Program-made: the position numbers and the translations under genes
Notes under the pieces: model-generated
What the model saw: only the letters and a program-made list of their open reading frames with translations
What the model was told of the DNA's origin: nothing
Database searches by the model: none
IMG/VR virus record: IMGVR_UViG_2728369187_000006
Coordinates: 1 to 20,975 of that record
Length of the DNA: 20,975 bases
Reading direction: 5' to 3' (one strand)
Origin: a virus
Taxonomy: Duplodnaviria; Heunggongvirae; Uroviricota; Caudoviricetes
In this document: one piece after another, positions 1-20,975 of the stretch
How positions within the stretch are numbered: position 1 is the first letter of the stretch
Layout: each line of letters begins with the position of its first letter

Positions 1-753
1 GTCCAGCCCCATCTCAAGGATCATCGGGCGGTGAGCATTGCCAAGCCCGGTGTGACGCTCCTCAAAATCTTTCTTCAGGCGCTCATAAGCCTGATCTGAC
101 AGCGTCTGCTCTGTACGCAACACACCCGACGTCACCGCGCCATTGCTGAACAGTCTGGCCCCGTGCTCTTCGGTCGCTGCCGCCAGCGATATTGCCTCGC
201 GGGCATAGGCGATGGGATTCAGCCCCACCAGTCCGTCCAGCGTCAGCGTGCGCACATGCCAGATATCCTCCTGGCTCAGTACATCCGTGGAGCCATCCGG
301 GAATGTGACCTGATAGACCGGCTCCCAGCTACTGTTAAGCTTCGGTACCACACTGCCGGGATCGACGGGCAGCAGTTCAGCCACTTCGCCAAATGCTTTC
401 ACTTTGTAGGCGTAAAAGTTTCCCCGCAGGCACAGACAGGTGACCACCAGCTCCCAGAACTCCTGCGGCGTCATATAGCCATTGGGATGCGTGGAGATCA
501 GCTTATGCAGACGTTCGCCAGTGGCTCTCTGCTTCAGGCTGCCGTTCAGGTGATACAGGTTGCAGGGCAACATCCCGACCGACTCCGCCAGCACCCTGAC
601 ACAGGAAAAAACCGCCGTCAGTCGCATGGCCCGCTGGCTGCTGATCTGCTTTCCGGTATAGGTGTCGTAGGACAACCCGATAGCATCCGCCAGCTCTGCT
701 GGCGTGGTCACCGGTGCGTCACTTTTTCGTTGAAATAATCCCGAAAAGAACAC
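1..753 (-). CDS. Phage portal protein, HK97-like family; N-terminal part only, gene continues past the left window edge
   Basis: Hand translation of the minus strand gives an open frame from a GTG at 753..751 to position 1 ([27 protein letters not shown]...MRLTAVFSCVRVLAESVGMLP...) that resembles HK97-type portal N-termini from memory. It lies directly downstream of the large terminase. Start codon is uncertain (GTG 753 or ATG 627). Confidence 0.75.
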   Translation of the reverse strand, partial: MFFSGLFQRKSDAPVTTPAELADAIGLSYDTYTGKQISSQRAMRLTAVFSCVRVLAESVGMLPCNLYHLNGSLKQRATGERLHKLISTHPNGYMTPQEFWELVVTCLCLRGNFYAYKVKAFGEVAELLPVDPGSVVPKLNSSWEPVYQVTFPDGSTDVLSQEDIWHVRTLTLDGLVGLNPIAYAREAISLAAATEEHGARLFSNGAVTSGVLRTEQTLSDQAYERLKKDFEERHTGLGNAHRPMILEMGLD

Positions 754-935
754 TATTTACCTCCGCCGACAGACAGCTGTGTACGATCGAGATATCGCGC
801 CACCAGCCACGACCAGAACAGGCACAGCGCCCCGGCAACAACAAAACCCGCCGGGGGATAAATCAGCCAGGCACCATATGCCAGCAAAAGCGCACCCAGC
901 ACGCCCACCAGAGGCGCGAGAATCAGCATGATCAT
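753..935 (-). CDS. Small hydrophobic hypothetical protein between terminase and portal
   Basis: 60-aa ORF with one long hydrophobic stretch, tightly packed between the large terminase stop (947) and the portal start. No recognisable family. Confidence 0.35.
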
Positions 936-946
936 AATTACCTCAG

Positions 947-2680
947 TTAAAGCGAGCGGATCCCGTAGGACTCAATGTGGTCAGACAGCGTGTCTTCTTT
1001 CTCGTACAGCATGGCTCTGCCAACCGCCATAATCAGCGTAACTGCACCATCGATTTTGTTTTCCGCCTGCTCTTTGACGGGTTTCACCACGTCATCGTTA
1101 CCCGGAATGGTTTTGCCGACCACGTTGCCGATACACCAGGTCATGATGGGATTGCCGTCATGATGAAAGCGCCCCGATTCAATTGCCGCTTCCAGCTCTT
1201 TCATCGGGTCGGACATGTTGGTGTAGTTCTGAATGATAGTGATGGGGTTCAGGTCTTCATCAGCAAGGTCATGTGACAACCCGGTCGCCCCGAAGGGGTC
1301 GATGGGTGACTCACTGACCGGGCTGATTTTGTTCGCCGCTTTGGCCTCCTCGAGGATGTAGCGATAATCCACCTCCGCACCATCGGTAACGGTCAGAACG
1401 CCCATTTCCACCCATTTCTGAAAGCGTTCGGCTGTCCGTCGATCTTCATTTTTCTCGACGCTGTACACCGTGTCATATGGTACCCAGAAACGCGGGGCCA
1501 CACTGTAGTAATGCGTTTTACCGTCAATCTCGCGGGTATAAAGTCGCGCCATGCTGTTCATATCCAGCTTACGCGCCAGGTCAAAGGCCAGAATGCACGG
1601 CTGCCCCTCGAACTGCTCAAGGGTCAGTGATTTATCCTCGCAGATCTGCCAGCTCACCAGGTTGAAATACGCCGAACGCGCCGACACCCAGATATTGAGG
1701 TGTTTTGTTTTAAAGACGTTTGCCAGACGGGCGTTATTTTTCGCACGCTGCTGCTGACTTAACAAAAATTCGCGATAAACCGACACGCCAATATTTGGAT
1801 TGGCTTTTTCCAGCACCTGCGGGTCGGTCCAGTCGTCACCTTCATCAACGGTATAGATGATCCCGAACAGTTCATCGTTGGGTACCGAACCGTTGAGCAT
1901 CTCGATGACTTCCCGCCGTTTGTCGTAGCACGGCCCCTCAATGTTGTACCCGGCGGTAGTGATAGCCCACATCAGTGGCTGACGTCGCGCCCCCATCCCG
2001 GTAAGCATCGTGGTGTAAAGCGCATCTGTGGCGTGCTCGTGATATTCATCCACCACCGCACAGTGGGGTGATGAACCATCACCGGGGTTACCAATCAGCG
2101 GTTCAAACCGCGCCCCATCCTCCGGACGGTTCATGTTTGAGGCGTTAACCTCAATCCCGAACGCTTCCGTCAGCATGGGTGTGCGTTTACACATCAGTCG
2201 CGCCGGGCGAAAGACTTCCCACGCCTGTTTCTCTGTCGTGGCACCGGAATACACTTCCGCGCCGAACTCGTTATCACAGGCAAAACAATACAGGGCAACA
2301 CCGGCAGAGATTGCCGATTTGCCGTTCTTACGGGGGATTTCGGTATACACCTCCCGGAAGCGGCGCAGCCGGGAGCCTTTATTGACCCAGCCAAACGCGC
2401 AGCAGATCACAAAGAGCTGCCACGGCTCCAGCGTGATGGGCATCCGTTTAAATGCCCACTCACCCTTGGTGTGCGGCAACAGCTGAATAAATTTGGCGGC
2501 CCGTTCAGCCAGATCCTTGTCGAAGCGGTAACGAAACGACTTACTTTTTTCCGCCATCAGGTCATCAAGATGGCGCTGGCAGGCCTGAATCACAAACTGG
2601 CAGGCCACAATCTTTCCGCGCACGACATCCCGGGCATACTGATTGGCAGCATTTACGTTGGGGTAAGATTTCCGGCTCAT
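947..2680 (-). CDS. Terminase large subunit
   Basis: 577-aa ORF whose sequence and length fit phage large terminases (ATPase plus nuclease). Its 5' end overlaps the small-terminase stop (2677..2680), suggesting translational coupling. Confidence 0.88.
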
Positions 2681-3180
2681 GACTCGATAATTTTCAGAAA
2701 CGGGTTAGTGGCTTTCTTCTTCCCCGCCAGGCCAATCAGACGCTGGCGGCTGCTGGGGTCGAGTCCGAGCATTGCCCCCGTACTGCTCATCTCGGACTCC
2801 TGTTCTTTTTTGGCGGTCAGCTCCGGATTTTTGACCATGCCGCCCATTGCACCGGTGATGGTGTTGCCCTGTCTGGCAATATTTTTCACGGCACGTCGCC
2901 AGAACTCATAGGCCACGCACCACCGCTCAAGCACTGCGAGGTCAGTCACGCACAGCAGGCCCTGACCGCAGAGTTCTTTGGTTGTCAGTTGCCACATGAT
3001 CGTGGCGAGAGGAAGCTCTTCTTCAGCGAACCACTCCGGTGGCTCAACACCTTTGATGGGCGTAAAAACAGGTTCATCTTTGTTCAGGGCTCGCTTGCCG
3101 GGGTTTCCGGCCAGCGCCTTGCGCGCCGTTGGCTTAGGGCGACGCCCGGAACGCCCCACCGTTCCAGCCATATGCGGCAC
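2677..3180 (-). CDS. Terminase small subunit (P27-like family)
   Basis: 167-aa ORF immediately upstream of the large terminase. Basic N-terminus ([22 protein letters not shown]) resembles P27-family small terminases from memory. Confidence 0.8.
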
Positions 3181-3296
3181 TCCTGGTTAAATTTCATTTT
3201 TCGCGGGTATAAAAAAACGATGGGGCGGGCAGTCCTGAAGACGTCAGGGTACAGAGATTTGACCCGCCCCTCCCCTCTGGCAGTGGGAACTGGTTC
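3181..3296. other. Candidate cos region between HNH endonuclease and small terminase
   Basis: Non-coding gap holding a G/C-rich inverted repeat (GGGGCGGG ... CCCGCCCC) inside AT-rich flanks. In HK97-like phages cos lies between the HNH gene and terS, and lambda cosN is similarly GGGCGG-rich. Exact cut sites cannot be determined from sequence. Confidence 0.35.
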
Positions 3297-3647
3297 TTAC
3301 TTCAGCCGTTCACGAGCCGTCTTCGTCTTATGACACGGCCAGCACAGGCTCTGCAGATTGCTGTCTGAATCTGTGCCGCCATGCGCTTTAGGAATGATGT
3401 GGTCAACGGTTTTCGCCTCACGCACCACACCAGCACGCAGACATAACTGACATAAACCTTTGTCACGCTTCAGGACACGCACGCGGATACCGTCCCACTT
3501 CGAACCATAACCGCGCTGATGACGGGATTGTCCTGGCTTGTATTGTTTCCAGCCTTCGCTTTTGTGGCTTTCACAATAGCCTGACGGATCAGTGGTGGTT
3601 TGGCGGCAGCCGCGAACGCGGCAGGCTTTTGGGGTTCGTGGGGGCAT
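3297..3647 (-). CDS. HNH endonuclease (terminase-associated)
   Basis: 116-aa ORF with cysteine pairs and an HNH core (VDHIIPKAHGGTDSDSNLQSLCWPCHKTKT), directly upstream of terS as in HK97-like packaging modules. Confidence 0.85.
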   Translation of the reverse strand: MPPRTPKACRVRGCRQTTTDPSGYCESHKSEGWKQYKPGQSRHQRGYGSKWDGIRVRVLKRDKGLCQLCLRAGVVREAKTVDHIIPKAHGGTDSDSNLQSLCWPCHKTKTARERLK

Positions 3648-3897
3648 AAAACCTCCAATGGTTGAAAGGTGATAGTCCGATAATTAGGCTACTGCGTGCC
3701 ATATTTAACACAACAGCTGAATATTAGGTGCTGATGGTTTACCTGCTCATTTATACAAATAATATATAACTAATCGATAATTTTTTGTATTTCACCTAGA
3801 GTCCTAAGGTTTCACCATTCTGGTCCTTCCATACAATCTAAAAAAATAATAATGTAGACATCGCCGTAATTATGCGGTTTATACCCATAGGTGATTT

Positions 3898-4182
3898 ATG
3901 CCAGAAGTTACAGGTTCTCTCGAAAAAGGATTCGAGATCAAAGAAACTATCTCTGAATTGGTATTTAACCAAGAGGGTTTGGTTATTGACCATTCAGTAC
4001 AGGTTGATGGTGTTACGCATCGTATCGTCAAATATGACAATAATGGTAGCGTCGCCATCCGCTATGATACTGATACAGGTAGCAATTTTTCGCTATCACT
4101 GAACAATGTAAAACTCAAAATGACTGACAACAATGATCCTAAGAATACAGTAACTGCTACGTTCTCAAGGAACGATGGCTAA
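3898..4182 (+). CDS. Hypothetical small protein (moron candidate), opposite strand to the surrounding late genes
   Basis: 94-aa ORF in a visibly AT-rich island, with AGGTGA 3 nt before the ATG and an intrinsic terminator just downstream. No family recognised. Confidence 0.5.
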   Translation: MPEVTGSLEKGFEIKETISELVFNQEGLVIDHSVQVDGVTHRIVKYDNNGSVAIRYDTDTGSNFSLSLNNVKLKMTDNNDPKNTVTATFSRNDG

Positions 4183-4188
4183 TGACAA

Positions 4189-4215
4189 GGGGCGCTTCGG
4201 CGCCCTTTTATCTTA
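4189..4215 (+). terminator. Rho-independent terminator after the moron ORF
   Basis: GC stem GGGCGC-TTCG-GCGCCC followed by TTTTATCTTATT, read directly from the sequence. Confidence 0.7.
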
Positions 4216-4297
4216 TTCAAACCTCAACATAAATTACAATAAATAAGATGCATAGGTTATTATCAAGCGACTTAACCATTCTGGACTTAATTGTTTC

Positions 4298-4558
4298 TCA
4301 TCTTAATTCCATAGAGTGATTTTCTATTTTACGTATATCAGCCTTATCTCGATTGCATTGTCCAAGGGCTGATAACAGACTCACATTTAAATTAAAACTG
4401 GCCCCATATGTCAGCGGTTCTGGAATAACTGGTTGTGGGGTTTCAGCGGTCAGACTCACCGGTAGTGGTATCGCCGGAACTTGTACGTAAACTGTCCGCG
4501 AACTTCCGCAACCGGTCAGCAGCGGCAGCAGGCACAGGACGTGAAGCACAATCATCAT
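4298..4558 (-). CDS. Rz1: Rz1-like o-spanin lipoprotein, overlapping the 3' part of Rz in another frame
   Basis: Internal start (MMIVLHVLCLLPLLTGCGSS...) gives a signal peptide with lipobox LTGC and a proline-rich mature part, in the +1 frame relative to Rz. Start codon choice is uncertain. Confidence 0.55.
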   Translation of the reverse strand: MMIVLHVLCLLPLLTGCGSSRTVYVQVPAIPLPVSLTAETPQPVIPEPLTYGASFNLNVSLLSALGQCNRDKADIRKIENHSMELR

Positions 4559-4835
4559 CCGCAACAGCCACTTTGATATCTTCCTGGGTTCTCTGTGACT
4601 CCAGTGCGATCTGCTGTTTTGCATGCTGGTTAGCCTCCAGAACTGTATTGATGATTTGCATTGATTGCAGGCCGTTATTAGTAATGGCAGTTGCTGATTC
4701 AGCATTTCGTACAGCCTCATCAGCGCGTTTCTTTTCGTGCTGATATTTGCTGTAGTAGTGGTTGGCAGACCAGATAAAAGAACCAATGACAGTAACGAAG
4801 AATGCAGCGATAACCAGCTTATAGCTCAACTTCAT
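4443..4835 (-). CDS. Rz: Rz-like i-spanin
   Basis: 130 aa with an N-terminal TM segment (LVIAAFFVTVIGSFIW) and a charged, coiled-coil-like periplasmic part, immediately downstream of the endolysin. Confidence 0.75.
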   Translation of the reverse strand: MKLSYKLVIAAFFVTVIGSFIWSANHYYSKYQHEKKRADEAVRNAESATAITNNGLQSMQIINTVLEANQHAKQQIALESQRTQEDIKVAVADDDCASRPVPAAAADRLRKFADSLRTSSGDTTTGESDR

Positions 4836-5295
4836 TTACCACCCCACCAGCCTCTTTAAACCGGGCAATCAGGTCACCGATTTTATGTTCATACTGACCG
4901 TAACCAGCACCCGGCAAAGAAGCCCAGATATTACTGCAACGGTCGATTGCCTGCCGGATATCGCCGCGATCAATCATAGGTAAAGCGCCACGCTCTTTAA
5001 TCTGCTGCAATGCCACAGCATCCTGGCTTTTTGGAGAGAAGTCTTTCAAGCCAAGCTGCTTACAATAAGCATCCCACCAGCGTGAAAGAATCTGATAACG
5101 ACCAGCTGCTGTTGATTTAAGTTTCGGGTTTAGTGTGACAAGTTTGCGAGGATGATCGGAGTAATCAGTGAATAGTTCGCCTCCGACAATAACGTCATAA
5201 CCGTAGTTACATGTCGGTTGCCGTCCGTTATCCGTTCCTTCTGACCATGCCACCATATCGAGGAAAGCTTTACGCTGGGAATTTAGTACCTGCAT
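4819..5295 (-). CDS. R: Endolysin, lambda R-type lytic transglycosylase
   Basis: 158 aa, near-identical from memory to lambda R (QRKAFLDM.AWSEGTDNGRQ...GYDVIVGGELFTDYSDHPRKLVTLNPKLKST.AGRYQ.LSRWWDAY...). Confidence 0.93.
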   Translation of the reverse strand: MQVLNSQRKAFLDMVAWSEGTDNGRQPTCNYGYDVIVGGELFTDYSDHPRKLVTLNPKLKSTAAGRYQILSRWWDAYCKQLGLKDFSPKSQDAVALQQIKERGALPMIDRGDIRQAIDRCSNIWASLPGAGYGQYEHKIGDLIARFKEAGGVVNEVEL

Positions 5296-5298
5296 AAA

Positions 5299-5625
5299 TT
5301 ACTCCTTAGAGCCACCAAACTTGTTACCGATTACTCTCATTGCAGCCCCACGAATTGCATCGACCCCGATCAGCCCCACCCCACCACCAATGGCAACAGA
5401 AAGCGATTTAGGCCATCCGACATACTCAAGAGCGGATGCAAAAGTCAGCGTCAGAGCACCACAGAGCAAAATCTCGAGCGTTTTTCGTTTCCAGCCACCA
5501 CCACTGCCAAAATAGGCAATACGTAAACCAGCCATAACGATCGACATAATCACTGCGCCCAGCGGTGTGTCTCCACGCCACCAGCTCTGGACCAACTCCA
5601 GCCAAGTATTTGGGTTATGAGGCAT
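5299..5625 (-). CDS. Putative holin (class I-like, three hydrophobic segments)
   Basis: 108-aa ORF with three predicted TM segments immediately upstream of the endolysin. Not lambda S by sequence; called on position and topology. Confidence 0.62.
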   Translation of the reverse strand: MPHNPNTWLELVQSWWRGDTPLGAVIMSIVMAGLRIAYFGSGGGWKRKTLEILLCGALTLTFASALEYVGWPKSLSVAIGGGVGLIGVDAIRGAAMRVIGNKFGGSKE

Positions 5626-5764
5626 TTGTAGTTATCTCTCACCTCGCTAATACAGCAGGTGCAAATTGAGGGAACATCATGTACCGCAAATCAGAAGCGG
5701 AAACGTCAAAGAAGCCGAACCAATGGATAACTGCGGAATAGGCAAGGACCAACGAATCCCCAGC

Positions 5765-5799
5765 CCCAGAAACGACAAAACCCGCTCGACGGCGGGTTT
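5765..5799 (-). terminator. Intrinsic terminator on the minus strand, candidate tR'-like late terminator
   Basis: Stem AAACCCGC / GCGGGTTT (5778..5785 and 5792..5799) with loop TCGACG; on the minus strand it is followed by TTTTGTCGTTTCT. Sits about 140 nt upstream of the holin start. Confidence 0.5.
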
Positions 5800-5844
5800 A
5801 AGCTGTGTGGCGAAGTAACCACTCTTAACAGATTACAATGTTTT

Positions 5845-5873
5845 TTGCGTACGCGTTAGCATTTTCGTAAAAT
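5845..5873 (+). promoter_or_regulatory. Candidate sigma70 promoter for the cargo operon
   Basis: TTGCGT (5845..5850), 17-nt spacer, TAAAAT (5868..5873), about 30 nt upstream of the 5905 ATG. AT-rich context, so chance matches are likely. Confidence 0.3.
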
Positions 5874-5904
5874 ACATTACCTTGCAACCATTTCAGTATA
5901 AAAA

Positions 5905-7695
5905 ATGAGCACAGAATTAAAACTAAAGAAAATTATGGCATCGTCTAAAATTGAGCCATTTATTAGACATATTCGTTTTCCTTTTTTTAAAAACCTTGCA
6001 GAGGGTAGCAAGATTGATTTTGAGTATCCAATTACAGCATTAGTTGGTCAAAACGGAACCAATAAAAGTTCTGTTTTAAGAGCCCTATTCGGTTCTCCAA
6101 ACAACTATTCTCTGGGTAGCTTATGGTTTTCTACAGATGTAGATGAGATTAAAGATGGTGGTCGTTCTAGATTTATTTATGGATATTATGACAAAGCTAC
6201 TGATTCAATTGTTGAAGTAATTAAAACTCGAATCTCTAAAGAAAATGATCCTGATTACTGGGAACCATCCAGACCATTAAAATCCGACAACATGGCTCCA
6301 ATGCCTAGTACAAAAATCTCAACCAATCAACTAAGGACTAGGTGGAAAGCTATTGACAAAAATGTAATATATTTAGATTTCAGAGCAACTATCAGTGCAT
6401 TTGATAAGTTCTTTTATCACTCTGATTTTCATACATACCCTAAGAAAGATTATCTTAGAAAACGCAGTCAGATGCTAAAAGACATTATAGATAACGATCT
6501 TAAAAAATATCAACCTCATAAAGGAAAAAAAGACAAGCTATTTGTTAACACTTTATTAGAAAAAAGTAAGGTAGAGGCAATCAGCAAGATTTTAGGTCGC
6601 AAATACACAAGCATCCGCCTTATTGAACATAGCTTATTCACTAATGACAAAGCTCCCACAATTATTCTTCAATCAGAAAACTTAAAATATTCTGAAGCTT
6701 TCGCAGGCAGTGGGGAATTTGCTGTATCTATATTAGTGCATAAACTAATGGATAGCCCTGATGCATCTTTAATTCTGCTAGATGAACCTGAAGTATCACT
6801 TCACCCTTCTGCTCAATGTCAATTGATGGAATTTTTATCAGAACAAGCACTTAAAAAGAAACATCAAATTGTCATATCCACACATTCATCAACAATAGTA
6901 AAAGACTTGCCTAAAAATGCCATAAAATTATTCTGTCTGAATGATAAAATAGGAAAGGTTGATGTTCTTCAAAATGTCAGCCCAGAAGAATCTTTCTTTA
7001 TTCTTGGTGAACGCATTGATAAAAGAACCGTTATTGTAGAAGATCGGTTAGCGAAGAGGTTTGTAGAAAAGGCGCTTAAAGCGGGTGGTGAAGCATTATT
7101 AAACTCCTTCGAAGTAAAACATGTTCCTGGAGGAGCGGGAAGTATTCTTCAAACTTTGGCTGTGCCTTTATGTGTTGCCAATGTTAAAAACGTTATTTTC
7201 TTATTAGATGGTGACCAATCGAGAACTGATGATTATCCAACTTCTGATTCCATACCAGAAAATCAAAACACAAACCTTCAAAACATCATAAAAGAAATAA
7301 CCAATCAAGATATAAAATTTAGTTGTGATGGTTCTAATGGCTCATCAAATAACAATCAAAAATACAAAATGCAAAGAAATTTTATCGATTTCATCCACGA
7401 TAAAATTGCTTTTCTTCCTGTTTATACTCCTGAAGCATTTCTTATTGAGAATGTTCATGGTGATTATAAAGAATATAAAGATCAAATCCCCAAAAACATT
7501 CAAGATGCTAAAGAAATCACCAAAGAACTTTGTAAGTTAGACACAGGGTTGGAAAACGTTACCAGTGACGATATCTTTGAAACACAAATCAGAATTCTTA
7601 ATAAAATACCAAATAATCATGAAGTGTTAACAAAAACTCGAGAGTTGCTGCAAATCTTTTTAGATAATGATACTATCAGACCAAGAGTGAGGTAG
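5905..7695 (+). CDS. OLD-family-like ABC ATPase with putative C-terminal TOPRIM nuclease domain (cargo gene 1)
   Basis: 596 aa. Variant Walker A (ALVGQNGTNKSSVLRAL), Walker B with LHP (SLILLDEPEVSLHPSAQ) typical of AAA_21/OLD ATPases, then TOPRIM-like motifs (TVIVEDRLAKRFVE, glycine-rich PGGAGS, DxD-like FLLDGDQ). AT-rich. Family assignment is by eye, not by HMM. Start may instead be ATG 5935. Confidence 0.7.
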   Translation: MSTELKLKKIMASSKIEPFIRHIRFPFFKNLAEGSKIDFEYPITALVGQNGTNKSSVLRALFGSPNNYSLGSLWFSTDVDEIKDGGRSRFIYGYYDKATDSIVEVIKTRISKENDPDYWEPSRPLKSDNMAPMPSTKISTNQLRTRWKAIDKNVIYLDFRATISAFDKFFYHSDFHTYPKKDYLRKRSQMLKDIIDNDLKKYQPHKGKKDKLFVNTLLEKSKVEAISKILGRKYTSIRLIEHSLFTNDKAPTIILQSENLKYSEAFAGSGEFAVSILVHKLMDSPDASLILLDEPEVSLHPSAQCQLMEFLSEQALKKKHQIVISTHSSTIVKDLPKNAIKLFCLNDKIGKVDVLQNVSPEESFFILGERIDKRTVIVEDRLAKRFVEKALKAGGEALLNSFEVKHVPGGAGSILQTLAVPLCVANVKNVIFLLDGDQSRTDDYPTSDSIPENQNTNLQNIIKEITNQDIKFSCDGSNGSSNNNQKYKMQRNFIDFIHDKIAFLPVYTPEAFLIENVHGDYKEYKDQIPKNIQDAKEITKELCKLDTGLENVTSDDIFETQIRILNKIPNNHEVLTKTRELLQIFLDNDTIRPRVR

Positions 7696-7698
7696 ATA

Positions 7699-8739
7699 AT
7701 GGCTAAAAAGATACACGTTTACGATTTCTTTTCCGGCTGCGGCGGAACCAGTGTAGGCCTAAAAGCGGTGGGAATGGAAATTATTTTCGGTTTAGATATT
7801 GATCTAGACTCCGCTAACACCTTTAAAATGAATAATCCATTTGCACATTTTATCAATGGTGATATCAAAGATACACACGTTGAGGAAATTAAGCATCTGG
7901 TTTGTGCGTCAACACAAAGCAAAGCTCTAACCCTATTTTGTGGTTGTGCTCCATGTCAACCATTCTCGAAACAAAATAAAATACGGAACGAGGATGATCC
8001 GAGAAAAGATCTGCTTACTGAGTTTGCACGGTTTGTCTCTTATTATACGCCAGACTTTGTACTGGTAGAGAATGTACCAGGAATCCAAAATGTCGATATT
8101 AACAATGGAAATTTCCAGAAATTTCTTGAGGTTTTAGCACATCATCACTACAACGTTGATTTTGGTGTGATTCCTGCGTTGTGGTTCGGGGTTCCTCAAA
8201 CACGTGAACGTTTTGTTTTACTGGCGTCAAAACACACGAATATTAAGCTTCCATCACAAACTCATGATGGATTAAAAACTCCGTATGCAACTGTCAGAGA
8301 CTGGATCGGCGGATTACCTCCTATTGCTGCCGGTGAAACTCATAAAGATGTTATGGATCATACAGCAGCCAAACTATCTGATCTAAATATTAAACGTATT
8401 AAAGCGACTCCTGAAGGAAAAGGTAGAGAATCTTGGCCTGAAGAACTTATACTAAAATGCCATAAAAAATATAAAGGGCATACTGATGTTTATGGACGGC
8501 TTTCTTGGGACAAACCAGCAAGTGGATTAACAACTAGATGTATAAGCTATTCGAATGGACGTTTCGGACATCCAGAGCAAGATAGGGCTATTTCTGTTAG
8601 AGAGGCTGCGTTATTACAGACTTTCCCATTAGACTATTCCTTCACAGGCTCTTTAGTCTCGAAAGCCAAACAGATAGGGAATGCAGTCCCTCCCAAGATG
8701 GCTGAAGCTCTTGGAAGGGCTATCATCGCATCACTTTAA
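7699..8739 (+). CDS. DNA (cytosine-5)-methyltransferase (cargo gene 2)
   Basis: 346 aa with canonical m5C motifs: I (FSGCGG), IV (PCQPFS), VI (ENVPG), VIII (QTRERF), X (GNAVPP). Starts 4 nt after the upstream stop, with GAGG inside the upstream gene end, so likely translationally coupled. Confidence 0.9.
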   Translation: MAKKIHVYDFFSGCGGTSVGLKAVGMEIIFGLDIDLDSANTFKMNNPFAHFINGDIKDTHVEEIKHLVCASTQSKALTLFCGCAPCQPFSKQNKIRNEDDPRKDLLTEFARFVSYYTPDFVLVENVPGIQNVDINNGNFQKFLEVLAHHHYNVDFGVIPALWFGVPQTRERFVLLASKHTNIKLPSQTHDGLKTPYATVRDWIGGLPPIAAGETHKDVMDHTAAKLSDLNIKRIKATPEGKGRESWPEELILKCHKKYKGHTDVYGRLSWDKPASGLTTRCISYSNGRFGHPEQDRAISVREAALLQTFPLDYSFTGSLVSKAKQIGNAVPPKMAEALGRAIIASL

Positions 8740-8749
8740 AAGCGGAGCC

Positions 8750-9106
8750 CTAGAGGGCTTCGCCTAACAATAATAGAATACCTGATATAAACCCTATAGC
8801 TCCCTGAAGCTCTTTTCTAATTGCTCCATCAGAGCATTTTCTTTTCTTAGCAATGGTGCGTAATGAGATACCAATCACAAAATGAGCAATGATCAGCTCA
8901 TATTCTTCTGGTTTATACTTCCGCAGGCGGGCGACACAGCCATCAATCATGATGCCTTCATCATCATCGCACTGAATCCGGGACTTTCTGCCATGAGGTA
9001 AAAGCCCCTTGAAGCCAGCGGCTACCGGTTGCCAATCCACACCACTGTTCTCTGCCGCAGCCCACGCTCCCCAACGGTCTAATACTTCATACATATCACA
9101 CATCAA
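8750..9106 (-). CDS. Late-gene antiterminator Q-like protein
   Basis: 118 aa with the VLDRWGAWAA...WQPVAAGFKGLL...RIQCDDDEG motif recalled from the prophage antiterminator-Q family. Sits at the expected position after the nin-like region. Confidence 0.7.
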   Translation of the reverse strand: MMCDMYEVLDRWGAWAAAENSGVDWQPVAAGFKGLLPHGRKSRIQCDDDEGIMIDGCVARLRKYKPEEYELIIAHFVIGISLRTIAKKRKCSDGAIRKELQGAIGFISGILLLLGEAL

Positions 9107-9120
9107 CTTTCTCCACCAAA

Positions 9121-10116
9121 TCAGGCTAGCACACCAATTGCCAACGCACGGTCGATAAAACGAAATATCAGCTCCAGCTGGGAGCCATACTTCTCTTCAA
9201 ATGCCACGGTATCCGCATGCAGCTCGTCGTGATGCTTTCTGCACAAAGGCAACACAAAGAGGTCATGCGCTTTTGTACCCATTCCACCCTGACCGTGGCC
9301 TATCAGGTGGTGGGGATCATCAGCAGGTTTTCCACAACATGCGCACGGCTGCGTCTTAACCCAGCGCGTGTACTTTTCATTAACCCAGCGGCGACGTTTT
9401 GGGCGTAACATAAAAGACTCCGGCGACTCCGGATCCACTTTCAGCGCCAGCACCTTTTTCGCCTTATCCTGGATGATGCTGGTGGCAGGAACCGAAGGCA
9501 CCAGGTCACTTTCCCGGGTGACAGATGGCACAACAGGCTTCGGTAATCTCAGTGCCTTACGGGCTGCACTTTCCGGTAAGGCATCCGCCAGATCATTACG
9601 AACCAGCCACCAGCACAGTTCCGGCATTGTCACAACGTGACTATCATCAAAACCGAGATCCCGACGCACAACAGACAACACCCAGCGGGCACAGTTATCC
9701 GTTGCCATTGATTCCAGCCGTTCCGTGAACTGATCGCGCAGCTGGTTATCACAGTGCCAGCACAGACGGATTGCGCCCGGAGCGTGTCGCATTGTGGTAA
9801 TGTTCTCGCTGTGCCAGTCGGAATGAGGCCACTGACAGCCCTTTTCACGAAGTAACCAGCTTTCAAGACATTCCACGCCACCAGCACGACGGATCACTGC
9901 CTCATTGCGGAACACGGCCCGAACGGCAGGATCATCCACCAGCGGTTGTGATGCCGCCGGAACTGCACCACTGGCGAAAGATGAATAACGTTCCGGCTCA
10001 GGCTCCAGCAGGACACGCCCCTGCATAAACAGGGGCATCAACTCTGAACCTGGCCTGAACAATACGATCCCCATACGCGGGGCAACTTCAGGGGTCAGTA
10101 GTGCTCTCACGGTCAC
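9121..10116 (-). CDS. DUF968-family protein (YdfU-like), C-terminal Cys/His-rich putative nuclease-like domain
   Basis: 331 aa with C-terminal CACCGK...HHLIGHGQGG...CRKHHDELH. Resembles DUF968 proteins of E. coli lambdoid prophages from memory. Confidence 0.7.
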   Translation of the reverse strand: MTVRALLTPEVAPRMGIVLFRPGSELMPLFMQGRVLLEPEPERYSSFASGAVPAASQPLVDDPAVRAVFRNEAVIRRAGGVECLESWLLREKGCQWPHSDWHSENITTMRHAPGAIRLCWHCDNQLRDQFTERLESMATDNCARWVLSVVRRDLGFDDSHVVTMPELCWWLVRNDLADALPESAARKALRLPKPVVPSVTRESDLVPSVPATSIIQDKAKKVLALKVDPESPESFMLRPKRRRWVNEKYTRWVKTQPCACCGKPADDPHHLIGHGQGGMGTKAHDLFVLPLCRKHHDELHADTVAFEEKYGSQLELIFRFIDRALAIGVLA

Positions 10117-10117
10117 C

Positions 10118-10927
10118 TCAATGAACGGTATCGAGCAGCTTTAACAGCTCAGGGAATCGGGATTCGAAGAAATGCGGCTGCGTCTCGCGCGGATTTGCGG
10201 GACTGGTGATATTCTTGCCGAACATGCAGCCTTTCGCTGTCAGCGACCAGAATTTTTTGATGTTGTTAATCGCGGTACGGCTGTATCGTTCGCGCTGCTC
10301 GACGATCCCCAGCTTCACCATCTGGTGATATGCCTGATTAGCTGTCAGGCGGATACCATACTGCTTCAGCAGTGCACTCAGTGACAGCGTGGGGCGGCTT
10401 GAGCCATCAGGCGCGTCAGCAGGAGCATCAATGGCATAGCGCGGTGCCAGATTCGGTAAGCCAACAGCCTCCTGGAGTTTCTGACAGGCACCAAGCACTG
10501 AAGAGTTAGACAGGTTTAATTCCCGGCGCATAAAGTCCAGCAGAATCACACCAGCCTGCATCTTGTCAGCAGCCTGTCCGGATAATTTTTCCGGTGCGCT
10601 GGTTACCATGTCGAAAGTACGGATCACCTTCAGATGGAATGACGGGCTGATCCACATTGCATAGGCATACACCAGTTCTTTGCAGACATACGTCCCCTGG
10701 TTATTTCCGCCATTAATGACGCTAACTTGTTGATTTTGTTCCAGAGGCGGAATTCCACCCTCGGTGAAAAGTTGTTCAATCAATTCACAGGTTTGCTTAT
10801 TGGAGAGCCAGTATTTCGGGCGGTTTTTTTGTTCTCCCCCGGCTGCCCTGTGCAGATCGTTCAGGCTGTAACGCCCATAAGCATCACGACGAACTTCAAT
10901 ACCATCAATGACCATCAGATTATTCAT
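10118..10927 (-). CDS. KilA-N domain protein (putative antirepressor-like)
   Basis: N-terminus (MNNLMVIDGIEVRRDAYGRYSLNDLHRAAGGEQKNRPKYWL) matches the KilA-N domain pattern; 269 aa. Confidence 0.75.
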   Translation of the reverse strand: MNNLMVIDGIEVRRDAYGRYSLNDLHRAAGGEQKNRPKYWLSNKQTCELIEQLFTEGGIPPLEQNQQVSVINGGNNQGTYVCKELVYAYAMWISPSFHLKVIRTFDMVTSAPEKLSGQAADKMQAGVILLDFMRRELNLSNSSVLGACQKLQEAVGLPNLAPRYAIDAPADAPDGSSRPTLSLSALLKQYGIRLTANQAYHQMVKLGIVEQRERYSRTAINNIKKFWSLTAKGCMFGKNITSPANPRETQPHFFESRFPELLKLLDTVH

Positions 10928-10946
10928 ACTTCGTTTCTCCTCTTAA

Positions 10947-11336
10947 TCAGGCGGCTGCACCCGCCGTTTTCTCGTACTTACTGATAGTGATCTCGACCTT
11001 CCCTCCCGGGATAACCGGTCCCCACTCCACCAGCATTCTTTTCACCTGACTGTCGTCTTCCCACACACCCGCGTGGGTCAGGGCGTCAAACAGCGCCTTG
11101 TTATAGTTGTCCAGATCGCGGATCCGGTTATCCGGAGGAAACAACACGATCTCCACTGAAGCAGGTGCCGACGTTGGTTTCGGCAGACGACGTAACTGCT
11201 CAACTATTGCTGCGCACGCCGCGCTCTGGAATTTTCGCCCCGCCGCGCTTATCAGACTCTTACCAGCAAACGCCCCTTTGTTGGGGTGTCGCCAGTACGT
11301 GTTCACGCTGGGCGGGAAAGGCAAGATCAGCTTCAT
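10947..11336 (-). CDS. rusA: Holliday junction resolvase RusA
   Basis: 129 aa, MKLILPFPPSVNTYWR...DLDNYNKALFDALTHAGVWEDDSQV is the RusA signature; typical nin-region gene. Confidence 0.88.
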   Translation of the reverse strand: MKLILPFPPSVNTYWRHPNKGAFAGKSLISAAGRKFQSAACAAIVEQLRRLPKPTSAPASVEIVLFPPDNRIRDLDNYNKALFDALTHAGVWEDDSQVKRMLVEWGPVIPGGKVEITISKYEKTAGAAA

Positions 11337-11659
11337 ACTTTCAGGCCTCTCTCATGTAACCAGTGGGCTGCACGCAGCCTGGCGTTTTCCTCACCGGCAA
11401 GCAGTGCGCGGATAATCCCGACCGCCTCGCTGTCGTCGTCCTTCACCGCGGTATGAAGCGTTATCCCCCGGGCCACGCCACGCTTTATCGTGATGACGCC
11501 TTTTTTCTCCAGTGCACGAAGATGCTCTACCGCTGCATTCACTGAACGGTATCCCAGCATGGTTGCCACCTCCTGATTGGTTGGCGGAAAGCCACGCTCT
11601 TTCTGGTAAGAAATCAGCATATCCAGCACCTGCTGCTGGCATTGAGTTAACGTCGTCAT
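11333..11659 (-). CDS. LexA DNA-binding-domain-like protein lacking the S24 peptidase domain
   Basis: Start taken at the internal ATG 11659..11657, which overlaps the upstream TGA as ATGA. LTQCQQQVLDMLISYQKERGFPPTNQEVATMLGYRSVNAAVEHLRALEKKGVI resembles the LexA N-terminal winged helix. Only about 108 aa, with no Ala-Gly/Ser/Lys protease module. Confidence 0.65.
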   Translation of the reverse strand: MTTLTQCQQQVLDMLISYQKERGFPPTNQEVATMLGYRSVNAAVEHLRALEKKGVITIKRGVARGITLHTAVKDDDSEAVGIIRALLAGEENARLRAAHWLHERGLKV

Positions 11660-12309
11660 GCCGCCATCTCCCTGACCAGTTTTTCCGCCTGCTGGCAAAC
11701 CTGCACCAGAAAGGCTTCACCACATGCCTCAAGTTCATCGCGCCCGATGTAGCTGATTGCCGGTCCCTTCCAGGTCTTGTCGAAAACAGCAATAGCACCA
11801 GCGAAGAAAGCGCCTGTCGGCACCTGCTTCTCATCCTTCGGGATAAACCAGGCAGGCAGTTCAAAACCAATACGCCCGCGAATAAAAGCAATATGGTCCG
11901 CATCTTCCGGCCACCACACTTCGCTGGTGGCAGCTTTGATCAGGAAAACATAGCGCCCGCCCTTATCACGCATGGCACTGGCATGTTTCATGATGTAACG
12001 CATGCCGGTGATGTATTGCCCCTCATGCTGACTGGCGCGGCTGTATGGGGGATTACCAAAGGCAGCACCTTTAAGCTCCGCAAGACGTTCTGACCAGTCA
12101 TGCGCCAGCGCGTTATCTTCCGCCGTGTAATACGCGGCACATTTGGCGTTATCACCGTCAGTAAACAGATCCAGAACAAACGGGCCAAACAGGGTGTTAA
12201 TTCCCCAGAAAATGTTGTCCGGCGTGCGCCACTGATCGCCCACTTCCTTCAGTTCATGGGCTGGTTTGTTCCGCAGTTCCACCAGCGCCTGGCAATATTT
12301 ATTACTCAT
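11656..12309 (-). CDS. Phage N6-adenine DNA methyltransferase (Dam-like)
   Basis: NPPY motif (AAFGNPPYSRA) and overall resemblance to phage Dam MTases. Start at ATG 12309..12307 overlaps the upstream stop (TAATG); the ORF-track start at 12342 is less likely. Confidence 0.8.
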   Translation of the reverse strand: MSNKYCQALVELRNKPAHELKEVGDQWRTPDNIFWGINTLFGPFVLDLFTDGDNAKCAAYYTAEDNALAHDWSERLAELKGAAFGNPPYSRASQHEGQYITGMRYIMKHASAMRDKGGRYVFLIKAATSEVWWPEDADHIAFIRGRIGFELPAWFIPKDEKQVPTGAFFAGAIAVFDKTWKGPAISYIGRDELEACGEAFLVQVCQQAEKLVREMAA

Positions 12310-12803
12310 TAAGCCCCCACGTAATTCCCTGACAGATACCACTCTTCACCCGATGCAGCGCGCTTGCTGCTTTTCCGTAAGCACCGCTCACGACGCGCCA
12401 GAAAATTGTTTCGTTCTGGCTGGGAGTGGCTTTCACGGAATGCCGCCATCCACACGGTTGCAGCACGACGGTATAAGCCCCTGGACTCCAGTTCTTCAGC
12501 CTGGCGGGTCAGGCACAAAATCACCCGGTGATCGTTAGTGCCGACATAGAAATTGCGCACAGGTCTGGTTTCACGAACTGGTTGTGGTTCCGGCTCCTGC
12601 GCTCTCTCAGTCAGGCGCGGGAAATGTCTGCGTGTATCCCCTTCACAACGGTGAGCCACACGCCCACTCTGACGTAACTTGCTTGCTGACTGCAGAACGC
12701 GCTGCCGTGAGTAACCTGCAAAAGCATCCGCAATGTCTCCGGAAGTACACCCCGGATGGGCTTCAATGAATTTCTGAACGTCATTTAACAGACTCATGAT
12801 CAC
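12309..12803 (-). CDS. Hypothetical regulator with PerC-like C-terminal motif
   Basis: 164 aa. C-terminal AEELESRGLYRRAATVWMAAF...RRERCLRK resembles PerC-family activators from memory. Occupies the slot where lambda has the helicase loader P. ATGA overlap with the upstream initiator gene. Confidence 0.5.
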   Translation of the reverse strand: MIMSLLNDVQKFIEAHPGCTSGDIADAFAGYSRQRVLQSASKLRQSGRVAHRCEGDTRRHFPRLTERAQEPEPQPVRETRPVRNFYVGTNDHRVILCLTRQAEELESRGLYRRAATVWMAAFRESHSQPERNNFLARRERCLRKSSKRAASGEEWYLSGNYVGA

Positions 12804-13741
12804 CCCCTGAATCCTGCCGGGATCTGGCTGTAGTCCACGTTGTCGTAACTGGATTTGAAGTACGGGTCTTCGCGTTTTTCGGTGTACGTGCTTACGGACG
12901 GCGATAAGCGCAGGGAAAGCTCATCCCATTTTTCCCGCAGCTTCGACGGGCTGAGCACGTTACGGCACCAGAACGGATCGCGGCTGACGCGGCTGTACAT
13001 CTCGCAGATTTGTTTGTGAGTACGACCATCCTGCACACACATCAGGCGAATTTCGTTTGCCCAGGCTGTCCAGTTCGGTTCTTTGGGACGAACCACCTCG
13101 CCGTCACATTCGGCAGCCTGCTCGTACAGGGCGATGATTTTTTTCCAGAGCCACTGTGCGCAGGTCAAATCATCCTGCGTTCCCCACTGGCGCTTTTTAG
13201 GGCTGAATACAACCGCATCAGGATGGCGAGTTAAAAAATCCTGTTCAGCCGTCTGCGTGTCCGGTTGCGAAGCGTCCGGACGAGAAGGTTTTTTATCTGA
13301 CGGATCATGTTTTGATTTTACTGACGGATCCCCGCCAGATTCTGACGGGTGAAAACCCGCTTTTTTGCCAGATTTCGACGCATCAAATTTTGACGGGTCA
13401 GATTTTGATGCGTCAGATTTTGACGGGTCAGAATCTGACAGTTGAGAAAATGCCGCTGCCTGAAGCTTCACAACGTTAAGCTGATAAACATTCGACGCAT
13501 TGCGGTTACCCTGGCGACGCGCCTTACGCGTTAACCAGCCTTCTGCTTCCAGCCGTGCGATAGCCGTTCTGACGGTACTCATCCCCGCGCCAATCTGACG
13601 GGCAATGGTTTCAATTGATGGCCAGCACACACCTTCGTCATTACTGAAATCAGCCAGGCGGGCCATAATTGCCACGCTGGATAATTTCATGCCTGACGCT
13701 GCGCAACCATCCCATACATAGCCGGTTAATTTAGTGCTCAT
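12800..13741 (-). CDS. Replication initiator protein (O-like; N-terminal HTH, internal iteron-encoded linker)
   Basis: 313 aa. N-terminal winged-helix-like segment (VAIMARLADFSNDEGVCWPSIETIARQIGAGMSTVRTAIARLEAEGWL). Central repetitive linker (DPSKSDASKSDPSKFDASKS) is encoded by the iteron repeats, as in lambda O. Confidence 0.75.
   Translation of the reverse strand: MSTKLTGYVWDGCAASGMKLSSVAIMARLADFSNDEGVCWPSIETIARQIGAGMSTVRTAIARLEAEGWLTRKARRQGNRNASNVYQLNVVKLQAAAFSQLSDSDPSKSDASKSDPSKFDASKSGKKAGFHPSESGGDPSVKSKHDPSDKKPSRPDASQPDTQTAEQDFLTRHPDAVVFSPKKRQWGTQDDLTCAQWLWKKIIALYEQAAECDGEVVRPKEPNWTAWANEIRLMCVQDGRTHKQICEMYSRVSRDPFWCRNVLSPSKLREKWDELSLRLSPSVSTYTEKREDPYFKSSYDNVDYSQIPAGFRG
13290..13440. repeat. 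Iteron-like direct repeats (candidate phage origin) inside the initiator gene
   Basis: About eight copies of a (T/A)YTGACGG-like unit at 14-24 bp spacing (for example tctgacgg at 13296, 13341; tttgacgg at 13389, 13419), read directly. Confidence 0.65.
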
Positions 13742-13750
13742 GACCGACCT

Positions 13751-14089
13751 CTATTTCCCTGAATTTACGACGAAACTGTTCGAGCGGACTGAAGCACTCA
13801 TGCTCATAGCCTTCGCGGAGGTAGATAACCCGTTGTGTTTCCGGTTCCCAACGAATGACTCTGACGGGCACTCCGTAGTGATCTTTGAACCAGCGGTTAA
13901 CTTGTCGCAAAGGACTGTCTCCTTCTGCCGGTTGAAATCACCCACAGCCCACTCTGCAAAGCTGTGGGTTACAATTTCCCTGTCACCTGGTACATTTACT
14001 GCATAGCAATACTCCACCTTCGCTTTTCCACCCGGTACAGGAAGCGCAATCAGTTGCGAGCGACGGTAGTGTGTTGTTAAACTGTTCAT
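13751..14089 (-). CDS. Hypothetical protein, apparently frame-disrupted, or two small overlapping genes
   Basis: The 112-aa ORF is protein-like for its first ~55 aa, then turns Ser-rich and low-complexity. Another frame over 13746..13931 reads as a convincing protein ([59 protein letters not shown]), with AAGGAG 8 nt before an in-frame TTG. An 8-bp hairpin (13941..13968) sits at the junction. Confidence 0.35.
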
Positions 14090-14649
14090 GCGTTAGTTTC
14101 TCCACAGTCACGACACGCCACGGCGCCCGGAGCTGCACACTCGCGGGCGTCATTACTTTCTGAAATGCAAAAGATTTTGTAGACCAGTGCTGCATGCTCC
14201 TGCAGCTTCGAAATTGAGAGATATAGCTCGTCGTTAATTGCTGTTTTCTCATGCGGTTCCACTACACCGTCTTCGATTGCTGAACGAATCTGTTTTGAAT
14301 AACTGCCGATCTGTTCAATGACTTCCAGCAGACGCTGGTTAATATCGGCGTTGTCCACATCCTCGACGTCAGGAAGAGACACAAATACGCCATTTGCAGA
14401 CTGCGCCACAGCATCAGCAATGAAGTGAGTGCCACCAGCACGCTGTAAAACCATTGCCCATCCCAGCGGAAAAATCTGATCGCCATCTGCACGAAGGCGG
14501 TTGAATAAAGCGTTCTCTGTTACATCCAGCCAGTCAGCCGCTTCAGCGTAACCACCCGGCAACGCCGCGATAGTTTTTCTGACAGCTTTCACGTACCACT
14601 CAGGCTGTTTTTCTATTTTCCAGTGATGCTTACCCACGATTAGCCTCAT
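14086..14649 (-). CDS. CII-like / YdaT-like phage regulatory protein
   Basis: 187-aa ORF directly downstream of the cro-like gene, as in cI-cro-cII and racR-ydaS-ydaT arrangements. Family assignment is from memory and position only. Confidence 0.6.
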
Positions 14650-14680
14650 CGTTCTGTGGTTAAAAATTGAAAGTGTTCTG

Positions 14681-14881
14681 CTAATCTTTCGGATAGATAT
14701 CCGGTCTTAAGTCAGATTTCGTAATTGCACCTGACGTGCATTGCTCAAGTTTTTTAGCCAGCACAAAACTGGCTTTTTTATAGCCATTGAAAACCAGCCG
14801 TAAGTAGCCAGGTGTTGAGCCAACTTTTCCGGCCAACTCGCCCTGCTGTTCTTTGGTTAAAGAGTCCCAATACGCTTTCAT
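14681..14881 (-). CDS. cro: Cro-like HTH repressor
   Basis: Small HTH protein (QGELAGKVGSTPGYLRLVFNGYKKAS) divergent from cI. Start at ATG 14881 is preferred because GGAGG lies 8 nt upstream; the ORF-track start at 14905 lacks an RBS. Confidence 0.75.
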   Translation of the reverse strand: MKAYWDSLTKEQQGELAGKVGSTPGYLRLVFNGYKKASFVLAKKLEQCTSGAITKSDLRPDIYPKD

Positions 14882-14971
14882 ACAATATGTACCTCCGGTG
14901 TACATATTACATGATTAAAATGAACCTTCAAGATACTTGTACCTTAACGGTACAAGGGTTTTAATTTCGTT
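14882..14971. promoter_or_regulatory. Immunity control region (OR-like): two palindromic operators plus divergent pR-like and pRM-like promoters
   Basis: Palindromes ATGTACCTCCGGTGTACAT (14887..14905) and CTTGTACCTTAACGGTACAAG (14936..14956). Minus-strand TTGAAG-N16-TAATAT upstream of cro; plus-strand TTGTAC-N17-TTAATT ending 5 nt before the cI ATG (near-leaderless). Confidence 0.65.
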
Positions 14972-15646
14972 ATGAAAACAATCCATGACATCCGGCGGTC
15001 TAACGCCAGAAAACTGAGAGATGGTGTTGGCGGGAATTCTTCCTTTGCCACTATGATTGATCGCGAGCCAACCCAGACCAGCAGGTTTATGGGAGATGGT
15101 GCTACTAAAAATATCGGTGACAGCATGGCACGACACATCGAAAAATGTTTCGACCTGCCTGTCGGATGGCTCGATCAAGAACACCAGACAACCAACATCA
15201 CAAAAAAACCTGATGTTTCAATCACTAATAAACAAATCACATTAGTCCCTGTCATATCATGGGTACAGGCCGGAGCATGGAAAGAAGTTGGATATTCTGA
15301 GGTTGATTTGAGCACAGCAGAAACGTATCCCTGCCCTGTACCCTGTGGGGAAATGACTTATATCTTGCGGGTGATAGGTGATTCAATGATTGATGAGTAC
15401 CGCCCGGGAGACATGATTTTTGTCGATCCTGAAGTACCTGCCTGCCACGGTGACGACGTTATTGCATTGATGCACGATACAGGTGAAACCACCTTCAAAA
15501 GGTTGATAGAAGATGGGACACAGCGTTATCTCAAAGCGTTAAACCCAAACTGGCCTGAGCCTTACATTAAGATCAACGGTAATTGCTCTATAATTGGAAC
15601 TGTGATTTTCTCAGGAAAACCAAGAAGATACAAAATCAAAGCCTAA
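14972..15646 (+). CDS. cI: cI-like repressor (N-terminal DNA-binding domain plus C-terminal S24 LexA-like autopeptidase)
   Basis: 224 aa. C-terminal S24 features: Ala-Gly cleavage-site candidate (WVQAGAWK), Ser nucleophile context (VIGDSM), downstream Lys. Divergent from the cro-like gene across the operator region. Confidence 0.85.
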   Translation: MKTIHDIRRSNARKLRDGVGGNSSFATMIDREPTQTSRFMGDGATKNIGDSMARHIEKCFDLPVGWLDQEHQTTNITKKPDVSITNKQITLVPVISWVQAGAWKEVGYSEVDLSTAETYPCPVPCGEMTYILRVIGDSMIDEYRPGDMIFVDPEVPACHGDDVIALMHDTGETTFKRLIEDGTQRYLKALNPNWPEPYIKINGNCSIIGTVIFSGKPRRYKIKA

Positions 15647-15658
15647 TCAATGTTTATG

Positions 15659-15682
15659 AACCTGCTTCGGCAGGTTTTTTTA
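15659..15682 (+). terminator. Rho-independent terminator after cI
   Basis: ACCTGC-TTCG-GCAGGT stem followed by a run of 6-7 T. Confidence 0.75.
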
Positions 15683-15685
15683 TAC

Positions 15686-15720
15686 TTGACAATGTACCCT
15701 TGAGATACATAATGTACCTA
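15686..15720 (+). promoter_or_regulatory. pL-like early-left promoter with overlapping operator repeats (OL-like)
   Basis: TTGACA (15686..15691), 16-17 nt spacer, CATAAT/ATAATG (15708..15714). AATGTACC repeats at 15691..15698 and 15711..15718 share the TGTACC half-site seen in the OR region. Confidence 0.65.
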
Positions 15721-15817
15721 AGAGAAACAACAAACAGGCAGGACGCCCACGAAGTAGCCGCCGGTGGCGTATGAATGACCGGATGATTCGTTAAATACTA
15801 TGTGTAAGAGAGCGCAA

Positions 15818-16021
15818 ATGAACCGTTATTTCACATGCTCGTTTTGTGGCGCAAACGAGCTGCAGGCAAAAAAAATCATCGCCAAAGGCGGAAAAGATGA
15901 AGTTGCTATCTGCTCTGAGTGCGTAGTCTTGTGTGTCGGGGCATTAATCAATATCAGCACAACTATTCAGTTCACACCAAATGAGAATGCGCCTTTAGAT
16001 GCGCGGAAATCTGGAGGTTAA
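15818..16021 (+). CDS. Small protein with ClpX-type C4 zinc-binding-domain-like motif
   Basis: MNRYFTCSFCGANELQAKKIIAKGGKDEVAICSECVVLCVGAL aligns by eye with the E. coli ClpX N-terminal ZBD ([31 protein letters not shown]), including all four Cys. AAGAGAG RBS upstream of ATG 15818. First gene downstream of the pL-like promoter. Confidence 0.65.
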   Translation: MNRYFTCSFCGANELQAKKIIAKGGKDEVAICSECVVLCVGALINISTTIQFTPNENAPLDARKSGG

Positions 16022-16029
16022 AGAACAAA

Positions 16030-16305
16030 ATGAAAGTCCAGATTTTAAACAATAGTGGTGAAGTCGTTTGGTCATACGACATAGCCGCTCCTGTAGATCA
16101 GAGCGGCGATAGCTGGACCAATGGGAAACATCAGATTATGGCTGGAGTTGTGTTCTCTTTACGCCGTGCTTTAGAACAGGCTGAAGTCTTTCCATCAGAC
16201 CCTGAATGGAAATGGCCTTTTTCTATTTGTCCAAATTCGGAGAGTACATTTCAGAAAATTGGTCAGAAAGTCGCACTCGAAGAGCATCAGCCAACTGTTT
16301 CCTGA
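16030..16305 (+). CDS. Hypothetical protein (early-left operon)
   Basis: 91-aa ORF with a strong GGAGG RBS 8 nt before the ATG. Its 3' end overlaps a convergent minus-strand ORF, so the true C-terminus is uncertain. Confidence 0.55.
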   Translation: MKVQILNNSGEVVWSYDIAAPVDQSGDSWTNGKHQIMAGVVFSLRRALEQAEVFPSDPEWKWPFSICPNSESTFQKIGQKVALEEHQPTVS

Positions 16306-16468
16306 TTTTTTCAGGTAACTCGTCGGCATCGCAGAAACAACAACGCTCGATCATGTTGAAAGCCGATTCGTAGAACTGTTTTTGCTGAGTGTCGCTGAGA
16401 CAGGAAAAGAGCGACGTTACGATGATTTTATTAATTGCATTATCAAGTTCTTTTTCATCAAAAGTCAT
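16223..16468 (-). CDS. Hypothetical small protein, convergent and overlapping the previous gene
   Basis: 81-aa ORF with AAGGAAAA RBS upstream of its ATG and a protein-like sequence including a CCFC motif. Conflicts over 83 nt with 16030..16305; one of the two may be mis-called. Confidence 0.4.
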   Translation of the reverse strand: MTFDEKELDNAINKIIVTSLFSCLSDTQQKQFYESAFNMIERCCFCDADELPEKIRKQLADALRVRLSDQFSEMYSPNLDK

Positions 16469-16724
16469 TTGATTTTCCTTTTATGTATACGGGCTTAAAA
16501 GGATACCACCGAGCCTGAAGTGGTGAAAAGACAGGCACATAACAGCTAAGTATTTTCAACCAGAGAGAATCCTTAGCGTTGTGGTGAATGCGGCTCAGCG
16601 CACGCGGGTTAAGGTTGAGGCTGACAGTCGACCTTCTGTGGATACCCACCCGCCTGGTGTGCAACCTTCGCCAGGCACCGGGAGGCACCCGGCACCACAA
16701 CTTTATGCTGTGTGTAGTCTTGGC

Positions 16725-16770
16725 GGTACCAGCTTGTACCCTTGCTTCCGGCTGGTACCGTCCTTTTTAC
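16725..16770 (+). terminator. Candidate intrinsic terminator / structured element in early-left non-coding region
   Basis: 9-bp stem GGTACCAGC / GCTGGTACC (16725..16733 and 16751..16759) with a 17-nt loop, followed by GTCCTTTTTAC. The loop and stem carry CTTGTACC and GGTACC, the same half-site as the operators. Confidence 0.4.
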
Positions 16771-16981
16771 AAAACAGAGAAGAGCATCACCGGACGACGG
16801 GCTCATAACCCAATCCATCCGGGCGGCTGCCACCGCAGGTGTTCTTCTCTGTTTTGTGGAGAAACTAACCGCCCCTACGGGGGCATTTATGGAAATGTAA
16901 TTGACTCAATAATCGCCGGACGGTGAGGGCTTCCTTTTACCCGAATTCAACGCGGTGCAGTGCATATACGTGGAGAACAAA

Positions 16982-17518
16982 ATGTCATTTATTAAAACTT
17001 TTTCCGGGAAGCATTTTTATTATGACAAGATAAATAAAGACGACATCGATATTAACGATATCGCGGTTTCCCTTTCAAATATCTGTCGCTTTGCCGGTCA
17101 TCTTTCGCACTTCTACAGCGTCGCCCAACATGCGGTTCTTTGCAGCCAGCTGGTGCCGCAGGAATTTGCTTTTGAAGCGTTAATGCATGATGCAACAGAA
17201 GCGTATTGCCAGGACATTCCCGCACCACTGAAACGCCTTCTTCCTGACTATAAACGGATGGAAGAAAAAATAGACGCCGTAATCCGTGAGAAATACGAGT
17301 TACCCCCAGTTATGAGTACACCCGTGAAATATGCCGATCTCATCATGCTGGCAACCGAACGCCGCGATCTCGGGCTTGATGATGGCTCTTTCTGGCCTGT
17401 ACTGGAAGGCATCCCGGCAACAGAGATGTTCAACGTGATTCCACTGGCACCGGGTCATGCCTACGGGATGTTTATGGAACGTTTTAACGATTTATCGGAG
17501 TTACGCAAATGCGCATGA
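16982..17518 (+). CDS. HD-domain phosphohydrolase
   Basis: H...HD metal-binding pattern (SVAQHAVL ... ALMHDATEAY). Start at ATG 16982 is preferred (GGAGA RBS) over the ORF-track start at 16955. Confidence 0.75.
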   Translation: MSFIKTFSGKHFYYDKINKDDIDINDIAVSLSNICRFAGHLSHFYSVAQHAVLCSQLVPQEFAFEALMHDATEAYCQDIPAPLKRLLPDYKRMEEKIDAVIREKYELPPVMSTPVKYADLIMLATERRDLGLDDGSFWPVLEGIPATEMFNVIPLAPGHAYGMFMERFNDLSELRKCA

Positions 17519-17871
17519 ATGTTTTCGAAATGGAAGGGTTTCTTCGCGGGAAATGTGTACCGCGAGATCTGAAAGTGAACGAAACAAATGCTGAGTACCT
17601 GGTACGTAAATTCGACGCGCTTGAAGCTAAATGTGCGGCACTGGAAAACAAAATAATACCAGTGTCAGCTGAACTGCCACCAGCAAATGAAAGTGTTCTG
17701 TTATTTGATGCTAATGGAGAAGGCTGGCTGATTGGCTGGCGTTCTCTCTGGTACACCTGGGGACAAAAAGAAACCGGAGAATGGCAGTGGATATTTCAGG
17801 TCGGGGACCTTGAAAACGTCAATATCACTCACTGGGCAGTAATGCCAAAAGCACCGGAGGCTGGAGCATAA
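17509..17871 (+). CDS. DUF551-like phage protein
   Basis: Trp-rich C-terminus ending ITHWAVMPKAPE resembles the DUF551 THWMPLP signature from memory. Overlaps the HD gene end by 10 nt. Confidence 0.65.
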   Translation: MRMNVFEMEGFLRGKCVPRDLKVNETNAEYLVRKFDALEAKCAALENKIIPVSAELPPANESVLLFDANGEGWLIGWRSLWYTWGQKETGEWQWIFQVGDLENVNITHWAVMPKAPEAGA

Positions 17872-18176
17872 TGACCACATTTACCAATAAAGAACTGATT
17901 AAAGAAATCAAAGAACGAATCAGCAGCCTAGAGGTTCGAGACGATATTGAGCGCCGTGCTTATGAAATCGCACTCGTATCTCTGGAAGTAGAGCCAGATG
18001 AACGCGAAGCCTATGAATTATTCATGGAAAAGCGTTTCGGTGACTTAGTAGATCGTCGGAGAGCAAAAAACGGCGATAACGAATACATGGCATGGGATAT
18101 GACTCTCGGTTGGATCGTCTGGCAGCAACGAGCTGGTATCCATTTTTCAACAATGACACAGCAAGAGGTGAAATAA
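17871..18176 (+). CDS. Hypothetical protein (exo-xis-region-like accessory gene)
   Basis: 101-aa ORF with a charged, protein-like sequence in the int-proximal accessory region. No family recognised. Confidence 0.55.
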   Translation: MTTFTNKELIKEIKERISSLEVRDDIERRAYEIALVSLEVEPDEREAYELFMEKRFGDLVDRRRAKNGDNEYMAWDMTLGWIVWQQRAGIHFSTMTQQEVK

Positions 18177-18274
18177 TGGAGCCATACAGCCTCACACTCG
18201 ATGAGGCCTGTTCATTGCTCAATGATATCCAGACCTACCATCGCCGCATCAATGCGGCTTTTTCTTGCGTGTAA
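18176..18274 (+). CDS. Very small hypothetical ORF (32 aa)
   Basis: AGAGGTG RBS 6 nt upstream; ATG overlaps the upstream stop (TAATG). Too short for a confident call. Confidence 0.3.
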   Translation: MEPYSLTLDEACSLLNDIQTYHRRINAAFSCV

Positions 18275-18290
18275 TTGCGGAGACTTTGCG

Positions 18291-18509
18291 ATGTACTTGA
18301 CACTTCAGGAGTGGAACGCTCGCCAGCGACGCCCAAGAAGCCTTGAAACAGTTCGTCGATGGGTGCGCGAATGCAGGATATTCCCTCCTCCGGTTAAGGA
18401 TGGAAGAGAGTATCTGTTCCACGAATCAGCGGTAAAGGTTGACTTAAATCGACCAGTAACAGGTAGCCTTTTGAAGAGGATCAGAAATGGGAAGAAGGCG
18501 AAGTCATGA
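18291..18509 (+). CDS. xis: Excisionase Xis (lambda-type)
   Basis: 72 aa from the internal ATG 18291 (MYLTLQEWNARQRRPRSLETVRRWVRECRIFPPPVKDGREYLFHESAVKVDLNRPVTGSLLKRIRNGKKAKS), matching lambda Xis from memory. Overlaps the int start as in lambda. Confidence 0.92.
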   Translation: MYLTLQEWNARQRRPRSLETVRRWVRECRIFPPPVKDGREYLFHESAVKVDLNRPVTGSLLKRIRNGKKAKS

Positions 18510-19557
18510 GCGCCGGGATTTACCCCCTAACCTTTATATAAGAAACAATGGATATTACTGCTACAGGGACCCAAGGACGGGTAAAGAGTTCGGATTAGGC
18601 AGAGACAGGAGGATAGCAATTACTGAAGCAATACAGGCAAACATTGAGTTATTTTCAGGACACAAACACAAGCCTCTGACAGCGAGAATCAACAGTGATA
18701 ATTCTGTTACGTTACATTCATGGCTTGATCGCTACGAAAAAATCCTCGCCAGCAGAGGAATCAAGCAGAAGACACTTATAAATTACATGAGCAAAATTAA
18801 AGCAATAAGGAGGGGGCTACCTGATGTTCCACTTGAAGACATCACCACAAAAGAAATTGCAGCAATGCTCAATGGATACATAGACGAGGGCAAGGCGGCG
18901 TCAGCCAAGTTAATCAGATCAACACTGAGCGATGCATTCCGAGAGGCAATAGCTGAAGGCCATATAACAACAAACCCGGTCGCTGCCACTCGCGCAGCAA
19001 AATCAGAGGTAAGGAGATCAAGACTTACGGCTGACGAATACCTGAAAATTTATCAAGCAGCAGAATCATCACCATGTTGGCTTAGACTTGCAATGGAACT
19101 GGCTGTTGTTACCGGGCAGCGAGTTGGTGATTTATGCGAAATGAAGTGGTCTGATATCGTAGATGGATATCTTTATGTCGAGCAAAGCAAAACAGGCGTA
19201 AAAATTGCCATCCCAACAGCATTGCATGTTGATGCTCTCGGAATATCAATGAAGGAAACACTTGATAAATGCAAAGAGATTCTTGGCGGAGAAACCATAA
19301 TTGCATCTACTCGTCGCGAACCGCTTTCATCCGGCACAGTATCAAGGTATTTTATGCGCGCACGAAAAGCATCAGGTCTTTCCTTCGAAGGGGATCCGCC
19401 TACCTTTCACGAGTTGCGCAGTTTGTCTGCAAGACTCTATGAGAAGCAGATAAGCGATAAGTTTGCTCAACATCTTCTCGGGCATAAGTCGGACACCATG
19501 GCATCACAGTATCGTGATGACAGAGGCAGGGAGTGGGACAAAATTGAAATCAAATAA
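18487..19557 (+). CDS. int: Site-specific tyrosine integrase Int (lambda-type)
   Basis: 356 aa, essentially lambda Int from memory (MGRRRSHERRDLPPNLYIRNNGYYCYRDPRTGKEFGLGRDRRIAITEAIQANIELF...), followed directly by the att site. Confidence 0.95.
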   Translation: MGRRRSHERRDLPPNLYIRNNGYYCYRDPRTGKEFGLGRDRRIAITEAIQANIELFSGHKHKPLTARINSDNSVTLHSWLDRYEKILASRGIKQKTLINYMSKIKAIRRGLPDVPLEDITTKEIAAMLNGYIDEGKAASAKLIRSTLSDAFREAIAEGHITTNPVAATRAAKSEVRRSRLTADEYLKIYQAAESSPCWLRLAMELAVVTGQRVGDLCEMKWSDIVDGYLYVEQSKTGVKIAIPTALHVDALGISMKETLDKCKEILGGETIIASTRREPLSSGTVSRYFMRARKASGLSFEGDPPTFHELRSLSARLYEKQISDKFAQHLLGHKSDTMASQYRDDRGREWDKIEIK

Positions 19558-19660
19558 TGATTTTATTTTGACTGATAGTGACCTGTTCGTTGCAACAAAT
19601 TGATAAGCAATGCTTTTTTATAATGCCAACTTAGTATAAAAAAGCAGGCTTCAACGGATT
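19558..19660 (-). other. attL (BOP'): lambda core GCTTTTTTATACTAA flanked by phage P' arm and bacterial B arm
   Basis: Minus strand reads TGAAGCCTGCTTTTTTATACTAAGTTGGCATTATAAAAAAGCATTGCTTATCAATTTGTTGCAACGAACAGGTCACTATCAGTCAAAATAAAATCATT. The core is at 19631..19645, and the B half matches lambda attB (TGAAGCCTGCTTTTTTATACTAA). Confidence 0.9.
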
Positions 19661-19691
19661 CATTTTTCTATTTCATAGCCCGGAGCAACCT

Positions 19692-20975
19692 GTGAACACA
19701 TTTTCAGTTTCCCGTCTGGCGCTGGCATTGGCTTTTGGCGTGACGCTGACCGCCTGTAGCTCAACACCGCCCGATCAACGTCCTTCTGATCAAACCGCGC
19801 CTGGTACCTCTTCTCGCCCGATTCTGTCGGCAAAAGAAGCGCAGAATTTCGATGCTCAACACTATTTTGCATCCCTGACACCAGGTGCGGCAGCGTGGAA
19901 TCCTTCCCCGATTACCCTGCCTGCGCAACCTGACTTTGTTGTCGGCCCGGCGGGTACTCAAGGTGTAACGCATACCACGATTCAGGCGGCGGTAGATGCG
20001 GCAATTATCAAGCGCACCAACAAGCGCCAGTATATTGCCGTGATGCCTGGTGAGTATCAGGGAACGGTATATGTCCCTGCCGCTCCGGGTGGAATTACTC
20101 TGTACGGTACAGGTGAAAAACCGATTGATGTGAAGATTGGGCTTTCCCTTGATGGGGGCATGAGCCCTGCCGACTGGCGTCATGACGTCAACCCGCGCGG
20201 CAAATATATGCCAGGTAAACCAGCGTGGTATATGTACGATAGCTGCCAGAGCAAACGCAGCGACAGTATCGGCGTTCTCTGCTCTGCGGTCTTCTGGTCA
20301 CAAAACAATGGCCTGCAACTGCAAAACCTGACCATCGAAAACACGCTGGGCGATAGCGTAGATGCAGGTAACCATCCGGCGGTGGCACTGCGTACTGATG
20401 GCGACAAAGTGCAGATCAATAACGTCAACATTCTCGGTCGTCAAAATACCTTCTTTGTCACCAACAGTGGTGTGCAAAACCGTCTGGAAACCAACCGTCA
20501 GCCGCGTACTCTGGTGACCAACAGTTACATTGAAGGGGATGTGGATATCGTTTCTGGTCGCGGCGCAGTGGTGTTCGATAACACCGAATTCCGCGTGGTG
20601 AACTCACGTACTCAGCAAGAAGCGTATGTGTTTGCACCGGCTACGCTGTCTAACATCTATTACGGTTTCCTCGCCGTAAACAGCCGTTTCAATGCTTCCG
20701 GTGATGGCGTGGCGCAACTGGGTCGCTCGCTGGATGTTGATGCCAATACCAACGGTCAGGTGGTGATCCGTGATAGCGCCATCAACGAAGGTTTTAACAC
20801 GGCGAAACCGTGGGCCGATGCGGTGATTTCCAATCGTCCATTCGCAGGTAACACCGGCAGCGTTGACGATAGCGACGAAATACAACGCAATCTGAATGAC
20901 ACTAACTACAACCGCATGTGGGAATACAATAACCGCGGCGTGGGTAGTAAAGTGGTTGCAGAGGCGAAGAAGTAA
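19692..20975 (+). CDS. ybhC: Host YbhC, pectinesterase-family outer-membrane lipoprotein (acyl-CoA thioesterase)
   Basis: 427 aa with GTG start, signal peptide and lipobox (LTAC). Recognised from memory as E. coli YbhC, the gene next to attB-lambda. Complete in window, stop at 20973..20975. Confidence 0.88.
   Translation: MNTFSVSRLALALAFGVTLTACSSTPPDQRPSDQTAPGTSSRPILSAKEAQNFDAQHYFASLTPGAAAWNPSPITLPAQPDFVVGPAGTQGVTHTTIQAAVDAAIIKRTNKRQYIAVMPGEYQGTVYVPAAPGGITLYGTGEKPIDVKIGLSLDGGMSPADWRHDVNPRGKYMPGKPAWYMYDSCQSKRSDSIGVLCSAVFWSQNNGLQLQNLTIENTLGDSVDAGNHPAVALRTDGDKVQINNVNILGRQNTFFVTNSGVQNRLETNRQPRTLVTNSYIEGDVDIVSGRGAVVFDNTEFRVVNSRTQQEAYVFAPATLSNIYYGFLAVNSRFNASGDGVAQLGRSLDVDANTNGQVVIRDSAINEGFNTAKPWADAVISNRPFAGNTGSVDDSDEIQRNLNDTNYNRMWEYNNRGVGSKVVAEAKK

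Follow-up and report, generated by a model that had tools for sequence, protein, structure and literature searches.

The DNA analyzed here, referred to below as the window, is a stretch of 20,975 nucleotides whose minus strand carries, in this order, genes for holin, endolysin, Rz-like spanin, HNH endonuclease, the small terminase (terS), the large terminase (terL), and portal. The interval 3181-3296 was found to be exactly the 116-nt gap between the HNH stop codon and the terS start given by the ORF finder. The genes are as follows.

5625..5299, minus strand: holin gene.
5295..4819, minus strand: endolysin gene.
4835..4443, minus strand: Rz-like spanin gene.
3297..3647, minus strand: gene for an HNH endonuclease of 116 aa, the counterpart of HK97 gp74 and SfV orf53, adjoining the putative cos site upstream.
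2677..3171, minus strand: terS, encoding a P27-family small terminase of 164 aa when read from ATG 3171 (PF05119, E=2.4e-21; PHROG 83, E=3.5e-60).
947..2680, minus strand: terL, encoding an HK97-type large terminase with a Terminase_1 ATPase and a nuclease domain (PF03354, E=3e-26; PF20441).
1-946 region, minus strand: portal gene, an open frame that runs off the left edge of the window.

The HNH protein was recognized by both Pfam (PF01844, E=1.1e-16) and PHROG (PHROG 144 'HNH endonuclease', E=5e-45); its BLASTP alignment with HK97 gp74 (E=2e-5) is confined to the HNH motif. TerS shares 97-98% identity with its counterparts in SfV, SfI, and SfIV. The ORF finder placed the terS start at GTG 3180, and because this codon overlaps the AGGAG Shine-Dalgarno sequence (3180-3184), ATG 3171 is probably the true start; it is the one annotated in SfV and SfI and yields the conserved N-terminus MAGT.GRSGRR. 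The large terminase belongs to the Terminase_1 / HK97 TerL family, and a phmmer search matched it to the HK97 TerL crystal structure 6Z6D (E=4.3e-25). The HNH gene directly precedes terS and terL, the three genes sharing the minus strand, and these results bear out the HK97-like module that an earlier note on this DNA had suggested. Two small open reading frames were also seen near the left edge. The 191-aa ORF at 163-738 (plus strand) runs antisense within portal, its sole match is a 55-column PHROG without assigned function, and it is probably not a gene. The other, a hydrophobic ORF of 60 aa (935..753, minus strand), lies between terL and portal.

Several accessory segments were observed in the neighborhood of the packaging genes. 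An AT-rich stretch of 795 bp (3648-4442; GC 0.32-0.42 versus about 0.55 in the flanks) separates the Rz/Rz1-like genes from HNH, which in SfV are just about 27 bp apart. It contains a plus-strand ORF of 94 aa (3898-4182) with no Pfam, PHROG, or PADLOC match, followed by a bidirectional terminator-like hairpin at 4187-4208. The stretch occurred in 2 of 5426 complete E. coli genomes (strains C4 and PCP06173), compared with 1266 that carry the adjacent cos region, and it looks like a rare moron. Strain C4 (NZ_CP010121) agreed with the window at 100% over this insert and at 99.3% over the 301-nt HNH-terS junction. Just upstream of holin, two genes on the plus strand (5905-8739) run opposite to the late operon. 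The first encodes a 596-aa AAA_15/AAA_21 ATPase, which matched PADLOC HEC-04 (E=1.9e-36) and ATPase-Toprim_I-B (E=1e-24) and, more weakly, AriA, GajA, PtuA, and Old; the second encodes a 346-aa C-5 cytosine DNA methyltransferase (PF00145, E=3e-59). GC falls to 0.32 in 5800-5999, at the left edge of the pair, which is a candidate prophage-borne defence or anti-restriction cassette. Upstream of this cassette, 9121-10927 (minus strand) holds the genes for two proteins, one of the DUF968/HNHc_6 type (331 aa) and one with a KilA-N domain (269 aa); these are ordinary lambdoid accessory genes.

In a megablast search of phage genomes, the region matched Shigella phages SfV, SfI, SfII, and SfIV and Salmonella phage 118970_sal3 at 95-98% identity, and several of these records are linearised inside the HNH-terS gap. 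In SfI, virion DNA was sequenced outward from both ends and compared with the prophage, and 10 nt, 5'-TGCCCGCCCC-3', were missing; the authors concluded that packaging is of the cos type, as in SfV (PMC3636060). The SfI record ends ...TTCCGGACTGCCCGCCCC and begins GTCGTTTTTTTATACCCGCG, so the 10-mer is terminal and the next base is the start of the record. On the minus strand of the window, the same 10-mer occupies 3231..3222, with GAC directly before it and ATCGTTTTTTTATACCCGCG directly after it. According to the SfIV paper, SfI, SfII, SfIV, and SfV have one common cos site (PMC3851460). Compared with SfV and SfI, the window has the cohesive end TGCCCGCCCC with the same flanks and the same G-run block, and positions +1 to +50, counted from the top-strand cut, are identical except at +1.

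More distant phages gave the same position. The phiP27 GenBank record has a misc_feature 'cos-site', CGCCCGCCCC, which aligned with 3222-3231. The records of phiE125 and phi644-2 end ...GGGACCGCCCGCTTC and begin GTC(G/A)AATTTTCACGCCCGCGAAA, and their published 10-base 3' extensions read 3'-GCGGGCGAAG-5' at the left end and 5'-CGCCCGCTTC-3' at the right end (PMC2920897). The record of Edwardsiella phage EPP-1 breaks at the homologous position, between ...GTACTGCCCGCCTC and CCCCAATTTTTATGACCGCGAAAAATG, and that of HK97, which ends ...AATGACCGCCGCCAAA and resumes with GTTTGAATTTAACGCTAACCCGATTTTTTT, aligned alike. The ends of the VW-6S record were considered as real termini and rejected as an assembly overlap, and this record was used for motif comparison only.

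Experiments in these near-identical and related phages point to a top-strand cut between 3222 and 3221. We infer that the 10-nt overhang protrudes 3', from run-off logic and from the cases of HK97, phiE125, and phi644-2, the SfI paper giving the length and no polarity. With a 10-nt 3' overhang, the bottom strand would be cut between 3232 and 3231. Because the mapped ends and the cos annotations agree, the call of a cos site between HNH and terS, made in the earlier note, appears correct: the SfI end and the phiP27 annotation fall on 3222-3231, the genome ends that it had placed here coincide with those of close relatives, and the comparison with HK97-like cos sites that it had asked for placed the ends of HK97, phiP27, phiE125, phi644-2, and EPP-1 at one position. 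All these results suggested, with a probability of roughly 0.9, that the gap holds the cos packaging site of an SfV/SfI-like lambdoid E. coli prophage with an HK97-type packaging module. This site is already known and published for the SfV/SfI family, and it is ordinary biology.

The opposite possibility, that packaging proceeds by the headful (pac) mechanism and that the intergenic region is merely a spacer with a promoter or ribosome-binding site, found nothing in its favor among these data. The large terminase is of the HK97 cos type, SfI has defined ends, a reported difference from the pac phages Sf6 and SfX (PMC3636060, PMC3851460), and the non-coding conservation of the cos region spans families. 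We therefore give this possibility almost no weight.

To describe that conservation, 80 close IMG/VR loci, 62 loci from GTDB species genomes, and phage records were collected, the GTDB loci including Edwardsiella, Serratia, Xenorhabdus, Providencia, Morganella, Gilliamella, Kosakonia, Comamonas, and Acidovorax. Using CGCGAAA as an anchor, 101 distinct segments covering -80..+45 were obtained, numbered from the top-strand cut 3222/3221; CGCGAAA begins at +17 in all four phages with known ends. Ungapped column conservation revealed three blocks at fixed spacing across the 101 distinct relatives, which range from Enterobacterales to Comamonadaceae and Burkholderia. The elements of the region are listed below in the direction of transcription.

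3256..3275, minus strand: upstream block, GGGGAGGGGCGGG plus TCAAATC, -54..-35; highly conserved without gaps in the 101 regions and containing the distal repeat arm 3263-3270.
3235..3255, minus strand: variable spacer from the G-run block to GAC, with low conservation.
3232..3234, minus strand: GAC, 5' of the cohesive-end 10-mer; GAC in 84 and TAC in 12 of the 101 distinct relatives.
3222..3231, minus strand: putative cohesive end 5'-TGCCCGCCCC-3', the cosN equivalent; identical to the 10-nt gap of SfI and equal to the terS-proximal repeat arm plus 2 nt.
3187..3217, minus strand: predicted TerS-binding site and cosB equivalent, +5..+35, by sequence comparison; T-tract 3211-3217 and ACCCGCGAAAAATGAAATTTAA at 3187-3208.

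The middle block consists of GAC and YGCC... at -13..-1 (3234..3222). The +5..+35 block is the most conserved of all in the 101 relatives, and its core, ACCCGCGAAAAAT, occupies +14..+26 (3208..3196). HK97 and the window both have TCAAATC at -41..-35 relative to the top-strand cut, so the upstream block stands at an equal distance from the cut in the two lineages. Among 62 distinct HK97-family loci, the cos region was nearly invariant from the G-run to the terS start. The G-run/TCAAATC block may be a cosQ-like termination element or a docking subsite for HNH, TerL, or portal. From the sequence comparison we propose it, tentatively and at somewhat less than even odds, as a further cos subsite common to HK97 (PF26841) and P27-type (PF05119) phages, from Enterobacterales to Burkholderiales; HK97 and P27-type phages likewise have the downstream 'ACCCG + A-tract' box in common. 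If this is true, two TerS families without detectable sequence similarity would read one common cos grammar. A published description of the G-run block in HK97-type cos was not found in a search that included a 2026 packaging review, key older papers lying outside that search.

A conserved small hairpin in the spacer was also considered and rejected. The window has a local 5-bp dyad, CCTGA/TCAGG, at 3234-3248, and over 70 distinct spacers the mean best stem was 3.47 versus 3.29 in shuffles, with centers scattered from -16 to -31; the signal is thus weakly above shuffles and not positionally conserved.

It was also considered whether the site is cos by descent but no longer used, as the relic of a defective prophage. 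Two insertions of foreign composition, 3648-4442 and 5905-8739, do interrupt the late region, but both fall between genes. Moreover, HNH, terS, and terL are full-length and 97-99% identical to their counterparts in plaque-forming phages, portal stays open to the window edge, and all three conserved cos blocks are intact. We consider a relic site unlikely, at about the level of a minor reservation.

The gap also contains an inverted repeat. A repeat search identified arms GGGGCGGG at 3222-3229 and CCCGCCCC at 3263-3270, complementary at 8/8 positions and separated by a 33-nt spacer. The chance of such a repeat was estimated with dinucleotide shuffles of the region and by cutting the real window into tiles of 116 nt. 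Of the shuffles, 7.6% contained a perfect inverted repeat of 8 bp with a 3-60 nt spacer, as did 9% of the real tiles. When both arms had to be all G/C, the figure for shuffles fell to 0.085%, and the whole 20,975-nt window holds no other example. This repeat is therefore real. As an inverted repeat it is ordinary, what makes it unusual is that its arms are G/C only, and the earlier note was right to report a G/C-rich inverted repeat between HNH and terS.

The likeness to lambda cosN that the same note had drawn from this palindrome did not survive. Lambda cos has a 12-nt 5' overhang, with nicks placed symmetrically within the partially palindromic cosN, and lambda uses the gpNu1/gpA terminase and IHF, without an HNH protein. 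If GGGGCGGG...CCCGCCCC were a two-fold-symmetric nicking site of this kind, the cuts would be symmetric about approximately 3246. The repeat is present, perfect over 8 bp, G/C-only, and rare by chance, and the SfV and SfIV records are linearised at window position 3238, between the arms. The experimentally defined cohesive end of SfI, however, is one arm, 3222-3231, and the ends of phiP27, phiE125, and EPP-1 agree with it, so that the cuts bracket the terS-proximal arm while the center of the dyad lies about 20 bp away. The arms are 41 bp apart from center to center, compared with an overhang of 10 nt. HK97 is without such a repeat, and no Pfam match to the lambda gpA or Nu1 family was obtained, TerL matching PF03354 and PF20441 and TerS matching PF05119.

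The relatives also spoke against a functional dyad. In a covariation test, the segment -16..+4 was compared with -75..-26 in each of the 101 distinct cos regions anchored on CGCGAAA at +17, and the longest complementary run was recorded. It reached 8 bp or more in just 41 regions, nearly all of them belonging to the SfV clade. The overhang-equivalent changes to CGCCGCCTCA, CGCCACCTTG, and others in Xenorhabdus, Klebsiella, and Kosakonia, while the upstream block stays GGGGAGGGGCGGG; conversely, members of the TGCCCGCCCC class often have GGGGAGGGGGAGG as their upstream block, and just 4-5 complementary bases remain. No compensating change in the opposite arm was seen in either direction among the 101 distinct regions, and the G-run/overhang inverted repeat was absent from the 62 distinct HK97-family cos regions. 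Since the arms vary independently, a functional dyad was rejected, and a symmetric nicking site like that of lambda is, in our judgment, very improbable. These comparisons indicated that the GGGGCGGG/CCCGCCCC repeat is incidental: in one clade, the G-rich upstream block and the C-rich cohesive end are complementary by chance. The rarity of the G/C-only repeat is explained by separately conserved G-rich and C-rich elements that sit 41 nt apart.

The same stem could be read as a hairpin in the late RNA transcribed from the minus strand, or as an intrinsic terminator that would end or attenuate this transcript downstream of the lysis and HNH genes. In this orientation the stem GGGGCGGG/CCCGCCCC is followed by ATCG and then TTTTTTT, a run of seven T that starts 4 nt past the stem, and the minimum-free-energy fold (-27.7 kcal/mol) uses this stem. 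Nevertheless, a 33-nt loop and a T-run that does not adjoin the stem do not fit a Rho-independent terminator. The fold has a z-score of -1.23, with 19 of 200 shuffles folding at least as well; a terminator scan did not call it, and Rfam gave no match. The complementarity of the stem is not kept in relatives, whereas the T-tract is conserved within the +5..+35 DNA block at a fixed distance from the cut even where the stem is lacking. A terminator at this place is highly unlikely.

A second inverted repeat (3152-3163 / 3216-3227; 12 nt, 92%) was attributed to coding constraint and chance. It joins the region of the top-strand cut (CGCCCC/ATCGTT, cut at the slash) to terS codons 3-7 (AACGGTGGGGCG). 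The terS arm encodes Thr-Val-Gly-Arg, part of the TerS N-terminal arm, in which Gly6, Ser8, Gly9, and Arg10 are invariant. Because the repeat is weaker in SfV (10/12) and EPP-1 and phiE125 lack it altogether, it probably arose incidentally from coding constraint.

The biochemistry of HK97 offers a model for how a cos site of this layout could work. HK97 cohesive ends are 10-nt 3' overhangs, and the minimal TerS site, CTAACCCGATTTTTT, covers +15..+29; Arg128 of TerS reads a C:G pair at position 21, Arg7 lies in the minor groove, and both the C:G pair and the A-tract that comes after it are essential for the site (PMC11331095, PMC9410871). In the same system TerS stalls the motor at cos, and the HNH protein gp74 stimulates cos cleavage (PMC11331095, PMC9410871). 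The ACCCGCGAAAAAT core of the window is the same type of motif as the HK97 TerS site, shifted by 4 bp, and by analogy the +5..+35 block may be the TerS-binding site, equivalent to cosB. No sequence similarity between the window TerS (PF05119) and HK97 TerS gp1 (PF26841) was detected by BLASTP or hhalign. The AlphaFold model of the window TerS had a mean pLDDT of 77, with a core above 90, and Foldseek ranked the HK97 TerS-DNA complex 8POP_A second (probability 0.85, TM 0.56), but with E=0.79. Of the comparisons between the two TerS proteins, only that of the predicted and known folds is suggestive. In the N-terminal arm, Arg7-Ser8 of the window TerS occupy the same positions as Arg7-Ser8 of HK97, and a nearly invariant S141-R142 starts the C-terminal helix, like S127-R128 of HK97.

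On this model, the terminase would cut concatemeric DNA so that 5'-TGCCCGCCCC-3' (3231..3222, minus strand) becomes the cohesive end. A TerS ring would recognize the box (ACCCGCG + A-tract) that lies at 3208..3196, toward terS and 14-26 bp downstream, and, once bound, could position the TerL nuclease over the cut site. TerL, with HNH, would then nick between 3222 and 3221 on the top strand and between 3232 and 3231 on the bottom strand, the adjacent HNH protein stimulating or sharing the cleavage as in HK97, and the G-run/TCAAATC block, 35-54 bp upstream, may serve as a further cos subsite. The terS-proximal end would enter the prohead first, and packaging would therefore run leftward in window coordinates, the direction that the earlier note had also given; here it follows from the terS-side end entering first.

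This cos region was present in 1266 of the 5426 complete E. coli genomes, and the assignment would fix the virion genome ends and the packaging orientation for this prophage family. Annotation and PhageTerm-style calling of genome ends can make use of it, as can predictions of cos-dependent transduction or of satellite mobilisation. What the present analysis adds is modest and comparative, in that 101 relatives and HK97 allow the conserved cos blocks to be separated from an incidental palindrome. Modestly new are the G-run/TCAAATC block and the 'ACCCG + A-tract' box as elements common to two TerS families with no detectable similarity.

Among named systems, the cos of SfI, SfV, SfII, and SfIV shares with the window the 10-mer TGCCCGCCCC, the G-run block, the TerS-side block, and the gene order. 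Across the 116-nt gap, the window and SfI differ by four substitutions, three in the variable spacer and one A for G at +1, where SfV also has A. The window differs from the Shigella phages SfI and SfV in being an E. coli prophage and in carrying the rare 795-bp AT-rich insert between the lysis genes and HNH. The phages phiP27, phiE125, phi1026b, and phi644-2 have the same P27-family TerS, with about 50% identity for the Burkholderia proteins; phiP27 and the Burkholderia phages also have the 10-mer (CGCCCGCCCC or CGCCCGCTTC) at the homologous position and CGCGAAA at +17, whereas their spacer and last overhang bases have diverged and their G-run is a variant, GGGGAGGGGGGAG followed by AAAAAGTC.

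HK97 has the same order of HNH, cos, terS, and terL and a homologous TerL. It also has a G-run with TCAAATC at the equal cut distance (-41..-35), GAC before a C-rich 10-mer, and, downstream, ACCCG and then an A/T tract at the place to which HK97 TerS binds. It differs in its overhang, CGCCGCCAAA, in its TerS family (PF26841 versus PF05119 in the window), in the position of ACCCG (+18..+22 versus +14..+18 in the window), and in having no inverted repeat between the G-run and the overhang. Lambda cos (cosQ-cosN-cosB) follows the same logic, with a nicking site, a small-terminase site on the side of the terminase genes, and possibly an upstream termination element, but the window differs from it in that its 10-nt overhang would be 3', its dyad does not lie at the nicks, and its TerL is of the HK97 type.

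Follow-up and report, generated by a model that had tools for sequence, protein, structure and literature searches.

Gene organization of the locus

The DNA analyzed in this study, a stretch of 20,975 nucleotides referred to as the window, is a prophage. Its flanks are about 89-91% identical to the Shigella phages SfIV and SfV (90.7% for SfIV), and an identical prophage is present in E. coli C4, where an HK97-type head, a sheathed tail, a P27-family small terminase and an HNH endonuclease have been annotated, together with a lysis module comprising a lambda-family holin, a GH24 endolysin and spanins. The locus of interest is bordered on the left by the HNH endonuclease gene (3297..3647, minus strand; Pfam HNH, E = 1e-16), which is followed by the genes for the small and large terminase subunits (RefSeq annotation of E. 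coli C4). On the right are the overlapping spanin genes (4298..4835, minus strand), identified from the list of open reading frames (ORFs), from Pfam and from the same RefSeq annotation; Rz1/LysC occupies 4298-4624 as annotated, and Rz (DUF2570) occupies 4443-4835. Between them lies a single plus-strand ORF of 94 codons (3898..4182), whose assignment as a gene for a predicted soluble orphan protein draws on the ORF list, on its homologues and on a comparison of non-synonymous with synonymous change.

The original prediction had described this locus as an AT-rich island that interrupts the minus-strand late genes and carries one 94-aa ORF with its own ribosome-binding site (RBS) and a strong intrinsic terminator, and this description was borne out. 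When GC content was measured in 200-nt windows, it ranged from 0.32 to 0.42 across 3600-4400, compared with 0.53-0.59 on the left side. The slot between the two flanking genes (3648-4297) has a GC content of 0.37 and the ORF itself 0.39, compared with 0.48 for the whole window. The ORF is transcribed against the late operon. A Shine-Dalgarno motif, AGGTGAT, was read from the sequence at 3889..3895 (plus strand), with an aligned spacing of 6 nt to the ATG, and motifs resembling it stand at the equivalent place in the two homologous loci described below (L019 and L010). The motif AGGTGAT is complementary to the 3′ end of 16S rRNA. Downstream of the ORF, a hairpin search combined with calculation of folding energy located a Rho-independent terminator on the plus strand (4187..4212), formed by a GC-rich hairpin and a T tract. 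The hairpin (4187-4208) has a 9-bp stem with 6 G-C pairs and is followed by TTTTATCTT; its free energy is -15.8 kcal/mol (z = -3.7). On the reverse strand the hairpin is also present, and no T run follows it. Homologous hairpins sharing a GGCGC..GCGCC core were found 4-8 nt past the stop codon in both L019 and L010.

Upstream of the ORF, a block of 72 nt (3826..3897, plus strand) is held in common with the L019 cassette and is presumed to contain the promoter and 5′ UTR. The blastn alignment of the window with L019 covers this leader and the ORF (3826-4168), and its start at 3826 corresponds to L019 position 529. When the leaders of all three loci were aligned, the motifs TAATGTA and GCCG.TAT/AAT were common to them, and a consistent sigma-70 consensus was not found in the conserved 72-nt leader. 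A sigma-70-like match, TATACA-18-GATAAT (9/12), lies at 3752..3781 on the plus strand and is the sole match upstream of the ORF. Because it falls outside the conserved block, it constitutes weak evidence for a promoter; moreover, three promoter-like sites were found where 2.7 were expected from shuffled sequences. Consensus folding of the leader revealed no conserved RNA structure or covariation, and an Rfam scan of 3500-4500 returned no RNA family. Given that leader, ORF and terminator are shared across the family, the conserved unit at this locus, with a GC content of about 40%, runs from the leader through the 94-codon gene to the hairpin terminator, and this is the anatomy of a moron.

A hypervariable slot between the HNH and spanin genes

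The extent of the variable DNA was determined by blastn against six related prophages. On the left side, homology stopped at 3647-3660, at the HNH start codon; on the right side, it returned at 4323-4352, within the last codons of Rz1/LysC. From these breakpoints and the junction sequences, the exchanged segment was placed at approximately 3648..4322. Its left end adjoins the HNH start codon, and the HNH RBS falls within it; on the right it extends to the point in the 3′ end of Rz1/LysC at which homology with relatives returns, taking in the last ~8 codons of Rz1. The distance from HNH to Rz1/LysC is 26 bp in E. coli GPEC874 (L002), compared with 650 bp in the window.

The flanking genes were detected in 1207 of the 5426 complete E. 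coli genomes examined, or about a fifth. Across these 1207 genomes, the span from HNH to the endolysin gene varied from 939 bp, the empty state, to 2104 bp; the span in phage SfV is also 939 bp. Elsewhere the slot is filled, on either strand, by unrelated cargos that include a YodC-family protein, a GrlR-family regulator, DUF2513, a trypsin-like peptidase and assorted hypothetical proteins, and a like pattern of replacement between HNH and spanin was observed in Klebsiella phages. The 661-bp island of the window was present in just two of the 5426 genomes, and a search at blastn sensitivity detected no partial matches to it in the others; no phage record matched the island. Because relatives carry the slot either empty or differently filled, the HNH/spanin site is a cargo hotspot that is hypervariable, and the island is one rare filling of it. 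This adds one more defined cargo slot to the SfV/SfIV-like prophage group. The other AT-rich moron of the same prophage encodes an OLD-like ATPase and a cytosine methyltransferase.

The same island was recovered from five E. coli sources, and the sole difference among them was one SNP (D57N). In addition, a scan of JGI metagenomes yielded one identical copy of the gene, on contig L034. In this contig the cassette, Rz1 and the 3′ half of Rz are identical to the window as far as about window position 4625-4642; beyond this point the two diverge, L034 encoding another N-terminal part of Rz, a chitinase-like endolysin of 204 aa and holins unlike those of the window. The switch inside Rz in L034, together with the junctions at the HNH start codon and inside the 3′ end of Rz1, shows that the cassette passes between phages through recombination in the conserved genes on either side and that the 3′ end of the spanin genes travels with it.

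A very rare protein family under purifying selection

A word-indexed search of 5.8 billion proteins retrieved only the ORF's own cluster. When phmmer was run exhaustively on 1.84 billion cluster representatives, one homologue was gained, P0002 (93 aa, 46% identity, E = 6e-13), and a profile search yielded another, P0008 (94 aa, 57% identity in the alignment). Relative to the window protein, identities were thus 99% for P0001, 57% for P0008 and about 45-46% for P0002. No further relatives were found by tblastn in phage and plasmid collections, and neither the IMG/VR scans nor a scan of GTDB genomes revealed further copies or relatives. The family therefore consists of just three 90%-identity clusters among 5.8 billion proteins, with E. 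coli and Klebsiella pneumoniae among its sources. P0002 is located in K. pneumoniae prophages having a GH19-type endolysin and different holins, and the P0008 contig (L019) has yet another lysis cassette. All three family genes run counter to the late genes, tail-to-tail with the 3′ end of a spanin gene, with a terminator after the stop codon; the tail-to-tail placement of the cassette with spanin genes is invariable and was observed in four different lysis-cassette backgrounds. The GC content of the family genes is 0.39-0.40, in phage backgrounds of about 0.50.

Start, stop and length (93-94 codons) are kept in all three members of the family. By the Nei-Gojobori method, pS was 0.72-0.90, which is saturated, and pN was 0.24-0.39, giving pN/pS ratios of 0.29-0.52. 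Saturated silent sites, low pN and kept length together argue for purifying selection, and on these sequence comparisons the 94-aa ORF is a real gene under such selection. The family is extremely rare yet kept under selection, and its position is constant across phages of E. coli and Klebsiella.

The product has a mass of 10.4 kDa and a pI of 4.8, and contains no Cys and no Trp. Its maximum Kyte-Doolittle hydropathy over 19 residues is 0.53, with no hydrophobic segment or hydrophobic N-terminus, and neither a signal peptide, a lipobox nor a transmembrane segment was detected in it. In the family alignment hydrophobic positions alternate and a hairpin motif, VDGV.HR..KYD.NG, is conserved, both of which suggest an all-beta protein; the acidic product is predicted to be soluble and cytoplasmic. 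Structure prediction, which had been proposed as a check at the outset, was carried out with AlphaFold2 but gave no confident fold (pLDDT of 40 from the single sequence and 39 from a 4-sequence alignment).

The original prediction that the protein belongs to no recognizable family was upheld by wider searches. Scans of all three family members against Pfam, PHROGs, NCBIfam and PADLOC gave no match, the only hits being sub-threshold noise (phrog_33000, DUF6156 and UidC). Pfam returned no family at E <= 0.1 for the window protein, and the PADLOC-DB defence models returned zero families at E <= 1 for any of the three. Similarity to PHROGs or to known anti-defence proteins was likewise absent. The sole PDB profile match, to Cullin-4B (E = 0.7), was dismissed as noise. 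Weak phmmer matches in multiple stretches (E = 1e-6 to 7e-5) were obtained with NHL, FG-GAP and HYR repeat proteins. These matches run through the hairpin motif HRIVKYDNNGS, and their subjects are heterogeneous repeat proteins; no Pfam repeat model of the beta-propeller or beta-hairpin repeat families (NHL, FG-GAP, YD-like) matched, and homology was rejected, the resemblance being at the level of the motif only. Profile comparison with the GrlR-family cargo of the slot and with a 106-aa neighbour in Klebsiella showed no relation. In L019, a divergent neighbour of the P0008 gene in the same slot is a homologue of the PF01320 colicin/pyocin immunity proteins (E = 1e-21). The match to PF01320 is confined to this neighbouring gene, and none was obtained for the 94-aa protein or its homologues.

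The direct repeat and the question of a mobile unit

It had also been proposed that the island is bracketed by a 10-bp direct repeat marking the segment that is present or absent in related prophages. The exact 10-mer ACCATTCTGG is indeed found at 3814-3823 and 4275-4284, and no other direct repeat in the island reaches 10 nt. The pair extends to 13 nt with one mismatch, the left copy being TTCACCATTCTGG (3811..3823) and the right copy TTAACCATTCTGG (4272..4284). The bracketing of the island, however, did not stand. The left copy lies about 166 bp inside the variable segment and ends 3 nt before the conserved cassette, and the right copy is separated from the terminator by ~60 nt and from the Rz1 stop codon by 13 nt. 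The repeat hence brackets the ORF cassette only, not the whole variable segment, and the actual boundaries of presence and absence are the blastn breakpoints at 3647-3660 and 4323-4352 instead. Nor does the repeat by itself exceed chance. Among 2000 dinucleotide-preserving shuffles of the island, an exact direct repeat of 10 nt or longer turned up in 26.5% and one that bracketed the ORF in 4%, and the 21-kb window contains ~30 other independent pairs of 10-mers no more than 700 bp apart.

These data bear on the alternative that the segment of ~450 bp at 3824-4271 is a discrete mobile unit and the repeat its insertion scar, which we consider unlikely; the routes that could have produced such a scar, a target-site duplication of 10-13 bp or the integration of a small circle at a microhomology, are doubtful to the same degree. 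What speaks for a mobile unit is chiefly the position of the left copy, 3 nt short of the left edge of the homology between the window and L019, and the finding that L019 and L010 have 10-11-nt repeats of their own, which differ in sequence but likewise place their left copy at this edge of the cassette and their right copy downstream of the ORF. In L019 the repeat is ATTGATCTTTC, at 523 and 881, and in L010 it is TTTCTTTTAA, at 7923 and 8311. When segments were shuffled separately, P was below 0.01 for each locus and about 5e-7 jointly, a value that is nominal because the shuffle windows were chosen post hoc. In a control that drew on the real sequences of 18 slot variants, an edge repeat was found in 3/3 family members, compared with 1/15 unrelated cargos and 18/304 cross-locus comparisons. 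Flanking repeats as a general trait of slot cargo were rejected on the same figures, 1/15 being set against a cross-locus background of 5.9%. Moreover, an ATTGATC in L019 is in register with the window repeat (P = 0.04), and the metagenome contig L034 begins at window position 3829. A precedent exists in T4-type phages, where small circles form between promoter/terminator cassettes (PMC2839356).

Against a mobile unit, the right copies are out of register with one another. In L019 the right copy shares bases with the stop codon and lies ahead of the terminator; in L010 it is the T tract of the terminator itself, a sequence of low complexity; and in the window it stands ~60 nt past the terminator. 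The in-register test was null for L010 and marginal for L019, and lengths of 10-11 nt are what chance would yield just above the detection threshold. No inverted repeats of at least 9 nt were found in 3648-4330, and there are no terminal inverted repeats; the island's only gene, the 94-aa ORF, has no transposase domain (Pfam), and the island has no integrase. The predicted empty junction was absent from the viral contigs searched, the left segment on its own was absent from the viral and genome contigs searched, and an empty site with one copy of the repeat was encountered in none of the collections searched, including the 5426 E. coli genomes. The E. coli copies of the island are uninformative on the repeat because they are identical apart from the one SNP. 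No Klebsiella phage was found with the 106-aa gene but without the cassette, the whole HNH-spanin interval being replaced there. Finally, the spread that has been demonstrated is by flank recombination, and the presence/absence boundaries lie elsewhere than at the repeat. In view of the out-of-register right copies, the low complexity of the L010 repeat, the null or marginal in-register tests and the post hoc windows, the 10-bp direct repeat is most likely fortuitous and not an insertion scar.

A broader version of the same idea would treat leader, ORF and terminator together as an autonomous mobile cassette. Different lambdoid phages would each have acquired it separately, in the slot next to the spanin genes, and every acquisition would have left a locus-specific repeat of 10-13 bp, for example through microhomology-mediated integration of an excised mini-circle. 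We regard this as unlikely too. Were it true, the small family would lend itself to studying the acquisition of morons, a question still unsolved, and the 94-aa product would represent a new lysogen-protective or mobility-associated protein fold; real scars at the flanks would, more generally, bear on how morons move.

Discussion

Morons are the main route by which prophages confer traits on their hosts, among them serum resistance, phage exclusion and toxin immunity. The island described here is likely to be one of them, an accessory-gene cassette with transcription of its own, set in the hypervariable slot that separates HNH/terminase from the lysis genes in an SfV/SfIV-like, HK97-headed E. 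coli prophage. The moron status put forward in the original prediction was corroborated by the foreign composition of the DNA, by its own terminator and by its position between genes that are 26 bp apart in GPEC874. As a moron it is ordinary and well formed; it is notable only for its orphan cargo, whose family is extremely rare and faithful in position, and for a hint that the cassette might be discretely mobile.

Given that the gene is oriented against the late operon and has its own terminator before Rz1, expression from its own promoter in the repressed prophage is to be expected. The ORF would then be transcribed as lambda bor is, and not with the late genes. Whatever function we infer for the product derives purely from the anatomy of the locus and from its neighbours. 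The protein appears too small and too featureless to be an enzyme; its small size and charge suggest a stoichiometric binder, and it may be a binding protein expressed in the lysogen, one that would most likely favour the lysogen or the prophage by binding a partner and blocking it. Candidate roles are superinfection exclusion, anti-phage protection and toxin immunity; the effect on host fitness or virulence that the original prediction associated with morons at this position is conjectural here. The PF01320 homologue next to P0008 and the ATPase/methyltransferase moron of the window prophage, which amount to one or two loci, hint at cargo of this sort and point to a protective role. Should a phage or a toxin prove to be what the product blocks, a new small inhibitor would have been identified.

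The gene could alternatively belong to the infection phase, for instance as an anti-defence protein made from its own promoter early after DNA entry and taking advantage of its place no more than ~1 kb from the cos end of the virion DNA. Many phage inhibitor proteins are small and acidic, as this product is (pI 4.8). The slot adjoins HNH, and the HNH gene of SfV lies within ~60 bp of the right end of its deposited 37,074-bp genome; a leader and terminator of its own would also make the gene independent of late transcription. We nevertheless find this improbable, since the protein resembles no known anti-defence protein or PHROG, the DNA entry end that is required is only assumed for the window phage, and an orientation against the late operon is classical for prophage-expressed morons such as bor (PMC3594210).

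It is more improbable still that the cassette serves the lysis module, whether through the protein or through an antisense transcript that modulates spanin or the timing of lysis. The tail-to-tail arrangement with Rz/Rz1 in four lysis-cassette backgrounds, and the co-inheritance of the cassette with Rz1 and Rz 3′ ends, would agree with such a role; however, physical linkage alone accounts for the co-inheritance, the strong terminator ends transcription at least 90 nt before Rz1, most relatives lyse without the cassette (their slot being empty or holding other cargo), and the protein is predicted to be cytoplasmic, without a membrane segment. That the ORF arose by chance in AT-rich junk DNA and has no product is scarcely credible: it would fit the lack of a known family and of a confident AlphaFold2 fold, but is refuted by the comparison of pN with pS, non-synonymous change being 2-3.5 times lower than change at the saturated synonymous sites in three homologues of 45-57% identity that keep start, stop and length, with RBS and terminator conserved as well.

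We use the term moron as defined by Juhala/Hendrix and by Cumby et al. 2012 (PMC3594210). In common with HK97 gene 15 and with other classical morons, the island is extra DNA between genes that are adjacent in relatives, with a deviant GC content and a terminator of its own. Gene 15 differs in its place, which is in the tail operon, and in that its product gp15 is a superinfection-exclusion protein (PMC3594210), whereas both the promoter and the role of the window cassette are putative. From the same phage group comes the moron of SfIV, a low-GC island (39%) located between Q and the lysis cassette and flanked by transcription signals (PMC3851460). It shares its low GC content with the island of the window, but it sits in the Q/holin slot, with a cargo associated with an IS1 transposase; the Q/holin slot of the window prophage is taken by the ATPase/methyltransferase moron.

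The PeSLs of T4-type phages are long, conserved, repeated promoter/stem-loop motifs that undergo homologous recombination (Arbiol et al. 2010, PMC2839356). The PeSL cassettes and their mini-circles resemble the locus in that ORFan genes are bracketed by regulatory sequences in hyperplastic regions, and they provide a possible model of excision and reinsertion mediated by repeats. The repeat in the window, in contrast, is 10-13 bp long and specific to the locus, and recombination at it is hypothetical. As for the orphan PF01320 immunity genes, the 94-aa protein is similar neither to PF01320 nor to any other immunity family, but it resembles their products in being small, acidic and, by prediction, cytoplasmic, and one such homologue is found beside P0008.

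The system to which the locus compares most directly in position is lambda bor. Bor itself carries a signal peptide and is a lipoprotein of the outer membrane. The window protein differs from it in having no signal peptide, lipobox or similarity to Bor; Pfam assigned it to no family, no link to Bor was found, and it is not a member of the Bor/Iss lipoprotein family. Nor could the island be assigned to a transposon class, or its product to any of the defence and immunity families tested. The place of the gene, on the other hand, is the one that the original prediction had compared with bor, and the lambda genome (NC_001416) confirms the parallel: bor lies 31 nt after Rz on the opposite strand, and in both phages a single small gene stands directly after the spanin genes, opposite to the late strand and between the lysis and packaging genes. 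The island is a positional analogue of lambda bor, and the resemblance is one of position only.

The cargo slot and its right junction

In the window (4298-4352) and in its relatives, the Rz1/LysC gene is not nested within Rz but overlaps it, running 145 nt beyond the Rz stop codon. The final ~8 codons of Rz1/LysC vary among relatives, since the variable cargo slot between the HNH and Rz1/LysC (spanin) genes has its recombination junction inside Rz1/LysC; therefore, each cargo comes with its own Rz1 C-terminal tail. Recombination was also evident in metagenome contig Ga0192249_1234 (L034, 1-2523), in which the cassette carrying the 94-aa ORF, together with Rz1, was identical to that of the window. 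Within Rz, at about window positions 4625-4642, this contig crossed over into a different lysis cassette encoding a chitinase-like endolysin and holins unlike those of the window. Its left end, at window position 3829, was located 3 nt from the conserved left edge of the cassette, and may mark a point where the assembly broke off because the junction varies among strains.

Repeats were also examined at slot variants with other cargo. When 15 unrelated slot cargos were compared, a flanking direct repeat was found in only one, the YodC-family cargo of E. coli APEC O78 (L004). In this variant, the exact 11-nt repeat ATTATTTATCT was present at 645-655 and 1141-1151, with the left copy overlapping the HNH start codon. 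Separately, an 11-nt match, TATTTCACCTA, was observed between the left non-coding segment of the window (3787-3797) and another slot variant, L006 (about 1323-1333), where it spans the lysC stop codon. This match may be a relic of a former slot boundary, or it may have arisen by chance.

Two neighbours of 94-aa family members were identified. In the contig encoding family member P0008 (L019), the same slot contained a divergent gene (31-282, minus strand) for an 83-aa homologue of colicin/pyocin DNase-immunity proteins (PF01320, E = 1e-21); it appears to be an orphan immunity gene that the phage carries as cargo. The second neighbour, a 106-aa gene of Klebsiella prophages (L010 7538-7858, minus strand; phrog_10235, E = 4e-27), was located between HNH and the cassette and divergent from the latter; no relation between this gene and the 94-aa family was found.

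Other features of the prophage

The other AT-rich moron (5905-8739, plus strand; GC 0.30-0.36) lies between the antiterminator Q and holin genes, and encodes a 596-aa AAA_15/AAA_21 ATPase and a 346-aa type II cytosine-5 DNA methyltransferase. The top PADLOC matches of the ATPase were HEC-04 (E = 2e-36) and ATPase-Toprim_I-B, and its RefSeq name is 'ATP-dependent nuclease'. The pair probably forms a module for defence, or a restriction-like one, carried by the prophage.

Four 15-nt iterons, CAGATTTTGACGGGT (period 15, 4.3 copies), were found at 13369-13432, within the gene for an HTH-domain replication protein (about 12800-13741, minus strand), and further copies of CTGACGGATC were present at 13297 and 13321. 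The array looks like a replication origin embedded in the initiator gene, and appears to be placed similarly to the origin of lambda, which lies inside the initiator gene O.

What the first reader, a model, noticed from the sequence alone, without database searches (positions are those of the whole stretch)
5626..8749. AT-rich two-gene cargo at the Q-S hotspot: OLD-like ATPase/TOPRIM nuclease coupled to a C5-cytosine methyltransferase
A 3.1-kb insert lies between the Q-like antiterminator and the holin, where Stx phages carry stx. It holds two co-directional genes 4 nt apart: a 596-aa protein with OLD/AAA_21-type Walker A (GQNGTNKSS) and Walker B-LHP (LLDEPEVSLHP) followed by TOPRIM-like motifs (VIVED..., FLLDGDQ), then a canonical m5C methyltransferase. 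Known OLD-family systems are single-gene (P2 Old) or paired with a UvrD helicase (Gabija), and I do not recall a described pairing with a cytosine MTase. That makes it a candidate restriction-modification-like or toxin/immunity defence module. The insert is visibly AT-rich against a roughly balanced backbone (judged by eye), consistent with horizontal acquisition.
Basis: partly seen in the sequence, partly recalled or inferred. Interest (0 to 1): 0.9.

Follow-up and report, generated by a model that had tools for sequence, protein, structure and literature searches.

The report
OLD-type nuclease paired with cytosine methylase
An E. coli prophage carries, between its late-gene activator and its lysis genes, a two-gene module (an ATP-driven OLD-like DNA-cutting enzyme plus a DNA cytosine methylase) that is kept together in bacteria of many phyla and most likely works as an undescribed kind of restriction-modification defence.

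Summary
Window 5626-8749 is the gap between the holin start and the Q stop. It holds two plus-strand genes, antisense to the phage late genes: a 596-aa ABC-ATPase/TOPRIM protein (5905-7695) and a 346-aa C5-cytosine methyltransferase (7699-8739). Cargo GC is 0.36 against 0.50 for the rest of the window.

Structure prediction places the first protein in the OLD nuclease family: TsOLD, GajA and the retron-Eco8 effector at full length, the BpOLD TOPRIM region for the C-terminus. Walker A/B, H-loop, TOPRIM Glu and DxD are invariant.

The main new result is the linkage. Relatives of at least 33% identity sit next to a C5 methyltransferase in 62 of 66 genome loci and 56 of 57 viral contigs. The five exceptions are cut by contig ends. 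Both gene orders occur. The methylase catalytic Cys is intact in 122 of 122 loci. The nuclease decays while the methylase survives, and the reverse was never seen.

I read this as a restriction-modification-like module with an OLD-type ATP-dependent nuclease. No paper I found describes an OLD class coupled to a methyltransferase. Some relatives also accompany classical enzymes (HpaII, SmaI or Cfr10I type), so a guard (abortive-infection) role is not excluded. The function is untested.

The parts
5905..7695 (+). Gene for a 596-aa OLD-like nuclease ('AT'). It has an N-terminal ABC ATPase (Walker A 48-56, signature-like EAFAGSGEF 264-272, Walker B/D-loop 289-301, H-loop H327) with a large conserved insert (about 64-260). 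A TOPRIM domain follows (E379-D380, G410, D435-x-D437, E510), then a fast-evolving helical C-terminus (about 440-596).
7699..8739 (+). Gene for a 346-aa DNA (cytosine-5) methyltransferase ('MT') of the HgiDII/DruM-like lineage. Motifs: I FSGCGG, IV PCQ (C86), VI ENV, VIII QTRER, X GNAVPP.
   Evidence: PF00145 3e-59. PADLOC MTase_II 7e-91 and DruM 4e-82. TIGR00675. PDB sequence hits to DNMT1, M.HaeIII and M.HhaI. Motif check. A 67%-identical homologue carries the source name 'Modification methylase HgiDII'.
7689..7701 (+). Junction of the two genes: GAGG Shine-Dalgarno (7689-7692) inside the end of the nuclease gene, TAG stop 7693-7695, 3-nt spacer, ATG 7699. The layout is compatible with translational coupling.
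   Evidence: Read directly from the sequence. In related loci the gap ranges from -35 to about +100 nt, with several 4-nt overlaps.
5845..5873 (+). Weak promoter-like element TTGCGT-17 nt-TAAAAT, about 30 nt upstream of the nuclease start. The -35-like hexamer lies in conserved backbone. SfII and the second allele have a different -10-like hexamer (TAAGAT, TATTAT) at the same distance.
   Evidence: Sequence and 4-way alignment. The consensus scan did not call it because the -35 matches only 3 of 6. This is inference only.
5778..5799 (-). Backbone element, not cargo. An intrinsic-terminator-like hairpin on the late-gene strand (AAACCCGCCGTCGAGCGGGTTT followed by a T-rich tail) lies just upstream of the holin. 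It is probably part of the Q-controlled late leader, so the cargo sits between Q and the late regulatory region.
   Evidence: Terminator scan. Conserved in SfII, the allele-2 prophage and strain G1/2. The functional assignment is inferred.
8740..8749 (.). 10-nt spacer between the convergent stops of the methyltransferase gene (TAA 8737-8739) and the Q gene (CTA 8750-8752 on the plus strand). A short palindrome, GGAGCCCTAGAGGGCTTC (8744-8761), overlaps it.
   Evidence: Read from the sequence. Analogous palindromes occur at the same junction in SfII and allele 2.

Best explanation
The two genes form one restriction-modification-like defence module, carried as a lysogen-expressed cargo ('moron') between the Q gene and the late leader and holin of a lambdoid prophage.

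The methyltransferase marks its target cytosines in the host and prophage DNA with 5-methylcytosine. The 596-aa protein is an OLD-family enzyme. Its ABC-ATPase heads bind and hydrolyse ATP, and its TOPRIM site cuts DNA by two-metal catalysis. I propose that it attacks incoming DNA lacking that mark, which protects the lysogen from superinfecting phages and plasmids.

Shown here: the domain architecture, the intact catalytic residues of both enzymes in all relatives, the obligate linkage of the two genes across phyla, and one-sided decay (nuclease lost, methylase kept).

Inferred: that methylation blocks cutting, that DNA is the substrate, and that the conserved ATPase insert and/or the variable C-terminal helical region, or the methylase itself, supplies target recognition. 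The recognition sequence is unknown. The HgiDII label (GTCGAC) on a 67%-identical homologue is only a hint.

For: Linkage. tblastn finds a C5 methyltransferase within a few kb of the nuclease gene in 62 of 66 genome loci from Proteobacteria, Bacillota, Bacteroidota, Actinomycetota, Planctomycetota, Patescibacteria and others. The same holds in 56 of 57 viral contigs. The five exceptions have the nuclease gene at a contig end. Both gene orders occur. In 42 of the 62 genome loci nothing lies between the two genes.

Reciprocal test. Four methyltransferase homologues (57-69% identity) were looked up in six places. All six have the nuclease, or a remnant of it, directly upstream.

Enzyme integrity. 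The methylase catalytic PC(Q), ENV and FxGxG motifs are intact in 122 of 122 loci, so active methylation is required.

Toxin/antidote asymmetry. The nuclease is truncated, frameshifted, cut by an IS or deleted with the methylase intact in L063, L069, L146 and L148. Both are decayed in L067 and L074. An intact nuclease with a broken or absent methylase was never seen.

R-M-type accessories. Vsr occurs in 15 of 62 loci and small HTH_3 (controller-like) proteins in 4.

Locus behaviour. The pair occurs as an isolated two-gene island between housekeeping genes (L147) and beside integrases (L145), like mobile R-M units.

Related experimental evidence. HEC-04, the closest described relative at HMM level, is an experimentally verified antiphage ABC-ATPase/TOPRIM protein. 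It needs its Walker A and TOPRIM residues and is toxic when induced.

Precedent for ATPase-type restriction. HgiDII-type cytosine methylases are already known to pair with ATPase-type restriction enzymes; R.HgiDII is a GHKL ATPase.
Against: No cleavage, methylation or phage-resistance data exist for any member.

In about 10 of 62 loci a classical Type II endonuclease lies between the single methylase and the nuclease: RE_HpaII in 8, SmaI-type in 1, Cfr10I/Bse634I-type in 1. The OLD-like protein is therefore not needed there as 'the' restriction enzyme.

The partner methylase lineage can be swapped (HpaII-like at 24-30% identity versus HgiDII-like at 35-100%) without a matching jump in the nuclease sequence. 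This is awkward if the nuclease carries its own sequence specificity.

Characterised OLD relatives (P2 Old, PARIS, Gabija, retron Eco8) act as infection sensors or abortive effectors, not as methylation readers.

Pfam finds no TOPRIM model in the protein at sequence level.

The loci counted are not phylogenetically independent.
Confidence: 0.55

Rival explanations
1. Guard / abortive-infection module. The OLD-like protein is a latent toxic nuclease that monitors the C5 methyltransferase, or the R-M complex it belongs to. It fires when a phage interferes with it, for example through anti-restriction proteins or SAM depletion. This is the logic of PrrC embedded in EcoprrI, or of PARIS triggered by Ocr. 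The methylase would act as bait and antitoxin, not only as a DNA-protecting enzyme.
For: The nuclease co-occurs with complete classical R-M pairs that share a single methylase (HpaII, SmaI and Cfr10I types). It also co-occurs with other candidate restriction ATPases: GHKL+Hypoth_Ymh, and HEF_HK+Response_reg_2.

The link is exclusive to C5 methylases of different lineages, which suggests recognition of the enzyme class rather than of a sequence.

Characterised OLD-family relatives are sensors or abortive effectors, and HEC-04 was found embedded in methylase-containing Hma systems.

The outgroup relatives (27-31% identity) sit inside other R-M or defence loci: between GmrSD and an N6 methylase, or next to a Hypoth_Ymh protein.

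The fastest-evolving part is the C-terminus, 23-47% identity between two E. coli alleles whose methylases are 66% identical. That pattern is expected for a surface under attack by phage inhibitors.
Against: Two thirds of the loci (42 of 62, and 55 of 56 viral) contain only the methylase and the nuclease, so there is no restriction complex to guard.

The methylase catalytic residues are invariant in 122 of 122 loci, which a pure bait would not need.

The one-sided decay pattern fits either model.
Confidence: 0.25
2. Two independent functions that merely travel together: a phage 'orphan' cytosine methylase that protects phage DNA from host restriction, and a stand-alone OLD/HEC-04-type defence gene.
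For: Single-gene OLD (Class 1) and HEC-04/IbfA proteins defend on their own. Phages often carry orphan methylases, and this prophage also has a separate N6-adenine methylase.
Against: Linkage holds in all informative loci across many phyla, in both gene orders, including non-phage chromosomal islands. Gaps are -35 to +100 nt, with overlapping stop/start codons. Sequence divergence of the two genes is correlated, Spearman about 0.7-0.8. Neither gene is found alone in 5,426 complete E. coli genomes at megablast sensitivity.
Confidence: 0.07
3. A DNA-repair accessory of cytosine methylation. The ABC ATPase (as in MutS, UvrA or Rad50) plus nuclease would deal with damage specific to C5 methylases, such as T:G mismatches from 5mC deamination or trapped covalent methylase-DNA adducts, much as Vsr accompanies such methylases.
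Against: Vsr co-occurs with the nuclease in all locus types rather than being replaced by it. The pair sits in prophage cargo sites, beside integrases and in defence-type neighbourhoods. Its nearest characterised relatives are antiphage proteins.
Confidence: 0.05

Closest known systems
OLD family nucleases: Class 1 (P2 Old, Thermus scotoductus OLD, PDB 6p74), Class 2 (Gabija GajA), Class 3 (retron-Eco8 effector)
   Same: Same two-part architecture, an N-terminal ABC ATPase and a C-terminal TOPRIM nuclease with Glu and DxD metal ligands. These are the best full-length structural matches and the best matches for the C-terminal domain. The retron I-B 'ATPase-Toprim' profile aligns over residues 42-484.
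   Different: Sequence identity is only 12-17%. The protein has a large, highly conserved family-specific insert (residues ~64-260). The partner gene is a C5 methyltransferase, not none (Class 1), a UvrD-like helicase (Class 2) or a reverse transcriptase with ncRNA (Class 3). The OLD classification papers and review list no methylase-linked class.
HEC-04 / IbfA (single-gene ABC-ATPase-TOPRIM antiphage protein; Payne et al. 2024 preprint; plasmid R64/pUA1135 IbfA)
   Same: Best PADLOC profile hit (1.9e-36). ABC ATPase fused to TOPRIM. Experimentally antiphage, needs Walker A and TOPRIM residues, and is toxic on induction. HEC-04 was found embedded in a methylase-containing system, Hma.
   Different: The match covers only residues 209-470 of 596. 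HEC-04 and IbfA are ~494-518 aa and work as single genes. tblastn against 72,556 plasmids finds no IbfA-level match; the best is 28% identity. Relatives below ~33% identity lack the C5 methylase.
Type II R-M systems of C5 methylases with ATPase-type restriction proteins (HgiDII: M.HgiDII GTCGAC + GHKL-ATPase R.HgiDII; R.NmeAIP; the paraMORC systems of Iyer et al. 2008)
   Same: A C5 methylase of the same broad lineage sits next to a large ATPase-containing restriction protein, often with Vsr. The same GHKL+Hypoth_Ymh and GHKL+histidine-kinase-like proteins appear beside the nuclease in some related loci.
   Different: The ATPase is of the ABC class rather than GHKL, and the nuclease is TOPRIM. 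Orlowski & Bujnicki (2008), the Type II restriction-enzyme fold classification read, lists no TOPRIM or OLD family.
PrrC-EcoprrI and PARIS (AriA/AriB)
   Different: PrrC is embedded in a Type I system and cuts tRNA. PARIS is split into two proteins and is not methylase-linked. Here the ATPase and TOPRIM are fused and the constant partner is a C5 methylase.

Membership tests
OLD family nuclease | N-terminal ABC-type ATPase with Walker A, signature-like motif, Walker B and H-loop | tested here: met
OLD family nuclease | C-terminal TOPRIM fold with conserved Glu and DxD metal ligands | tested here: met
OLD family nuclease | Recognised by a curated OLD/TOPRIM sequence model | tested here: not met
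   No Pfam TOPRIM or OLD-TOPRIM model was reported at E<=0.01, and no NCBIfam model reached its cutoff. The PADLOC 'Old' profile matches only residues 286-334. Membership therefore rests on structure and motifs.
OLD family nuclease | Metal-dependent nuclease and ATPase activity | not testable with these tools
   Requires purified protein.
OLD Class 1 (solitary gene) | No conserved partner gene | tested here: not met
   A C5 methyltransferase is adjacent or nearby in 62 of 66 genome loci and 56 of 57 viral loci. The five exceptions are cut by contig ends.
Gabija (OLD Class 2) | Adjacent UvrD/PcrA-like helicase GajB | tested here: not met
   No helicase lies next to the pair in the window or in its E. 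coli copies. A UvrD-PD-(D/E)xK fusion is near the pair in only 3 distant loci.
Retron type I-B (OLD Class 3) | Adjacent reverse transcriptase and ncRNA | tested here: not met
   The annotated neighbours are holin, Q, DUF968 and KilA-N. No reverse transcriptase is present. No ncRNA search was run.
HEC-04 / IbfA | Full-length match to the HEC-04 profile | tested here: inconclusive
   E 1.9e-36, but only residues 209-470 align to profile positions 155-386 of 494.
HEC-04 / IbfA | Acts as a single gene | tested here: not met
   Obligate methylase neighbour. Only the relatives at 27-31% identity lack it.
Restriction-modification system (Type II-like) | Active DNA methyltransferase genetically linked to a nuclease | tested here: met
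   3-nt gap in the window. Linkage across phyla. All catalytic motifs of both enzymes conserved.
Restriction-modification system (Type II-like) | Nuclease not tolerated without its methylase (one-sided loss) | tested here: met
   Nuclease broken with methylase intact in L063, L069, L146 and L148. The reverse was never seen. This is indirect evidence, and some loci are metagenome bins.
Restriction-modification system (Type II-like) | Sequence-specific cleavage blocked by the cognate methylation | not testable with these tools
   Needs plaque assays with modified and unmodified phage, and in vitro cleavage.
Restriction-modification system (Type II-like) | Nuclease belongs to a known restriction-enzyme family | tested here: not met
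   No Pfam RE_* family and no REase profile appears among the top PADLOC hits. No TOPRIM class appears in the 2008 Type II classification.
C5 cytosine DNA methyltransferase (PF00145) | Motifs I (FxGxG), IV (PCQ, catalytic Cys), VI (ENV), VIII (QxRxR), X (GNAVP) | tested here: met
   PF00145 3e-59 over residues 6-343. Motifs read at 11-15, 85-87, 124-126, 167-171 and 327-331.
PARIS | Separate AriA ATPase and AriB TOPRIM proteins | tested here: not met
   A single fused polypeptide. The AriA profile matches only the ATPase part.

The most novel reading that the evidence does not exclude
The OLD-like enzyme does not read DNA sequence itself. Instead it uses the C5 methyltransferase as its target-recognition or sensing subunit. 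It would be an ABC-ATPase/TOPRIM 'Res-like' motor-nuclease that is licensed when the methylase engages unmodified sites, or is unleashed when the methylase is blocked.

This would be a new type of restriction-modification holoenzyme. It would explain three things: why the link is exclusive to C5 methylases, why it tolerates swaps of methylase lineage, and why it coexists with classical HpaII-, SmaI- and Cfr10I-type endonucleases that share the same methylase.
Probability: 0.2. Interest if true: 0.85.

Novelty: new variant of a known kind. Interest (0 to 1): 0.68.

Why it matters
If the pair works as proposed, it adds a class to the OLD nuclease family, defined by an obligate C5-methyltransferase partner. 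It also adds a catalytic fold (ABC ATPase plus TOPRIM) to the repertoire of restriction-modification systems.

The family is about 395 clusters at 50% identity (E<=1e-30) among 1.84 billion representative proteins. It spans many bacterial phyla and is carried by E. coli, Klebsiella, Hafnia and other enterobacterial prophages at the Q-holin cargo site. PADLOC-DB v2.0.0 holds no dedicated model for the nuclease, and the methylase matches only its generic methyltransferase profiles, so defence annotation built on these models is unlikely to report the pair as a system.

It gives a tractable E. coli model, a two-gene 2.9-kb cassette, for asking how OLD-type ATPase-nucleases tell self from non-self. 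That question is still open for P2 Old and Gabija. It also bears on prophage-mediated superinfection exclusion and on unexplained 5mC methylation in E. coli isolates.

Tried and rejected

- **Sequence and profile searches of PDB.** They reach OLD, PtuA and AriA only through the Walker B region and do not detect TOPRIM.

- **Looking for the pair in isolated phage genomes and plasmids.** No relative is found in 50,697 GenBank phage records. In plasmids only ATPases of 28% identity or less are found. The near-DNA search of phages hit only the 250-nt backbone.

- **Literature.** Seven full-text searches covered OLD, TOPRIM, ABC ATPase, cytosine methyltransferase, HpaII and the RefSeq accessions, and I read the OLD classification papers. 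None describes the pairing. The ABC-ATPase classification of Krishnan et al. 2020 is not held in the library. It may mention this family, which is my main reservation about novelty.

- **Co-variation between the methylase target-recognition region and any nuclease region.** All regions co-vary about equally (rho 0.65-0.8), as expected from co-inheritance, so nothing can be said about specificity.

- **Guessing the recognition site.** The 'HgiDII' label suggests GTCGAC, which occurs once in 21 kb, and GCCGGC occurs zero times. The counts are too small to mean anything.

- **Promoter scan.** There is no enrichment over shuffles, and no consensus promoter upstream of the nuclease gene. The TTGCGT-17-TAAAAT element is my own weak reading.

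- **The late promoter PR'.** I could not locate it with confidence.

- **Vsr-replacement idea.** Rejected because Vsr co-occurs with the nuclease.


Full report
**What is in the window.** The window is a lambdoid (e14/SfII-like, HK97-head) prophage of E. coli. It is 100% identical to strain C4 over the finding's interval, window 5626-8749.

The phage genes around the finding all run on the minus strand:
- terminase (947-3180)
- HNH endonuclease (3297-3647)
- spanin and lysozyme (4443-5295)
- lambda-type holin (5299-5625)
- Q-family antiterminator (8750-9106)
- DUF968, KilA-N and RusA

The finding's interval, 5626-8749, is exactly the Q-to-holin gap. It holds two plus-strand genes. The first is 5905-7695 (596 aa, here called AT for ATPase-TOPRIM). 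The second is 7699-8739 (346 aa, here called MT). They are separated by 3 nt, and a GAGG ribosome-binding site lies inside the end of the first gene.

GC is 0.358 for 5860-8749, against 0.504 for the rest of the window. GC3 is 0.25 and 0.30 for the two genes. The only corrections are the strand relation to the late genes, the gap size and the left boundary.

**The nuclease.** Pfam sees only the ATPase: AAA_15 at 1.5e-15, AAA_21 at 2e-13 and SMC_N.

In PADLOC the best profiles are HEC-04 and the retron type I-B 'ATPase-Toprim' effector. HEC-04 scores 1.9e-36 over residues 209-470. The retron profile scores 1e-24 over residues 42-484. Weaker hits to AriA, PtuA, GajA and Old cover the Walker B region.

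An AlphaFold2 model built on a 30-sequence alignment has a mean pLDDT of 87.5. Foldseek against the PDB returns, as full-length alignments:
- Thermus scotoductus OLD, 2e-13
- GajA, 3.5e-12
- the retron-Eco8 OLD effector, 1.2e-10

- topoisomerase I, T7 primase and the retron Eco2 TOPRIM further down the list

Across 30 homologues of 43-84% identity these residues are invariant: G48, N50, G51, N53, K54, S55, S56; E264-F272; D293, E294, P295; H300; H327; E379, D380; P408, G410; D435, G436, D437; P509, E510; K536. The catalytic set is retained in about 125 of 127 relatives.

The protein is thus an OLD-type ABC-ATPase/TOPRIM enzyme. It carries a large family-specific insert at about residues 64-260, with conserved motifs WFST, DPDYWEPSRP, TRW and DFRxxISAFDKFFYH. 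Its helical C-terminus evolves fast.

**The methyltransferase.** PF00145 matches at 3e-59 over residues 6-343. The PADLOC MTase_II profile matches at 7e-91 and DruM at 4e-82. PDB sequence hits include DNMT1, M.HaeIII and M.HhaI. Motifs I, IV (PCQ, Cys86), VI (ENV), VIII and X are all present. A 67%-identical Klebsiella homologue carries the source name 'Modification methylase HgiDII'. M.HgiDII is a 5mC enzyme for GTCGAC. This is only a hint about specificity.

**The key result: the pair is a conserved unit.** A scan of one genome per species (GTDB r220) with the AT alignment kept 80 loci. Of these, 66 encode full-length-type relatives of 32-45% identity from many phyla.

tblastn with MT finds a C5 methyltransferase within a few kb in 62 of the 66 loci. 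In the other four, the AT gene lies within 0.5 kb of a contig end. In 42 loci nothing lies between the two genes. Both orders occur, and gaps run from -35 to about +100 nt, with several 4-nt overlaps.

In IMG/VR, 56 of 57 contigs have the methylase. The one exception ends 8 nt after AT.

The reciprocal test also holds. Four MT homologues (57-69% identity) were looked up in six places, and all have AT or an AT remnant directly upstream.

Identity of AT and MT to the window proteins co-varies, with Spearman about 0.7-0.8.

Relatives at only 27-31% identity (about 548 aa; L071-L073) have no C5 methylase and sit in other defence contexts. One lies between a GmrSD gene and an N6-methylase gene. Another is followed by a Hypoth_Ymh protein. 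The linkage therefore defines a clade.

That clade is about 395 clusters at 50% identity (E<=1e-30) among 1.84 billion representative proteins. It corresponds to phrog_3940, annotated 'unknown function'.

**Signs of a toxin/antidote (R-M) relationship.**
- The methylase catalytic residues are intact in 122 of 122 loci, and the nuclease residues in about 125 of 127.
- Decay is one-sided.
  - AT is truncated in L063 and frameshifted in L069.
  - In L146 AT is split and lies next to an IS, while MT and Vsr are intact.
  - In L148 AT is reduced to 135 aa, at a site where L147 has it intact.
  - Both genes are decayed in L067 and L074.
  - An intact AT with a broken or missing MT was never seen.
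- Vsr, the usual companion of 5mC R-M systems, is present in 15 of 62 loci. Small HTH_3 (controller-like) proteins are present in four.
- The pair also occurs as a bare two-gene island between housekeeping genes (L147) and beside the integrase of a filamentous prophage (L145).

**Complications.** In about a third of the genome loci other genes lie between or beside the pair:
- RE_HpaII endonucleases, 8 loci
- a SmaI-family endonuclease (L040)
- a Cfr10I/Bse634I-family endonuclease (L063)
- GHKL ATPases with or without Hypoth_Ymh, 5 loci
- HEF_HK plus Response_reg_2 proteins, 4 loci
- UvrD-PD-(D/E)xK fusions, 3 loci

The GHKL proteins match what Orlowski & Bujnicki (2008) list as R.HgiDII, R.NmeAIP and R.EcoUTORF4938P, and what Iyer et al. 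(2008) call paraMORCs.

In most HpaII-type loci there is a single methylase of a different lineage (24-30% identity to MT). AT there is as similar to the window protein (35-42% identity) as in the two-gene loci. AT therefore tolerates methylase swaps and coexists with classical endonucleases. That is why a guard (abortive-infection) role, or a role in which the methylase itself supplies recognition, cannot be excluded.

The three classical endonuclease families seen all take their names from enzymes that, from general knowledge, cut CCGG-core sites. I could not turn this into a test.

**Phage context.** In enterobacterial prophages the pair always sits convergent with a Q gene, across variants with Q at 75-100% identity and AT at 60-100%.

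The left junction lies in conserved backbone. Window 5600 to about 5858 aligns with SfII, with the allele-2 prophage and, from 5777, with strain G1/2, which has a Stx-phage-like late region containing tRNAs and nanS-p. That backbone holds a minus-strand terminator-like hairpin at 5799-5778. This probably belongs to the Q-controlled late leader. If so, the cargo lies between Q and the late regulatory region and does not interrupt late transcription. This is inference.

Phage SfII carries a different antisense two-gene cargo at the same site, so the site is a cargo hotspot.

In 5,426 complete E. coli genomes, 8 carry this allele and 10 carry a second allele, with AT at 60% and MT at 66% identity. 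The divergence is concentrated in the AT C-terminus. No isolated phage genome in GenBank encodes a relative.

**What it most likely does.** I put about 0.55 on a restriction-modification-like module. MT marks self DNA, and AT, an ATP-dependent OLD-type nuclease, attacks unmarked incoming DNA and so protects the lysogen. I put about 0.25 on a guard or abortive-infection design in which AT is held in check by, or monitors, the methylase. The rest goes to independent functions or a repair role.

A variant of the first two readings, in which the methylase acts as the recognition subunit of a holoenzyme, is the most novel one not excluded (about 0.2).

Architecture, conservation, linkage and decay asymmetry are shown here. 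Methylation sensitivity, substrate and specificity are inferred.

**Known or new.** The OLD classification papers and review list single-gene, helicase-linked and retron-linked classes, and none with a methylase. HEC-04/IbfA are single-gene relatives. The 2008 Type II fold classification contains no TOPRIM or OLD class. Seven full-text searches found no description of the pair.

The one obviously relevant paper I could not read is Krishnan et al. 2020 on ABC ATPases. I also had no access to REBASE.

I rate the finding a new variant of a known kind: a new OLD class, or equally an R-M system with a new nuclease type. It is well supported as a conserved genetic unit and untested in function.

Noticed in passing
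window 3650-4300: A second AT-rich island (GC 0.37) lies between the HNH/terminase genes and the spanin genes. It holds a plus-strand (antisense) ORF at 3898-4182 (94 aa; RefSeq 'hypothetical protein') with no Pfam or PHROG match. It looks like another small cargo gene.
   Followed up: partly
L085 (phage SfII) 2786-4400, equivalent to the window's Q-holin gap: SfII carries a different antisense two-gene cargo at the same site: SfII_50 (340 aa, phrog_9879) and SfII_49 (194 aa, phrog_8257), both of unknown function. The Q-holin gap is a cargo-exchange hotspot with conserved flanks.
   Followed up: partly
window 6484-6513 (minus strand): A near-consensus sigma-70 promoter match (TTGATA-18-TATAAT, 11 of 12) lies inside the nuclease gene and points antisense, towards the holin. 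Promoter-like sites are not enriched over shuffles in this AT-rich stretch, so it may be chance. It could also drive an antisense transcript.
   Followed up: no
L015, L016, L032, L042, L051, L052, L055, L058; L040; L063: Relatives of the nuclease sit as a third gene after complete methylase-endonuclease pairs of the HpaII, SmaI and Cfr10I/Bse634I families, usually with only one methylase. All three families are named after enzymes that cut CCGG-core sites.
   Followed up: partly
L013, L023, L027, L049 and L028, L033, L037, L038: Other relatives are accompanied by GHKL ATPases (HATPase_c_3, with or without Hypoth_Ymh) or by HEF_HK plus Response_reg_2 proteins. These are the same protein types REBASE lists as R.NmeAIP, R.EcoUTORF4938P and R.HgiDII-like restriction components. 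They form multi-ATPase 5mC systems of unknown mechanism.
   Followed up: partly
L147 versus L148 (Stutzerimonas chromosome and a metagenome contig, same site): The flanks and the methylase are identical, but the nuclease gene is intact in one (591 aa) and reduced to a 135-aa remnant in the other. This is a natural 'R-minus, M-plus' derivative.
   Followed up: yes
L002 (E. coli G1/2) 5371-5957: The same Q-cargo unit sits in a Stx-phage-like late region. It is followed by a truncated site-specific DNA methyltransferase, three tRNA genes (Ile, Arg, Arg), a TerB-like gene and a SASA-family (nanS-p-like) esterase before the holin. No stx genes are annotated there.
   Followed up: no
window 11656-12309 (minus strand) and 9121-10116 (minus strand): The prophage also encodes a separate phage N6-adenine methyltransferase, and a DUF968 protein with an HNHc_6-like nuclease motif directly upstream of Q. 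The element therefore carries two DNA methylases of different chemistry.
   Followed up: no
L071-L073: The nearest relatives without a C5 methylase (27-31% identity, about 548 aa) lie in other defence settings: between a GmrSD gene and an N6-methylase gene, or next to a Hypoth_Ymh (HEPN-like) protein. This recalls the 'embedded' HEC genes.
   Followed up: partly

Follow-up and report, generated by a model that had tools for sequence, protein, structure and literature searches.

The late genes of this Escherichia coli prophage are probably transcribed from a promoter that lies beyond the cargo operon and not next to the Q gene. Comparison of related loci and analogy with phage 21 place a predicted cassette of pR', Q site, pause element, leader and tR' at about 5869..5770 on the minus strand of the window (the whole stretch of 20,975 nucleotides that was analysed), past a cargo that occupies a slot of its own. 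Because the element with the predicted pR' is situated downstream of the cargo, Q-modified late transcription should never cross it. The original prediction had allowed two layouts, a late promoter near Q with an antisense late run through the cargo, and a late promoter between cargo and holin; the comparison of related loci favours the second.

Layout of the Q, cargo and lysis region

The features of the region are collected in Table 1. The Q and methyltransferase genes converge, with stop codons at 8750-8752 and 8737-8739 and a gap of 10 bp. The lysis genes resume on the minus strand with the holin (PF05106), which starts at 5625; endolysin and Rz follow, with Rz1 embedded in Rz, and then HNH and terminase genes. 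This arrangement is as originally predicted, and all coordinates given at that time hold. The G + C content is low (0.32-0.39) over 5750-8250 and 0.47-0.57 in the flanks; the cargo is thus compositionally foreign.

Table 1. Features between the Q gene and the lysis genes, in window coordinates
Feature	Position	Strand	Basis
Q antiterminator gene, 118 aa	8750..9106	−	PF06530 Phage_antitermQ, PHROG 79
GC-rich hairpin over Q stop codon; candidate insulator or weak terminator	8742..8763	.	folding
Cargo gene 2, C5 cytosine DNA methyltransferase, 346 aa	7699..8739	+	PF00145
Cargo gene 1, OLD/ABC-type ATPase, 596 aa	5905..7695	+	AAA_15/AAA_21
Predicted cargo promoter	5845..5873	+	conservation of TTGCGT-17-TAnnnT
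Invariant block TAACGCGTACGCAAAAA(A), candidate Q-binding element	5841..5858	−	conservation, phage 21 QBE position
Predicted late promoter -10 region	5830..5840	−	per-position conservation, phage 21 pR' analogy
Invariant TGTTAAGAGTGG with pause-like TAAGAGT	5819..5830	−	conservation, phage 21 annotation
tR'-like intrinsic terminator (stem-loop 5799..5778 and T-run)	5770..5799	−	terminator scan, folding
First late genes: holin 5625..5299, endolysin 5295..4819, Rz 4835..4443	4443..5625	−	

Q stands last in the early rightward operon, which consists of cro (14905-14681, minus strand), cII, an O-like gene, RusA, KilA-N, DUF968 and Q, with cI at 14972-15646 on the plus strand. The Q open reading frame matches PF06530 in Pfam (E 8.8e-44, residues 2-115 on model positions 1-114 of 118), which represents the Q21 family (PMC9388147). 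The match to the Q21 structure 6p18 is weak (E 0.003), and phage 21 Q is only a distant relative. Identity is 84-86% to the Q of SfII and Stx2a_WGPS2 and 45-47% to QuuD of DLP12, a sister subfamily in which cargo-free members exist.

The methyltransferase matches PF00145 (E 3.3e-59), TIGR00675 (dcm) and MTase_II of PADLOC (E 6.8e-91). Its partner displays AAA_15/AAA_21 domains in Pfam and has the PGAP name 'ATP-dependent nuclease'; the Pfam search found no Toprim match and no recognised nuclease domain in it. The best PADLOC matches, HEC-04 and ATPase-Toprim_I-B (the latter over residues 42-484, E 1.1e-24), are both partial, and the match to the OLD structure 6p74 is weak. Of the OLD nuclease plan, an N-terminal ABC ATPase with a C-terminal Toprim nuclease domain, it is the ATPase part that is matched. 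Viewed as a possible type II restriction-modification pair, the methyltransferase is clear-cut and the ATPase takes the place of the cognate endonuclease. The pairing of ATPase and methyltransferase is also kept in a 72%-identical copy, and the exact cargo is present in 8 of 5,426 E. coli genomes.

A conserved element downstream of the cargo

About 280 related loci were compared, with the annotated genome of phage 21 as the reference. An element of ∼100 bp, 5869..5770 on the minus strand, always accompanies the Q family regardless of the cargo or of the genes downstream. Conservation begins abruptly at about 5869-5858, where the element abuts unrelated cargo. The order of parts is that annotated in phage 21: an invariant block at the position of the Q-binding element (QBE) is followed by a -10, then by TAAGAGT as a pause-like sequence and, ∼50 nt further on, by a terminator.

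The block TAACGCGTACGCAAAAA(A) is found only once in the window; across this Q subfamily (87 distinct sequences) it is 97-100% invariant. It contains the palindrome GCGTACGC (5854..5847), in place of which all six distinct QuuD-type sequences carry ACGTACGT. The two differ by a symmetric swap of both outer bases, and the swap follows the Q subfamily. This invariant 17-bp block, which sits at the QBE position and co-varies with the Q subfamily, is a candidate Q-binding element. Inspection of the block by eye revealed no 8-bp tandem direct repeats of the kind found in the Q21 QBE. As the block is palindromic, unlike the paired 8-bp direct repeats of Q21, other roles are possible; it might bind another protein or just hold overlapping -35 hexamers. 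A GTTA-N6-GTTA sequence at 5829..5816, the same in both Q subfamilies, represents a weaker QBE alternative.

The predicted pR' has two candidate -10 registers. The first is TAATCT (5835..5830), whose T, A and T are invariant in 100% of sequences, with a predicted start at ∼5823. The second is CATTGT (5840..5835; TATTGT in most relatives), with a predicted start at ∼5828. The A-tract at 5869..5862 could serve as an UP element. By the sigma-70 consensus the predicted pR' is weak, with a poor -35 and 3/6 matches in the -10. A sigma-70 consensus scan called neither this promoter nor the proposed cargo promoter, and it gave no excess of promoter-like sites (9 against 10.8 expected); the promoter positions are therefore based on conservation.

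The sequence TGTTAAGAGTGG (5819..5830) is 90-100% invariant in this Q subfamily except at position 5828 (82%), and fully invariant in QuuD-type sequences. Its TAAGAGT (5827..5821) resembles the sigma-dependent pause element TAAGCTG found at +2..+8 in phage 21. The last T of a -10 hexamer is missing from TAAGAG, and the distance between the start and TAAGAGT differs between the two -10 registers. A sigma-E-type promoter in the leader, considered in view of the reported RpoE control of DLP12, was rejected as its spacing misfits.

The tR'-like terminator that had been predicted near 5765..5799, upstream of the holin, is present on the minus strand as an 8-pair stem (5799..5778) followed by TGTCGTTTCT. 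Among 9 terminator-like sites, where shuffled sequence gives 3.2 +/- 1.7, it ranks first; it lies ∼150 nt upstream of the holin ATG and would end a leader RNA of ∼47-52 nt. The folding energy of the 54-nt leader is -19.6 kcal/mol (z = -3.1), a value that none of 200 shuffles reaches. Rfam yielded chance matches only, both for the whole window at gathering thresholds and for 5600-5960 at E up to 1, so the leader belongs to no described RNA family. Of 91 distinct related sequences, 82 have a terminator-like hairpin; these hairpins comprise 54 different sequences, and in 73 of the 82 the hairpin ends 51-69 nt past the anchor; in the annotated phage 21 genome the terminator ends 50 nt past the start site. 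In four E. coli genomes with the exact ATPase/methyltransferase cargo, homology ends at 5777, the terminator end.

Association of the element with Q

When loci were fetched through Q, all 111 with a Q at least 67% identical were found to carry the element downstream. In ten loci blastn-short had overlooked it, and a looser motif recovered six; with the looser motif included, L081 and possibly L131 have no detectable element. Conversely, 118 loci were fetched through the element alone. In 91 of them this Q precedes the element in the same orientation, and every locus with sufficient upstream DNA has it. The first open reading frame past the element falls into 40 clusters, among them three holin types and stx1A. 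The leader-terminator part is found in 2,464 of 5,426 complete E. coli genomes, which represent this Q subfamily and the QuuD (DLP12) type together.

A comparison with relatives that lack the insert had been suggested as a way to locate the ancestral promoter, and five cargo-free QuuD-type loci provide it. Their element anchor is only 32-55 bp past the Q stop, and therefore the conserved block starts ∼10-30 bp after the stop. The position directly after Q, as seen in these sequences, is the canonical one. In the window the promoter unit does not adjoin Q, and 2.9 kb of antisense cargo are found between the Q stop at 8750 and 5869. A study of pR' regions of Stx prophages did not map the promoter of this Q type (PMC6266700).

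It is quite unlikely that the element is not the target of Q but a lysis-cassette leader, a mosaic joint, or a cargo promoter combined with the site of another regulator, with the late promoter elsewhere or, in a defective prophage, absent. The poor sigma-70 fit of pR' is consistent with such a role, and so is the better score (8/12 by consensus) of the promoter that the block carries on the cargo strand. The same may be said of the palindromic block, so unlike the Q21 QBE, and of the loss of homology where the terminator ends, which is seen in some genomes and would be expected of a mosaic joint. The DLP12 lysis cassette also reportedly responds to RpoE and Hha (PMC7918800). On the other hand, the association with Q holds both ways whatever the holin type, the element directly follows Q in cargo-free relatives, and deposited SfII, SfIV and Stx phage genomes display the same architecture. 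A terminator ∼50 nt on would moreover be needless for a mere cargo promoter or recombination joint.

The cargo slot and its predicted promoter

In 111 loci of the window's Q subfamily, from many Enterobacterales genera, low-GC cargo of 0.6-3.8 kb separates Q from the element. All 111 loci with a detected element, including the SfII, SfIV and Stx phage genomes, carry such cargo, and across these sequences the slot is an invariant architecture of the subfamily. The cargo is found in 32 alternative arrangements with 50 protein clusters, most of them without annotation, and 227 of 233 open reading frames are antisense to Q. PADLOC and Pfam gave few names for ten cargo representatives (PDC-M53A, PDC-S33/RelA_SpoT and NA37), and for this reason the slot is not put forward as a proven defence hotspot. 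In composition and in its replacement by other arrangements the cargo resembles a moron. As to a moron's own promoter and terminator, a 3' hairpin is present, but the likely -35 is in the backbone and only the -10 varies with the cargo.

The predicted cargo promoter consists of TTGCGT (5845-5850), a 17-nt spacer and TAAAAT (5868-5873). The predicted start, at ∼5880, precedes the cargo ATG by 25 nt. All 87 distinct sequences of the Q subfamily have the TTGCGT. A TAnnnT follows at exactly 17 nt in 65 of the 87, and at any other offset from 10 to 44 in at most eight. In 23 of 29 arrangements, 55-95 nt separate the anchor from the first ATG of the cargo. As the conserved block reads TTGCGT-17-TAnnnT on the cargo strand, the phage backbone probably supplies the cargo promoter, interleaved with pR'. 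Tentatively, and with little likelihood, the late and cargo promoters might form a single bidirectional unit with the Q-binding site as shared core, such that Q at pR' occludes the cargo -35 TTGCGT.

At the other end of the cargo, the junction hairpin (8763..8742) folds at -19.7 kcal/mol in the Q sense (z -2.2) and -17.1 kcal/mol in the cargo sense (z -2.6), and is followed by a run of four U only on the Q-sense strand. Most other arrangements likewise have a GC hairpin between the stop codon of Q and the 3' end of the cargo, and in several there are U-runs on the cargo side.

These junctions bear on whether the cargo could be coupled to the lytic switch with pR' as proposed, either by antiterminated early read-through into the cargo, with collision or antisense effects, or by cargo read-through into Q that forms an anti-Q RNA, for which lambda paQ is a precedent. 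On both versions the convergent layout would itself be regulatory. Such coupling is possible but on balance doubtful. Q ends the early operon and converges on the cargo, phage 21 has an annotated antisense promoter paQ inside Q, and the antisense bias of cargo open reading frames suggests selection. Since the window's hairpin has no cargo-sense U-run, cargo transcripts could enter Q antisense. Against this, a hairpin marks the junction in most arrangements, and in several of them U-runs lie on the cargo side; the orientation bias is explained equally well by use of a divergent backbone promoter. In K-12, a strong terminator between quuD and nmpC is without effect and the cargo-side promoter is active, data that pertain to uninduced cells, a defective prophage and the sister Q subfamily (PMC11677980).

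Predicted position of the late promoter

A late promoter at or in the end of the Q gene, from which Q-modified polymerase would run antisense through the cargo and switch it off in lytic growth, is very improbable. There is a precedent in taiEcA of phi80, a gene of opposite orientation within a late operon under Q control (PMC11364771), and pR' does adjoin Q in the canonical cassette. A near-consensus minus-strand promoter-like site is also present inside the cargo (6513..6484), though far from Q; between 8750 and 7631 the sigma-70 scan found none on this strand. The 10 bp between Q and cargo leave no room for a Q site, pause and terminator, and there is no conserved DNA there to contain them. 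The DNA that follows the stop is wholly different among loci with ∼90% identical Q, and hence no Q-binding site just past the stop is shared. The junction hairpin and its U-run face Q-sense transcription, and a complete predicted cassette like that of phage 21 is found downstream of the cargo. The K-12 data on the quuD-nmpC junction likewise favour the downstream position.

With the late promoter at the downstream element, the earlier suggestion of a split between Q and its promoter, made by the cargo, holds as a matter of geometry. The slot in 111/111 loci points to an invariant architecture and not to a disruptive event. It had also been suggested that either layout implies interference between lytic induction and cargo expression. 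This is weakly supported, as late transcription would diverge from the cargo; possible routes are read-through of the early operon past Q, which would meet the junction hairpin, and competition between the interleaved divergent promoters.

Q proteins are diffusible factors. Q made from the early operon would diffuse to the 5869..5770 cassette, load onto RNA polymerase paused just past the start and enable it to pass the 5799..5778 terminator and enter the lysis and packaging genes; these steps are modelled on the Q21 family mechanism. The 2.9-kb low-GC pair of putative nuclease and methylase would fill the dedicated slot from the Q stop to the cassette, directed away from the late genes. Its transcription, probably from the backbone TTGCGT-17-TAAAAT, would be divergent from pR' and end at the hairpin over the Q stop. 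The cargo may be expressible in the lysogen while outside every phage operon.

Relation to known systems

The cassette shares with phage 21 a PF06530 Q, a conserved spacer block, a -10, a TAAG... pause-like element, a terminator at ∼50 nt and the lysis genes that follow. In phage 21 the -35 starts 7 bp past the Q stop, whereas here the cargo intervenes. The phage 21 QBE consists of two 8-bp direct repeats in the -35/-10 spacer, in contrast to the palindromic block of the window, which has a poor -35 and a divergent promoter that shares the block.

DLP12 (qsr') of K-12 has an antisense porin gene, nmpC/ompD, between quuD and the element, with the holin gene (essD) next. In DLP12 and porin-bearing phages the leader-terminator element is identical to that of the window at 55 of 56 bases. 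The QuuD type differs in that ∼190-400 bp separate Q from the cargo and the cargo-strand TAnnnT is found in 0/6 sequences. The porin gene is served by a promoter of its own, within 199 bp of the gene start (PMC11677980), and is 336-396 nt away from the element.

Cargo at this place between Q and the late genes is known already, as nmpC in DLP12 and as a moron in phage SfIV. The SfIV moron and its SfII equivalents share with the window the phage group, position, low G + C content and opposite strand, but consist of other genes. The SfIV moron, between Q and the lytic cassette, was described as flanked by its own transcription signals and as a one-off insertion brought by a transposon, and the late promoter was not placed (PMC3851460); the cargo promoter of the window, by contrast, appears to be owned by the backbone. 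A systematic slot with a shared promoter looks undescribed.

The 'noncontiguous operon' taiEcA/atiEcA of phi80 also places a defence gene opposite Q-controlled late genes in a lambdoid prophage (PMC11364771). However, taiEcA is inside the Q transcript, upstream of the packaging genes, and is crossed by late transcription. By comparison, the window's cargo lies upstream of the predicted pR', would remain uncrossed and would not constitute a noncontiguous operon. The stx position and the P2/P4 hotspots are likewise fixed positions in temperate phages that gather variable accessory or defence genes. The former differs in being downstream of pR', in sense orientation and Q-dependent, and the latter are in unrelated phages, with no tie to an antiterminator or its promoter.

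Implications

With the late promoter at its predicted position, the concern that the only route to the lysis genes is antisense transcription through a putative nuclease/methylase operon is removed for this locus. The textbook statement that pR' directly follows Q would fail for a large branch of the Q21 family, in which a cargo slot is always between them. Since the element precedes stx in some Stx phages, where the late promoter really lies also matters for any reading of toxin expression from sequence. Two recognisable anchors delimit the slot, which represents a compact place to search for new prophage-borne functions. Should Q indeed occlude the cargo -35, the activator of lysis would also shut off a prophage defence or accessory cassette, making the slot a plug-in expression dock where any promoterless cassette would automatically be on in the lysogen and off in lytic growth.

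Gene layout and the cargo region

The window is a lambdoid prophage of Escherichia coli. Its 3.5 kb segment 5600-9130 is 100% identical to sequences of strains C4 and LR-03, and strain A21 has one or two differences. The early operon runs on the minus strand in the order cro, cII, an O-like replication gene, RusA, a KilA-N protein, a DUF968 protein and Q, whose family is named Q21 in a published classification (PMC9388147). Two plus-strand cargo genes lie between Q and the holin, in DNA with a GC content of 0.32-0.39 compared with about 0.5 in the surroundings, and the gap between the Q and methyltransferase stops is 10 bp. The convergence of these genes, the holin at 5625 and the minus-strand terminator, all described in the original prediction, are borne out. 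The terminator leader folds better than 200 of 200 shuffled sequences.

A second low-GC patch (3650-4300, GC 0.36-0.42) separates Rz/Rz1 from the HNH gene. A related prophage (L285) lacks this patch, its Rz1 and HNH genes being adjacent. The plus-strand open reading frames of the patch (3872-4102 and 3898-4182) have no Pfam match. The patch sits where lambda and phage 21 have the bor gene, and could be a further small accessory insertion.

Features of the prophage from the repressor gene to the late genes
Feature	Position	Strand	Remarks
Repressor gene	14972..15646	+	
cro	14905..14681	−	
Q	9106..8750	−	PF06530, E 8.8e-44
GC-rich hairpin over Q stop	8763..8742		UUUU next on Q-sense strand
C5 cytosine methyltransferase	7699..8739	+	cargo
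OLD/ABC-type ATPase	5905..7695	+	cargo
A-tract	5869..5862	−	
Invariant block TAACGCGTACGCAAAAA	5858..5842	−	97-100% invariant
T5835, A5834, T5830		−	invariant; window reads TAATCT
TGTTAAGAGTGG	5830..5819	−	90-100% invariant except 5828 (82%); fully invariant in QuuD-type
Leader	to 5800	−	terminator next
Intrinsic terminator	stem 5799..5778, then T-run	−	top terminator-like site of region
Lysis genes (holin, endolysin, Rz/Rz1)	begin 5625	−	then HNH gene, terminase genes

The OLD-like ATPase, which carries the annotation 'ATP-dependent nuclease', and the Dcm-type C5 methylase are an unclassified pair: no named defence system fits, and the best PADLOC matches (HEC-04, ATPase-Toprim_I-B) are partial. 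The exact cargo is present in 8 of 5,426 complete E. coli genomes. A second copy, its nuclease gene 72% identical in nucleotide sequence, occupies the same place in E. coli 873.10 (L285, 3805-6644); the retained pairing suggests a functional unit resembling restriction-modification. Within the ATPase gene is an antisense promoter-like site, TTGATA-18-TATAAT (6513..6484, minus strand), near the sigma-70 consensus (11/12). Such sites are frequent in AT-rich foreign DNA, and the region overall shows no enrichment of them.

A proposed late cassette beyond the cargo

Sequences 5′ of the holin match Shigella phage SfII as far as about 5873, and a ∼90 bp stretch surrounding the terminator has matches in Stx2a phages and a lambda-like phage as well. 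The match belongs to a conserved element of ∼100 bp, which is proposed to be the late cassette. It was aligned in 87 distinct sequences of the window's Q subfamily and six of the QuuD-type, a sister subfamily named after QuuD of the K-12 prophage DLP12; left of about 5870 these sequences show no conservation. Where the invariant block has the palindrome GCGTACGC, all QuuD-type sequences read ACGTACGT; the change is symmetric and follows the Q subfamily. A terminator-like hairpin is found in 82 of 91 distinct sequences, and in 73 of these 82 it ends 51-69 nt past the anchor, the motif used to locate the element. As the hairpin takes 54 different sequences at a similar distance, the comparison indicates that the terminator is maintained by selection as a feature, beyond mere sequence inheritance. 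Its reading as tR′-like was correct.

The annotated phage 21 genome (OL657228.1) served as template. There, the −35 (TTGACA) starts 7 bp past the Q21 stop, a 16 bp Q-binding element (ATTGAGCA AATGAGCA) fills the −35/−10 spacer, the −10 is annotated immediately past it, and an annotated start site is followed by a sigma-dependent pause element, TAAGCTG, at +2 to +8 and by a terminator ending 50 nt past the start. The window element has the same order of parts, with the invariant block in the spacer position. Its TAAGAGT resembles the pause element, and the distance from the predicted start to the end of its terminator is 47-52 nt, compared with 50 nt in phage 21. Two −10 registers, 5 nt apart, can be drawn. 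With CATTGT (5840..5835) the predicted start is near 5828 and TAAGAGT falls at +2 to +8 as in phage 21; with TAATCT (5835..5830), three key positions of which are 100% conserved, it is near 5823, and this register yields a better promoter in QuuD-type sequences (TTTACG-16-TATGCT). The choice leaves the main conclusion unaffected.

Position of the late promoter

It had been proposed that the late promoter might lie near Q, with late transcription running antisense through the cargo. Antisense late transcription across a gene is a real mechanism elsewhere, as in taiEcA of phi80 (PMC11364771), but this layout does not fit the window: the gap from Q to the cargo is just 10 bp, no conserved DNA follows Q when loci with near-identical Q proteins are compared, there is no minus-strand promoter-like site from 8750 to 7631, and a complete cassette sits past the cargo. 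The alternative, a late promoter between cargo and holin, agrees with the data. The accompanying view that the cargo has split Q from its promoter is overstated, since separation is normal in this subfamily, including the deposited SfII, SfIV and Stx phage genomes.

The same layout occurs with other cargo. Two antisense genes of unknown function lie 3 bp past Q in SfII, two others lie 21 bp past Q in Stx2a_WGPS2, and an antisense porin gene follows Q in the lambda-like phage and in DLP12; in all four, cargo is followed by the shared element and then the late genes. Identity to the window's Q is 84-86% for the proteins of SfII and Stx2a_WGPS2 and 45-47% for QuuD of DLP12. Among 5,426 complete E. 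coli genomes, 2,464 contain the leader-terminator part of the element.

A census of 160 loci was retrieved via the Q protein from phage contigs and one genome per species. The element is found downstream in 111 loci whose Q is at least 67% identical to the window's; in all of them it lies 629-3779 bp past the Q stop, and the DNA between has a GC content of 0.30-0.43. These loci are from Escherichia, Shigella, Enterobacter, Kosakonia, Citrobacter, Raoultella, Pantoea, Yersinia, Providencia and other genera. With a few cargo-bearing QuuD-type loci included, the intervening DNA represents 32 arrangements and 50 protein clusters, and 227 of 233 cargo open reading frames run opposite to Q. In ten loci the element escaped blastn: a looser motif finds it in six, and two are too short; the other two, L081 (7 kb downstream of Q) and L131, have the same Q subfamily and no element downstream of Q even by the loose motif. 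They may be exceptions (L131 only perhaps), rearrangements or very large insertions.

Comparison with relatives lacking the insert, as the original prediction advised, gives the canonical arrangement. In five cargo-free QuuD-type loci (E. coli ECMA0423, a Shigella, two Trabulsiella and Citrobacter pasteurii) the element adjoins Q; the anchor is 32-55 bp past the Q stop, and the conserved block therefore starts about 10-30 bp past it.

Most of the 50 cargo clusters have no annotation. In the slots, the cargo places between Q and the element, of loci L006-L165 (e.g. L019, L034, L089, L056), several unrelated cassettes combine a nucleoid-associated protein of the NA37 family with a second protein, either membrane or coiled-coil; a RelA/SpoT-like protein (PADLOC PDC-S33) occurs in one arrangement and a PDC-M53A protein in a different one.

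Phage contigs were also scanned with the element motif alone, which gave 118 loci. In 91 this Q is upstream on the same strand, 0.66-3.0 kb off; upstream DNA is too short to judge in the remaining 27, and no locus with enough of it lacks Q. The first open reading frame past the element falls into 40 clusters, among them lambda-S-type, 21-type and other holins, a small Stx-phage frame and stx1A. In four E. coli genomes with the exact cargo, homology stops at 5777, the last base of the terminator, and a different late region follows. Sequence comparison thus places the element with Q rather than with the lysis genes.

A predicted cargo promoter and the Q/cargo junction

On the plus strand, TTGCGT (5845-5850) is present within the invariant block of all 87 sequences. 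Exactly 17 nt past it, 65 of 87 have a hexamer TAnnnT, which occurs at any other offset of 10-44 nt in at most 8; these hexamers vary with the cargo, and the window has TAAAAT (5868-5873). The first cargo ATG is merely 55-95 nt from the anchor in 23 of 29 arrangements of this subfamily, which leaves no room for another promoter. We infer that in the window's Q subfamily the backbone would provide the −35 of a divergent cargo promoter. The predicted late and cargo starts are about 50-57 bp apart, so the −35 regions would interleave. The cargo-strand signal TTGCGT-17-TAnnnT is found in none of the six QuuD-type sequences, whose porin cargo, at a distance of 336-396 nt, uses a promoter of its own within 199 bp of the gene start (PMC11677980).

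The GC-rich hairpin over the Q stop has counterparts in most other arrangements, located between Q and the 3′ end of the cargo; several of them carry a cargo-side U-run. In the window no U-run follows the hairpin on the cargo-sense strand, and cargo transcription converging on Q could serve an anti-Q role comparable to that of paQ, a CII-dependent antisense promoter annotated within the phage 21 Q gene (L284, 2737-2769). When quuD and nmpC were separated by a strong terminator in uninduced K-12, nothing changed, and the authors concluded that Q-side transcription does not cross the cargo (PMC11677980); coming from a defective prophage of the sister subfamily, this result is only a hint for the window.

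Interference between induction and cargo expression had been expected under either layout. Late transcription does not imply it, but early read-through, cargo transcripts that reach into Q (compare paQ) or competition between the interleaved promoters could still cause it.

Relation to known systems and toxin genes

Precedents exist for accessory genes located between Q and the lysis genes. Classic ones are nmpC in DLP12 and stx downstream of pR′, and defence-gene hotspots have been described for P2 and P4. In the SfIV genome paper, orfs 47-49, located in this interval, are called a moron of low GC that carries its own signals (PMC3851460). The searchable literature, which excludes most subscription journals, yielded no rule of a Q21-family branch whose pR′ cassette is displaced by an obligatory antisense slot, and no description of sharp conserved slot boundaries or of a backbone cargo promoter sharing a putative Q-binding block.

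In one phage contig (L009), Shiga toxin 1 subunit A is the first open reading frame, about 480 nt downstream of the element, and the window's Q type is also found in seven Stx1a-phage and three Stx2a-phage records. The proposed promoter model would for these reasons apply to toxin expression in Stx phages with this Q type.

Follow-up and report, generated by a model that had tools for sequence, protein, structure and literature searches.

A stand-alone LexA-type DNA-binding domain with a two-helix tail, encoded in the early-right operon of a lambdoid-type prophage

On its minus strand, the 20,975-nucleotide stretch of prophage DNA analysed here (the window) encodes a 108-aa protein in which a LexA-derived winged-helix domain is kept and the S24 autoprotease/dimerisation domain of LexA is replaced by a 35-aa two-helix tail. 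Wherever it was found, the gene for this protein (the LexA-DBD gene) lay in the early-right operon, after the replication gene and before Q. In early lytic growth the product quite likely serves as a DNA-binding regulator insensitive to RecA. Its favoured role would be that of a RecA-proof LexA stand-in, by which SOS-box promoters would be repressed again while host LexA is depleted or cleaved; the full chain of steps, SOS-box target included, was given a probability of about 0.42.

The LexA-DBD gene, its protein and its relatives

The gene, its borders and the two structural parts of its product were placed as follows.

11333..11659, minus strand: stand-alone LexA-DBD gene, 108 aa, stop codon included (ORF list, sequence, PF01726, PHROG 362, pN/pS)
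11656..11659, minus strand: ATGA overlap of the Dam stop codon TGA with the LexA-DBD start codon ATG (read in the sequence; tcat on the plus strand)
11333..11336, minus strand: ATGA overlap of the LexA-DBD stop codon TGA with the rusA start codon ATG (read in the sequence; tcat on the plus strand)
11453..11659, minus strand: LexA-type winged helix-turn-helix, residues 1–69 (helices 6–22, 28–35 and 40–52; wing strands 56–58 and 66–68)
11351..11437, minus strand: family-specific tail, residues 75–103 (helices 75–88 and 93–103; AlphaFold2 pLDDT ~85)

The reading frame starts with the ATG at 11659–11657 and ends with the TGA at 11335–11333 (minus strand of the window). It had been presented in a preliminary description as a protein of about 108 aa that resembles the N-terminal winged helix of LexA and has no S24 module, with ATGA overlaps to a Dam-like methyltransferase gene upstream and to rusA downstream; this observation was borne out in every detail, and the interpretation attached to it was supported in part. 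The profile search with LexA_DNA_bind (PF01726; curated cutoff 23.7 bits) that the same description had proposed gave a match of 69 bits (E 2.9e-19), in which residues 1–65 were aligned with model positions 1–65 of 65. PHROG 362 was matched with E 1.6e-59 by residues 1–108 on profile positions 1–106 of 106, and TIGR00498 (NCBIfam lexA equivalog) was aligned over positions 1–91 of 203 with a score of 70.5, below its cutoff of 110.95. A match to Peptidase_S24 (PF00717) was absent from the 108-aa protein by Pfam profile search, and since rusA (PF05866, E 7e-15) starts right at the LexA-DBD stop codon, a frameshifted remnant of the protease would have nowhere to lie.

Searched against the PDB with phmmer, the protein retrieved the E. 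coli LexA DNA-binding domain 1LEA (E 6.5e-16), and BLASTP against E. coli LexA gave 43% identity over 90 residues (E 1e-21). An AlphaFold2 model was built on a 35-sequence family alignment (mean pLDDT 82), and a single-sequence AlphaFold model (pLDDT 59) was set aside in its favour. The alignment-based model was matched to the DNA-bound N-terminal domain of E. coli LexA (3JSO) at 0.9 Å over 68 residues with 50% identity, 1LEA likewise being a structural match; a low-confidence linker was predicted between the wing and the tail helices. Ser119 and Lys156 are the catalytic residues of the S24 domain of LexA, and with this domain absent the LexA-DBD protein is unable to undergo RecA-stimulated self-cleavage. 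It had been suggested earlier that the protein could occupy SOS boxes, or phage boxes, as an uncleavable repressor: the lack of the autoprotease makes it uncleavable, and occupancy of LexA-type boxes is the favoured reading.

The tail is a proposed dimerisation element, as suggested by the monomer model and the conservation pattern: its hydrophobic periodicity is conserved across Enterobacterales subfamilies, Ala97 being invariant and Leu101 nearly so. With a tail-only profile no relative was found in the PDB or in Pfam. The segment AVGIIRALLAGEE aligns with the hinge/cleavage region of LexA (LPLVGRVAAGEP), so that Ala88-Gly89 falls on LexA Ala84-Gly85; other family members have AN, VG, TR, ER or DD at this place. 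Because relatives do not conserve the pair and a helix is predicted for the segment, Ala88-Gly89 was not read as a cleavage site. A conserved self-cleavage loop was ruled out, the pair lying in a confidently predicted helix (75–88) and not in a beta-hairpin loop. Neither the S24 domain nor a LexA-type cleavage site was found when looked for, and the LexA-DBD protein was accordingly not classed as a LexA.

Selection was assessed on 81 copies of the gene, among which 55 nucleotide versions and 13 protein variants could be told apart. Taken together, the 55 nucleotide versions gave a pooled pS of 0.100 and pN of 0.0055 (pN/pS 0.055); replacements were almost all in the tail, and the DNA-binding domain was almost invariant. 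The gene is working and under strong purifying selection. Of 5426 complete E. coli genomes, 2233 carried the 327-bp gene, with an identity that was nearly always ≥95%; the gene was intact in 2222 genomes. Phages that carry it include SfV (orf42, annotated 'unknown'), SfII, mEp460, SfIV, cdtI, Ayreon and many Stx2, Stx2c and Stx2k phages. Divergent full-length relatives with 40–66% identity, 105–135 aa long and matching PF01726 only, were found in prophages of Klebsiella, Cronobacter, Salmonella, Enterobacter, Citrobacter, Kosakonia, Atlantibacter and Hafnia, and small proteins made up of a LexA-DBD by itself are a common find in unrelated phages of many hosts, among them mycobacteriophage Wildcat, tectiviruses and uncultured Caudovirales.

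The feature is thus of an ordinary, known kind, a member of PF01726/PHROG 362 and the same protein as SfV Orf42, and at the sequence level the finding is already catalogued, from SfV orf42 onward, in RefSeq, Pfam and PHROGs. The labels in use are 'LexA family transcriptional regulator' or 'LexA family protein' in RefSeq (WP_000210170.1), 'transcriptional repressor' for PHROG 362 and 'LexA DNA binding domain protein' for the SfII and mEp460 copies. SfV Orf42, the SfII/mEp460 protein, PHROG 362 and WP_000210170.1 belong to the same family, with 96–100% identity and the same slot, and are known there as database annotations. No functional study of the enterobacterial LexA-DBD family was found in the searchable full-text literature; the matches obtained were gp6 of phage GIL01 and papers in which 'LexA family' means CI repressors. 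PADLOC assigned the protein to no defence system, its only winged-helix-type match being a weak one to CARF3 (E 3.6e-4).

Genomic slot and expected time of expression

The window is a lambdoid-type prophage with the minus-strand order Cro, CII-like gene, replication-to-Q block, lysis, terminase and head genes. The operon was assigned from Pfam and PHROG matches, the RefSeq annotation given to an E. coli prophage with 98.8% identity and 80 IMG/VR loci, and the following features were used.

8750..13741, minus strand: early-right (nin-like) operon with replication protein, PerC-family regulator, Dam, LexA-DBD, RusA, KilA-N, DUF968/HNH and Q antiterminator
11656..12309, minus strand: phage N6-adenine methyltransferase (Dam family), upstream of the LexA-DBD gene (PF05869 E 1.2e-45, TIGR01712 E 1.8e-76, RefSeq gene model)
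10947..11336, minus strand: RusA Holliday-junction resolvase, downstream of the LexA-DBD gene (PF05866 E 7e-15, PHROG 34 E 8e-59)
14972..15646, plus strand: CI-type repressor of the prophage (PF00717 Peptidase_S24 E 1.5e-26)

From the junction sequence, the likely start of dam is the ATG at 12309, which overlaps the PerC stop codon as TAATG. Every junction from the replication gene to rusA overlaps (GTGA/ATGA, TAATG, ATGA, ATGA), and the other operon genes are ≤19 bp apart; since overlaps run throughout the operon, they indicate no special link of the LexA-DBD gene with Dam or RusA. The tight coupling to Dam and rusA emphasised in the preliminary description is therefore real as regards the overlaps and does not extend to a specific Dam-LexA-RusA link, dam or rusA being missing elsewhere. 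In 80 E. coli-type IMG/VR loci the order was constant (replication protein, PerC, (Dam), LexA-DBD, RusA, KilA-N, DUF968, (Q)), with dam missing in ~30 of these near-identical loci. Cronobacter-type loci mostly had the order replication protein, (Dam), LexA-DBD, RusA, DUF968, and rusA followed the LexA-DBD gene in all 80 E. coli-type and nearly all of 56 Cronobacter-type loci. Klebsiella-type loci had DinI, ORF, LexA-DBD, ORF, DUF968 and Q, without RusA. In SfIV rusA is also absent; mEp390 and SfIV agree with the genomic slot of the LexA-DBD gene.

Within the operon, no sigma-70-like promoter was seen on the coding strand just upstream of the LexA-DBD gene. Given this and its deep position in the operon, the gene is probably not expressed while the lysogen is quiet and probably acts only after induction or infection; delayed-early expression would be driven from the rightward early promoter. 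The effect on the prophage response to DNA damage that had been proposed is accordingly expected to be limited. The prophage CI carries an S24 autoprotease of its own, which places the RecA-sensitive switch elsewhere in the prophage than the LexA-DBD gene; operator-like TGTAC-N7-GTACA repeats were located at 14888 and 14938. The Q antiterminator was matched by PF06530 (E 8.8e-44), and late-gene control in the window prophage is, as judged from this gene content, expected from Q.

Base contacts and the search for target sites

The residues of LexA that touch DNA are Ser39, Asn41, Ala42, Glu44 and Glu45 (PMC3091678), and the corresponding helix was located in the LexA-DBD protein.

11504..11545, minus strand: recognition helix S-V-N-A-A-V-E-H-L-R-A-L-E-K, residues 39–52 (alignments to E. 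coli LexA)

Four of the five contacts are kept (Ser39, Asn41, Ala42, Glu45), as are the wing residues Arg64 and Gly65, and with these residues the protein shares with E. coli LexA (1LEA, 3JSO) the fold and the full PF01726 domain. It differs from E. coli LexA in having Val for Glu44, no S24 domain, no conserved Ala-Gly loop and a new two-helix tail, and in being phage-encoded in an early lytic operon. Position 44 was non-Glu in 35 of 35 sequences of the family alignment, and Glu44 was present in 12 of 13 retrieved homologues with an S24 motif; in some sister subfamilies (SPNAAAEHLKAL) position 44 is the sole difference from helix 3 of E. coli LexA. Positions 42, 43 and 45 vary between subfamilies (family alignment), with recognition-helix variants such as SSNAVLLH in Klebsiella and SPNAATDM in Cronobacter, and the least LexA-like recognition helix is that of the dinI-linked Klebsiella branch. 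Compared across the aligned subfamilies, the variable recognition helix looks like diversifying specificity and not like a fixed host target.

For the search of the window, a position weight matrix (PWM) of the SOS box was made from ~26 E. coli boxes (training minimum 12.7 bits, shuffle median maximum 10). By this matrix the canonical SOS box was absent from the window, the best score being 9.5 bits. Allowing ≤1 mismatch, CTGT-N8-ACAG had 13 matches in the window against 6.9 expected, none of them perfect, and CTGT-Nx-ACAG at spacings 0–16 in both orientations gave nothing significant after 34 tests; ACAG-N8-CTGT occurred 3 times against 0.28 expected, which was not significant after the 34 tests, and 2 of the 3 sites lie inside listed ORFs. 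The only repeated perfect palindromes in the window were the CI/Cro operators. Phylogenetic footprinting over the 80 E. coli-type loci had no power, because they are ~97% identical in the co-inherited block.

The 98–100% identical LexA-DBD protein is joined to differing modules: the CI of the window was present in 25 of the 80 loci, and its Q at ≥95% in 0 of the 80. The same protein with differing CI and Q modules favours a host-conserved target in trans, as does a tight operon with neither intergenic room nor a private repeated palindrome. An SOS theme in the surroundings was likewise counted in favour of a LexA-box target. Strong SOS boxes were found on morons in many E. coli-type relatives. 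In 78 of 80 Klebsiella-type loci dinI precedes the LexA-DBD homologue, with a near-consensus SOS box in the dinI promoter (TACTGTTTATTTATACAGTA); because these loci form a single lineage, this association counts as roughly one observation.

Proposed mode of action and competing explanations

In the proposed mechanism, the LexA-DBD gene would be switched on by induction or infection as part of the delayed-early set, and its product would be absent in the quiet lysogen. The amphipathic tail would provide the dimerisation that LexA gets from its C-terminal domain, and the dimer would occupy palindromes of CTGT-type half-sites, that is, LexA (SOS) boxes, outside the window. The S24 domain being absent, RecA* could not remove the protein from these sites, so that it would stand in for host LexA during the SOS response. 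The SOS box as the specific target is a tentative assignment, with somewhat less than an even chance. Candidate targets would be SOS genes of the host, prophage accessory genes under SOS control ('morons') and, in rival prophages, antirepressors under LexA control. That the surrogate shuts the host SOS regulon down and keeps SOS-controlled morons, colicins and rival-prophage antirepressors off during the phage cycle is a more far-reaching outcome, which we regard as doubtful.

The nearest characterised analogue is gp6 of GIL01, a tectivirus of Bacillus thuringiensis. gp6 is a truncated LexA homologue that activates the late promoter P3; it is 44% identical to the DNA-binding region of host LexA but recognises another palindrome, and both its site (GaCACAnnTGTGaC) and its role as a transcriptional activator have been shown experimentally, the palindrome overlapping the -35 element of the late promoter (PMC6182141). 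Like the LexA-DBD protein, gp6 is a LexA DNA-binding domain of a temperate phage without a protease domain, encoded among early genes, and it matches PF01726 (E 7.9e-14). By BLASTP, no alignment of gp6 with the LexA-DBD protein was obtained at E ≤ 100; for this reason, and because each resembles the LexA of its own host, the two were taken as independent captures. They differ in that gp6 has 66 aa and no tail, whereas the LexA-DBD protein has 108 aa and a conserved helical tail, and in that gp6 runs the late genes of a phage without Q, whereas the window prophage has a Q antiterminator.

The gp6 precedent also underlies another explanation, according to which the LexA fold has come to recognise a palindrome other than the SOS box, located in the phage or the host, and serves timed promoter switching in the lytic programme. 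It would agree with the family-wide replacement of Glu44 and with the differences in the recognition helix between subfamilies, and as the dimer geometry would be set by the new tail, the spacing of the half-sites could differ from N8. A candidate operator was, however, not found in the co-inherited block, which has neither intergenic space nor a repeated palindrome; the varied CI and Q partners mean that a site in those modules cannot be the general target, the late genes of the window prophage are already served by Q, and gp6 and the LexA-DBD protein share no direct sequence similarity. On balance this explanation, the main rival, was considered unlikely, with some weight left to it. More improbable is a non-transcriptional role as a DNA-binding accessory of RusA, Dam, DUF968/HNH or the replication protein, for instance one that targets or shields DNA in recombination or replication. 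The constant replication-to-Q slot, the position of rusA as the next gene in 80 of 80 E. coli-type and nearly all 56 Cronobacter-type loci and the translational coupling to both neighbours would fit such a role, but overlaps are general in the operon, dam is dispensable, rusA is missing in the Klebsiella branch and in SfIV, and the protein folds like a sequence-specific repressor domain whose base-contact residues are conserved.

The remaining explanations make use of the relationship with host LexA itself. LexA dimerises via its C-terminal S24 domain. Poisoning of host LexA by dominant-negative mixed dimers, which had been put forward in the preliminary description, could draw on the common ancestry with LexA and on the alignment of AVGIIRALLAGEE with the hinge/cleavage region LPLVGRVAAGEP; a LexA heterodimer is unlikely, however, because the dimer interface lies in the missing C-terminal domain and the two-helix tail does not resemble the S24 domain. 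A helix is moreover predicted for the AVGIIRALLAGEE segment, and the idea was rated as very improbable. An equally slim chance was given to a decoy or trans-cleavage substrate, in which Ala88-Gly89 would be cut by activated LexA or CI, or RecA* would be titrated. The Ala-Gly pair is aligned to LexA Ala84-Gly85 and intermolecular cleavage of LexA is known, reportedly from work of Kim and Little in 1993, but the pair is unconserved in the family and falls within a helix predicted with confidence. The gene, a shortened version of a host-type gene carried by a mosaic prophage, might also be a decaying, functionless remnant of a captured lexA. Such a pseudogene reading was refuted by the selection and conservation data and is extremely improbable: pN/pS is 0.055 over 55 alleles with an almost invariant DNA-binding domain, the gene is intact in 2222 genomes, and a conserved full-length family of 105–135 aa extends across Enterobacterales prophages.

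The consequences depend on which sites are bound. If the surrogate reading is true, a latent SOS shut-off switch would be present in ~41% of sequenced E. coli genomes. If SOS boxes are bound, induced prophages in many E. coli, Shigella and Stx-phage lysogens would reset the SOS response, with a bearing on antibiotic-stress mutagenesis, the dynamics of Stx-phage induction and the competition of co-resident prophages. If a private operator is bound, the protein would be another small accessory regulator of the nin region.

Binding to SOS boxes would also make the protein a natural case of a LexA DNA-binding domain with a heterologous dimeriser, as in two-hybrid tools. In two-hybrid systems the LexA DNA-binding domain represses an SOS operator only when the fused partner dimerises, and the fusions are not RecA-cleavable (PMC8152094). 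This behaviour speaks for a LexA-box target, the conserved amphipathic tail being the obvious candidate for such a dimerising part. The LexA(1-87) fusions resemble the LexA-DBD protein in combining a LexA DNA-binding domain with a heterologous dimerising module; they differ in being artificial and in having the wild-type LexA helix, while for the LexA-DBD protein tail dimerisation and operator specificity are predicted properties. A damping or reshaping of the SOS response in phage development may be shared with DinI and with GIL01 gp7, which are unrelated proteins that act by protein-protein contact with RecA or LexA and not by DNA occupancy; the phage dinI gene adjoins the Klebsiella-type homologue.

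SOS boxes in E. coli-type relatives and candidate sites in the window

Strong SOS boxes (22–26 bits, scored with a position weight matrix (PWM) of about 26 E. coli SOS boxes) were found in many of the E. coli-type relatives, for example in L007 at 12651, L006 at 5095, L023 at 4330, L034 at 8765 and L014 at 12349. Such a box lay within a CI-like repressor gene in 19 E. coli-type loci and preceded the gene of a 350-aa methyltransferase, itself downstream of Q, in 16; it was located in the gap between RusA and KilA-N in two loci and ahead of a membrane-protein moron in three. None of these strong boxes was detected by the PWM scan of the window, where the following sites were recorded:

10472–10487 and 10498–10513: a pair of CTG-N10-CAG sites within the KilA-N gene, 26 bp from each other
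14888 and 14938: inverted TGTAC-N7-GTACA repeats in the gap from which the cro-side and CI genes diverge

The KilA-N pair scored 5.3 and 9.5 bits, and because its centres are AT-poor these are poor SOS boxes and therefore probably occur by chance. The TGTAC-N7-GTACA repeats are likely to be the immunity operators.

dinI and the start of the LexA-DBD protein in Klebsiella-type loci

In 78 of the 80 Klebsiella-type loci (L085–L164), represented here by L088, the gene for the LexA-type DNA-binding protein (LexA-DBD) is preceded, at a distance of about 340 bp, by a phage dinI gene:

L088 7363–7658: phage dinI gene (PF06183, E 2.6e-25)

Its −10 element is overlapped by an SOS box near consensus, TACTGTTTATTTATACAGTA. 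The stretch annotated as a 25-aa N-terminal extension of the LexA-DBD protein contains a 13-bp stem with a T-run after it (L088 8034–8066); this hairpin may be the terminator of the dinI transcript, and a TTG near 8061 may be the true start of the protein, yielding a 109-aa form (P0259). Immediately upstream of dinI, on the opposite strand, a reverse transcriptase gene (RVT_1) was noted.

Neighbouring genes and tandem-domain relatives

The LexA-DBD operon encodes a second small regulator:

12309–12803 (−): PerC-family protein, ANR-like (PF06069, E 7.7e-9)

This protein has an additional N-terminal winged-helix-like region with weak MarR/BilQ matches. In about 30 of the E. coli-type loci L005–L084, including L006 and L034, dam is cleanly missing and the LexA-DBD ATG directly abuts the PerC stop, a module swap at the gene boundary. 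Two tandem LexA_DNA_bind domains per chain, without an S24 domain, were present in the related proteins P0133 (222 aa) and P0134 (141 aa) and in other two-stretch matches; these could possibly be covalent 'dimers' of the domain.

Between Q (8750–9106) and the holin gene (5299–5625) lies an island on the strand opposite to theirs:

5905–8739 (+): two-gene island

This island, which appears to be an inserted defence or moron element, encodes an OLD/ATPase-Toprim-type ATP-dependent nuclease of 596 aa (PADLOC HEC-04, E 1.9e-36; GajA/PtuA-like ATPase matches) and a Dcm-type cytosine methyltransferase of 346 aa (MTase_II, E 7e-91). The dcm and Q stops are separated by only 10 bp.

Follow-up and report, generated by a model that had tools for sequence, protein, structure and literature searches.

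A lambda O-type initiator with a DnaT-like C-terminal tail in an Escherichia coli/Shigella prophage replication module that has no recognisable helicase loader

The Rep proteins of iteron plasmids (e.g., RepA of pSC101, π of R6K, and RepE of F) are winged-helix initiators that bind iterons and rely entirely on the DnaB and DnaC of the host, and the origins of these plasmids usually hold DnaA boxes, with the iterons lying outside the rep gene. The term “initiator-solo” is reportedly that of Weigel and Seitz in 2006. Among the lambdoid phages, replication modules that are reduced to an O homologue were found in 34 of 314 phages (Genome Res 2025, PMC12315714); the replication of these O-only modules is termed “not yet understood,” and one O-only phage, LLS, is compared with mEp460_4F5 (PMC12315714). 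DnaT is not mentioned in the main text of that paper. In the host, the recruitment of DnaB/DnaC by DnaT is itself unexplained and the DnaT tail is without an assigned partner (PMC13377028; PMC4132743), the N-domain of DnaT being favoured by Ducos et al. as the recruiter of DnaB/DnaC (PMC13377028). The O-only arrangement is already on record (PMC12315714), a precedent of which an earlier note on the DNA considered here was unaware. What is new in the present analysis is a link between a DnaT-like tail on such initiators and the type of helicase loader that is encoded beside them.

The window, that is, the whole stretch of DNA analysed, comprises 20,975 nucleotides of IMG/VR virus record IMGVR_UViG_2728369187_000006. 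Its initiator gene (12800-13741, minus strand) is an open reading frame of 313 aa that belongs to the lambda O/phi80 gp15 family, and it is directly followed by a YfdN-like gene of the PerC family (12309-12803, minus strand; 164 aa), the start of which overlaps the initiator stop codon by 4 nt. The earlier note had placed both reading frames correctly and had put the PerC-like gene in the position that P occupies in lambda, with which the gene order and the Pfam PerC match agree; its further statement that no helicase or loader is recognisable is borne out between int and terminase. Over that interval, Pfam scans covered the reading frames of at least 100 aa that are not nested in other frames and several shorter ones, and loader and helicase seeds were run by tblastn against the whole window; neither search detected a gene of the lambda P, DnaC/IstB, or DnaB-like kind. 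A Phage_lambda_P gene directly downstream of the initiator is likewise missing, both in these scans and with three P seeds in tblastn. Nor does a primase gene lie between int and terminase, and a scan of 11500-15100 for promoters found no promoter.

The setting of the module is an E. coli/Shigella prophage, and a very common one. DNA identity of the module to phages SfII and SfIV is approximately 98%, about 1,900 of 5,426 complete E. coli genomes (around one-third) contain it, and 2,377 homologues of the initiator were found. The complete genome of SfIV, with 54 genes, is without any loader, and the same loader-less module is present in many isolated E. coli phages with complete genomes; on this ground, the idea of a defective prophage that has lost its P gene was rejected.

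The initiator is assigned to phrog_391 (“replication initiation O-like,” E 1.6e-135) and aligns with lambda O at 31% identity over 216 aa (BLASTP, E 2e-26), and in public annotations it goes by “replication protein O,” “primosomal protein,” and “helix-turn-helix domain-containing protein.” Its N-terminal domain (13457-13741, minus strand; approximately aa 1-95) is a winged helix-turn-helix that matches Pfam HTH_36 at 42.9 bits (cut-off 25), with weaker matches to GntR, DnaD_N, and RP-C, and is the candidate iteron-binding domain. In lambda O the corresponding domain is instead Phage_rep_O (PF04492), which Pfam did not find in the N-domain of the window initiator but which is carried by Gifsy-2 O. 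The C-terminal helical domain (12905-13249, minus strand; aa 165-279) has invariant motifs in common with lambda O in the alignment and, judged by its sequence, is a genuine lambda O C-domain, an assignment made here for the first time; in its fold, the O C-domain weakly resembles G39P and DnaD domains. Both this N-domain and this O C-domain recur in some relatives, those of the P0103 type, and mEp460_4F5 has an initiator whose C-domain and tail are the same as in the window initiator.

Repeats occupy the linker-coding part of the initiator gene. With Tandem Repeats Finder, 13369-13432 resolves into 4.3 copies of the 15-nt unit CAGATTTTGACGGGT, and further copies were located by repeat search at 13298, 13321, and 13343. 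The pattern TGACGGRTSA, with no more than one mismatch, has 12 matches over the 21 kb of the window, of which six fall within 13298-13430; a total of 12 was reached in none of 100 shuffles. Inspection by eye gives five exact TGACGG cores (13298, 13322, 13343, 13391, and 13421), two degenerate ones (CGACGCATCA at 13376 and TGATGCGTCA at 13406), and a weak core at 13436. These fall into a tandem array of five 15-bp iteron units (13376-13445; cores at 13376, 13391, 13406, 13421, and, weakly, 13436) and three spaced iteron-like cores (13298-13352), which read TGACGGATCA at 13298, TGACGGATCC at 13322, and TGACGGGTGA at 13343. The cores are near-palindromic, of the form TGAC-NN-GTCA, with TGACGG(G/A)TCA as the common sequence of the seven or eight repeats. 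On the coding strand, the unit TCT GAC CCG TCA AAA specifies S-D-P-S-K. As a positive control, the same repeat method was applied to lambda, where it picked up the four iterons annotated within O. Among ten close relatives that were compared, the number of tandem units differs, and the spaced copies (encoding the peptides HPSE, GDPSV, and HDPSD) are kept in all ten, even where the tandem array is missing. Relatives each have a repeat array of their own at the same place in the initiator gene, and in mEp460_4F5 an unrelated N-domain is found together with unrelated 23-nt repeats.

On the coding strand, the tandem array is closely followed by the most A+T-rich 40-mer of the initiator gene (13285-13324), a stretch of modest A+T content (70%) that is a candidate region for unwinding; lambda O has its own richest 40-mer (80% A+T) in a comparable place, after iteron 4. 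The earlier proposal of a lambda-like origin inside the initiator gene holds up well in this respect, as the iteron array and A+T-rich stretch are laid out as in O, the count of “about eight” iterons is a fair description of seven good copies and one weak one, and the repeats do double as codons, for a DPSKS/DASKS linker. No DnaA box was found in or near the origin, the only matches to TTWTNCACA in the window being at 9328 and 20471, and there is no enrichment of GATC sites.

The last part of the initiator (12803-12904, minus strand; aa 280-313) is a C-terminal tail of predicted disorder (pLDDT 48-67) that ends ...REDPYFKSSYDNVDYSQIPAGFRG and bears a DnaT-like motif, whereas the tail of lambda O ends ...TDWIYGVDL. 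Eight of the nine residues of its terminal SQIPAGFRG are identical to the SQIPPGFRG with which E. coli DnaT ends. The tail of the window initiator, VDYSQIPAGFRG, resembles DnaT less closely than do tails of the SEPDTEIPPGFRG type, and tails of the P0103 type match DnaT at 14 of 20 residues (E 1e-7). A profile-profile comparison (hhalign) of the initiator family with DnaT orthologues aligned the last 17 tail columns only (E 0.002). Across DnaT orthologues the motif RD.N..SEPD..IPxGFRG is almost invariant, its C-terminal IPxGFRG being invariant or nearly so in 22 of them, and in DnaT, as in the window initiator, the motif stands at the extreme end of a flexible tail. The N-domain and three-helix ssDNA-binding domain of DnaT (PF17948), in contrast, are absent from the initiator (no Pfam match). 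Because it is only the tail that is shared with DnaT, the public label “primosomal protein” is not a family assignment, and the annotation “Primosomal protein I” for the initiator is likewise owed to the tail and to nothing else. DnaT-like tails occur on at least five initiator architectures, including those of Rac YdaU, Gifsy-2 O, and SPN1S.

The type of tail sorts with the type of loader. In a survey of 120 IMG/VR loci, chosen by a motif in the O C-domain, 92 could be scored (51 with GFR-type tails and 41 on the lambda side). None of the 51 GFR-type tails with enough downstream DNA is followed by lambda P; a DnaC-like gene comes next in 13 and the other 38 have no loader, whereas initiators with lambda-type or WNxxEAW tails are followed by lambda P in 41 of 41 cases. 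Many of the sampled loci are closely related, and the independent variants number approximately seven of the GFR type and eight of the lambda type rather than 92; near-identical loci, 80 copies in the family-alignment scan and others in the DnaC-like scan, were not counted as independent. Look-ups of individual loci are consistent with this sorting. The gp15 of Stx phage 75/02, Gifsy-2 O, and Rac YdaU each have a DnaC-like gene next to them, and SPN1S and Tritos combine a DnaT-like tail with no loader. Some DnaC-like loaders come after initiators with other tails (e.g., ...PDGAFDDDD). Physical linkage within mosaic phage genomes, and not function, could account for the association of tail and loader.

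On the sequence comparisons described above, there is a modest preference for regarding the locus as a one-protein lambda-type module, the DnaT-like tail of which would dock host DnaC-DnaB in place of any phage loader. Recruitment of host DnaC-DnaB is suggested because the initiator has the end of DnaT for a tail and is without a loader of its own. Initiator dimers would bind the repeats, and the bound initiator would open the A+T-rich DNA beside them or distort it; the DnaT-like tail, which takes the place of the P-associated lambda-type tail, would then dock the host helicase-loading machinery, its likeliest partner being DnaC within the DnaB6-DnaC6 complex, and host DnaB would be loaded without a phage loader. 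The YfdN-like PerC gene would be a regulator that travels within the same mosaic block and stands outside helicase loading. Of the alternatives that the earlier note had offered, direct recruitment of host DnaB-DnaC by the initiator is thereby favoured, solely through the comparison of tails, while the notion of the PerC-like protein as a loader finds no support and that of a regulator is plausible.

It has also to be considered that the tail might recruit the restart primosome (PriA and/or PriB) rather than DnaC, which would make the initiator a site-specific DnaT and bring in DnaB via the PriA pathway. This is unlikely. The motif does originate in a preprimosome protein, and the SPN1S initiator, which has no loader, combines the tail with the whole of the DnaT DNA-binding domain, the domain that docks on PriA in 9ZBT/9ZBU (PMC13377028). 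The window initiator, however, has the tail without this PriA-docking domain, the PriA and PriB interfaces that have been described exclude the DnaT tail (PMC13377028), and the repeated pairing of the tail with phage DnaC homologues points to DnaC.

Docking of DnaC-DnaB by the tail is also to be weighed against a scheme in which the tail would have no role in helicase recruitment; the folded domains would directly contact host DnaB (or DnaA), host DnaC would do the loading, and the tail would aid only ssDNA binding or oligomerisation. Such a scheme has an analogy in iteron plasmids, which, as is generally known, need one Rep together with host DnaA, DnaB, and DnaC, and the weak resemblance of the O C-domain to G39P and DnaD folds would suit it. 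For DnaT residues 154-179, the one activity that has been reported is that they help to raise the cooperativity of ssDNA binding (PMC4132743), and this too would be in keeping with it. We nevertheless regard it as quite improbable, since the origin and its surroundings are devoid of DnaA boxes and neither the retention of the tail on five unrelated initiator architectures nor its strict exclusion from P-linked initiators would be explained.

The 164-aa neighbour matches Pfam PerC (PF06069) over residues 100-151 with 36.1 bits (curated cut-off 22.6), falls in phrog_1324 (“transcriptional activator”), and has the RefSeq name yfdN. Its AlphaFold2 model consists of a winged helix-turn-helix (aa 1-62), a disordered linker, and a three-helix PerC domain (aa 92-150), for which Foldseek returned matches only to regulators of the ArsR/MarR/BlaI type; neither Pfam nor the model contains an ATPase domain. 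It resembles PerC/Pch of EPEC and EHEC in its C-terminal 50 or so residues but is some 60 residues longer, with an additional N-terminal winged-helix domain. A faint PHROG match to lambda Ren was followed up and gave no alignment, and Ren was rejected as a homologue. Going by the model, the protein may plausibly be a DNA-binding regulator. That it should be the missing loader, or an adaptor, is very doubtful. Its place is that of lambda P, overlapping the initiator stop codon, and each of the annotated matches listed from a phage collection adjoins or overlaps a replication-protein gene, those that were checked having a GFRG tail; yet its fold is winged-helix plus PerC with no ATPase, and profile searches, the check that the earlier note had named, match it to no known helicase-loader family, with no similarity to lambda P, DnaC/IstB AAA+, G39P, or DciA in Pfam, NCBIfam, PHROGs, or a PDB profile search. 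It is also absent from the loader-less modules of relatives in Klebsiella and Pantoea and from those of SPN1S and Tritos, in phage cdtI it is cut short, in the Stx2a phage Stx2a_WGPS2 an IS element interrupts it, and it belongs to a small family, of 202 clusters where the initiator has 2,377. The PerC-like neighbour is not a loader and not a replication protein, which corrects an annotation habit. Weakest of all is the proposal that the repeats are mere low-complexity Ser/Asp/Pro/Lys linker with the origin elsewhere, which is highly improbable, for although they encode a plausible flexible linker and their unit number varies freely among close relatives, the cores are near-palindromic like lambda iterons, every relative has an array of differing sequence in this position, a change of N-domain brings a change of array, and a lambda-like A+T-rich stretch follows the array.

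A shared tail that is sorted by loader type offers one short, mutable peptide that bears on both O-only replication and recruitment by DnaT, and the O-only layout reaches approximately one-tenth of lambdoid phages (PMC12315714), the module itself about one-third of complete E. coli genomes. As a broader and more tentative proposal, the IPxGFRG tail, common to host DnaT and many enterobacterial phage initiators, might be the part that recruits DnaC-DnaB, so that loader-less lambdoid phages would replicate through the display of a DnaT mimic at their origin. If this were true, the motif would be the missing link in the handover from the PriA-PriB-DnaT preprimosome to DnaB-DnaC.

Compared with the known systems, the locus resembles the iteron plasmids in having a single winged-helix initiator, which would bind iterons and depend wholly on host DnaB and DnaC, but it differs from them in that no DnaA box lies near the origin, Pfam gives no Rep_3 match (RP-C scores only 17 bits, below its cut-off), and the repeats are inside the initiator gene. 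In this last respect it is like lambda, where the iterons also lie in the linker-coding part of the initiator gene and are followed by its most A+T-rich stretch, and where the replication genes are also placed after cII, although lambda has four 19-bp iterons and the window seven or eight repeats of 10-15 bp. The initiators of Rac (YdaU-YdaV), Gifsy-2, and Stx phage 75/02 end in the same tail (...PD..IP.GFRG) but have a DnaC homologue of their own directly downstream, which the window prophage does not. It is with the O-only modules (PMC12315714) that the locus belongs, sharing with them a single O homologue and the lack of a helicase or loader.

The window spans the greater part of a lambdoid prophage's early and late-regulatory genes. 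Any phage helicase or helicase loader is absent from it, and an earlier note on this DNA had observed that the replication module has none that is recognisable. Its right part carries cI (14972-15646, plus strand) with the early-left genes and xis, and a lambda-type int (18201-19557, plus strand) after which a host gene follows. The minus strand encodes, in transcription order, a cro-like gene (14681-14905), a YmfL/CII-like gene (14086-14649), two small ORFs, the initiator (12800-13741), directly after it a 164-aa protein (12309-12803), then a Dam methyltransferase, a LexA-DNA-binding-domain protein, RusA, KilA-N, DUF968 and Q, and finally the lysis genes followed by HNH, TerS and TerL. The 1.4-kb initiator module shares 98-99% identity with isolated E. 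coli phages and with Shigella phages SfIV and SfII, and of the 5,426 complete E. coli genomes, 1,914 contain at least 80% of this stretch. RefSeq names the initiator 'helix-turn-helix domain-containing protein' and the 164-aa gene 'yfdN: PerC family transcriptional regulator'. The arrangement is already on record: PMC12315714 counts O-only modules in 34 of 314 lambdoid phages and calls their replication 'not yet understood'. The sequence itself is commonplace, and the module is ordinary and widespread, of a type that is recognised but has yet to be explained.

A two-gene cassette at 5905-8739, which resembles a defence or moron cassette, separates Q from the holin gene and lies on the plus strand, opposite to its neighbours. 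Its first gene encodes a 596-aa OLD-like ABC/AAA ATPase (PADLOC HEC-04, 1.9e-36; ATPase-Toprim_I-B, 1e-24) and its second a C5 cytosine methyltransferase of 346 aa (MTase_II, 7e-91). The LexA DNA-binding domain of the nin-like region occurs without a peptidase domain, in a 121-aa protein (11333-11698, minus strand), and a 73-aa protein encoded just 3' of cI (15800-16021, plus strand) contains a ClpX-type C4 zinc finger (PF06689, 1.4e-10). At 13731-14089 on the minus strand, two ORFs overlap in different frames, both with family support: a 59-aa DUF4222 ORF with a TTG start (13731-13910; Pfam, 8.6e-19), called by RefSeq, and a 112-aa ORF (13751-14089; phrog_1170, 6e-70), called in the SfIV record.

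The sole Pfam match in the initiator is an N-terminal HTH_36 winged-helix domain; in PHROGs the full-length protein falls into 'replication initiation O-like'. Direct comparison identifies residues ~172-277 as a true homologue of the C-terminal domain of lambda O (E 2e-26), the part of O that binds P, and an AlphaFold2 model of residues 165-313 has a confident helical domain to residue 279 followed by a low-confidence tail. Of the C-terminal nonapeptide SQIPAGFRG, eight residues are shared with the end of E. coli DnaT (the comparison sequence being identical to PDB chain 9zbt_D). DnaT orthologues of 72-99% identity all keep the motif's I, P, G, F, R and G. In P0103-type homologues the terminal sequence is QRCVNHISEPDTEIPPGFRG, with 14 of 20 residues identical to DnaT (E 1e-7). 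When the initiator family and DnaT are compared profile to profile, 17 tail columns align and nothing else does, which rules out the initiator as a DnaT homologue: it is a phage protein that bears the DnaT terminal peptide.

At least five initiator architectures end in such a tail, namely HTH_36 with the O C-domain (the window initiator); another N-domain with the O C-domain (mEp460_4F5); the SfV/Stx2c/75/02-Stx/Tritos type; Phage_rep_O with a YdaU-type C-domain (Gifsy-2), along with Rac YdaU, which has the same C-domain; and the initiator of Salmonella phage SPN1S, in which the tail is accompanied by a true DNA-binding domain of DnaT (PF17948, E 3.9e-18). The DNA that the window shares with the Stx2c phages begins virtually at the tail, near residue 289. 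The tail is portable. The SPN1S initiator (locus L297, 1748-2563), which no loader gene adjoins, seems to have acquired the C-terminal half of host DnaT in its entirety.

Among the homologues, three tail classes can be distinguished: DnaT-like (…P.GFR.), lambda-like (…TDWIYG…) and …WNxxEAWxxxL. Neighbourhood look-ups place Phage_lambda_P after both lambda-like and WN-type tails, a DnaC/IstB-like gene after the SEPDTEIPPGFRG tail, and, with no loader, a methyltransferase after the Klebsiella LPENSGFRT tail and a ParB-like gene after the Pantoea ATPEGFRGY tail. A DnaC-like gene lies downstream of the tailed initiator in 75/02 Stx, Gifsy-2 and Rac; in SPN1S, Tritos and Stx2c the downstream gene is not a loader. 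For a less biased sample, IMG/VR was scanned for a motif of the O C-domain, the tails were classed, and the loci were searched with loader and helicase seeds. Of the loci that extend 900 nt or more beyond the initiator, all 41 with a lambda-type or WN-type tail have lambda P next (DnaC-like, 0; no loader, 0), and the 51 with a GFR-type (DnaT-like) tail divide into 13 with a DnaC-like gene next and 38 with no loader (lambda P, 0). Many loci being closely related, these counts honestly amount to ~7 tail variants of the GFR type and ~8 of the lambda or WN type, all of which obey the sorting. The next gene in the 38 loader-less loci is PerC-like, DUF977, D12 methyltransferase or ParB-like, and other tails in the sample are paired with a DnaB_C helicase, DUF6475 or IstB-like gene.

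The SEPDTEIPPGFRG tail is found on initiators in two settings (locus L088, 4001-6932; loci L219, L201, L299 and others): one has DnaC-like, DUF1627 and DUF977 genes downstream, and the other has DUF977 immediately downstream, as though a deletion had removed the DnaC-like and DUF1627 genes. At four loci (L177, L203, L205 and L284), initiators that combine the O C-domain with a different tail (...GVTYEHH and similar) precede a ~220-aa DUF6475 protein, which may be another, uncharacterised loader type.

We propose that the initiator N-domain would bind the repeats, that A+T-rich DNA beside them would open, and that the tail would recruit host DnaC-DnaB. DnaC is put forward as the partner because the tail pairs with phage DnaC homologues and because of the dnaT-dnaC operon and its genetic interactions (cited in PMC13377028). 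Of the alternatives posed by the earlier note, direct recruitment of host DnaB-DnaC is favoured on comparative grounds, by the DnaT motif and by the sorting with loader type. Recruitment of PriA or PriB by the tail, and a tail without any recruiting role, remain rivals to this pairing with DnaC, since the literature searched assigns the DnaT tail no partner and a 2026 review is silent on it. DnaT residues 154-179 contribute to cooperative ssDNA binding, with no other tail role reported (Liu et al., PMC4132743), and DnaB/DnaC recruitment by the preprimosome 'remains unknown', the N-domain being favoured (Ducos et al., PMC13377028). Neither the DnaT-like tail nor its tie to loader type is mentioned in the literature searched, whose limited scope makes this no proof of novelty. 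With host DnaC-DnaB recruitment, the module now has a specific, cheaply testable mechanistic lead.

The remaining alternative, that the PerC-like protein is an unrecognised loader, is unsupported, as profile searches of Pfam, PHROGs and NCBIfam give no loader-family match and Foldseek with its model retrieves ArsR, MarR and BlaI-type regulators and no other kinds. The gene after the initiator does encode a 164-aa protein matching the Pfam PerC model, as described earlier; AlphaFold2 predicts a winged helix-turn-helix (aa 1-62), a disordered linker and three helices (aa 92-150), and profile search finds no sequence relative in the PDB. The family is small (202 clusters) and confined to enterobacteria. 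In phages the gene adjoins a replication-protein gene, GFRG-tailed where checked, a neighbourhood that fits a shared mosaic block; the protein is absent from the loader-less modules of the Klebsiella, Pantoea, SPN1S and Tritos relatives, and phage cdtI carries a truncated copy of its gene, which in a Stx2a phage is broken up by an IS. We read the protein as a regulator. The observation in the earlier note is confirmed, and its interpretation is partly supported.

The repeats reported within the initiator gene are real: with Tandem Repeats Finder, 13369-13432 resolves into 4.3 copies of a 15-nt unit, a repeat search extends the family out to 13298, and a consensus search finds 12 matches in the window, half of them inside 13298-13430, a total reached in none of 100 shuffles. 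They do double as linker codons, since the coding-strand unit TCT-GAC-CCG-TCA-AAA encodes S-D-P-S-K, so that the DNA repeats are also DPSKS/DASKS peptide repeats. Close relatives vary by whole 15-nt units and keep the three spaced copies at 13298-13352. The window initiator and its near-identical relatives P0007, P0009, P0016, P0018 and P0019 are 274 to 329 aa long, depending on how many 5-aa (15-nt) units each has gained or lost; some near-identical initiators have wholly lost the tandem array, with the three spaced copies still there. Klebsiella, Pantoea and Salmonella homologues each have their own array at the same place, and mEp460_4F5 combines an identical C-terminal half with an unrelated N-terminal domain and unrelated 23-nt repeats; the relatives' arrays support a putative origin function of the repeats. 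The same repeat method found the four annotated iterons of lambda inside O. The repeat core TGAC-GG-GTCA is a near-palindrome in every copy, as lambda iterons are too, and the most A+T-rich 40-mer of the initiator gene (70%, 13285-13324) lies directly after the array, just as that of lambda O (80%) directly follows its iterons.

Follow-up and report, generated by a model that had tools for sequence, protein, structure and literature searches.

Two conserved proteins in different frames appear to be encoded by the ymfM locus of an e14-like prophage

Introduction

How many proteins are encoded by the short stretch between the CII-like regulator gene and the replication gene of e14-like prophages? 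In Escherichia coli K-12, ymfM (b1148) of prophage e14 occupies this position. It has been reported as SfiC, an SOS-inducible inhibitor of cell division whose expression prevents the FtsZ ring from forming and leads to filamentation (Ansari et al., bioRxiv 10.1101/2020.11.19.390815). The K-12 gene, with the same 112-aa ORF and the same neighbours as the locus described here, was treated there as a single gene; an internal DUF4222 gene, an unconstrained tail and a hairpin are not mentioned. A literature search found no paper in which ymfM is linked to DUF4222, to overlapping genes or to ribosome profiling, and no ribosome-profiling or proteomic data on the two products.

The window analysed is a stretch of viral DNA of 20,975 nucleotides (IMG/VR record IMGVR_UViG_2728369187_000006). 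In the initial annotation of this sequence, the N-terminal half of the ymfM ORF and a second frame were both read as real protein, the C-terminal half of the 112-aa frame was described as noise and a hairpin was placed at the switch between the frames; a frameshift pseudogene, a sequencing indel, two overlapping small genes and a recoding event were offered as explanations. All the elements of that observation were confirmed at or near the positions first assigned to them, and two overlapping small genes is the explanation that is supported.

Organisation of the locus

The locus lies in an e14-like lambdoid prophage, in the early rightward operon, which comprises a cro-like gene, the CII-like gene ymfL, ymfM, the DUF4222 gene and a replication gene (Table 1). 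The 112-aa ORF is orthologous to YmfM/SfiC of e14, being the same ORF in the same syntenic order, ymfK-ymfT-ymfL-ymfM-replication gene, and many complete genomes carry this sequence with 100% identity. The stop codon TGA of ymfL (14088..14086) shares bases with the start codon of ymfM, forming an ATGA junction. At the other end, the 9-nt spacer between ymfM and the replication gene contains an AGG/GAGG Shine-Dalgarno sequence, and the ATG of the replication gene is in frame with ymfM. The DUF4222 frame is -1 relative to ymfM (ymfM is +1 relative to DUF4222) and is open from 13937 to 13731; the two genes overlap out of frame by 160 nt, and the DUF4222 stop codon TAA (13733..13731) falls 8 nt inside the replication gene.

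Table 1. Positions of genes and signals at the ymfM locus of the window
Feature	Position	Strand	Remarks
ymfL, CII-like regulator (Phage_CP76 / NF041471)	14086..14649	-	Profile matches; NCBIfam phage_reg_YmfL also matches
GGAG Shine-Dalgarno of ymfM	14100..14103	-	10 nt before ATG 14089; kept in divergent loci
ymfM ORF, 112 aa, ATG 14089 to TAG 13753..13751	13751..14089	-	Ortholog of K-12 b1148; phrog_1170
ymfM N-domain, residues 1-61	13907..14089	-	Conserved part; purifying selection in the ymfM frame
Conserved RNA hairpin within the N-domain coding sequence	13941..13968	-	
AAGGAG Shine-Dalgarno of DUF4222	13919..13924	-	Exactly 8 nt before TTG
DUF4222 gene, 59 aa, TTG start	13731..13910	-	PGAP protein WP_001250269.1, identical ORF
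ymfM tail, residues 62-112	13754..13906	-	In the +1 frame of DUF4222
Junction TAG-AGGTCGGTC-ATG	13739..13753	-	ymfM stop, 9-nt spacer, replication-gene ATG
Replication initiator-like gene (HTH_36)	12800..13741	-	Proposed downstream coupling partner

The DUF4222 gene

The second frame matches the Pfam family DUF4222 (PF13973) over its full length (E 8.6e-19, profile positions 3-52 of 53) with a score of 67.3 bits, against a gathering cut-off of 27, and thus belongs to this family; the protein also matches phrog_1343 end to end. The AlphaFold model has a pLDDT of 83, and the product is predicted to be a small SH3/Tudor/KOW-like β-barrel. The frame had originally been delimited as 13746..13931, which is approximately right; the actual gene runs from TTG 13910 to 13731. 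The AAGGAG noticed 8 nt before an in-frame TTG was found at 13924..13919.

The initiation signals are conserved. Among 238 distinct loci, the start codon of DUF4222 stands at one alignment column, as ATG in 108, TTG in 101 and GTG in 29. It is preceded by a Shine-Dalgarno sequence in every lineage; where this is not AAGGAG, GGAGG or AAGGGG occupies the position. A scan of viral contigs with the DUF4222 alignment gave only e14-type loci, and scans with divergent single proteins were used instead. DUF4222 is a stand-alone gene in non-overlapped relatives, and in distant relatives there are two separate genes joined by ATGA.

Variation within the overlap follows the DUF4222 frame. Read in this frame, the variants are 22 synonymous and 11 non-synonymous, with 21% synonymous expected; the same variants read in the ymfM frame are 3 synonymous and 30 non-synonymous. 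As the first polymorphism count was biased by the choice of loci, the counting was repeated with loci selected on the other gene. K-12 differs from the window by six substitutions across the ymfM ORF region (420-nt alignment); the two in the N-half leave the amino acids of the ymfM frame unchanged, and the four in the overlap leave those of the DUF4222 frame unchanged. Judged by its sequence, DUF4222 is a real gene.

These patterns bear on the view of the K-12 RefSeq annotation, in which the 112-aa ymfM is the sole gene and the DUF4222 frame is untranslated. K-12 annotates just ymfM, and the published phenotype is attributed to it, but this view is highly improbable given the direction of the overlap substitutions, the existence of DUF4222 as a Pfam family with stand-alone members and its confident AlphaFold fold.

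Still less credible is an ancestral protein, composed of the N-domain and DUF4222, that was broken by a 1-nt indel either in the lineage or in the assembly, which covers the frameshift pseudogene and the sequencing indel. Five fused proteins with a DUF4222 Pfam domain do occur (P0031, P0053, P0059, P0065 and P0090), but such fusions are rare, with 1-14 member sequences each and a different junction in every case, and most of them are known from Logan/ENA assemblies of raw reads or metagenomes, with one from NCBI. The two-frame layout, by contrast, is common to the 238 distinct loci and identical in the complete genomes, DUF4222 possesses its own Shine-Dalgarno sequence and start in every lineage, and the distant relatives have separate genes rather than a fusion.

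The N-domain and the tail of ymfM

The first part of ymfM also has the properties of a gene. Conservation of residues 1 to about 58 persists where overall identity falls to 43%, whereas the tail is not conserved, and N-domain variants are 14 synonymous and 5 non-synonymous in the ymfM frame at loci picked on DUF4222 identity. The N-domain constitutes a fast-evolving family of several types and is conserved across the divergent ones. It is kept where DUF4222 has been deleted (L007/L008), in ymfM forms of 76-78 aa; a stand-alone 63-aa form corresponds to phrog_20047, and a nonsense form of ymfM, also of 63 aa, occurs naturally at low frequency. The N-domain is evidently a real gene by these sequence patterns. 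From the 63-aa nonsense form and the 76-78 aa forms it also follows that some prophages, at least, can do without the ymfM tail.

The amino-acid sequence of the tail is unconstrained and predicted to be disordered; residues 68-112 have a pLDDT below 50 in the AlphaFold model. The early impression of both frames as protein and of the C-terminal half as noise is therefore borne out by the DUF4222 match and model, by the conservation of the first 58 or so ymfM residues and by the state of the tail. It had also been proposed that homologues with the 112-aa frame conserved end to end, and the second frame not conserved, would speak against a frame break. In homologues, the 112-aa frame is indeed open end to end; the second frame, however, is conserved too, and better than the ymfM tail.

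The tail is free in sequence, yet its frame is kept clear of stop codons. Across the overlap, the ymfM frame is open in 237 of the 238 distinct loci, and the +2 frame in none of them (0/238). All eight lineages below 75% nucleotide identity have an open ymfM frame, with an expectation of 0.009-0.067 for each. Val, Leu and Ile codons in stop-prone contexts have only C or T as the third base, A or G occurring in 0 of 104, as against 42 of 119 in the other contexts of the same genes; there is T/C turnover at the third bases of the stop-prone codons. The position of the stop is conserved as well: in 199 of 232 loci it is separated from the next ATG by 9 nt, and in 228 by no more than 11 nt. That the tail ends precisely at the ribosome-binding site of the next gene points to selection on translation rather than on the peptide.

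An accidental tail has to be considered at this point. According to this explanation, ymfM functionally ends after about 60 residues, and the openness of its frame results solely from the composition and codon context of the DUF4222 coding sequence. It agrees with the unconstrained, disordered sequence, with the existence of short N-domain-only forms and with the lack of annotation of the ymfM frame by PGAP. It also agrees with the behaviour of distant, non-overlapped DUF4222 genes with an upstream ORF stopping at the DUF4222 start, among which the +1 frame is without internal stops in five of nine lineages. These genes were intended as a negative control, which was not clean and is not used as support; either a translated +1 frame predates the fusion or the null model under-estimates openness. 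Some distant relatives, however, have one or two internal +1 stops, and the absence of A/G-ending codons where a stop would arise, the T/C turnover at these sites, the open frame in nearly all loci and the conserved stop beside the next ATG all stand against an accident, which is considered unlikely.

A conserved hairpin in the N-domain coding sequence

The hairpin stem is formed by CCCACAGC (13968..13961) pairing with GCUGUGGG (13948..13941) around a 12-nt loop. The stem has 8 bp in the window and a 6-bp core in all lineages; in the minimum free energy fold, the hairpin has 11 pairs. A local fold energy of -31.4 kcal/mol (z = -2.9 against shuffles) was obtained, and the hairpin is the sole consensus structure returned by RNAalifold. 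Its cells are paired in 78-85%, compared with 25-55% in slid controls. The stem covaries: among 161 sequences, CAC/GTG is found in 98 and TAC/GTA in 62, with one exception, so that His-CAC goes with Val-GTG and Tyr-TAC with Val-GTA, and the double-sided changes trace to few evolutionary events. Conservation of the hairpin is beyond chance and, as far as comparison of the aligned loci goes, the structure is real. It had been placed exactly at the switch between the frames; its 3' end is in fact 30 nt upstream of the DUF4222 start, and the hairpin lies at the end of the conserved N-domain.

A search for intrinsic terminators, with a G+C-rich stem and a U tract after it, found no such site at the hairpin, and a promoter search at this position found none. 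An Rfam covariance-model search returned no hairpin family; its single match was a spurious miRNA on iterons. A small e14-specific hairpin pairing AAGGAG with the UUG start was also considered and dropped, being absent from the consensus fold.

A conserved stable hairpin near the junction and the location of DUF4222 in the -1 frame of ymfM could suggest recoding, namely a hairpin-stimulated programmed -1 frameshift from ymfM into DUF4222 that gives a fusion. The details of the sequence contradict this. The -1 frame contains a TGA (13940..13938) immediately 3' of the hairpin, before the DUF4222 start; no X XXY YYZ heptamer is present in the remaining 30 nt (13937 to 13910); and the hairpin is 5' of this only possible shift interval, whereas frameshift stimulators lie downstream of the shift site, with a spacing of 5-9 nt. 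A conserved start codon and Shine-Dalgarno sequence would be unneeded for frameshifting, and in L413/L415 a 184-aa gene stands between the hairpin-bearing N gene and DUF4222. There is very little likelihood of such a frameshift.

Comparison with known systems

In phage 186, a CP76-type CII gene is followed by two small genes, fil (75 aa, a division inhibitor) and dhr (66 aa, which inhibits host replication), and the layout here is the same; fil and dhr overlap by 14 nt, ymfM and DUF4222 by 160 nt. According to the phage 186 record, replication gene A is translated only if orf84 is translated to its end, a dependence that resembles the coupling proposed below. The proteins themselves are not matched. 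Comparison of the ymfM N-domain with Fil (PF10893) gave an hhalign probability of 0.2%, and hmmscan gave no match at E<=10 with five N-domain types/sequences; the hhalign probability for DUF4222 and Dhr was 0.6%. A likeness to the phage 186 proteins seen by eye (GRWVPC and GKRWHPC) is unsupported by Pfam or hhalign. The only feature shared by ymfM and Fil is the position beside the CP76 CII gene.

Overprinted genes, in which one DNA stretch encodes two proteins in different frames, are known in phages from lambda Rz/Rz1, the MS2 lysis gene and phiX174. As in those cases, one frame here is conserved and folded and the other is compositionally odd and disordered; unlike them, the poorly conserved frame is a C-terminal extension of a conserved upstream gene.

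Discussion

Purifying selection on DUF4222, stop avoidance in ymfM and separate initiation signals are together the sequence signature of an out-of-frame overlapping pair. The best explanation of the locus, which we regard as probable, is two genuine genes overlapping out of frame, with the ymfM tail as a translated bridge. Translation of ymfM would start at ATG 14089, overlapping the ymfL stop, and the first ~60 codons would specify the conserved functional domain. DUF4222 would start at codon 60/61 from its own AAGGAG-N8-TTG, giving the 59-aa protein with a predicted β-barrel fold. The ymfM frame, +1 relative to DUF4222, would continue for another 52 codons, which encode the disordered, unconstrained tail, and its stop would fall on the Shine-Dalgarno sequence of the replication gene, 9 nt ahead of the ATG.

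Selection would then act on the tail being translated and not on its sequence. The tail may serve as a bridge that brings ribosomes from ymfL/ymfM to the replication-gene start via termination-reinitiation coupling; the geometry of both junctions, ATGA at ymfL/ymfM and TAG-9 nt-ATG at ymfM/replication gene, is that of coupled genes. The tail may double as a disordered extension of YmfM. Since ribosomes translating DUF4222 would likewise terminate beside the replication ATG, a bridge is not obviously needed. The hairpin is an RNA-level element that probably modulates initiation at, or the stability of, the downstream message.

A more far-reaching reading, which taken as a whole is rather doubtful, would treat the +1 frame as a sequence-agnostic relay that a large part of the DUF4222 family has kept, as a fusion with ymfM in e14-type phages and as a separate ATGA-coupled ORF in others such as L417 and L418, with carrying ribosomes to the replication-initiator start as its sole selected property; the hairpin would be an operator via which the SH3/KOW-like DUF4222 protein, or passing ribosomes, set the output of DUF4222 and the replication gene, and SfiC would be DUF4222 and not the YmfM polypeptide.

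Whichever protein may act on division, that the DNA named ymfM encodes two conserved proteins, as the sequence comparisons indicate, affects the published genetics. The insert of the over-expression clone pBAD-ymfM includes the DUF4222 Shine-Dalgarno sequence, the TTG and codons 1-53, and the ΔymfM deletion removes both ymfM and DUF4222. Every construct published therefore affects both genes, and the inhibitor phenotype is not yet assignable to either protein. Which e14 gene is SfiC had been asked for 35 years, and ymfM was published as the answer; that question is thus reopened.

There is also a systematic gap in annotation: K-12 RefSeq lacks DUF4222, and the PGAP genomes examined annotate DUF4222 as WP_001250269.1 and leave the ymfM N-domain gene (window 13911..14085) unannotated. 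With its hundreds of distinct sequences, the locus is a well-sampled case from nature in which a frame is kept open without conservation of amino acids and an RNA hairpin in a coding region is maintained by covariation at synonymous sites. The open frame and the hairpin are useful for testing methods for the detection of overlapping genes and of embedded RNA structures.

Gene layout

The genes considered here belong to an e14-like lambdoid prophage and lie in its immunity and early region. A 551-bp core occurs with 100% identity in many complete E. coli genomes, and 2700 of 5426 genomes have a match to it. The K-12 counterpart of the 112-aa ORF is ymfM (b1148, 'cell division inhibitor YmfM'), with 6 substitutions relative to the window. 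The replication gene contains five tandem repeats with 15-nt spacing. In the protein they encode the SKSDxSKSD stretch, and they resemble iterons of an origin lying within the initiator gene, an arrangement known from lambda O. A match to Rfam mir-5880 proved to be spurious, produced by these repeats.

Coordinates of the features in the window and in related loci (L-numbers)
Feature	Sequence	Position	Strand
cI-like repressor	window	14972..15646	+
cro-like gene	window	14681..14905	-
CII-like gene, phage-186 CP76 / YmfL family	window	14086..14649	-
112-aa ORF (ymfM)	window	13751..14089	-
Conserved ymfM N-domain, without annotation in PGAP-annotated genomes	window	13911..14085	-
Hairpin, CCCACAGC-N12-GCUGUGGG	window	13968..13941	-
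TGA in DUF4222 frame	window	13940..13938	-
Beginning of open second frame	window	13937	-
AAGGAG	window	13924..13919	-
TTG start of DUF4222 gene	window	13910	-
TAA stop of DUF4222 gene	window	13731	-
Replication-initiator-like HTH_36 gene	window	12800..13741	-
Tandem ~15-nt repeats (CAGATTTTGACGGGT-like)	window	13369-13443 (also 13292-13350)	
Antisense 90-aa ORF, GTG start	window	13734-14006	+
Annotation conflict	window	13731-14089	
Annotation conflict	L002 (K-12)	3823-4161	
Annotation conflict	L001	3291-3470	
Internal DUF4222 deletion	L007 (Atlantibacter)	2501-2731	
Internal DUF4222 deletion	L008 (Entomohabitans)	2501-2737	
Second DUF4222-like ORF (MTIYRNSKGVTVSVV...)	L412	1677-1860	
184-aa gene	L413, L415	954-1508	

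Two overlapping genes

The frame break in ymfM is explained by two genuine genes that overlap out of frame in a conserved arrangement. The initial annotation had read the second frame as a real protein, and its 59-aa product indeed matches Pfam DUF4222 over the full length (E 8.6e-19, profile positions 3-52 of 53); the AAGGAG reported 8 nt upstream of an in-frame TTG is present. The AlphaFold model of the DUF4222 protein (pLDDT 83) has five strands and a short helix, a predicted fold of the generic SH3/Tudor/KOW-like barrel type. The family is small: 1.84 billion proteins yielded 80 clusters of it at 50% identity. PHROGs labels all three readings 'unknown function'. PGAP annotates only the DUF4222 protein (WP_001250269.1) and the K-12 RefSeq record only ymfM. 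The antisense ORF opposite the overlap is probably a by-product of the constraint on both sense frames.

Selection follows a different frame in each half. Read directly against K-12, the N-half of ymfM has 2 substitutions, both synonymous in the ymfM frame, and the C-half has 4, each of which alters the ymfM protein but is silent in the DUF4222 frame. The counts were repeated on samples picked to avoid biasing the analysed region, loci being selected by DUF4222 identity for N-half variants and by N-domain identity for overlap variants; about 21-24% synonymous changes are expected by chance. N-half variants were 14 synonymous versus 5 non-synonymous in the ymfM frame; read in the other frame, 3 were synonymous, 9 were non-synonymous and 4 created stops. 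In the DUF4222 frame, overlap variants comprised 22 synonymous and 11 non-synonymous changes and 1 stop, the corresponding counts in the ymfM frame being 3, 30 and 0. At the protein level, YmfM residues 1-~58 are conserved (the motif includes YAV...G...V...FAEWxVGD; N-domain pLDDT 50-69). The C-terminal half, described earlier as noise-like, is S/T/A-rich and variable in alignments, with pLDDT <50 for residues 68-112.

Four divergent queries, drawn from the N-domain and DUF4222, were used to gather loci from viral contigs and genomes. The DUF4222 start codon (ATG 108, TTG 101, GTG 29) keeps a constant position relative to ymfM across 238 distinct loci, and a Shine-Dalgarno sequence precedes it in the lineage representatives inspected. 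A layout common to so many loci excludes a frameshift pseudogene or a sequencing indel and, together with selection in each frame, bears out the proposal of two overlapping small genes. Proteins fusing the N-domain to DUF4222 exist (P0031, P0053, P0059, P0065 and P0090), with a different junction in each and few members; they come mostly from raw-read or metagenome assemblies, one being from NCBI, and are sporadic indels. Two rare longer proteins, P0002 (184 aa) and P0028 (169 aa), carry the whole ymfM sequence plus PF01726 and PF06576 domains; both come from single Logan assemblies and are likely assembly or indel artefacts. Recoding, also proposed earlier, does not hold: a TGA interrupts the DUF4222 frame just past the hairpin, the 30 nt preceding the TTG contain no X XXY YYZ heptamer, and the hairpin would precede any shift site, where a stimulator of -1 frameshifting should follow it. 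The ymfM/DUF4222 pair is a well-documented new case of an already known type of arrangement.

The open ymfM tail

In 237 of 238 distinct loci, the ymfM frame runs without a stop for at least 50 codons beyond the DUF4222 start, despite freely varying sequence; the +2 frame is open in none. With each DUF4222 protein kept and synonymous codons randomised, the computed probability of an open ymfM frame is 0.009-0.067 per lineage, and 8/8 lineages (<75% nucleotide identity) are open. An internal codon control on 24 representatives needs no codon-usage model: wherever a Val/Leu/Ile synonym ending in A or G would put a stop in the ymfM frame, the codon ends only in C or T (n = 104, with turnover between T and C), compared with A or G in 42/119 codons for these amino acids elsewhere in the same genes. 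The sole exception is a natural GTT->GTA change at DUF4222 codon 4, silent in DUF4222, which shortens ymfM to 63 aa. This low-frequency allele (locus L166; proteins P0063, P0066 and P0077; phrog_20047) is a ready-made tail-less form.

For all N-domain types examined, 9 nt separate the ymfM stop from the next-gene ATG, which is in the same frame (TAG AGG TCG GTC ATG in the window). The spacing is 9 nt in 199/232 loci, and the stop lies within 11 nt of the ATG in 228/232. Independent internal deletions in L007 and L008 have taken out the greater part of DUF4222 and fused the beginning of the gene, a few codons long, to its last ~10 codons; the N-domain ORF is intact (76-78 aa) and, here too, terminates at the next ATG. 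The variable C-termini of DUF4222 proteins are simply read-through into the replication module that happens to follow. In L403-L409 and L125, which carry a DUF4222 subtype with the C-terminus ...WLFRRDFVECEAP, the ymfM frame continues without a stop 270-340 codons further into the next gene region; this may represent a very long fusion ORF, or else the start of the downstream gene may be misplaced.

The ATGA at the ymfL/ymfM junction and the end of ymfM on the next ATG have the geometry of a translationally coupled chain. Judging from this arrangement, ribosomes would pass from ymfL through ymfM to the replication gene, and we infer such coupling as the preferred explanation of an open but unconstrained frame.

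Distant relatives

The N-domains upstream of DUF4222 comprise several very divergent yet alignable types (20-70% identity), and distant DUF4222 members occupy the same operon slot. In distant loci, a ~60-aa N gene stops at the DUF4222 start, for example by ATGA in L412; in some, an unrelated gene such as KilA-N stops there. The DUF4222 stop in distant loci falls on the replication ATG. The e14 Cys61 codon, TGC (TGG in another type), sits exactly where the distant TGA stop is, which suggests that the long form of ymfM arose by stop loss.

Distant DUF4222 genes, meant as a negative control, have a +1 frame without internal stops in 5/9 lineages; either a translated relay frame may predate the fusion or the null may be too strict. 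In L417 and L418, an ATG at the stop of the upstream gene opens a separate +1 ORF reaching the replication start. L412 has a second DUF4222-like small ORF downstream of the first, giving a chain of N gene, DUF4222, paralog and replication gene with ATGA at all junctions. In L413 and L415, an inserted 184-aa gene without a Pfam match parts the N gene from DUF4222, showing them to be separable modules.

The RNA hairpin

The hairpin previously noted at the junction is present and extends to 11 pairs in the MFE fold (local fold z = -2.9). It is the only consensus structure found by RNAalifold in 61 distinct sequences and also occurs in distant N genes; the 3' end of the stem lies 27-36 nt upstream of the DUF4222 start. 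Across 161 distinct N-domains of all types, a His/Tyr codon in the 5' arm covaries nearly perfectly with the synonymous third base of an invariant Val in the 3' arm (CAC with GTG in 98, TAC with GTA in 62, one exception). Pairing is 78-85%, versus 25-55% in slid registers, and 3-4 pairs have changed on both sides. Tracing to few events, the covariation is solid but not overwhelming evidence of an RNA-level constraint. No terminator, promoter or Rfam family matched at the hairpin; as a guess, it would modulate DUF4222 initiation or message stability.

Phage 186 and the published ymfM experiments

In phage 186, cII(CP76)-fil-dhr occupy positions equivalent to the CII-like gene, ymfM and DUF4222. 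According to the phage 186 record, fil is a division inhibitor, dhr an inhibitor of host replication, and replication gene A cannot be translated unless the ORF preceding it is translated too. No homology to Fil or Dhr was detectable for the proteins studied here, and the resemblance is a positional and functional analogy only.

In the papers naming ymfM as SfiC (among them bioRxiv 10.1101/2020.11.19.390815), the ymfM 'open reading frame' was cloned in pBAD24 and ymfM was deleted by recombineering. Neither start-codon mutants nor frame-specific ones appear in these papers, and in the literature searched none mentions DUF4222 in connection with ymfM. The pBAD24 insert includes AAGGAG, the TTG and DUF4222 codons 1-53, that is, the whole Pfam domain, and the published deletion takes out both genes. 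Since both constructs involve both genes, the Z-ring block may come from either product. The finding, which includes a conserved RNA hairpin embedded in the coding sequence, bears concretely on an E. coli gene already studied by experiment.

Follow-up and report, generated by a model that had tools for sequence, protein, structure and literature searches.

The stretch of DNA analysed here (the window) is 20,975 bp long and carries, on its + strand at 14972..15646, a gene for a cI-type repressor (YmfK/CohE) with a LexA-like S24 autopeptidase domain, identical in 224 of 224 residues to YmfK of the E. coli K-12 element e14 and in 223 of 224 to CI of SfV. Residues 93-212 of the predicted protein match Pfam Peptidase_S24 (PF00717; 92.8 bits compared to a cut-off of 23.3) and the structural matches of the C-terminal domain are lambda CI, UmuD and LexA. 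No N-terminal DNA-binding domain or helix-turn-helix was detected by Pfam; the N-terminal 75 residues gave a weak match to the phage SPC32H repressor 5d50 (E 5e-4), and this domain is also weakly homologous to 7nkv, the DNA-binding domain of a phage repressor. Divergently oriented to cI, on the - strand at 14681..14881, lies a cro gene of the YmfT/CroE type (66 amino acids, 66/66 identical to SfV Cro and named ymfT in RefSeq), the product of which has weak Pfam matches to YdaS_toxin and HTH_3, both under the curated cut-offs. Following cI, an intrinsic terminator (15658..15683, + strand; 8-bp stem and T-run) was found by a terminator scan and is annotated in the SfV and Ayreon records.

The OR region of the window differs from that of K-12 e14 at 1 of 90 bases, and in both e14 (ymfK/cohE - ymfT/croE) and SfV (cI-cro) the OL region and pL are as in the window except for spacer bases. 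The prophage itself is a CPS-53/SfV-like element, with yfdN, yfdR and yfdT as neighbours, rather than e14, and from pL to the hairpin described below its early-left genes are not those of SfV or e14. In the GenBank record of SfV, the interval equal to 14887-14955 of the window is already labelled "putative operator region". The immunity module was present in 1324 of 5426 complete E. coli genomes (about a quarter), K-12 included, and the region is a known kind of E. coli prophage switch, of the e14/SfV type, and so a largely ordinary finding. In K-12, the SOS-inducible division inhibitor YmfM is thought to be controlled by the YmfK repressor.

A first-pass annotation of this DNA had pointed to two palindromes in OR and to repeats in OL as one operator family. 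Both palindromes are present (ATGTAC-N7-GTACAT at 14887-14905 and CTTGTACC-N5-GGTACAAG at 14936-14956), as are both repeats (AATGTACC at 15691-15698 and 15711-15718, next to and inside the pL-like promoter), and the consensus proposed for OR and OL was borne out and could be refined, as all four reduce to one 17-bp dyad, TGTACC-N5-GGTACA, with a weaker site, OR2, which that annotation had overlooked, added to them. OR1 (TGTACCTCCGGTGTACA, 14888..14904) has no mismatches to the dyad and overlaps the last base of the pR -10, the predicted pR start and the cro Shine-Dalgarno sequence, and OR3 (TGTACCTTAACGGTACA, 14938..14954), again with no mismatches, overlaps the -35 and spacer of pRM. The candidate weak operator OR2 (TGAACCTTCAAGATACT, 14921..14937) overlaps the pR -35, with its centre at about -43 from the cI start, from where it may have an activating role; it abuts OR3, 17 bp centre to centre, which is an odd geometry for two dimers. 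The OL sites lie at the far end of cI, 805 bp from OR, with OLa (TGTACCCTTGAGATACA, 15693..15709) in the spacer and -10 of pL, and the weaker OLb (TGTACCTAAGAGAAACA, 15713..15729) beginning at the last base of the pL -10 and extending over the predicted start, in the same geometry to this -10 as OR1 has to that of pR.

The putative pR (14904..14931, - strand) reads towards cro and consists of a -35 TTGAAG (14931..14926), a 16-nt spacer and a -10 TAATAT (14909..14904), while the putative pRM (14937..14965, + strand) has a -35 TTGTAC (14937-42), a 17-nt spacer and a -10 TTTAAT (14960-65). The hexamers of both are weak (4/6 and 4/6 for pR, 3/6 and 5/6 for pRM) and the assignments lean on conservation and on one published class of transcription start site. 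Across genera, pR keeps the TTG of its -35 and the last T of its -10, and pRM keeps the TAAT of its -10; pR is missing from the list returned by a promoter scan because only 8 of its 12 positions match. There is no Shine-Dalgarno sequence ahead of the cI ATG, and the cI mRNA is probably leaderless, starting at or near A14972. In K-12, dRNA-seq classed the ymfK mRNA as leaderless (PMC4681348), which fits the placement of pRM. The pL-like promoter (15686..15713, + strand; TTGACA at 15686-91, a 16-nt spacer and CATAAT at 15708-13) is strong and sigma-70-like, matching the consensus at 11 of 12 positions, and a pL promoter is annotated in the record of phage Ayreon. Its CTTGACAATGTACC...CATAATGTACC is kept in the 17 homologous loci introduced below, with single-base changes in L019 (CAGTGTACC) and L024 (TAATGTACT), and the junction of -10 and operator is alike at the two lytic promoters (TAATAT followed by GTAC at pR, CATAAT followed by GTAC at pL). 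The OR3 palindrome together with GGTTTTAATT was flagged by the scan as a + strand terminator, which was rejected because other genera have not kept the T-run.

The OR and OL sites greatly exceed chance expectation. A search for TGTACC palindromes across all 20,975 bp of the window, as TGTAC-N7-RTACA with up to one mismatch, returned the four OR and OL sites and no others. A position matrix trained on 16 non-E. coli loci was used to score 20,955 positions of the window, and its five best matches were OR1, OLa, OR3, OR2 and OLb (26.5, 25.8, 22.6, 11.4 and 10.4 bits respectively), with OR2 and OLb at a level which a shuffled window can reach (the maximum score in 200 shuffled windows averaged 7.0 bits, and the highest was 19.5). 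An additional OR site 20 bp upstream of OR1, as an analogue of OLa, was considered and rejected (4 of 10 positions match), as were two half-site-like copies of TGTACC within cI (15262-67 and 15337-42; 8.3 bits), which are coding sequence and where no locus scored above 9 bits.

For comparison we used 17 homologous loci from other Enterobacterales, with repressors 73-100% identical, and aligned 18 OR sequences, drawn from about 15 genera. The columns without variation are those of the half-sites, of the Shine-Dalgarno sequence of cro, of the pRM -10 and of TTG in the pR -35. In OR1, TGTACCTCC and TACA are invariant and the 3 central bases vary; OR2 has the left half TGAACC in all 18, and a better TGAACCnnCAAGGTACT is found in most other genera; in OR3, all 18 have CTTGTACC and the right-half core (G, TAC), the neighbouring G and the last A are almost invariant, and the 5 nt in the middle vary freely, taking at least 14 different forms among the 18 sequences. 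The same pattern of conserved half-sites around 5 free central nucleotides was seen for OLa in the 17 loci. The left half of OLb is conserved in 16 of the 17 (L024 has TGTACT). Its right half is degenerate; some genera have lost it and others have a better one (L020, L024). The positions of the five sites relative to the cI ATG are fixed at -84, -51, -34, +721 and +741, and beyond OR and OL none of the 17 loci has a further site above 9 bits within 2.5 kb. In more distant relatives, whose repressors are 27-37% identical, the palindromes are different ones, such as TTAGC-N5-GCTAA in two copies, and SfII, mEp460, phiNP, L034 and L035 likewise have palindromes other than the TGTACC dyad, the half-sites being kept with this repressor family and different sites accompanying unrelated repressors.

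Several dyads of one consensus occupy the cI-cro intergenic region over the putative divergent promoters, as expected of a lambdoid OR, and the same consensus recurs on the other side of cI within the TTGACA-16-CATAAT of pL, as expected of a lambdoid OL. One operator family is supported by how the sites lie relative to the promoters, by their internal consistency and by the phylogenetic footprint across genera, and, as judged from sequence, there is strong support for the dyads being the genuine, conserved operators of the cI-like repressor, which would bind them with some hierarchy among the sites. It is very improbable that they are instead bound by some other factor (a host protein, or Cro alone) or are simply conserved promoter elements. 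Part of the conservation in OR does have other causes, since OR1 shares sequence with the cro ribosome-binding site and the -35 of pRM comes from OR3, and such a reading could also draw on the failure of Pfam to see a helix-turn-helix in the N-terminal domain of CI and on the indirect nature of the case for CI binding (no footprint, EMSA or ChIP experiments with this repressor were found in the accessible literature). However, the dyad recurs at OL in another promoter context, its conservation is that of a dyad (halves fixed, centre free) and not that of promoter hexamers, the sites are confined to this repressor family while divergent repressors have different palindromes, the layout mirrors OR and OL of lambda, and the N-terminal domain of CI does have weak homology to the DNA-binding domains of 5d50 and 7nkv.

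We consider it very probable that 14882-15729 is a lambdoid immunity switch of the e14/SfV type and that the hairpin lies outside this system. In such a switch the LexA-like CI, and presumably also Cro (YmfT), would act as dimers on TGTACC-N5-GGTACA dyads. OLa and OLb would cover the spacer, -10 and start of the strong pL driving the early-left operon, so that CI bound at OR1/OR2 and OLa/OLb would silence the lytic promoters, while OR3 may serve in autoregulation by CI or in the shut-off of cI by Cro. Repression would be lifted by RecA-stimulated autocleavage through the S24 domain, and looping, if there is any, would be between OR and OL.

As in lambda, cI and cro are divergent, three OR dyads lie over pR and pRM, the operators are repeated at pL beyond cI, OR2 is about -43 from the start of a leaderless cI and the repressor has an S24 autocleavage domain. 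Unlike lambda, the operator sequence (TGTACC-N5-GGTACA) is unrelated, the spacings in OR are 33 and 17 bp compared to 24 and 23, there are two OL sites rather than three, and OL and OR are 0.8 kb apart rather than 2.4 kb. Homologues of N, cII and cIII have not been reported for SfV-type phages (PMC3851460); YmfL matches the CII family of phage 186. The e14/SfV immunity group thus gains a clean and testable consensus, TGTACC-N5-GGTACA, for three sites in OR and two in OL, which is useful for annotation and for reporter design, but no new principle emerges, since lambda has a similar layout and a GenBank record already pointed to the OR interval.

At 16722..16768 on the + strand there is a terminator hairpin, with a 13-bp stem (16722-34 pairing with 16750-62), a 15-nt loop (TGTACCCTTGCTTCC) and a T-run at 16764-68. 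Its RNA folds at -26.3 kcal/mol (z -3.76) and none of 200 shuffled sequences folded as well. A stable stem-loop followed by CTTTTT, in the orientation of pL, is the arrangement of an intrinsic terminator, and termination here is predicted from these features; the terminator scan missed the hairpin because its 15-nt loop exceeds the limit of 8 set by the tool. In the alignment to the STnc100 model the hairpin takes the place of the 3' hairpin, and it would be the terminator stem-loop with which an STnc100-like structured RNA ends (16548..16771, + strand; Rfam RF02076, 43.4 bits, E 1e-7) within the early-left transcription unit, an RNA which is not part of the operator system. The match is full-length (model positions 1-206 of 206) but its 43.4 bits are a near miss of the gathering score of 47, for which reason we call the RNA STnc100-like and not a member of the family. 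Rfam at gathering thresholds gave no match in the window, and the STnc100-like match, together with a DicF-like one, appeared only in a permissive scan. Homologous STnc100 matches were found in SfV, SfII, e14 and Qin. The alignment to the STnc100 (RF02076)/PasD prophage sRNAs shares the CACCGGGAGGCACCCGGCACCA core and the 3' terminator hairpin, in which the window has a 22-nt insertion compared to the model; the STnc100/PasD family has been described as prophage-borne (bioRxiv 10.64898/2026.05.13.724894).

The hairpin is also spanned by an ORF of 112 amino acids beginning with ATG (16588..16926), where SfII_35 and RefSeq annotate a CDS or pseudogene, and were this a real protein-coding gene the structure would be incidental. 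We regard this as very unlikely, because PGAP repeatedly calls the ORF a frameshifted hypothetical protein, a mosaic breakpoint at approximately 16720 cuts it in many phages, and the variants of the loop include length changes which are not multiples of 3, while the full-length match to a structured RNA (E 1e-7), the T-run after the hairpin and the thermodynamically exceptional fold also count against it.

The first-pass annotation had also proposed that operator elements recurring in the hairpin might form a distal copy acting in repressor looping or on the early-left transcript. The elements are indeed there (CTTGTACC at 16733-16740, GGTACC at 16725-30 and 16754-59), but not beyond what chance would give, as CTTGTACC is expected 0.55 times per window and the 6 copies of GGTACC in the window (2.45 expected) were reached in 5 of 100 shuffles; that there are two in the hairpin follows from the hexamer being self-complementary and lying within the stem. 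Every 17-mer in the hairpin has more than 3 mismatches to the operator, the matrix scores it at -17 at best, its GTAC motifs start 10, 19 and 29 nt apart compared to 11 in the operator family, and it holds a single half-site-like hexamer, TGTACC, in the loop and with no dyad partner.

Nor does the hairpin travel with the repressor. The repressor of L034 is 22% identical and has TTGCGCAA-type operators, and next to it lies a base-for-base identical copy of the hairpin; in L035, a variant with one base changed but with TTGTACC intact lies next to a 32%-identical repressor of a third immunity type. The hairpin is present in SfII and mEp460 too. Conversely, with a repressor identical to that of the window, K-12 e14 has a hairpin loop (TTTTTTCC...) without TGTAC, and L008 has TTATACC in place of TTGTACC, its A replacing a G which is invariant in the aligned half-sites of OR1, OR3 and OLa. 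No hairpin was found within 2.5 kb in 15 of the 17 repressor-family carriers using a strict search pattern, by which diverged copies may be missed. The hairpin segment was present in 2697 of the 5426 E. coli genomes, compared to 1324 for the immunity module, with 3426 copies of the hairpin in E. coli genomes overall, and among other prophages its stem and T-run are conserved and its loop is hypervariable. A functional distal half-site here, stabilising an OR/OL loop or modulating the early-left transcript, is hardly credible given the lack of a dyad at the family spacing, of co-occurrence with the cognate repressor and of half-site conservation, even though its 8-mer CTTGTACC is the left arm of OR3 on the same strand 1.8 kb away, TGTACC is over-represented in the window (18 compared to 6 expected) and a half-site could in principle add weakly to looping. 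The hairpin is not an operator and its operator-like TGTACC and GGTACC are a coincidence; it belongs to a separately exchanged mosaic module, independent of immunity type. Thus, of the original proposal, the operator family at OR and OL stands and the third site falls, and the main value of the analysis is this negative one, the third operator and its looping being removed and the hairpin becoming an independent RNA module.

The hairpin also aligns weakly to DicF (RF00039) of Qin, which occupies a similar place, in the early-left operon downstream of the repressor gene, and shares with the window TTGGCGGTAyCAGyTTkTAC, a long terminator stem and a T-run. With the DicF model the window scored 19.4 bits and the e14 copy 28.5, under the gathering score of 48, compared to 76.7 for the genuine dicF of K-12, and K-12 dicF had no significant alignment to the window in plain blastn, so that homology to DicF is a lead only. 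As the loop differs from that of DicF, targeting of ftsZ should not be assumed. A speculative possibility, to which we give a low probability, is that the hairpin belongs to a so far unrecognised DicF-like family of prophage sRNAs or 3' ends, with a conserved stem GGCGGTACC...GGTACCGCC and T-run and a hypervariable loop (TTGTACCC, TTTTTTCC, TTCCATCC and others) which might retarget it to different host mRNAs; many lambdoid prophages would carry it in their early-left operon, at the end of the STnc100-like RNA, and would exchange it independently of immunity type. In Qin, the STnc100-like match adjoins dicF.

All of the strings on which the first-pass annotation based its proposed operator family were present at their places in the window, with ATGTAC-N7-GTACAT at 14887-14905 and CTTGTACC-N5-GGTACAAG at 14936-14956 in OR, between cro and cI, and two copies of AATGTACC (15691-98 and 15711-18) in OL, beyond cI. 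Both OR palindromes and both OL repeats proved to be one 17-bp dyad, TGTAC-N7-RTACA (fuller form TGTACC-N5-GGTACA), and a search of the whole 20975-bp window for TGTAC-N7-RTACA with up to one mismatch found it only at 14888-14904 (OR1), 14938-14954 (OR3), 15693-15709 (OLa) and 15713-15729 (OLb). A position matrix trained on 16 non-E. coli loci, and hence not circular for the window, gave as its top five in the whole window OR1 (26.5 bits), OLa (25.8), OR3 (22.6), 14921-14937 (11.4) and OLb (10.4), compared to shuffled windows, whose maxima averaged 7.0 and did not exceed 19.5. The bare TGTACC hexamer occurs 18 times in the window (7 copies in the immunity region, 1 in the hairpin discussed below and 10 elsewhere), against roughly six expected, and 0 of 100 shuffles reach 18; the 10 copies elsewhere also compare with an expectation of about six.

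The system is of the e14/SfV immunity type, which is already known. Positions 14600-16900 are 98-99.7% identical to SfV and to many E. coli prophage immunity regions, in which the RefSeq gene names are ymfK, ymfT and ymfL, and the prophage context is CPS-53/SfV-like, with yfdN, yfdR and yfdT as neighbours. The cI repressor (14972..15646, + strand; 224 aa) is identical at every residue to YmfK/CohE of E. coli K-12 e14 and at 223 of 224 to SfV CI, and has a Peptidase_S24 domain (92.8 bits) and a C-terminal domain matching lambda CI, UmuD and LexA structures, while the divergent cro (YmfT; 14681..14881) encodes a product identical to SfV Cro. In the SfV GenBank entry the counterpart of 14887-14955 already carries the label “putative operator region”; no experimental operator mapping was found in the literature searched. 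The explicit consensus, the OR2 candidate described below and the OL sites, which may or may not already be in print, are all of an ordinary, textbook type.

The near-consensus pL (TTGACA 15686-91, 16-nt spacer, CATAAT 15708-13), which is annotated as a promoter in the phage Ayreon record, follows the cI terminator (15658-15683); OLa occupies its spacer and extends into the -10, and OLb runs from the last base of the -10 across the start region. OR1 likewise begins with the final -10 base of a predicted pR on the - strand (TTGAAG 14931..14926, 16-nt spacer, TAATAT 14909..14904), and also contains the cro Shine-Dalgarno sequence. Placing pRM on the + strand (TTGTAC 14937-42, 17-nt spacer, TTTAAT 14960-65) would start transcription close to the first base of the cI ATG (14972), before which there is no Shine-Dalgarno sequence, and OR3 would hence overlap the pRM -35 and spacer. 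K-12 ymfK is among five leaderless E. coli mRNAs identified by differential RNA-seq (PMC4681348), and the K-12 OR differs from that of the window by one base only; lambda cI offers a leaderless parallel to both genes. Apart from the leaderless class of ymfK, we infer these placements from the sequence.

Scanning one genome per species gave 17 usable loci with repressors 73-100% identical (Pseudocitrobacter, Klebsiella, Atlantibacter, Leclercia, Phytobacter, Enterobacter, Pantoea, Trabulsiella, Kluyvera, Limnobaculum, Rahnella, Edwardsiella and others), and in all 17 there were dyads at positions -84 and -34 relative to the cI ATG and at about +721 beyond it. Invariant in the 18-sequence OR alignment were TGTACCTCC and TACA in OR1, the AAG giving the TTG of the pR -35, CTTGTACC and the right-half core (G, TAC) of OR3, the ATG and some of the pRM -10. 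The 5-nt centres of OR3 and OLa took many different forms across loci. Compared with the window, SfV and Ayreon, which have the same proteins, show site changes in spacer bases or at the tolerated G/A of RTACA only. Unrelated repressors (22-32% identical: SfII, mEp460, phiNP, L034 and L035, the last two being loci with other immunity types) are accompanied by entirely different palindromes (TTGCGCAA / TCACGCAA or ACTAAG...CTTAGT), and distant relatives in Comamonas have two TTAGC-N5-GCTAA dyads in place of the TGTACC dyad, which thus goes with the DNA-binding domain of the YmfK-type repressor. The Comamonas terrae dyads (L027 2300-2500), upstream of a 27%-identical repressor relative, are of similar build (5-bp arms, 5-nt centre) with another specificity.

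The fourth matrix match, TGAACCTTCAAGATACT at 14921-14937, was absent from the first-pass list and overlaps the pR -35. The left half of this match, TGAACC, is unchanged in 18/18 aligned sequences from about 15 genera, most of which have a better site, TGAACCnnCAAGGTACT, at this position, and the match is probably a weak OR2, a putative binding site. Counting it makes the OR layout three-site and lambda-like, with site centres 33 and 17 bp apart. The start of the leaderless cI lies ~43 bp downstream of the centre of this site, which thereby holds the same place relative to pRM as lambda OR2, and lambda uses that geometry to activate pRM.

The first-pass interpretation is only partly supported, as the operator family common to OR and OL is real but the further, distal operator suggested in a hairpin at 16722-16768 is not. 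In this hairpin a 13-bp stem (16722-34 with 16750-62) closes a 15-nt loop, TGTACCCTTGCTTCC, and is followed by CTTTTT (fold energy -26.3 kcal/mol, z -3.76). It does contain the 8-mer CTTGTACC (16733-40), which has a chance expectation of 0.55 per window and has its TGTACC portion within the loop, and the GGTACC copies at 16725-30 and 16754-59 are the two stem arms, which pair automatically because the hexamer is self-complementary. No 17-mer within 3 mismatches of the operator was found in the hairpin, where the best matrix score was -17. In E. coli 23CRST012 (L034) a base-for-base identical hairpin stands beside a repressor of SfII type, in a locus with no TGTAC dyad, a one-base variant keeping TTGTACC adjoins a third immunity type (L035), and SfII and mEp460 also have the hairpin. 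With repressors identical to that of the window, K-12 e14 has the same stem with loop TTTTTTCCTTAGTCCTTT and another E. coli (L008) has loop TTATACC, which replaces a G that all aligned half-sites of OR1, OR3 and OLa share; the loops of Pseudocitrobacter and phiNP are different again. A strict pattern search found no such hairpin within 2.5 kb in 15/17 loci of the YmfK-type repressor family, and none of the 17 had an operator-grade site outside OR and OL within 2.5 kb. Among 5426 complete E. coli genomes the hairpin segment occurs in 2697 (3426 places) and the OR-cI-OL module in 1324 (1437 places), and in many phages a mosaic junction at ~16720 parts the hairpin from the STnc100-like body preceding it. 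From this dissociation of hairpin and repressor we conclude that the hairpin is an independently exchanged RNA module and that its likeness to an operator half-site is coincidental.

In the switch that we propose, CI dimers on OR1 and OR2 would block pR and those on OLa and OLb would block pL, and OR3, within pRM, would serve CI negative autoregulation or let Cro shut off cI. SOS-activated RecA would trigger S24 autocleavage and derepression, consistent with the SOS-inducible, LexA-independent division inhibitor downstream of pR in e14 (bioRxiv 10.1101/2020.11.19.390815). Looping, if any, would join OR to OL, whose separation of 805 bp is the same in all loci, and the hairpin would probably be a terminator, or processed 3' end, of the early-left unit RNA. 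What we infer here is the binding of CI, the hierarchy among its sites, and any activation, looping or termination.

Downstream of cro, a YmfL-like gene (14086-14649, -) matches Phage_CP76 (phage 186 CII family, 51 bits), in contrast to the absence of cII stated for SfV-type phages. A secondary immunity system of P1/P7 type, made up of a C4 antisense RNA and isrK, lies to the right of ymfL in SfV, Ayreon, mEp460 and a Pseudocitrobacter prophage (1442-1630 in both L001, SfV, and L002, Ayreon; also in L004 and L011); neither RNA matched in the window at gathering thresholds. The first gene past pL (15800-16021, +) encodes a 73-aa ClpX-type C4 zinc-finger protein. Between pL and the STnc100-like RNA, two convergent ORFs without Pfam matches (16030-16305, +, and 16223-16468, -) overlap by ~80 bp, and the second would be antisense to the early-left transcript.

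A permissive Rfam run aligned STnc100 end-to-end with 16548-16771 (+; 43.4 bits, E 1e-7, gathering 47), the hairpin being the terminal stem-loop of the model, and gave a weak DicF match on the hairpin itself (19.4 bits; gathering score 48). STnc100 and the related PasD have been described as prophage-borne sRNAs (bioRxiv 10.64898/2026.05.13.724894). The annotation of 16548-16771 as coding (a “frameshifted hypothetical protein” in RefSeq, a 112-aa CDS in SfII) probably reflects an RNA element mistaken for a gene. Hairpins of this family, in which the stem GGCGGTACC...GGTACCGCC and T-run are kept and the loop is hypervariable, are found in many lambdoid prophages whatever the immunity type (K-12 e14, L006 5191-5241, -; also L003, L004, L005, L008, L011 and L020), and their likeness to DicF is graded, the e14 copy scoring 28.5 bits. 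In K-12 Qin (L007) an STnc100-like match (2884-3142, 34.4 bits) runs from the dicF end up to dicB, and since it abuts dicF, DicF-like hairpins and STnc100-like RNAs are neighbours in two prophage types, in opposite order.

Follow-up and report, generated by a model that had tools for sequence, protein, structure and literature searches.

What does a phage gain from a zinc-binding domain of the ClpX type that has no motor attached, and that is encoded by the first gene of its early-left operon? The question is raised by a short gene in the window, by which we mean the whole stretch of 20,975 nucleotides analysed here, and which is a lambdoid prophage of the SfV type. SfV-type prophages that are 99.7% identical in this region sit at tRNA-Thr, next to proA, in complete E. 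coli genomes. A sequence-only reading of this DNA had claimed a 67-aa open reading frame, which is present and translates into MNRYFTCSFCGANELQAKKIIAKGGKDEVAICSECVVLCVGALINISTTIQFTPNENAPLDARKSGG. We regard the ATG at 15818 as the real start, since a Shine-Dalgarno-like sequence lies 5 nt upstream and the N-terminus MNxY[YF]TCSFCG is common to all four subtypes of the family described below. The ribosome-binding regions upstream differ among the four subtypes although this N-terminus is kept. An in-frame ATG at 15800 was rejected as the start, as it is unconserved. The gene and its parts are:

15818–16021 (stop included), plus strand: gene for a 67-aa stand-alone ClpX-type zinc-binding domain (ZBD) protein
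15806–15812, plus strand: Shine-Dalgarno-like AAGAGAG, 5 nt 5′ of the ATG, read from the sequence
15818–15967, plus strand: conserved ZBD core, residues 1–50, delimited by invariant alignment columns, the ClpX alignment and pLDDT
15836–15838, 15845–15847, 15911–15913 and 15920–15922, plus strand: putative zinc ligands C7, C10, C32 and C35, invariant in the family
15968–16018, plus strand: variable C-terminal tail, residues 51–67, predicted to be disordered

We find that the product is a genuine C4 zinc-binding domain of the ClpX type, one that stands alone and has no motor. The zf-C4_ClpX profile (PF06689), named earlier as the check to be made, matches residues 6–40 with 41.4 bits (gathering cut-off 27, E 1.3e-10), and the other subtypes score 26.2–40.3 bits against the same cut-off. 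The likeness to the ClpX ZBD, which had been claimed by eye, is borne out by BLASTP against E. coli ClpX (the ClpX sequence used being identical to PDB 8e91_A residues 1–61), with 16 identities in 33 residues (48%, E 3e-8) between phage residues 7–39 and ClpX 15–44, both sequences being C4 zinc ribbons of the form CSFCG...ICxECVxLC. In this alignment C7, C10, C32 and C35 of the phage protein pair with C15, C18, C37 and C40 of ClpX (numbered from Met1), and the fifth cysteine of the ClpX ZBD is likewise conserved and aligned. A PDB sequence search with the phage protein returned ClpX as the only matches. Unlike ClpX, the phage protein is free-standing, with neither linker nor AAA+ module; the absence of the latter, also claimed before, is upheld by the length of the product and by the ClpX unfoldase models NF003745 and TIGR00382, which score 25.8 and 22.7 bits, far below their cut-offs of 359 and 371, with matches confined to the first ~45 profile positions. 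NCBIfam gave no match beyond the ClpX N-terminus, the PADLOC defence-system models matched none of the subtypes, and no family other than zf-C4_ClpX was found for the protein in the Pfam, NCBIfam and PADLOC searches. In RefSeq the gene is called 'ClpX C4-type zinc finger protein', and in PHROGs it belongs to phrog_5259, function unknown. The domain is thus a known one, here in a divergent form that stands alone, and the protein has already been annotated automatically. The searchable literature, outside which most subscription journals lie, yielded no work on a phage ZBD that occurs by itself.

The predicted fold agrees with this assignment. In the AlphaFold2 model residues 1–50 have a pLDDT of 74–89 with a helix at 33–49, and the tail (51–67) is disordered with a pLDDT of 44–50. 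The model has the treble-clef-like order of beta-hairpins followed by a helix, and superposes on ClpX ZBD structures alone, with a target-normalised TM of 0.80–0.84 and an rmsd of 1.4–1.7 Å; the best match is 2ds8_B (target-normalised TM 0.84, rmsd 1.4 Å, probability 1.0), and the next fold after the ClpX ZBD in this structure search reached a probability of only 0.08–0.2. The CxxC...CxxC ligand pattern is present, with a spacer 3 residues longer than in ClpX, and the protein presumably binds zinc. It probably also dimerises as the ClpX N-terminal domain does.

The gene had further been placed first in the early-left operon, and the surrounding layout agrees: the cI terminator is followed by a promoter that matches 11 of 12 consensus positions and carries half-sites like those between cI and cro, then by the open reading frame, and this synteny is kept in ~80 loci.

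14086–14649, minus strand: CP76-type cII gene
14681–14905, minus strand: cro
14972–15646, plus strand: cI-type LexA/S24 repressor gene (Pfam Peptidase_S24, E 1.5e-26)
15658–15677, plus strand: intrinsic terminator 3′ of cI, an 8-bp stem followed by a T run
15686–15713, plus strand: PL-like early-left promoter, TTGACA-16-CATAAT, 11/12 consensus positions matched
15693–15698 and 15713–15718: TGTACC operator half-sites overlapping the PL-like promoter
16030–16305, plus strand: second gene of the operon, a homologue of SfV orf33 (phrog_3195, function unknown in PHROGs)

The cI of the window is 99% identical to that of SfV, whose annotation also marks a terminator after cI, and the TGTACC half-site recurs in the cI–cro intergenic palindrome (14936–14956). 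A leader of ~100 nt separates the PL-like promoter from the ZBD gene, and the orf33 homologue is followed by a convergent small gene, an HD 5′-deoxynucleotidase gene, two small genes, xis and int. The convergent gene (phrog_3311, 16223–16468, minus strand) overlaps the orf33 homologue by 83 nt (16223–16305); neither has an assigned function, and the two are kept together in most loci. Beyond them, ~400 nt (16470–16870) hold no credible open reading frame and are 98% identical to an SfV intergenic region. SfV orf32 and orf31 (YfdQ/DUF2303) are missing from the window, with a junction near 16869–16871, and in near-identical prophages RefSeq marks a frameshifted pseudogene in the region matching 16470–16870.

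As the reading that we place first, and only tentatively since we would give it well under an even chance, we suggest that the free ZBD acts as a soluble decoy for the docking step of ClpXP. After infection, or upon loss of the repressor, the early-left promoter would fire and the ZBD protein would be made immediately and in quantity. The free domain would then compete, as a soluble protein, for the docking step by binding adaptor tails or N-domain-dependent degrons, and its partners could be adaptors of the SspB, RssB or UmuD type, substrates of the lambda-O or MuA type, or some protein of the phage that bears a degron of this kind. Both the high early expression and the binding to ClpXP partners are what we would expect from the promoter and the domain, and the 11/12 promoter together with the good Shine-Dalgarno sequence fits the stoichiometric excess that a decoy needs. 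The domain and fold match the ClpX ZBD only, and to our knowledge every known partner of this fold is part of the ClpXP delivery network.

Published biochemistry lends this mechanism some plausibility. The E. coli ClpX ZBD on its own, when supplied in trans, inhibits the RssB-mediated breakdown of sigma-S by ClpXP in vitro (PMC7226468), so that a ZBD without motor has already been used, in recombinant form, as the kind of competitor that we propose for the phage protein. It differs in being the host's own domain, and it was effective in vitro at 5–20 µM against 0.6 µM ClpXP (PMC7226468), an 8- to 33-fold excess that counts against the decoy. The ClpX ZBD is required for degradation of lambda O (PMC7804408), and a hydrophobic patch around F16 and I46 is reported there, by citation of earlier work, to serve this degradation, with SspB, RssB and trigger factor docking on the same hydrophobic region (PMC7804408). 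The equivalent of F16 in this adaptor and substrate patch, F9, is invariant across the phage family; the equivalent of I46, A42 in the window, varies but is mostly small or hydrophobic. In the searchable literature we found no natural free ZBD acting as a competitor.

One objection to the decoy is the distance between the phage domain and that of the host. With the E. coli ZBD as reference, Listeria ClpX scores 63.9 bits, Neisseria ClpX 39.4 and the phage protein ~24; it has thus diverged further than the ClpX domains of other phyla and is not a recent capture of host clpX. The family has its own 3-residue loop insertion (AKGGKDE against AGPS in ClpX; KGGKDE against GPS for the loop itself), and in the third strand VYICDEC of ClpX reads VAICSEC in our alignment, with Tyr replaced by an invariant Ala and Asp by a near-invariant Ser. 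After the last cysteine, where ClpX has the acidic helix NDIIREEIKE, the phage protein has the neutral, hydrophobic VGALINISTT, and for this reason it may have lost the docking surface. The earlier description of the protein as a mimic of ClpX therefore holds in so far as it is a free-standing ClpX-type ZBD, and fails, on the bit scores, the loop insertion and the substitutions, in so far as it implied a copy of the host protein.

An exhaustive protein search over 1.8 billion representatives gave 154 relatives, of which members of the prophage family itself come nearest, followed by short single-ZBD proteins and proteins with 2–4 tandem ZBDs, not by full-length ClpX. The top match, P0016 (2505 aa, 22 'stretches'), was discarded as a translated tandem repeat containing AICSEC, its rank being an artefact of summed scores. 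Domains of the PF06689 type are also seen in many architectures other than ClpX: in sigma factors, in tandem arrays, and fused to an aspartate carbamoyltransferase-like protein. The fold is therefore a general module, and this, with the strong divergence and the substitutions at positions conserved in ClpX, makes a ClpX-independent zinc ribbon the explanation that we rank second: the treble clef may have been reused for another protein or nucleic acid, as a regulator of lysis and lysogeny, an anti-repressor or a take-over factor that does not act through proteolysis. In keeping with it, the first early-left genes of related phages encode diverse small proteins such as Kil and orf33. Against it, the protein matches no other family, and its near-neutral sequence offers neither an arginine-rich surface nor one obviously suited to binding nucleic acids. 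We consider this explanation possible and place it a little behind the decoy.

The tandem relatives also bear on the explanation that we rank third, in which the phage domain would heterodimerise with the ClpX N-domain or sit on the ring, and either block it or retarget it through its variable tail, as a modulator resembling an adaptor or anti-adaptor. The ClpX ZBD is described as a dimerisation domain in two papers (PMC7804408, PMC7226468), and distant relatives that are mostly tandem ZBDs would be expected if ZBDs pair with each other. The combination of a conserved N-terminal ZBD with unrelated tails or helical extensions would likewise suit a docking part joined to variable cargo-binding parts. 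On the other hand, the tail of the window's protein is short and predicted to be disordered, and the helix after the last cysteine is strongly unlike that of ClpX. ClpX moreover carries three tethered ZBD dimers at a high local concentration, and easy exchange with a free domain would not be expected. Taken together these points make such a module unlikely in our view.

What selection has acted on, and where the gene is found, helps to narrow these choices. Across 80 IMG/VR loci and deposited phages we found four subtypes, of 67 aa (that of the window), 61–63, 112 and 121 aa, with an overall range of 57–121 aa. Residues 1–50 are common to all four, and the C-terminal tails are unrelated. For the C-terminal extension of the 112-aa Salmonella subtype, the AlphaFold2 model had a pLDDT of 59, too low for a fold search. 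The long unrelated extensions of the 112- and 121-aa subtypes would be superfluous for a simple decoy and speak against it. The core is under purifying selection: between subtypes its synonymous sites are saturated, dN is 0.16–0.28 and dN/dS 0.10–0.25, as the decoy would lead one to expect, and 14 residues, the four ligand cysteines among them, are invariant.

The same figures argue strongly against a decaying or functionless moron, as does the conservation of position across genera. Such an explanation could point to the gene being an optional cassette and to the frameshifted alleles, and we hold it to be very improbable. About 5 of the 80 loci are frameshifted; in five (L048–L052, IMG/VR) the ZBD gene has lost 1 nt close to its start and with it the first two cysteines, which shows that the gene is dispensable in some prophages. 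SfV keeps cI, terminator, promoter, leader and orf33 without the ZBD gene, and has 45 unrelated bases in place of the following segment, which is an optional cassette:

15793–16027, plus strand: 235-bp ZBD cassette, delimited by pairwise alignment and BLAST break points against SfV

A homologue was found in only 3 distinct deposited phage records, and among 5426 complete E. coli genomes only 85 have the gene together with its flanks. This dispensability, as shown by SfV, by the frameshifts and by the small number of records and genomes, also weakens the decoy.

Its place is the same in every locus (~80), with the immunity region on one side, the HD phosphatase gene on the other, and the ZBD gene first after the leftward promoter. 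The upstream promoter and operator regions fall into at least eight unrelated types; the repressors are 100%, 82%, 41% or 34% identical or undetectably related, some of them not of the S24 type; and the downstream genes vary as well. The 313-aa initiator of the window, a replication protein, is shared by about half of the ZBD-positive loci, to which this comparison was confined, and not by the rest. When one genome per species was scanned, just one locus came up, in Enterobacter; the homologue there (49% identical) is the first open reading frame after a LexA-like repressor. As the first position is kept behind at least eight unrelated immunity types, a partner that varies with phage immunity is unlikely, and in view also of the Enterobacter homologue a constant partner, most simply the host, fits better. 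This immediate-early position, kept behind so many unrelated repressor and operator sets, is an argument for the decoy. The at least eight different repressors, including non-S24 ones, argue against a repressor-specific partner for a ClpX-independent regulator, and the idea of an anti-repressor was set aside on this ground. Prophages with another immunity type, such as that of E. coli ECCHD184 (L003, 3001–3891), have an opposite-strand gene for a BRCT-domain protein after the repressor and before the leader and ZBD gene, which is where lambda has rexAB.

The left recombination boundary of the cassette coincides with the end of a conserved structured RNA, which opens the early-left transcript:

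15729–15792, plus strand: conserved structured leader RNA of 64 nt at the 5′ end of the early-left transcript, recognised by covariation
15729–15734 paired with 15787–15792, plus strand: P1, a 6-bp closing helix
15761–15765 paired with 15778–15782, plus strand: P2, a 5-bp hairpin with a conserved 12-nt loop

The invariant core of the leader is GGCAGGACGCCCACGAAGUAGC. The window holds one copy, and the leader is nearly invariant behind at least eight unrelated promoters, with different first genes after it (ZBD, orf33, Kil and others). It is present in many lambdoid phages, and we find it in temperate phages of Escherichia, Shigella, Salmonella, Yersinia, Pectobacterium, Pantoea, Klebsiella and Aeromonas. 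The motif also occurs in T5-like (Demerecviridae) virulent phages of Providencia, with compensatory changes in both helices. In Providencia phage PSTCR5 (L093, 580–652) it is followed by a boxA-like CGCTCTTTA, and in vB_PreS_PR1 (5191–5230) it lies inside an annotated repeat_region.

In a covariation test on the two helices in 13 diverse copies, 92.3% of cells were paired and 10 of 14 pairs had changed on both sides; none of 500 shuffles reached the real value, and slid controls gave 22–43%. The structure is seen only through such comparative data, MFE folding of the whole leader being no better than that of shuffles (z 0.15). Rfam had nothing over the whole window at gathering thresholds and nothing overlapping the leader at E<=10. 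A covariance model built for the leader scores 91 bits on the window and has no match at E<=10 on HK022 (putL, putR) or HK639 (annotated putL-like), and by eye the leader shares just short strings with put RNA. A literature search with the leader sequence found nothing relevant. As the leader comes at the very beginning of the early-left transcript in phages that have no N, it may have a cis-acting role in processivity or antitermination, and we regard it as a candidate new cis-acting element of early transcription.

The ZBD gene had been said to sit where lambda has N. As to position this is right, both genes being first in the early-left operon, and where the lambda transcript has boxA and boxB, this one opens with a conserved, different and larger structured RNA. 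Functional equivalence does not follow: the two proteins show no similarity, the ZBD gene is an optional cassette in this phage group, and Pfam finds no N-like domain in the product, which also has no arginine-rich motif. One could still imagine the ZBD protein as a replacement for N, an antiterminator acting on the adjacent leader, but only its position, first after PL and directly 3′ of the leader, would favor this. The leader is kept in SfV, ZF40, YeP1, mEp237, pAEv1818 and others that have no ZBD gene, and the Enterobacter homologue comes first after its repressor with no such leader. We consider the chance that the protein replaces N to be slight.

We return to the decoy as the preferred explanation, for which other phages provide precedents of a kind. 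Lambda encodes cIII, an inhibitor of FtsH, in its early-left operon, and phages block Lon as well as FtsH. The phage ZBD would be a functional analogue of cIII, aimed at ClpXP. T4 PinA and T7 gp4.5 inhibit Lon, and lambda RexB inhibits ClpP-dependent degradation (PMC10286901). Like the proposed decoy, cIII, PinA, gp4.5 and RexB are small proteins by which a phage protects labile proteins against a protease of the host; they have no relation to the phage ZBD in sequence or fold, and none of them copies a domain of the protease that it targets. The anti-adaptors IraD, IraM and IraP are closer in mode of action, as small proteins that block delivery of substrates to ClpXP by binding RssB, although they are host-encoded and have unrelated folds. 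IraD and the ClpX ZBD have been proposed to use a common site on RssB (PMC7226468). Our search of the literature found no natural inhibitor made from a piece of a protease's own recognition machinery, and if the decoy reading is true, no earlier natural case of a 'domain decoy' for a bacterial AAA+ protease would precede this one, which would also be a ready tool for dissecting ZBD-dependent proteolysis in vivo.

ClpXP sets the stability of lambda O, MuA, sigma-S, UmuD′, LexA fragments and antitoxins. We speculate, and consider it rather doubtful, that through the ZBD as its very first product the phage reprograms the targets of ClpXP during the decision between lysis and lysogeny, such that substrates delivered by adaptors or dependent on the N-domain are stabilised and quality control of the ssrA type is spared. 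If the protein is a decoy or a docking module, a new route of host take-over would be revealed, and a genetically encoded probe of 67 residues would tell which ZBD-dependent substrates matter in phage development. If instead ClpXP is left untouched, the zinc ribbon would be a general interaction module, which bears on the many unannotated proteins with single or tandem ZBDs.

Some C-termini encoded in the window may offer weak leads to phage substrates of ClpXP. That of cI reads KPRRYKIKA (15620–15646), which we take to resemble the basic C-terminal ClpX tag of MuA, RRKKAI, and the RusA-like and Dam-like proteins (10947–11336 and 11656–12342) end in AAA and MAA, like tags of the ssrA type. We point out, finally, that the otherwise minus-strand late/Q region contains two plus-strand genes (5905–8739), which encode a 596-aa AAA_15/AAA_21 (AbiEii/OLD-like) ATPase and a 346-aa C-5 cytosine DNA methylase, and that this pair looks like a moron, possibly a module for defence or modification.
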